A DNA stretch of 20,000 nt from Cladosporium halotolerans (Eukaryota): positions 1,172,645 through 1,192,644 of the forward strand of contig NW_027191455.1 in NCBI RefSeq assembly GCF_011745625.1. The letters are read 5' to 3'. This document shows, piece after piece, positions 1-20,000 of this stretch. Every line of letters begins with the position of its first letter. Position 1 is the stretch's first letter. Position numbers and translations under genes: made by a program. A model generated the notes under the pieces. The model was not told the origin of the DNA. It did no database searches and saw nothing but the letters and a program-made list of their open reading frames with translations.

Positions 1-447
1 GTGGGCGGGAGCCCCCGGTTGCCAAGGCGTGGAAGGTCATGGAAGGTATCACGTGCAGGGCGGCGAGGGGGACAGCGAGTCGATGGAGGTGATACTCATG
101 GCAAGCATGGGGAAGAAGGAACACGAAGAGCGGCGGAGGTAACGTAATCATTGAAGTTGATTGAAGCTACATACAAAACATGATGGATAAAGAAAAGAAA
201 AATGTTTGCCGTTTGTTTGACTCGCTCGAAGAGTGATTGAGAACTCAAGAAGCGAGTGCATAGGCAAGCGACCGTGTCGCCACTTATTGTTCTCGGACAC
301 CACCCATCAGCTATGGCATATTGAGAATGCGCGATGCTGTCTCCTTTGCTGTTGTGGCTGACTAGCAGTGAGAAGTGGAGTGGTGTCCTTGTGTCCCTGG
401 GGTTAGTAGCCACGACCAATGTTGTTGGGGGGGGGGAGGGAGGGGGG

Positions 448-677
448 AAGAAGTAGTGGCAAGTAGTAGTGGCAAGCTGTTGTAGTGGCGGCGCAAAGCA
501 GGAATGGGGGTGGGGTCCTGTGTGCACCTTAGCAGTATCGATCAACGGTAGGGGATGGGGGGAAAGAAGTAGTGGCAAGTAGTAGTGGCAAGCTGTTGTA
601 GTGGCGGCACAAAGAAGGAATAGGGGGTGGAGTCCTGTGTGCATCTTAGCAGTATCGATCAACAGTAGGGGGTGGGG
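448..677. repeat. Two-copy tandem duplication, unit ~116-117 bp
   Basis: AAGAAGTAGTGGCAAGTAGTAGTGGCAAGCTGTTGTAGTGGCGGC...GTCCTGTGTGCAYCTTAGCAGTATCGATCAACRGTAGGGG starts at both 448 and 564; few differences, mostly transitions. Confidence 0.95.
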
Positions 678-997
678 TGAAATGCGCAAGGTACGAGGTA
701 CCGAGCGACGGCAGCATTTGCGAAACGCAAAGCGCGCTGGGGATCTAGGAAAACCATCCATCAGCTGTGGCATATCGAAAACGCGACGAAGCTGTCCGGC
801 GAAACGGAACGTGGTTGGTCTCCATCCTATAATTGGTTTGAGTTGACATGGGTGTGGCGGTCCTCATGTCGACATGGGTGTGGCAAGCCCATGTGTTGCG
901 CGCGGCACAAGGCAGCGGCGCAAAGTTGTGTCGGAGGAAAGGGTTGGAAGCGGGAGAAAAGGGGGTTTTTATAGTGCGCGGGGCCAAGACAACGGAA

Positions 998-1075
998 GGC
1001 TCCCGGGGGCTGGTCACCAGTAAGTCAGGCCGTCAGGCCCCCGGGGGGTGATCACCAAAAGTCAGGCCGTCAGGC
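998..1075. repeat. Two-copy ~37-38 bp tandem repeat with internal palindromes
   Basis: GGCTCCCGGGGGCTGGTCACCAGTAAGTCAGGCCGTCA (998-1035) followed by GGCCCCCGGGGGGTGATCACCAAAAGTCAGGCCGTCA (1036-1072), then GGC. Confidence 0.9.
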
Positions 1076-1204
1076 AGCAGGCTTAACGAAGGGAGAAGGC
1101 ACAGCGGTCGGGCGGAGCGATGTGAGCAACGCGAGGTTCCATTGTATATCGATTCGGTGACTGATCCATCGTACAAACTCTACAAAGAACCGCCCCCGCC
1201 TCAA

Positions 1205-1696
1205 TCATCGTCGTTCGAAACAAATCACACCCTTTGCCAACTCATGCGCGCGCTTCGACAACTGCTCCTCTTGCAGTATTCGTTCGATCCTAGCCCTCTG
1301 CGCCGCACTCTGCTCAACCAGCACAATCTCACGAATATCCTTTACGTACACACCGCAATCTACGATCCACTCTATGATCTTCCTGATTCTCAACCTCATC
1401 TCCGTCGTGCTCAACAATCTCATGTCGCTCGCGAAGGTATTTGCGCTGTAGTAGTGTCTTTTGATGTCAAAGCCGCAGAGCTTTTTGTACTTGCGGCTCA
1501 GTCGGGGCACATGCGTGTCGTTAGGATGACCCATGATTGGAAGCCATCCGTCGTAGAGAATACCCGCTTCTTGCAGTATTTGATCGGACAGCTCGGGTGG
1601 GAGGTCGGCGAGAGTCGTTGGCGGGTTACGTGGGCTTGCTGTAAAGATGTTATTGGATAGGCGCTTGATGACATTGAGGAAGCGAACCATCGCCAT
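1205..1696 (-). CDS. Hypothetical 163-aa protein with F-box-like N-terminal motif
   Basis: ATG-initiated ORF; TLADLPPELSDQI resembles the F-box start (LxxLPxEL..I); a later YYSANTF motif resembles lineage-specific ascomycete hypothetical proteins (recollection, not a search). Confidence 0.55.
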   Translation of the reverse strand: MAMVRFLNVIKRLSNNIFTASPRNPPTTLADLPPELSDQILQEAGILYDGWLPIMGHPNDTHVPRLSRKYKKLCGFDIKRHYYSANTFASDMRLLSTTEMRLRIRKIIEWIVDCGVYVKDIREIVLVEQSAAQRARIERILQEEQLSKRAHELAKGVICFERR

Positions 1697-2683
1697 TGTA
1701 TTGAAGAGAGCGTGAAAGGTGTCCTTGGCTATAACGAAGTACGCTGCAAATTGGAATTGACAGGGGGCATGCGTTTTAAGACCTTGGAGAAGAGTACAAA
1801 GTCGCCGCGGTGATGGAATGCAGCAGCGCGACTCACAGAACGCCGCTCACAGTCACCATCTGATACAACTGAAGAGCGATGAACAAGAGAAGCGTCACGT
1901 TCGCCCTCAATATTCCATCAACAACTTCCTCTCGACAGCTCTGGTACACTGCCCAGCTTCCAGAACGCTCGTCCGCCCAAGAACCCTTCAACGTATCGAG
2001 AGACGGCGTTTCGCACAACAAGAGACTACACACGCTACAAAGCTCTTGGTTCACTGCATTGGAGGTCCTATTTGTACGAGCGCATGGTCTTTGGGCAGAC
2101 TGGAGATACATCGATGAGACAGCTCGCGACTCACAGCTACCAGGCTCAGCAGGAAGACTGCAAACGCTTGTTTGCTCACCAACACCCACTCACCTGTCTT
2201 TTCTCCAAGTCACGATGGAACTCAATGCTAGCGACAACTATACACGAAAAGATGAGCAACTTCTCTTCTCACGATGGAGGTCTGTCTTCGCACGACTGGA
2301 GGCCTTGACGCTACATTTCCGGGGTTTTCGGGACCGCAGCCATCACAAGAGATGGCCATACCATCGGATTAGCTTGACTGTCACCGCAGAATGGCTTTAA
2401 CTGCACCATGGGCACACCCAGCGCTCAAGCGGCCGTGTCGAAGACGAGGTGTGGTTGGATTTGAGTACGGCCGCTAGTCATTGGCGGACAGCTTATATTG
2501 CTGACCTTGGCAAGGCGGGCGCCACCGTCTACGCGTCACAACGGCCTTTTGCAGCGCGTGGGCCTCGCGACGAAAATACCATAACATCATCGCCAAGCCA
2601 GACATACAGACGGGGGCCATCGACACGGCCTGCGCGCACATTCACAACGCGTGTGTTGCCGCCCACAGCCGCCGGCCTGTCGC

Positions 2684-2684
<1 letters not shown>

Positions 2685-2720
<36 letters not shown>
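2685..2720. repeat. (AGC)12 / CAG microsatellite upstream of the transcription factor gene
   Basis: 12 perfect AGC units, ending ~120 bp before the ATG at 2844. Confidence 0.97.
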
Positions 2721-2722
<2 letters not shown>

Positions 2723-2843
2723 AGCTGTCCTGAGCGCGACCGACGGCGACACGGTGCCTGCGCCCGCCGACTTTGCGACCCGACCGACCGACTGACTCCA
2801 CTAGCCACAGCGTGCACAACACCCACCCGGCAGCCAAAGCACC

Positions 2844-5476
2844 ATGGCCGCCCGTCCCGAAAGCGTGCTGGATCCTGCCCTGGGGGGAGGCCCGCCGCCC
2901 ACACAACCACCGCCGCCCGTGGGCGGTGGCATGCCCTACTACCAGTATGCACACACTCCCGTCGCGCCGTCGCCCGGTGGCGAGCACGAGTACCAGCCGC
3001 CGCCGCAGATGTCCGCCGCCCCCGCGCATTATGCACCCCAAATGGCAGACGGCGGTGCAGGCGCAGCAGAGGACCCAAAGCGCCCCCGGGCCTGCGACTC
3101 CTGCCGCAACTTGAAAGTCAAGTGTGAACTCCCGGAAGATCGGCCGGATTTGCCATGCAGACGCTGTGCGAAGACCGGCCGGGAGTGTCACATCACGCCA
3201 CCCACGAGAAAACGCCAAAAAAAGGAAGCCAGCCGCGTCGCAGAGCTCGAGAAGAGGCTTGAAGAACTGACCTCCACAGTCAACGCGCAAGCACACGGAC
3301 GGCTCGCACAGTACGCGTCGCCAACAGATCATCCTTCCGACCGAGCGCTGGAAATCCCGTACGGCAGGCAAAGCGTCAGCTCCATTCAGTCGCACAGCAC
3401 CCCAACAGCTTTCCAGCAGCCTCAAGATGGAGGCCCAGCGCCCAAACGGCGTCGAACGGATGACTCTCCCTTCACCACTCACCCCTCTTTGCCGTACAGC
3501 AATGGCAGCCCAGGTACCACGACTGCGCACAACTCGGCGGCTGAGGAAGCATCCAGCATCGAGCTCTCTTGGGCCACTGCAAGCGACATCACCCGCTTCC
3601 TCCATCACACATCGCCACAGCAATTTGTGCAGCGCATCAACGCTCTTATTCCTCCTGAGAGGGCTCCCGGCCTTCTCAAGAGATACAACACTGAGATGGC
3701 GCCCCACTTACCAGCTGTCGTCTTCCCGCCGAACATGACCGCAGAACAGCTCTACAGAGAGAAACCTTTGCTCTACCTCTCCGTCTTGGGCGCCGCGTCA
3801 TATGGACATGCGGAGCAGGACACTGCTCGCAATGCTGTCCGCGAAGCTATTGGAACCATTGCGGATTGCGCAGTCCGCAACGGTGCCAAGTCAATGGAAC
3901 TCATCCAGGCCATGCAAATCATTGCGCTTTGGTACAAGCCCCCAGAGCAAGCGGAACAGACAAACTTTTACCAAATCATCAGCATCGCGGCGACCATGGT
4001 ATACGATCTTGGCCTAAATCAGAGATTCAACCTTGCAAAGGCGAGGAGAGGGCTCATGGGACCGGCAAAAGATGTCGCACCTAACATGGGCATCAGGATG
4101 GCGCCTGTCAATTCCGACGAGCTAGAGTCCAGGAGGGCTTTGCTGGGATGTTACTATTTGTGCGCGAGGTAGGCTACTTCTCATCACTTGTCCGTATCGA
4201 CTTCTGCTAACGTCCCATCAGTGCCGCCATGGTGCTTCGTCGCCCCATCCGGTTCGACTGGACCAAGTACACCGAAGATTGCATCGAAGAGCTCATGACC
4301 AATCCCGATGCGGCGCCAACTGACAAGCTGCTTTGCCAACACGTCAAGCTGCAGCGGATCTGTGAAGAAGTTGGCCAGCAATTCCGCATGCACGACCCGT
4401 CAGCGACCGTCAGCCTTGACGATGCGCAGGTGGCGTACAACGTGCGGCACTTTGAGAACGAGCTCAAGCGGTGGAAGGAAGACATTCCCGCGGACTGCCG
4501 CACGCCAGGCCTCATGTTCTTCGAACACGTCTGCAGCCTCTATGCGCACGAGATTGTGCTGCATCTCAACCACAACGTCGACGACTTCAAGATGCCGTTC
4601 AACGAAGAAAGCCTGAAGAACGTGAACGCCGGGTTCGGCAAGCTGACCCAGAACCAAATGAACTCGCTTCAAGCCTGCGTCAGAGCAGCTCACGGTATCC
4701 TGGAATCGATGCTCAACTTTGACGGCAAGACGATCACTGCTCTGCCCATGCTCTTGTACTTTGTACGCTGCGTGTACGCGGTCGTCATCCTGATCAAGAT
4801 GCACGTCGCAGTCTGCATACCCAACTCCGAGCTCGGCAAGCTGTTCCAAGCAGAAGACCTGAGGGTCGAATACTACCTCAACGGCTTGATAGACCACATC
4901 ACAACCGTTGCGCGACAGCGATCGATCCGACCGAACAAAGTCATCCGCATCCTCAAGGTTCTGAGAGACTGGTTTGAAGAGAAGCACAAGAAGGGGATAA
5001 GCGCACAGCAAAGCGGCGGGGCATCACCGCCAGCCAAGCAGCAAGAGCAGAGACAAAGCGTCAGCGGAGCACAATCAGGACTGCAGATGCTGTCACAAGT
5101 AGCCACTGGCCAGCAGTCACAGGCCGGCGACATGCCCTCAGACTGGAATTACGACCGCGCGCAGAACATGCCTTACGGGCAGCGGTACAGCAACGCAGGC
5201 AGCCAGAGCGGCGCCGCCTATCCTGCGCAGGAGGACAACGCATTTGGCATGCCCAATTACGCCGGTGGCTTCAACATGCAAGATCCGATGTCGCAAGACT
5301 ACGGCTGGGGAGGCATGGGTGTACAGCAGGCGATGGACATTGCGCTTGGGGACATGAATGGCCTGCAGAGCGGCGGGCTGGACAATTGGCTTCTGGGTGG
5401 AGACAGCATGATGCCGTTCGTCTCCTACGATACCAACACGCCGGCCCCTTCGGCGATGAGTTCGAACAGGTTTTAG
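2844..5476 (+). CDS. Zn(II)2Cys6 fungal transcription factor, ~859 aa, possibly War1-like; exons 2844-4168 and 4222-5476
   Basis: RACDSCRNLKVKC...PCRRCAKTGREC binuclear cluster, basic RKRQKK segment, coiled coil RVAELEKRLEEL, and a fungal TF middle region (ESRRALLGCYYLC). Removing intron 4169-4221 joins CA-S-AAMVLRRP in frame. CACCATGG start context. Confidence 0.93.
4169..4221 (+). other. Spliceosomal intron (53 nt) of the Zn2Cys6 gene
   Basis: GTAGGC donor, GCTAAC branch point 4206-4211, CAG acceptor; removal fuses the two ORFs in frame. Confidence 0.92.
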
Positions 5477-5717
5477 CGACAGTGAAGCGGCGCGTGCACC
5501 GAGAAAAGAGGAGGCTGTATGTAATGGGAGGGCTCATTGACGATTACGAATCATGACATTTGGCGCGCACTTCGCTGAAAGGCTGAGGTTTTGCTAGTGT
5601 GGATAAGAAATTGCTGGCCGTATGCTCGCCTTGCGAGCACTGACGACCGATGAAGTATATTTTATTGTACACTGCTCGACGTTCTCCCGTCAATCTATTC
5701 TTACAATAAGGCTCGCC

Positions 5718-8700
5718 TCACTCCCACCTGTCAGCCAACCTAATCGGCCTGAGAGCAATGTGCCTGTAGTACACGTTGACCGACTCAATCACGCACTCCC
5801 AGCGATCGCCGGCCCTCGCCTCCGGAAAGCCCAAGCCCAACTTCTCCGGCCGCATCATCGAGCTGGTGACGCTCAGCTCCTCGAACATCACCATCACCTT
5901 GGGCTGCGCGGGCGACGGCCGGCTCATGATGTACGCGTGGCAGGTGTCGAAGGGCAGCTTGGCCTCGCCGAAGTGGTGCGCGCGGAACATCAGCATCGCG
6001 ACCCAGAAGTTCTCCGCGTACGACTTGGCGCGCGTGATCATCGCCTCGCGCGGCTGCAGGCCGGTCATGATCGTCTGGAGGTTTTCCTCGCTGAAGGGCA
6101 GGAATCGGTGGTCGGGCTGCTTGCCGGAGAGCGTGGGGCCGGAGGTCACGAGGGAGGTGCCGCTGTGGGCTTCCTTCAGCAGCGCCGCTTCGATCTGCCA
6201 GTGCAGGATCATGTCGCCGTAGCGGCGCAGGGGCGACGTGACTTTGCCGTAGTGGTCGAGGCCGAGGAGGTTGTGGCGGAGGGGCTTGGTGTTGAGGACG
6301 AGGGAGCCCATGTTGCGCACGTGCTCGATGCCGATGTGCATTGGGAGGACGCCGTTGTTGCGCTCCATGGCCGGGACACATTCGGACTGGTAGAACTCGT
6401 CCGGGTCGCGCTGGCCGGGCTTCTTGACGGAGCCGCGGTAGATGGTCGGGATCTGGCGCTCGGCGCACCAGGCCGTCGACACCTCGCAGGCCAGCAACAT
6501 CATCTCGCGGACGAGGATGTCCTGTGCTTGCTCGCCTTCGGCGAACCAGTTGGTGAGACCTTGGGTTTGCATGTTGATGACAGGATCGCCCTCGACGGAA
6601 CGGGCACCCTTGCGGTGGGGATGTTGCCACGCCAGCCCCGGGTGGGCAGCAGTTTGCCAAACACTCAATGTAGGTTTACGAGAGTCGAAGAAGATTCCGC
6701 CTGCGGCCTTCCGCTGGCGTGTACGCCCTTCCGCAAGCTTCTGCAGTTGCTTCAATTCGTTGATGTTGACTTCCTTCATGTCTGGGACAGCGCTTCGCCT
6801 TTCCGGTTGGGGCGGGACTGCCCCTCCAACGGTGATGTCAAATTGCGCCTTTTTGGATTCATCTTGCTGTCCAAGCAAGGTACTCAACTCGCTTGGAGTC
6901 AATCGTTGCACGTTCCTGATGAAGCCTGAGGTGATTTTGTGCTCCAATTTCTCGCCGTTTTCGTTCATCCTCGCGGAGAAGGTCAGACAGGGCCTGTTTG
7001 GAGCCAGAGAAAAGTTCTTATTGGTTGCCCAACGTGGCAACATCATGTAAGCCCTTTCGGGTGTGTAGATTGTCTCACCCATGTGCCTTGCCATTTTTGC
7101 AAGTGGGTTATCGCGGTCGAAGAAAGCCGTCGGGTTGGCGATGTGGACATGCACCCACCATTCCGGCTGGTTGCTGTCTGCGGAGTTTGCTCGCTCAACA
7201 GAAATTCCATCGTCAATCTCGAGGGCGGAGGCGTCATCAATGCAGTAGACGGGCAGTTCTCCCCAATCATGACGCACGTCCGCCATTTTATCAGAGAATT
7301 TGTAGCCTTTACCCATGCTCAGTAATTTATTCATCAGTTGTTGCAATGGTCTGGAGTGCTGGCTGCTGGGAAGTAGCAAGTGCTGGTCGAAACGAACGCG
7401 ATTCTCGTACGGAAGAATTGTGCCAAGCTCTTGCAGAAAGAGGAATCCGGTCTGCGCGCCTAGATCGTGATCTTCGTACAAGCCTGTAGCTTGCAGTATC
7501 AACGGTGGCAAAGCATTGATTCGTGGCAGGCCAAGGAACATGTTGTTGCACGCCCATGCTTCCATGAAACGCACCAACTCCTGGTCAGGAACGCCGAAAC
7601 GGGTGTCTGATTCGACCTTGACAGCGTCCTGATCCTTTGTAATTGCGTGCCGGACCTTGCTGGGCCCAACGTTGCCGTGCTGTGTGGGTTCGCGGCGCTG
7701 GCGGCTAGCCAAAACGATCTCCCTCGCCTGCTTGAGGAAGTTATCCACAAAGAAAGCGCCTCGTTTGCGAGTGTGGCGCTGACGCTGGGAAGCACTCATG
7801 AGCGCCATTGTCGCGTTATCGTCTTGCCATTCCCGAAGCCATTTCCTGACCTGTTCAACCGTTTTCACCTGTTGCTTGGGACGAATCTGGAGATAACCGG
7901 TGACGCGGTGGGAGCGACGATCGACATTGAAGGCAAAGCCCGCATTCATGAGTGCCCTTCGCACCGTGAACAAAGCGGTCAGCGGCAGCTTGTCACTCGG
8001 GATGCCCAACAGCGCTGAGGCAGCCGATACTAGACTGCCATAACGCAAATCTGTGTCGTGCGCCAGAATCTCATGCGCGCGATCGAGGGTCGACGCATGC
8101 TTTCGATATACCTCCAAGCTCTCCCTGTGGAAGGCGATCATCCTGCTGACAAGGGGCGCAGCAACGTGGCGAGGTACTGATATATCATTGACGTACGATT
8201 CTCTCTTCAATGCGGAAAGCTCTTCGGCATCGGCTACGTTCGGAAGATGCTCCAGAAGCGGTTCAATGAGCTTTGGGGACACCCAACCCGGGATTGCATA
8301 CTGGACTTGTCGTTCCGGGGCATTGATCCACCGGCCGTTGATCGAATAGAACTGACTCTCAACTCCAATCTTTCGCACGAAAACTGCCAGAAGACTGTCT
8401 TTCTCTGAGTTCGCGAATTCAAGTTCCACCAAATCGCCCATGAGCAAGAACCGGGGGTCGGTGATGTCGTCGTCCAGGTCTTCTGCTCGGGACGCTGCAA
8501 AGTGGGCAACCGCTTGCCGCTCGTCCTCTTCTTCTTCACGGTAACTACGTATGCTGTTGTTGTCGCCCATTTTTGTTAGGGTATTCGTAAGTTCGCTGTC
8601 CATTTCTTCGGGCATGGGCATGTCCTTGTTGTACTGCTCTTCCAAAGTTTTACCGTGCTCCTCCTGCCACTGCCGAAGTTTGGCGCGGATGCCGGTTGAG

Positions 8701-9665
8701 TCTCCTGGAATCGGTGGCGGCATGTCAGGTAGCTGAGGAGCTGATTCAGACAGCCCGGGATGAGCTTGCTGGGGCTTGTGCGAGACGTGATATCCTCGTC
8801 GGCTCTGCTGAGTAACATTGCGCTTCAGGATTGACGACAGGTAAGGTCGTATCTTGGATTGAGAGCCCTTCATCTCTTGCCTGCCTTCAGAATCCTGTCT
8901 GTGTGGTCTTCCAAGGTCTGAGAACACATTATGCGTGGCCAGTCGCGTCATCTCCCGACTGCCATCCTCTGGTGCCTCCAAAGATCCCGCCCCAGCATAC
9001 CCACGAATGCCAGTGTCTGTATGTTGAGTTTCGTGGTCCCAGCTCTTCAAGGCATCCTGTTCCATCGCATTGTTTGCAATCTCTTCGTTTGTACCAACTC
9101 GGACGACATGTCTCCCAAGAATGTCTCCAAACTCATCCTCGTCACTGGTATTGGGGCGTGCTTGTTGTACAAGTGCAGCTTCACCAGACCGCGCTTGGGT
9201 CGGCTTCTTCAGTTTGCGAGGCCATTTATCAATTGTATCGTAGAGGTAACGAATTCTTCTTGAATGCGTCTTCGAGTCCTGACCAGAAACTTGAAGGTAT
9301 GACACTTCATTTTTGACTTGTGGAAGTGATCGCGCAGATGCGGAGGTCGTTGCACGCAATGGGTAGGCCTGGAGGCGAGGCGGGATCTTCTGCTGTGCGG
9401 AACTGTGGCCATGCCATGACTGCGTCGACTCTGCGTTTGCTAACGGCAGCCCATCATCGTTGAAATTCGAATTGCAATTTTTTATCTGCGAATACGCTTG
9501 ACCACGAATGCGGTAGCGATGAATCGAAAATGTCCGCGAGACGTTCCGTGAGACGGCGCTCACTGCGCGTGAAGAGGGATGTCGGGTCGCATTTAGACGG
9601 CACCCCATGCACACATATGCCTGTCGCGTGGAACTCTGGGGTCGCACCTGGATCTGCGAGAACAT
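5718..9665 (-). CDS. cyt-4: Mitochondrial exoribonuclease II (RNB domain), Cyt-4/Dss1 homologue, 1315 aa
   Basis: RNB catalytic motif CIDDASALEIDDGIS, VHVHIANPT, and the signature HYGKVTSPLRRYGDMILHWQI; Arg/Ser-rich, acid-free N-terminus typical of a mitochondrial presequence; uninterrupted ORF. Confidence 0.9.
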   Translation of the reverse strand: MFSQIQVRPQSSTRQAYVCMGCRLNATRHPSSRAVSAVSRNVSRTFSIHRYRIRGQAYSQIKNCNSNFNDDGLPLANAESTQSWHGHSSAQQKIPPRLQAYPLRATTSASARSLPQVKNEVSYLQVSGQDSKTHSRRIRYLYDTIDKWPRKLKKPTQARSGEAALVQQARPNTSDEDEFGDILGRHVVRVGTNEEIANNAMEQDALKSWDHETQHTDTGIRGYAGAGSLEAPEDGSREMTRLATHNVFSDLGRPHRQDSEGRQEMKGSQSKIRPYLSSILKRNVTQQSRRGYHVSHKPQQAHPGLSESAPQLPDMPPPIPGDSTGIRAKLRQWQEEHGKTLEEQYNKDMPMPEEMDSELTNTLTKMGDNNSIRSYREEEEDERQAVAHFAASRAEDLDDDITDPRFLLMGDLVELEFANSEKDSLLAVFVRKIGVESQFYSINGRWINAPERQVQYAIPGWVSPKLIEPLLEHLPNVADAEELSALKRESYVNDISVPRHVAAPLVSRMIAFHRESLEVYRKHASTLDRAHEILAHDTDLRYGSLVSAASALLGIPSDKLPLTALFTVRRALMNAGFAFNVDRRSHRVTGYLQIRPKQQVKTVEQVRKWLREWQDDNATMALMSASQRQRHTRKRGAFFVDNFLKQAREIVLASRQRREPTQHGNVGPSKVRHAITKDQDAVKVESDTRFGVPDQELVRFMEAWACNNMFLGLPRINALPPLILQATGLYEDHDLGAQTGFLFLQELGTILPYENRVRFDQHLLLPSSQHSRPLQQLMNKLLSMGKGYKFSDKMADVRHDWGELPVYCIDDASALEIDDGISVERANSADSNQPEWWVHVHIANPTAFFDRDNPLAKMARHMGETIYTPERAYMMLPRWATNKNFSLAPNRPCLTFSARMNENGEKLEHKITSGFIRNVQRLTPSELSTLLGQQDESKKAQFDITVGGAVPPQPERRSAVPDMKEVNINELKQLQKLAEGRTRQRKAAGGIFFDSRKPTLSVWQTAAHPGLAWQHPHRKGARSVEGDPVINMQTQGLTNWFAEGEQAQDILVREMMLLACEVSTAWCAERQIPTIYRGSVKKPGQRDPDEFYQSECVPAMERNNGVLPMHIGIEHVRNMGSLVLNTKPLRHNLLGLDHYGKVTSPLRRYGDMILHWQIEAALLKEAHSGTSLVTSGPTLSGKQPDHRFLPFSEENLQTIMTGLQPREAMITRAKSYAENFWVAMLMFRAHHFGEAKLPFDTCHAYIMSRPSPAQPKVMVMFEELSVTSSMMRPEKLGLGFPEARAGDRWECVIESVNVYYRHIALRPIRLADRWE

Positions 9666-10141
9666 AATAGCTCGCAGAGAGCGTTGTGGCTGCTGTAGAC
9701 ACAGAGGCGCGATCCTCAGGCGAGATGAACGGAGCTACTGGGTATGCTTCTTGCGCGGAGAACTGAGACGGAGATGGCTCGGATCTTGATACAGCCGTTA
9801 GGCTGAATCGCAGATCTGCAAGGCAAGGCAACTTCAGGCAAGGCAAGGGTTCTGGGATCCTGGGAGTGAGCCGCCTGGAGAACTCGTTCAGGAATGACGG
9901 CGGTCACATCCAGACTTCGGCCGTGAACACTCGTCTCACTGGGAAGGACAACAAAGCAATCACTTTGAAACCCGTGACCATTGCCGCCCCCTGCCCCAGC
10001 GCGATCGACGAGCTCTCGAAGACTCGTTCATGCCCGCAAAGCCCGAGCGTCAGCGGCTATACCCGATCACTGGCGGAGGTCAGATTTCTTCAGTTCCTCA
10101 GACGGCACACTTCCCTTTCCTCAGCACAATCAACTGCGCAG

Positions 10142-10336
10142 GTATGTCTCCACATATGATTTCCTTCCTTCACCCATCTTCCACACTACAGGATGAACAA
10201 TCCATAGCATGTATTACCCGAAAGCCACACGGCTGCAGTGGAAACATCTCATCAACCCTCTGAATGCACTACTTGCTTCACGTTACTCTGTCAAATGGCC
10301 TGCCCTTGAGAGCTTGAACTAACGATGTTCGACCAG
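10142..10336 (+). other. Predicted 5'-UTR intron (195 nt) of cnxG, snoRNA host
   Basis: CAG|GTATGT consensus donor at 10142, ACTAAC branch point 10318-10323, first CAG acceptor 10334-10336 (alternative 10338-10340), 10 nt before the ATG at 10347; no in-frame upstream ATG exon found. Confidence 0.75.
10186..10266 (+). ncRNA. Intronic box C/D snoRNA; predicted guide for 2'-O-methylation of the 18S U equivalent to human Um172 (SNORD45-type target)
   Basis: Box C AGGATGA 10190-10196; guide TAGCATGTATTA 10205-10216, the perfect complement of conserved 18S TAATACATGCTA (rRNA sequence from memory); box D' CCGA 10218-10221; AGCC/GGCT hairpin; box D CTGA 10260-10263. The D'+5 rule points to the second U of CUAAUAC. 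Ends approximate. Confidence 0.75.
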
Positions 10337-10346
10337 ACAGTCTGCC

Positions 10347-10640
10347 ATGTGTGCACAAAAGCCACCAGCTGGCCACTTCACTATTCTCTACTTCGCCTCT
10401 GCTTCTTCATACACCCGGAAGCAGCACGACTTCTTCTCTGGCCCTCTCCCGATTTCCAAGCTTCCTGATTTGCTTGAAGAGCGGTATTCCGGTATTAAAG
10501 AGAAGGTACTGGGAAGTTGTGCTCTTACGGTGAACTTGGATTACGTGGATATGGAGGAAGAAGCGGCCAAGGCAGAGCAGTGTCTTGTCGTGCAGGAGGG
10601 CGATGAGGTAGCAATCATACCGCCAGTGAGCTCGGGATGA
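10347..10640 (+). CDS. cnxG: Molybdopterin synthase sulfur-carrier (small) subunit, MOCS2A/MoaD family, 97 aa
   Basis: FTILYFASA N-terminal strand, GIKEKVL, and the C-terminus EGDEVAIIPPVSSG typical of Pezizomycotina MOCS2A. Confidence 0.93.
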   Translation: MCAQKPPAGHFTILYFASASSYTRKQHDFFSGPLPISKLPDLLEERYSGIKEKVLGSCALTVNLDYVDMEEEAAKAEQCLVVQEGDEVAIIPPVSSG

Positions 10641-10889
10641 TCTAGAGCCCAGGTAAAACTATATTCACGACATCTCACGACCAGCCTGCAAAAGGTATCA
10701 CGGCACTTCAAAGCTGGAAGCAATGAATGATCAAACAATTTACTCCCTCAATTGCATGTCATATCACACTTCCAATGTTCTGATCACAGCCTTCGTGACG
10801 TCATTTCCATTTCATGTCAAAAGCTCCCCGGTGGAGAGAGATGGCTGCGTTTGTAACAGGTTGTAGATGTGTCACACAGCGCGGGGTGC

Positions 10890-10910
10890 TCCGGCACCGG
10901 ATATATATTT
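10890..10910 (+). promoter_or_regulatory. Palindromic CCG-N4-CGG (Leu3/LeuB-type Zn cluster site) abutting a TATA-like element
   Basis: TCCGGCACCGGA (10890-10901) directly followed by TATATATTT, ~110 bp upstream of the hydrolase ATG at 11011. Confidence 0.4.
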
Positions 10911-11010
10911 ACGGCTATACGGCTACTTCTACACCTCTAGTTTCAGGTCACTCCGCTTGTCCGCTCCTCACACGATTGAGACAAATCCAACAGGCATAGA
11001 AGTATCCACA

Positions 11011-11970
11011 ATGCCTTCCAGATCAAAAAGCCACATAGTGTACAAGAAAGTCGGCGGTTTGGAGATCCCACTCGACATCCACGTGCCTGCAGATGTCAAA
11101 AACGCTCCCATCCTCCTCTGGTTCCATGGCGGCGGCCTTCTCCAAGGTGGACGAGACAAGATCGCGCCACATATGCTGAACAGCGTGGAGACCTACAAAC
11201 ATGCTCTCATTTCCGCCGACTATCGACTCGCCCCTCAAGTGGGCATCAAAGACATTTACGAAGACGTGCGCGACTGCATCGCATTCATCCGCAACCCCGA
11301 CGGCCTAGCCAAACAGCTCAGCAATTCCGGAGAGATCGACGCACAGTCAATCGATCCTTCACGCCTTGCGGTCTCCGGCAGCTCTGCAGGCGGCTACCTT
11401 ACCTTCCTTGCCGGCCTCTACGTCGAACCAAAGCCGCAAGTGATCTTGCCTATCTACCCAATCACCGATCCTCTGGGCACATTCTTCACGACCTCCCAGC
11501 CCTGGCCCACAGAGGACGGCGGGAAAGTCATCCACGGCAAACGAGTCGATGACGCCACCGTCCAACCTTTCCTGGATCGCAAGGCGGATGCCGTGGCCAA
11601 CAACGAGCCTAGCAGCGACAGGAGCAAGATGTACAACTACATGCTAGATCGTGCAAATCTGGCGGATTTGCTTCATTTCAACACGCAGAAGGACCCGCAG
11701 CATGATCCAGAGAACGACAAGTGGCGCATCTCGAAGCAGGTCGCTGCCCGGGGGCTGCCGCCTACTTATGTCGTTCATGGAACAGTAGATCGGGATGTCG
11801 GGATTGAGCAAGCCGATGAGGTGGTAGGGGCAATGGTAGGTGAGGGGATGGAGGTGAAGTATGAGAGACTGGCAGGCTTGGACCATTGCTTCGACATGGT
11901 GGAGTTCGATGGGAAGGATGAGCGGGTTAAGCTTGACAAGATGTACAAGTTCATGCACGAGCATGTGTAA
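11011..11970 (+). CDS. Alpha/beta hydrolase, HSL/GDXG-like esterase family, ~319 aa
   Basis: WFHGGG oxyanion motif, ADYRLAPQ, GSSAGG nucleophile elbow, VHGTVD (Asp) and GLDH (His). ATG 11011 (ACAATG) preferred over 10867 because a TATA-like element lies between them. Confidence 0.9.
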   Translation: MPSRSKSHIVYKKVGGLEIPLDIHVPADVKNAPILLWFHGGGLLQGGRDKIAPHMLNSVETYKHALISADYRLAPQVGIKDIYEDVRDCIAFIRNPDGLAKQLSNSGEIDAQSIDPSRLAVSGSSAGGYLTFLAGLYVEPKPQVILPIYPITDPLGTFFTTSQPWPTEDGGKVIHGKRVDDATVQPFLDRKADAVANNEPSSDRSKMYNYMLDRANLADLLHFNTQKDPQHDPENDKWRISKQVAARGLPPTYVVHGTVDRDVGIEQADEVVGAMVGEGMEVKYERLAGLDHCFDMVEFDGKDERVKLDKMYKFMHEHV

Positions 11971-12076
11971 AACGGTCAGTCGTTGCTGGCTATAGTGATT
12001 TACATATGCATGAGATTGTCAGAAGGCATTTGGCATTCAATACACTTCATTTCCACATTTCCAATATTTAGACAGC

Positions 12077-13929
12077 CTAGAAGAGATCCGTCATCGCACC
12101 CTTGCTAGCATCTCCGACTAATCTCGCATACTTGGCCAGCACACCTCTCGTCACCGGCATACGCGGGGGCTTCCACTCCGACAGTCTCTTTTGAATCACG
12201 TCTTGTTCCACATCCATACTGATGGTGTTGTTCTCCGCATCAATTGTAATGAGGTCGCCATCCTGCACAACGGCAATGGGTCCACCAACGCTCGCCTCCG
12301 GCGAGATGTGACCGACAATGAACCCGTGTGAAGCGCCAGAATACCTGCCATCGGTGATGAGAGCAATGTTCTTCAGGCCGGCACCCATAATTGCCGCTGA
12401 TGCCTTGAGCTGCTCCGGCATGCCAGGGCCGCCCTTAGGGCCTTCATAGCGGACGACAAGGACAAAGTTCTCCGTGCGGGGGATCTCGCCCTTGTTGAGT
12501 GCATCGTCGAGCTCGTGCTCCTTGTTGAAGACCTTTGCCTTGCCGGTGAACTTCATCCCCTCTTTGCCGGTGATTTTTGCAACAGCGCCGTTGGGGGCTA
12601 GGTTACCGTACAGAATCTCAAGGTGGCCGGTGGGCTTGATGGGGTTGTCGAGAGAACGGATGATCTCTTGACCTTGTTTGAGCGAAGGCCACGATTCCAC
12701 ATTCTCGGCCAGTGTTTTGCCAGTGACTGTAATGGTGCTTCCATCAAGCATGCCGGCGGCAATTAGGAGCTTCTGGACCGAAGGAATACCACCGATGTCG
12801 TAAAGGTCGGCCATCAGGAATTTGCCGCTAGGCGCCATATCGGCGATGAAAGGGATCTTGTTGCTGACCTTCTGGAAGTCGTCCAGTGTGAGGTCAACCC
12901 CAGCCGTGCCAGCCATGGCCAAAGTGTGCAGCACACCATTTGTCGACCCTCCCAGAGCCATCATCATGACCAGTGCGTTCTCAAACGCCGTTTTGGTCAA
13001 GCAGTCTTTTGGCCTAATGTTCTTCTCCATGCAGATCTTGATCGCCTCCGCGGCCTTTTGGCATTCGCGCATCTTCGCGGGCGAAGTGGCAGGTGTGGAG
13101 GAGGATCCGGGCAGCGAGAGGCCGAGAGTCTCGATCATTGTCGCCATTGTGTTTGCGGTGAACATGCCGCCGCAAGCTCCGGAGCCAGGGCATGCTTCTT
13201 TCTCAAGATCTGTCAAAATCTCATCCTGAGTCTGCGAAGGGTCGTCAGGGTTCTTCAGTCTGTTGTAGATGTATGCTCCGTGCGCTTCGAGAGCGCTGGT
13301 AATGTTGATAGGTTTCTTGAGCAGTTTGGAGTAGCCTGGCTGGATAGTGCCACCATCTAACAGAAGTCAACTTCACCTAGTCGCCTGAACCTCCGTATCT
13401 GGATATACTCACAAATCATCAAGCTGGGCCTGTTGTGCCTAGCCATTCCCATAACGCAACCCGGCATGTTCTTGTCACAGCCAGGGATAGTGATACACGC
13501 ATCGTGGAACTGCGCACACGTAACAGTCTCAACACTATCCGCAATGATTTCTCTGGTTTGCAAGCTAAACCGCATGCCCTCTCCGCCCATTGTGATGCCG
13601 TCACTCACGCCCACGGTGTTGTACTGCCACGCGAGCATCTCTTGCTTCTCTACAGCCCTTTTGACCTCCTTTCCAATATCGAGCAAGTGGGTATTGCAAG
13701 GGTTGCCTTCCCACCAAACACTGGCAATGCCGACTTGTGGGTAATTCTTGAGGACATGCTCGTTCGGCACGCCGGCGGCGTAGAGCATTGCCTGGGCGGC
13801 GGGGAAGTCATGCTCGCGGGTCAATGTCGAAGAGTACTTGTTGAGGCCGCTGCCCGGTTTCGAGTTGGGAAAGTCCAGGTAGCGAGGCTCTTCGGGGATT
13901 CTTTGCTTTTCGAGGTTTGAGGGATCCAT
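12077..13929 (-). CDS. ILV3: Dihydroxy-acid dehydratase (IlvD/Edd family), ~598 aa; exons 13929-13413 and 13356-12077
   Basis: EGNPCN, VSDGITMG, PGCDKN, GACGGMFTANTM, YEGPKGGPGMPE, ITDGRYSGASHG. Splicing of intron 13357-13412 restores MIYGGTIQPG. Confidence 0.96.
13357..13412 (-). other. Spliceosomal intron (56 nt) of the DHAD gene
   Basis: GTGAGT donor, TTGAC branch-like motif, TAG acceptor; frame-restoring. Confidence 0.92.
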
Positions 13930-14672
13930 GTTGGCGTGTTCGTGTCACGATGTTCAGTGGATTGGATTTGCGTTACCGAATGATGTTGCTTCCAGGCAAG
14001 CAAAGGGATTTGAGGCTTCTTTTCCAACACTCGTCCAATATAATTGAAGGTGTCTTTGTTTCCTGAACAGCGGACGAATGATCGACCGCAGATTTGTAGC
14101 GATCGGTTACTTCGGCCACCAAAACATCATGGTAAGCTTCGCCCCGCAATGGTGCCCCGCAACAGCAATAGCCGTCGCGTCAAAGGCCGCCGATATTCGG
14201 TGCGGATATGAGAGCCCGATCGGCGAGTTTAGATACGTGAAAATCACTGGGTTCTATGAATCAGAGAGATAGTAGAAAGAAGATAGTCAGATACAGACTT
14301 GGTTTAATACAAGTGAAACCCCCCATCACTGACCAGACACTATCTCACATTCTTTGGAACAGCATGAAAACTGGATTGCGCTTTCAGGTTGCCCACCAAC
14401 ACACGCTTTCTAACGTGCGTAGGTATCAAAGGCCCATTGTCTGTCCCGTCATGGTCTTGATGTCCTGTTCAAGGTGGTCCTCTTCGGGATGGTCCCCGTC
14501 GCCGGCGTGCTCGTCATAAGCCATGAGAGCCTGGTACAAGGCAGGATGGTTGATCCGAAGCTGTCCGAGCACCGACATGGCCGTATTTGTCGGCCTCGTC
14601 ATGGACCATGGAAATCTTCAATTTCTGCAGCAGTACAGGGCGTTCAGCCGCACAAGAAGCGTGACTTAACGC

Positions 14673-15774
14673 CTAGTCATCGTCGTGGTCCTTACGCGTG
14701 GAGTCCGCCCAGTGCGCAGCGCTGTCGTCCACAGCCTCGGTGTTCGCCGAAGGCTTGCTGGAGGTTTGTTGCGACTTGGCCGGTGATGACGGCGCATCCT
14801 CGTCGTAGTCGTCCTCAAATGCCGCAGGATCCGCCATGTCCGACGAGCCGATCGCTTGATGTTGATCGAGCGTGTCGTCTGCGCTCACGCTGATCCCTCG
14901 CGCGCCCCAACTTGTCCCTCGCCCTGGTGCTGATGGCCTTAACGTCCCGTTTTCTTGACGTGCAAGCGCCTCGTCCTCTTCTGTGATGTCTTCGTTGTTA
15001 TCCTGGCTTCTTCTGTGGTTGCCCAAGAACCTTCTGACCAAAAAACTCTTGCTTAGATCATCTGAGTCCACGACGCCTCCGCCACGGAGCTTGACGCGTT
15101 GCCGACTGTAGTAGACCCAAGCGAAGTCGATGTAGAGTAAGGTCTGGATGATGCCGAAGATGAGGGCGATGGGCTCGAAACCGTTCTTGGTGGTGACAGC
15201 GCGCCAGATCCAGTTTAAGATGTAGAAGAAGCGGTAGCTCCCGAGGGTCACGAGGTAGTAGCTGTCTAGTACGGTGGGGACTGAGGTCTGACGGAGGAGC
15301 TGGAGTTGGGGGAGCACACAGATTGACTCCAATTCGATACTAAAGGTCCAGAGAAGCTTGAGATGCGTCAGTGGATGCTTCCAAGGTCGTCGACAGGGTA
15401 GTATTCACCTCAGAGAAAGAGAAGCGACTGAGAACTAGTGTCACCAAGGGGGAGGTGAGCAGGCACGCGCCCAAGCTCCAAGTTGTTATTTTCCATGCTG
15501 TTTCCTTTTCTCTTGTGCGTGGGTATACGCGCATCATCAAATAGACGACATAGATGGAGGTAAATATGTAGAAGATCTTAAACAAGAAGTTCCACCAGCT
15601 CCAGGAGGGTGGGACCCAGAAGAGGTCCAGGTATCGCGTGCCAAACACAAGGGTGTACAGGAGCTGGGTAAGGAGAGAGACGCCTTCAGCGGAGCTATTC
15701 CGATGGATTGCGACTATGAGGGTGATCTTGGACGCGGCATGCGACAAGTCGGCGAGCAGGCGGAAGACGTTCAT
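14673..15774 (-). CDS. ERD2: ER lumen protein-retaining receptor (ERD2/KDEL receptor family) with long acidic C-terminal tail, ~349 aa; exons 15774-15409 and 15356-14673
   Basis: MNVFRLLADLSH, GVSLLTQ..Y..VF.TRYLDLF, WTFSIELESICVLPQL, LGSYRFFYILNWIWR, GIIQTLLYIDF. Splicing of intron 15357-15408 restores the frame. Confidence 0.9.
15357..15408 (-). other. Spliceosomal intron (52 nt) of the ERD2-like gene
   Basis: GTGAAT donor, ACTGAC branch point, AAG acceptor; joins FSE|LLWTFS. Confidence 0.88.
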
Positions 15775-16884
15775 GTTGATTGCGGCAGGAGCTAATGTCC
15801 ACCGTGATGGCACTGAAAGGACAGAGACGACAGCTCTTGCTGTCGCCAGATAGAGATGAGCTCAAAAACGGCCACGTCAAAATCAGTAGTCCGCCTTCAG
15901 TTCATGTAGAGCTTGTAGTAAGAATGGCATGAGGACTCCAACGCTACAGCTTGCAGCAGCGAGTACGCGCCCAGCCACGTCATCCCCATGAGCATCCCGG
16001 TCCCAATCTGGGGCAGAAGCTGACCCTGCATTCCGCCGAACCTGTGGTCCGAGGCTCAAAGCAAAATACGAACAAAAGGACTGCTCCCCTGCAGCAGTTT
16101 GGTCTACAAGAAAGGAATCCAAATCTGAAGTTGGCAGCTTGATGAGGAATATTTTGATGGTTTTCCCTGCACAATTGATTCATCAAGAGATGATCTTCAC
16201 TGTAATACTCGTGGGTACATCGTGTTTGCTAGGTAACCACCATACTCTCTAGCACGTTGCAGGGCTGTGGTTCGGGCTATACCTCCTCTTGTGAGCTTCC
16301 CTGAACTGGTGCCGCCACGGGGCAAGTGCAAGTCCGAATCATTCATATCTCAGCCAACAGATGTTGATTCGAACATGCACTCCTACCGCGTCATGGCGTG
16401 TTCGAATGAGTAAGGCTTTCCAGTAACGAATTCGAACCTGCGTGGCCCCTGGGGGCGACTATGTGTGAATGACAGGCGGTGCGAGAACAGGTCCAAATAT
16501 CGTCATGGAAAACGCTCGTCACCAGGCTCGGAAGCGTCTCTCATTGTCGACGCTGCGTTCAAGGATGAGTACGACGACTTTGGTCAACATCACAAGATTG
16601 CGAAGTCGCCAGGGCTCAGACATGGAGAAGAATGGGCGATTCCCCTACCAGACTTCTTTCAGCCATCCCTGTGGAACGTTCTAGCCGTTGGTCCTGATGC
16701 TTTCGTGATGGCCTCTCGGATGGACTTCTCGAAAATTCCGAGCCGCCCAAGTCCGACATGCACGCCACGCCAAGCCGCGGGCGGTTGTGACGTACAGCAA
16801 GCTTGCCTGCGTGAATAGAGCTCTTACGCCCGCCTGTCTTTGCAACTCCATCAACCACATCGATCCCCCATCGCATTCAGCACC

Positions 16885-17913
16885 ATGGCGTTCATGCTTC
16901 GACGGCCTTTTGCCGTTGTGAACGCGCTCAAGCAGGCCCCCCAGGTTGCCTCCCGCAGCTTCCAAACACAGGCTCAAGCGCCCATCAGAAACGCCTTCAC
17001 GAAACAGTCGACGCCACTGCGCTCAATCATCACATCTAGCCAGCAGAATGTCTTCCGCAACACCTTCCGCCAGTCTGCCCGTCGCGGCTACCAGTCTCAG
17101 GCTACCCAGAACCCTCTGGCGCAAGGGAGCATGACCCAGCGTCTCATTTACGGTGGTGCCATCTTCGGCGGTACTCTTTTGGCAATCAATCTGGTCTTCA
17201 ACCGCGAGACCCGTGAAGATGGTGGAATGCCGCTTTTCGAGCGCGAATACCTCAACGACACTTTCCTGCACACTGGTCTCGGCATCGGCATCATTGGCAT
17301 CGCTGCCCGCGCTCTGCACATGAACGGCTGGTCCTACCGCCTCATGTCCGCGAACCCGTGGCTAGTCCTCGGTATTGGTCTCGTCGGCTCAATCGGCAGC
17401 ATGATGATCTGCTACAACACCCACCCGTCGAACTACATGCTCAAGTACGGCTCGTGGGCCGCATTCAACCTGACCCAGGCCGCTCTCCTGTCTCCCATGT
17501 TCTTCTTCAGCCCTGCGATCCTCGGCCGCGCTGGTCTCTACACCGTTGGCATTATGGGTAGCATTGCGATCGTTGGCGCAACTGCCAAGCAAGATAAGTA
17601 CCTATACCTCGGCGGCCCGCTGCTCGCGGGTGTGGCTCTTGTCGCTCTTTCCGGCCTTGCCCCCATGGTCCTGCCTGCGACTGCCGTCCGCACACTTGCC
17701 TTCACCGAGAACATGTGGCTCTACGGTGGTCTCGCCGTCTTCATGGGCTTTACCCTTTACGACGTTCAGAAGATCCTCAATCACTCTCGCATGGCGCAGC
17801 GCGGCCTGATCCCGAAGGACACCGTGAACGAGAGCATCAGCCTTGAGCTCGACTTCATCAATATTTTCGTTCGCCTGGTCCAGATCATGTCCATGCAGCA
17901 GAGGAGGAAGTAA
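16885..17913 (+). CDS. Bax inhibitor-1 family mitochondrial membrane protein (GHITM/MICS1/TMBIM5-like), 342 aa
   Basis: Arg-rich presequence-like N-terminus, multiple hydrophobic TM segments, YLYLGGPL, LYGGLAVF..FTLYDVQKI, SISLELDFINIFVR; CACCATGG start context. Confidence 0.9.
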   Translation: MAFMLRRPFAVVNALKQAPQVASRSFQTQAQAPIRNAFTKQSTPLRSIITSSQQNVFRNTFRQSARRGYQSQATQNPLAQGSMTQRLIYGGAIFGGTLLAINLVFNRETREDGGMPLFEREYLNDTFLHTGLGIGIIGIAARALHMNGWSYRLMSANPWLVLGIGLVGSIGSMMICYNTHPSNYMLKYGSWAAFNLTQAALLSPMFFFSPAILGRAGLYTVGIMGSIAIVGATAKQDKYLYLGGPLLAGVALVALSGLAPMVLPATAVRTLAFTENMWLYGGLAVFMGFTLYDVQKILNHSRMAQRGLIPKDTVNESISLELDFINIFVRLVQIMSMQQRRK

Positions 17914-18053
17914 ACCATTCGCAGAGTGGATCTACAAGAAGAGAAAAGTGTATCATTTAACGATCAAGTAGCACTGGCACGTGCCGAGATGGAGTTCGGA
18001 CATGGTCAAATTTGAACTTTCATCTGTTTTTTCTGCGAATTAGCTTTACTTTT

Positions 18054-18618
18054 AGATAATCCCGGCTCTTGAGAGAAATTGTAAGCTAGCTTTCGGTAAC
18101 ATTGTGATTCTTCTCAACTATTGCGGTGACTGTACCACGTACTTATCTTCATGAGATCTAGTGACGCACTGGGCTTGATAGCATGCAGAGGATATTTGTT
18201 CTGCTACTGCTTTTGTGACGGGAGACAAGTGCTTCTTCGTAGTTCTCAGACACAGATAAGGTACCGTCTCCAGAAAGCTTGTAATCTCTCCCTAGCCGAA
18301 CTCGGCGCATCTCGACGTCACCCTGCGTTAATGGCATCACCTCATCCGTTCTTCGGATAGTTAATCAGCTGTCTCATCTGTTACCCGGTCTGCTTATCAG
18401 TACGATTTGTAGATGTGTTGGCCCCGCGTAAAGTTGTTCCTGAAAGTCTGAATGTTTTATCTATAATAAGCAATCGCGGCGCCCCCAGAAGGCACAGCAC
18501 CTTCCCTGTCTAGAGCTTTGTTTGGGCTCACATTGATGTGTGTCAAACAGCGCAAACTGCACACTGTGGCTCATATCATACAGTTAACCTAGCTCTGCTA
18601 CGTCTCGCCCACCTATCT
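18054..18618. promoter_or_regulatory. Cluster of seven HGATAR (AreA/Nit2-type GATA) sites upstream of the AsnB-like gene
   Basis: Sites at 18054, 18143(-), 18176, 18254, 18394(-), 18457(-), 18613(-); TATAAT at 18462. Confidence 0.45.
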
Positions 18619-18657
18619 ATTTCACTCTGCTAGTGCGGCCTTCTAGACCTAATCAAC

Positions 18658-19913
18658 ATGTGCGGCATCTCCTGCGTGTTTCGGCTAGGGGATCATTCGC
18701 CGAAAGCAACCAACAGCCAGCCAGGTGACTCTACCAACGCCGGCCACCAAGACAGCCAACGCGAAAAGCTCCTTCACGATTTAGACCAGTCTCTCGATAA
18801 GATTAAACACCGTGGGCCTGATGCCCGTGGACACTGGCTCAGCGCAGACAACCGAGTTGGTACTCTGGTACTTCCACTCTACACCTCTCGCACGACTGCT
18901 GCTGACAACACATTGTAGCTCTCGGCCACGTGAGGCTCTCGATCAATGATCTTTCTCCCGACGGTGCTCAGCCCTTCCACTCACCCGATCACAATATCCA
19001 CGCTGTCGTCAATGGAGAGTTCTACGACTACGACCGCATTCGCAAGGAGATCGAAGATACGACTGGGTATGTTTTCAGAAGCCGAAGCGACAGCGAGATC
19101 GTGATCGCGCTCTACATGCACCATGGCCTGAACTTTGTGCACTACCTGCGCGGAGAGTTCGCGGTTGTGCTCTTCGATGAAAAGGCGCAGTTCTTTGTCG
19201 CTGTGCGCGATCGGTACGGCATCAAGCCGCTTTTCTGGACCATTCAAGAAGATCCTGTGACTTTGGAACGCAGGTTGCTTGTAGCTGCGGAGATGAAGGC
19301 GTTCCTTCCACTGGGTTGGACGCCGGAGTGGGATGTGAAGAGCCTCAAGGATGCGGGCTGGAACCATGACGAGCGAACAATCTTCAAGGGCGTGCAAAAG
19401 GTCAGACCTGGGCATTACCTTTCTTGCACGGGTTTCGGTCATGTTGAGCAAAGACAGTACTGGGACATGGAATACCCTGACAAGCGGACGCCTGACCCAC
19501 GGACGCCGGAAGAGATGATTGAGGGCGTGAGGGAGCGGATGTTGGACGCAATCAGGCTACGGCTGAGGGCCGATGTACCAGTCGGCGTGTATCTCTCTGG
19601 CGGTATTGACTCGTCGGTCATTGCAGGCATGGTCACGCATCTGGTCAAAGAACAGGGAATCGCCATGGGTTCAGCGCCGCCCGGTGAGCGAGTCTGCTGT
19701 TTCAGCATCGCTTTCGATGAGGATTCCGGCTTCGATGAGTCTTCAATCGCCAACCGCACTGCCGACTGGCTGGGAGTCAAATACCAGAAGAAGCTCATGA
19801 GCGAGGCGGAGCTAGCCAAGCGCTTTGAGGACGCAACCTGGCACACGGAGCATCACAATCCTGACCTCAACTTTGTCGGCAAGTTTGCGCTTAGCGAAGT
19901 GCATAGATCTTGA
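18658..19913 (+). CDS. asnB: Glutamine-hydrolysing asparagine synthetase-like amidotransferase (AsnB family), 5' part only; frame ends prematurely; exons 18658-18859 and 18919-~19901
   Basis: N-terminal MCGI (Ntn Cys2), HRGPD, LGHVRLSI, NGEFY, SDSE, RDRYGIKPL, and the PP-loop YLSGGIDSS. Homology stops at KFALSEV, before the expected GEG(S/A)DE motif. ~398 aa to the stop. Confidence 0.9.
18860..18918 (+). other. Spliceosomal intron (59 nt) of the AsnB-like gene
   Basis: GTACTC donor, GCTGAC branch point, TAG acceptor; restores NRV-A-LGHVRLSI. Confidence 0.88.
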
Positions 19914-20000
19914 ATCTTGAATATTCAGAATCAGGTGAAGCTCAATCAGGAATCAAATCAGTCAGGTGGGCGCTCAATCAGAAATCAATCAGCAATCAGG
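19902..20000. mobile_element. Start of a repeat-rich insertion, probably a DNA-transposon terminus, inside the AsnB-like gene
   Basis: Abrupt loss of coding character; ATCTTGA x2, six AATCAG copies, and a ~31-nt tandem unit (19931-19961 vs 19962-19992). Runs off the window edge. Confidence 0.55.

What the first reader, a model, noticed from the sequence alone, without database searches (positions are those of the whole stretch)
10142..10336. Box C/D snoRNA hidden in a 5'-UTR intron of the Moco gene cnxG/MOCS2A
Seen: a consensus intron (GTATGT...ACTAAC...CAG) 3-4x longer than the other four introns here (52-59 nt), ending 10 nt before the cnxG ATG. Inside are box C AGGATGA (10190), guide TAGCATGTATTA (10205-10216), box D' CCGA, a short hairpin and box D CTGA (10260), ~59 nt upstream of the branch A. 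Known: 18S rRNA carries the conserved GAGCTAATACATGCTA. The D'+5 rule targets the U equivalent to human Um172, guided by SNORD45A/B and not, to my knowledge, methylated in S. cerevisiae. Inference: a molybdenum-cofactor gene doubles as a snoRNA host and shares a divergent promoter with the mitochondrial RNase cyt-4. ORF-based annotation would miss this.
Basis: partly seen in the sequence, partly recalled or inferred. Interest (0 to 1): 0.72.

Follow-up and report, generated by a model that had tools for sequence, protein, structure and literature searches.

The report
Conserved snoRNA in fungal cnxG intron
The untranslated first intron of a mould's molybdenum-cofactor gene carries a small nucleolar RNA that most likely marks one ribosomal RNA base for methylation; it is a known kind of RNA, but its host gene, its spread across filamentous fungi and its interchangeable second half were not found in the papers searched.

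Summary
Confirmed. The 195-nt intron 10142-10336 is spliced exactly as proposed in one public run. It holds box C, a 12-nt guide, box D' and box D. The guide pairs 12/12 with this genome's 18S (164-175), and the D'+5 rule gives U167. A metagenome scan gave 110 loci; 62 sit at cnxG/MOCS2A and/or cyt-4, against 0 of 36 chance hits in prokaryote genomes. Donor, box D and branch point were not in the search pattern, yet all three are kept in 57 of 58 testable host loci versus 2 of 36 controls. The target is already known: Neurospora CD32 (cloned) carries the same D' guide for 18S Um167, listed as homolog of U45A/B and snoR122. Not found in print: the cnxG host, presence in Dothideomycetes and Leotiomycetes, and a swappable 3' half (no guide here, a U24-type 25S guide in 13 of 37 copies, a U44-type guide in Neurospora). 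No Rfam model matches. A second, non-conserved donor and one snoRNA-starting poly(A) contig hint at host regulation but are weak. The small RNA and the methylation were not observed.

The parts
10053..10141 (+). Non-coding exon 1 of cnxG (true start unknown)
   Evidence: X1 contig covers 10053-10138 and joins to 10334 (cut +3 = 10141/10337)
10142..10336 (+). 5'-UTR intron, 195 nt, snoRNA host
   Evidence: GT..AG junction in run X1; donor, box D and branch kept in 57 of 58 testable host loci
10186..10266 (+). Predicted mature box C/D snoRNA (~80 nt; ends inferred)
   Evidence: Boxes and guide; ends inferred from the usual C/D trimming, not observed
10190..10196 (+). Box C, AGGATGA (G in place of U at position 2)
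   Evidence: U in 33 of 37 copies; cloned Nc CD32 also reads GGAUGA
10205..10216 (+). D' guide, pairs 18S 164-175; D'+5 (A10213) points to U167
   Evidence: the first guide base, not in the search pattern, is T in 32 of 37 copies and 45 of 62 host loci vs 1 of 36 controls
10218..10221 (+). Box D' (CCGA)
   Evidence: CCGA or CTGA in 62 of 62 host loci, 16 of 36 controls
10223..10234 (+). Short hairpin after D', kept in shape, not sequence
   Evidence: a hairpin is predicted in 36 of 37 copies, z below -1 in 27 of 37
10237..10243 (+). Degenerate box C' candidate (AGTGGAA)
   Evidence: about half of 37 copies have G-T-G-G at this distance from box D; assignment is inference
10260..10263 (+). Box D (CTGA); the bases before it have no conserved guide in this lineage
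   Evidence: CTGA 15-75 nt after D' in 62 of 62 host loci vs 10 of 36 controls
10282..10336 (+). Alternative 55-nt intron from a downstream donor (GTTACT); leaves the snoRNA in the exon
   Evidence: junction 10281->10337 in X1, depth 4; donor not conserved
10318..10323 (+). Branch site ACTAAC
   Evidence: branch motif 37-65 nt after box D (median 56) in 37 of 37 copies
10347..10640 (+). cnxG/MOCS2A, molybdopterin synthase sulfur-carrier subunit, 97 aa
   Evidence: relatives' clusters are named CnxG
10773..10773 (+). Poly(A) site seen in one contig
   Evidence: X7 loose end of 20 letters, G then A run
5718..9734 (-). cyt-4 (mitochondrial RNB-family protein), divergent neighbour; stop-to-stop frame, start codon not fixed
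   Evidence: divergent in 31 of 31 host loci with a cyt-4 hit

Best explanation
A functional single-guide box C/D snoRNA hosted in the non-coding first intron of cnxG. The host pre-mRNA is transcribed and the intron removed (shown in one run). The lariat is debranched and trimmed to about 80 nt, protected by Snu13, Nop56, Nop58 and Nop1 on the C/D and C'/D' motifs (inferred from established snoRNP biology). The D' guide pairs with 18S 164-175 and Nop1 methylates the ribose of U167 (pairing shown, methylation inferred from the D'+5 rule). The intron is kept across filamentous ascomycetes because it carries the snoRNA. The D-side guide is a variable module: absent here, a U24-type 25S guide in the Leotiomycete/Xylariales clade, a U44-type 18S guide in Neurospora CD32.
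For: 12/12 pairing with own 18S; 1 of 20,000 shuffles; spliced junction; 62 of 110 metagenome hits linked to MOCS2A and/or cyt-4 vs 0 of 36 controls; MOCS2A on the same strand 122-286 nt downstream in 58 of 58, at 46-67% identity; unsearched donor + box D + branch in 57 of 58 vs 2 of 36; other intron positions show no consensus above about 55%; same guide in cloned Nc CD32 and in the Rfam SNORD45 consensus; of 7 copies of the 11-nt guide core in the genome, one is the rDNA, one is this locus, and the other five have no D' box after it.
Against: No read shows the free ~80-nt RNA or the methyl group. Box C deviates at the Snu13-bound U (role recalled). No Rfam family matches. The junction is in only 1 of 4 runs at depth 4, and intron-retaining contigs are as deep or deeper in X1, X2 and X7. 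The scan selected on the guide, so cnxG loci that lack the snoRNA could not be counted.
Confidence: 0.9

Rival explanations
1. The snoRNA also acts in cis on its host, like human SNORD86 in NOP56: snoRNP assembly favours retention or the downstream donor, giving uORF-laden transcripts that are trimmed to a snoRNA-capped, polyadenylated RNA, and so tunes CnxG output.
For: X1 holds three forms: fully spliced (depth 4), spliced from 10282 (4) and unspliced (5.3). X7's only contig is polyadenylated, unspliced and begins at 10186, 4 nt before box C. Only the fully spliced leader is free of upstream ATGs; the others have 3-7. Precedent described in PMC11028025 (passages).
Against: Contigs cannot show a 5' end; it is one contig. 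The downstream donor is weak and not conserved: 17 of 37 copies have no GT in the 41 nt after box D. The guide has an ordinary rRNA target, whereas SNORD86 is an orphan. cnxG has no known link to snoRNP supply.
Confidence: 0.12
2. The copy in this species is decaying: a once-functional snoRNA with a weakened box C and a lost D guide that is no longer made in useful amounts.
For: Box C position 2 is G where 33 of 37 copies have U; no D guide; frequent retention and a cryptic donor.
Against: The guide, D', D and spacing are intact; the other five non-rDNA copies of the guide core lack a D' box; cloned Nc CD32 and loci L093 and L109 share the G; 23 of 37 copies have no U24-type D guide.
Confidence: 0.05
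3. The conserved element is a DNA or mRNA regulatory motif of the cnxG/cyt-4 divergent promoter whose rRNA complementarity is incidental.
For: It lies between two divergent genes whose layout is conserved in 31 of 31 loci.
Against: It has four C/D boxes in order, a fixed distance to the branch point, and the same guide occurs in introns of other hosts (L112, L094) and in a cloned snoRNA.
Confidence: 0.03

Closest known systems
Neurospora crassa Nc CD32 (EU780956; PMC2780460, Table 1 and Additional file 1)
   Same: Identical 11-nt D' guide, target 18S U167, GGAUGA-type box C, about 80 nt, intronic.
   Different: CD32 also has a D guide for 18S Am161; the window copy has none, and in this genome that guide sits on a separate snoRNA in an eIF3k intron (L160). 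The sections and supplement read do not name CD32's host. PMC5824354 places family CD_32 in Sordariales only (passage; its supplements could not be read).
Vertebrate SNORD45 (Rfam RF00279) and plant snoR122
   Same: Same D' guide sequence and equivalent 18S uridine (Rfam consensus shown; homolog listing). The human number Um172 is recalled.
   Different: SNORD45 has a second D guide for the upstream adenosine; the window copy does not match RF00279 even at E up to 10. The fungal 'U45' of cluster III (PMC3596301, passages) appears to be the other, Am154-guiding RNA (Nc CD17).
U24 / Nc CD50 (25S Cm1418 in Neurospora numbering)
   Same: 13 of 37 cnxG-intron copies carry its guide before box D; D+5 gives C1422 of this genome's 25S match.
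   Different: The window copy lacks it; this genome keeps that guide at the D' position of a separate snoRNA (L169).
Human SNORD86 in NOP56 and its cytoplasmic snoRNA-capped poly(A) RNA
   Same: In both, a C/D snoRNA sits in a host intron whose alternative splicing can leave it in a longer transcript; one contig here starts at the snoRNA and ends in poly(A).
   Different: Here the second donor is not conserved, the snoRNA has an rRNA target, and no regulation is shown.

Membership tests
Box C/D methylation-guide snoRNA | Box C (RUGAUGA) near the 5' end | tested here: met
   6 of 7 bases in the window; NTGATGA in 58 of 62 host loci vs 18 of 36 controls; last five bases were in the search pattern
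Box C/D methylation-guide snoRNA | Box D (CUGA) at the 3' end | tested here: met
   62 of 62 vs 10 of 36, not in the search pattern
Box C/D methylation-guide snoRNA | Internal D' and C' boxes | tested here: inconclusive
   D' clear (CYGA 62 of 62); C' degenerate
Box C/D methylation-guide snoRNA | 10-21 nt antisense element ending one base before D or D' | tested here: met
   12/12 with own 18S 164-175
Box C/D methylation-guide snoRNA | Stable small RNA bound by Snu13/Nop56/Nop58/Nop1 | not testable with these tools
   only assembled contigs were available
Box C/D methylation-guide snoRNA | 2'-O-methylation at the D'+5 position | not testable with these tools
   needs RiboMeth-seq or mass spectrometry
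Intronic snoRNA | Lies in a spliced intron at a regular distance from the branch point | tested here: met
   junction in X1; branch motif 37-65 nt after box D in 37 of 37
Nc CD32 (CD_32) | D' guide for 18S Um167 | tested here: met
Nc CD32 (CD_32) | D guide for 18S Am161 | tested here: not met
   absent in 37 of 37 cnxG copies; present on L160
Nc CD32 (CD_32) | Same host locus (orthology) | not testable with these tools
   no Neurospora genome available; host not named in the parts read
Rfam SNORD45 (RF00279) | Score at or above the gathering threshold (42 bits) | tested here: not met
   no match; L094 from another eukaryote scores 40.8
SNORD86-type cis regulator / snoRNA-capped poly(A) RNA | 5' end at the snoRNA on a polyadenylated host transcript, and snoRNP-dependent splice choice | tested here: inconclusive
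   one contig starts at 10186; second donor not conserved; dependence untested

The most novel reading that the evidence does not exclude
The cnxG intron is a long-lived snoRNA slot in filamentous ascomycetes whose RNA swaps its 3' guide between lineages, and in this species it also caps a polyadenylated cnxG transcript and gates CnxG translation through donor choice and uORFs. That would be a fungal counterpart of SNORD86/NOP56 linking snoRNP supply to molybdenum-cofactor synthesis.
Probability: 0.12. Interest if true: 0.72.

Novelty: new member of a known kind. Interest (0 to 1): 0.42.

Why it matters
It adds an unannotated, widely conserved snoRNA family that Rfam misses and extends the 18S Um167 guide well beyond Sordariales. 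It shows three rRNA guides (18S U167, 18S A161, 25S C1422) packaged differently between fungal classes, a clean test case for guide shuffling. Practically, cnxG deletions or promoter swaps that remove the 5' UTR would also remove an rRNA methylation guide. If the snoRNA-capped transcript is real, it would tie ribosome biogenesis to molybdenum-cofactor supply.

Tried and rejected
Rfam: no gathering-level hit in the window or in 11 related loci; the four weak matches (best SNORD49, opposite strand, E 0.047) are treated as chance. Whole-RNA folding is not unusual (z -0.51) and is not used as evidence. Viral contigs: 0 matches. RF00069 in the own genome found nothing and its control did not ring, so it is uninformative; a pattern search then found the U24-type guide on L169 (1 of 18 hits looks like a snoRNA). 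The sequence-only model R1 scores the prokaryote controls too, because they were selected on the same motif; only full-length matches (window, L096, L112, weakly L094) mean anything. A model-based search of the whole own genome was not possible, so paralogs with a changed guide are not excluded. Runs X2 and X3 showed no junction at this intron and may be DNA; they are not used for or against splicing. A D-side target for the window copy: no match of 9 or more pairs to 18S ends at box D; 25S, 5.8S and snRNAs were not scanned for it. Aspergillus Afu-318 (24-nt clone, 70-nt band, between Afu7g01590 and Afu7g01600) may lie near cnxG by my recall of gene numbers, but its sequence could not be read, so it is not claimed. 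Paper searches for a prior report of the host (text searches) and for methylation maps found none. Earlier scan notes gave nothing on this locus.

Full report
Observation. The 97-aa ORF is ThiS/MoaD-family and the divergent ORF carries RNB and cyt-4 domains. Its closest named relative is from Cladosporium (79%), so the organism is a Cladosporium-like Dothideomycete. The remark about four other 52-59-nt introns was not confirmed by two motif scans; it does not affect the finding.

Target. The genome's own 18S (L008) pairs with the guide over 12 of 12 positions at 164-175, and the fifth base before D' faces U167. One of 20,000 dinucleotide shuffles of the intron produced a comparable box and guide layout. 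The 11-nt core occurs 7 times in the genome: the rDNA, this locus, and five places with no D' box after it.

Splicing. Of 4 runs laid (all assembled contigs; 4 of the 23 listed), X1 shows the junction 10141->10337, a second junction 10281->10337 from a weak donor after box D, and unspliced sequence, at depths 4, 4 and 5.3. X7, from another study, gives one unspliced contig from 10186 to a poly(A) end at 10773. X2 and X3 show no junction here and may be DNA. Only the fully spliced leader lacks upstream ATGs; the alternative and retained forms have 3-7.

Conservation. A box C + guide + D' pattern found 110 metagenome loci and 36 chance loci in prokaryote genomes. Of the 110, 58 have MOCS2A and 4 more have cyt-4 only; 0 of 36 controls have either. 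MOCS2A lies on the same strand 122-286 nt downstream in 58 of 58, at 46-67% identity; cyt-4 is divergent in 31 of 31 loci with a hit and present in 25 of 29 loci with at least 1.5 kb upstream. Features outside the pattern agree: donor, box D and branch together in 57 of 58 testable host loci, 1 of 46 other metagenome hits and 2 of 36 controls; D' is always CCGA or CTGA. In a set of 37 (the window plus 36 loci, after collapsing identical ones, leaving out L047 which lacks a MOCS2A hit, and dropping six near-duplicates: L052, L053, L078, L087, L115, L121), the base extending the duplex is T in 32, a hairpin follows D' in 36, and flanking intron positions are not conserved. Four of 20 host proteins looked up fall in named clusters: Cadophora and Hyaloscypha (Leotiomycetes), Friedmanniomyces and Cenococcum (Dothideomycetes; class names recalled); L093 groups with Xylaria and Nemania. 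The scan selected on the guide, so losses cannot be counted.

A swappable 3' half. Thirteen of the 37 copies carry CACCAAGATC before box D, one more has a mismatch at the target position, and 23 have no such guide. It pairs with 25S at 1418-1428 of this genome's match, giving C1422, the U24 site listed as Cm1418 for Neurospora CD50. All nine such copies with a full protein fall in one supported clade with Xylaria and Nemania (98/92). In the window's genome this guide sits at D' of a separate snoRNA (L169, near an Afu_514 match), and the 18S A161 guide sits at D of a third snoRNA in an eIF3k intron (L160).

Mechanism. Shown: the intron, its splicing in one run, the boxes, the pairing and their conservation. 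Inferred from established snoRNP biology: release from the lariat, trimming to about 80 nt, binding of Snu13/Nop56/Nop58/Nop1 and 2'-O-methylation of U167. I put this at 0.9. Rivals: an added cis role with a snoRNA-capped poly(A) transcript (0.12; not exclusive of the main reading), a decaying copy (0.05), a promoter motif (0.03). The cis role rests on one contig end and a donor that is not conserved (17 of 37 copies have no GT in the 41 nt after box D).

Comparison with what is known. PMC2780460 (abstract, part 1 of Background and of Results, Discussion, passages and Additional file 1 read) describes Nc CD32, a cloned intronic snoRNA with the same D' guide for 18S Um167, homolog of U45A/B and snoR122, none in the two yeasts, plus a D guide for Am161; it also reports guide separation and recombination in fungi. 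PMC5824354 (abstract, section 28 and passages; supplements not readable, and they may bear on the range claim) places CD_32 in Sordariales and documents target switches in other families. The Rfam SNORD45 consensus has the same D' guide, but the window copy matches no Rfam family. PMC11028025 (passages) gives the SNORD86/NOP56 precedent. PMC3890542, PMC5640933, PMC8216456, PMC2377427 and PMC3596301 were searched by term only and none names a molybdopterin host; listings showed no such report. So it works like CD32 and SNORD45 at D', but fails their second-guide feature, and orthology to CD32 is untested.

Verdict. Real, well supported, a new member of a known kind. The new parts are the cnxG host, the range across at least two named classes and probably a third, and the three-way swap of the D half. 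Interest 0.42.

Noticed in passing
L160:1435-1514 (G000:C13, near 440000): Un-annotated box C/D snoRNA in a 252-nt intron of eIF3k. Its D guide pairs 18S 158-166 (target A161); its D' arm pairs the adjacent 169-177, either a helper arm or a remnant of the U167 guide. No Rfam match.
   Followed up: partly
L169 (G000:C100, near 428378, minus strand): Intronic box C/D snoRNA with the U24-type 25S C1422 guide at D' and a GGGATGA box C, about 250 nt downstream of an Afu_514 snoRNA match (51.1 bits); likely a non-coding host cluster.
   Followed up: partly
L112:256-334 (minus strand): Same U167 guide in an intron of a different host whose exons read like succinate dehydrogenase flavoprotein (identity recalled from the translation, not searched).
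   Followed up: no
L094:294-385: SNORD45-type dual-guide snoRNA (40.8 bits, just under the cut-off of 42) in an intron of what reads like ribosomal protein L1/L10a (identity recalled).
   Followed up: partly
window 10143-10281: In run X1 the intron contig starts at 10143 and is not joined to exon 1, so intron-containing RNA there may be cut at the donor or start inside the intron.
   Followed up: no
window 9813-10134: Run X2 has a gap here between a 7.2-kb and a 1.8-kb contig; if X2 is RNA this would bracket the cyt-4/cnxG divergent promoter.
   Followed up: no
window 5718-9734 (minus strand): The cyt-4 frame stays open for 1338 codons, with over 400 residues before the first cyt-4 domain, and its conserved part lies further from the snoRNA than in all 31 relatives; the start codon is unclear.
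   Followed up: no
window 10334-10340: A second AG (ACAG) follows the acceptor 4 nt later; no use of it was seen.
   Followed up: no
window 1-1000: Strong G over C skew (0.34-0.36) with a 255-codon minus-strand frame that has no Pfam match.
   Followed up: no
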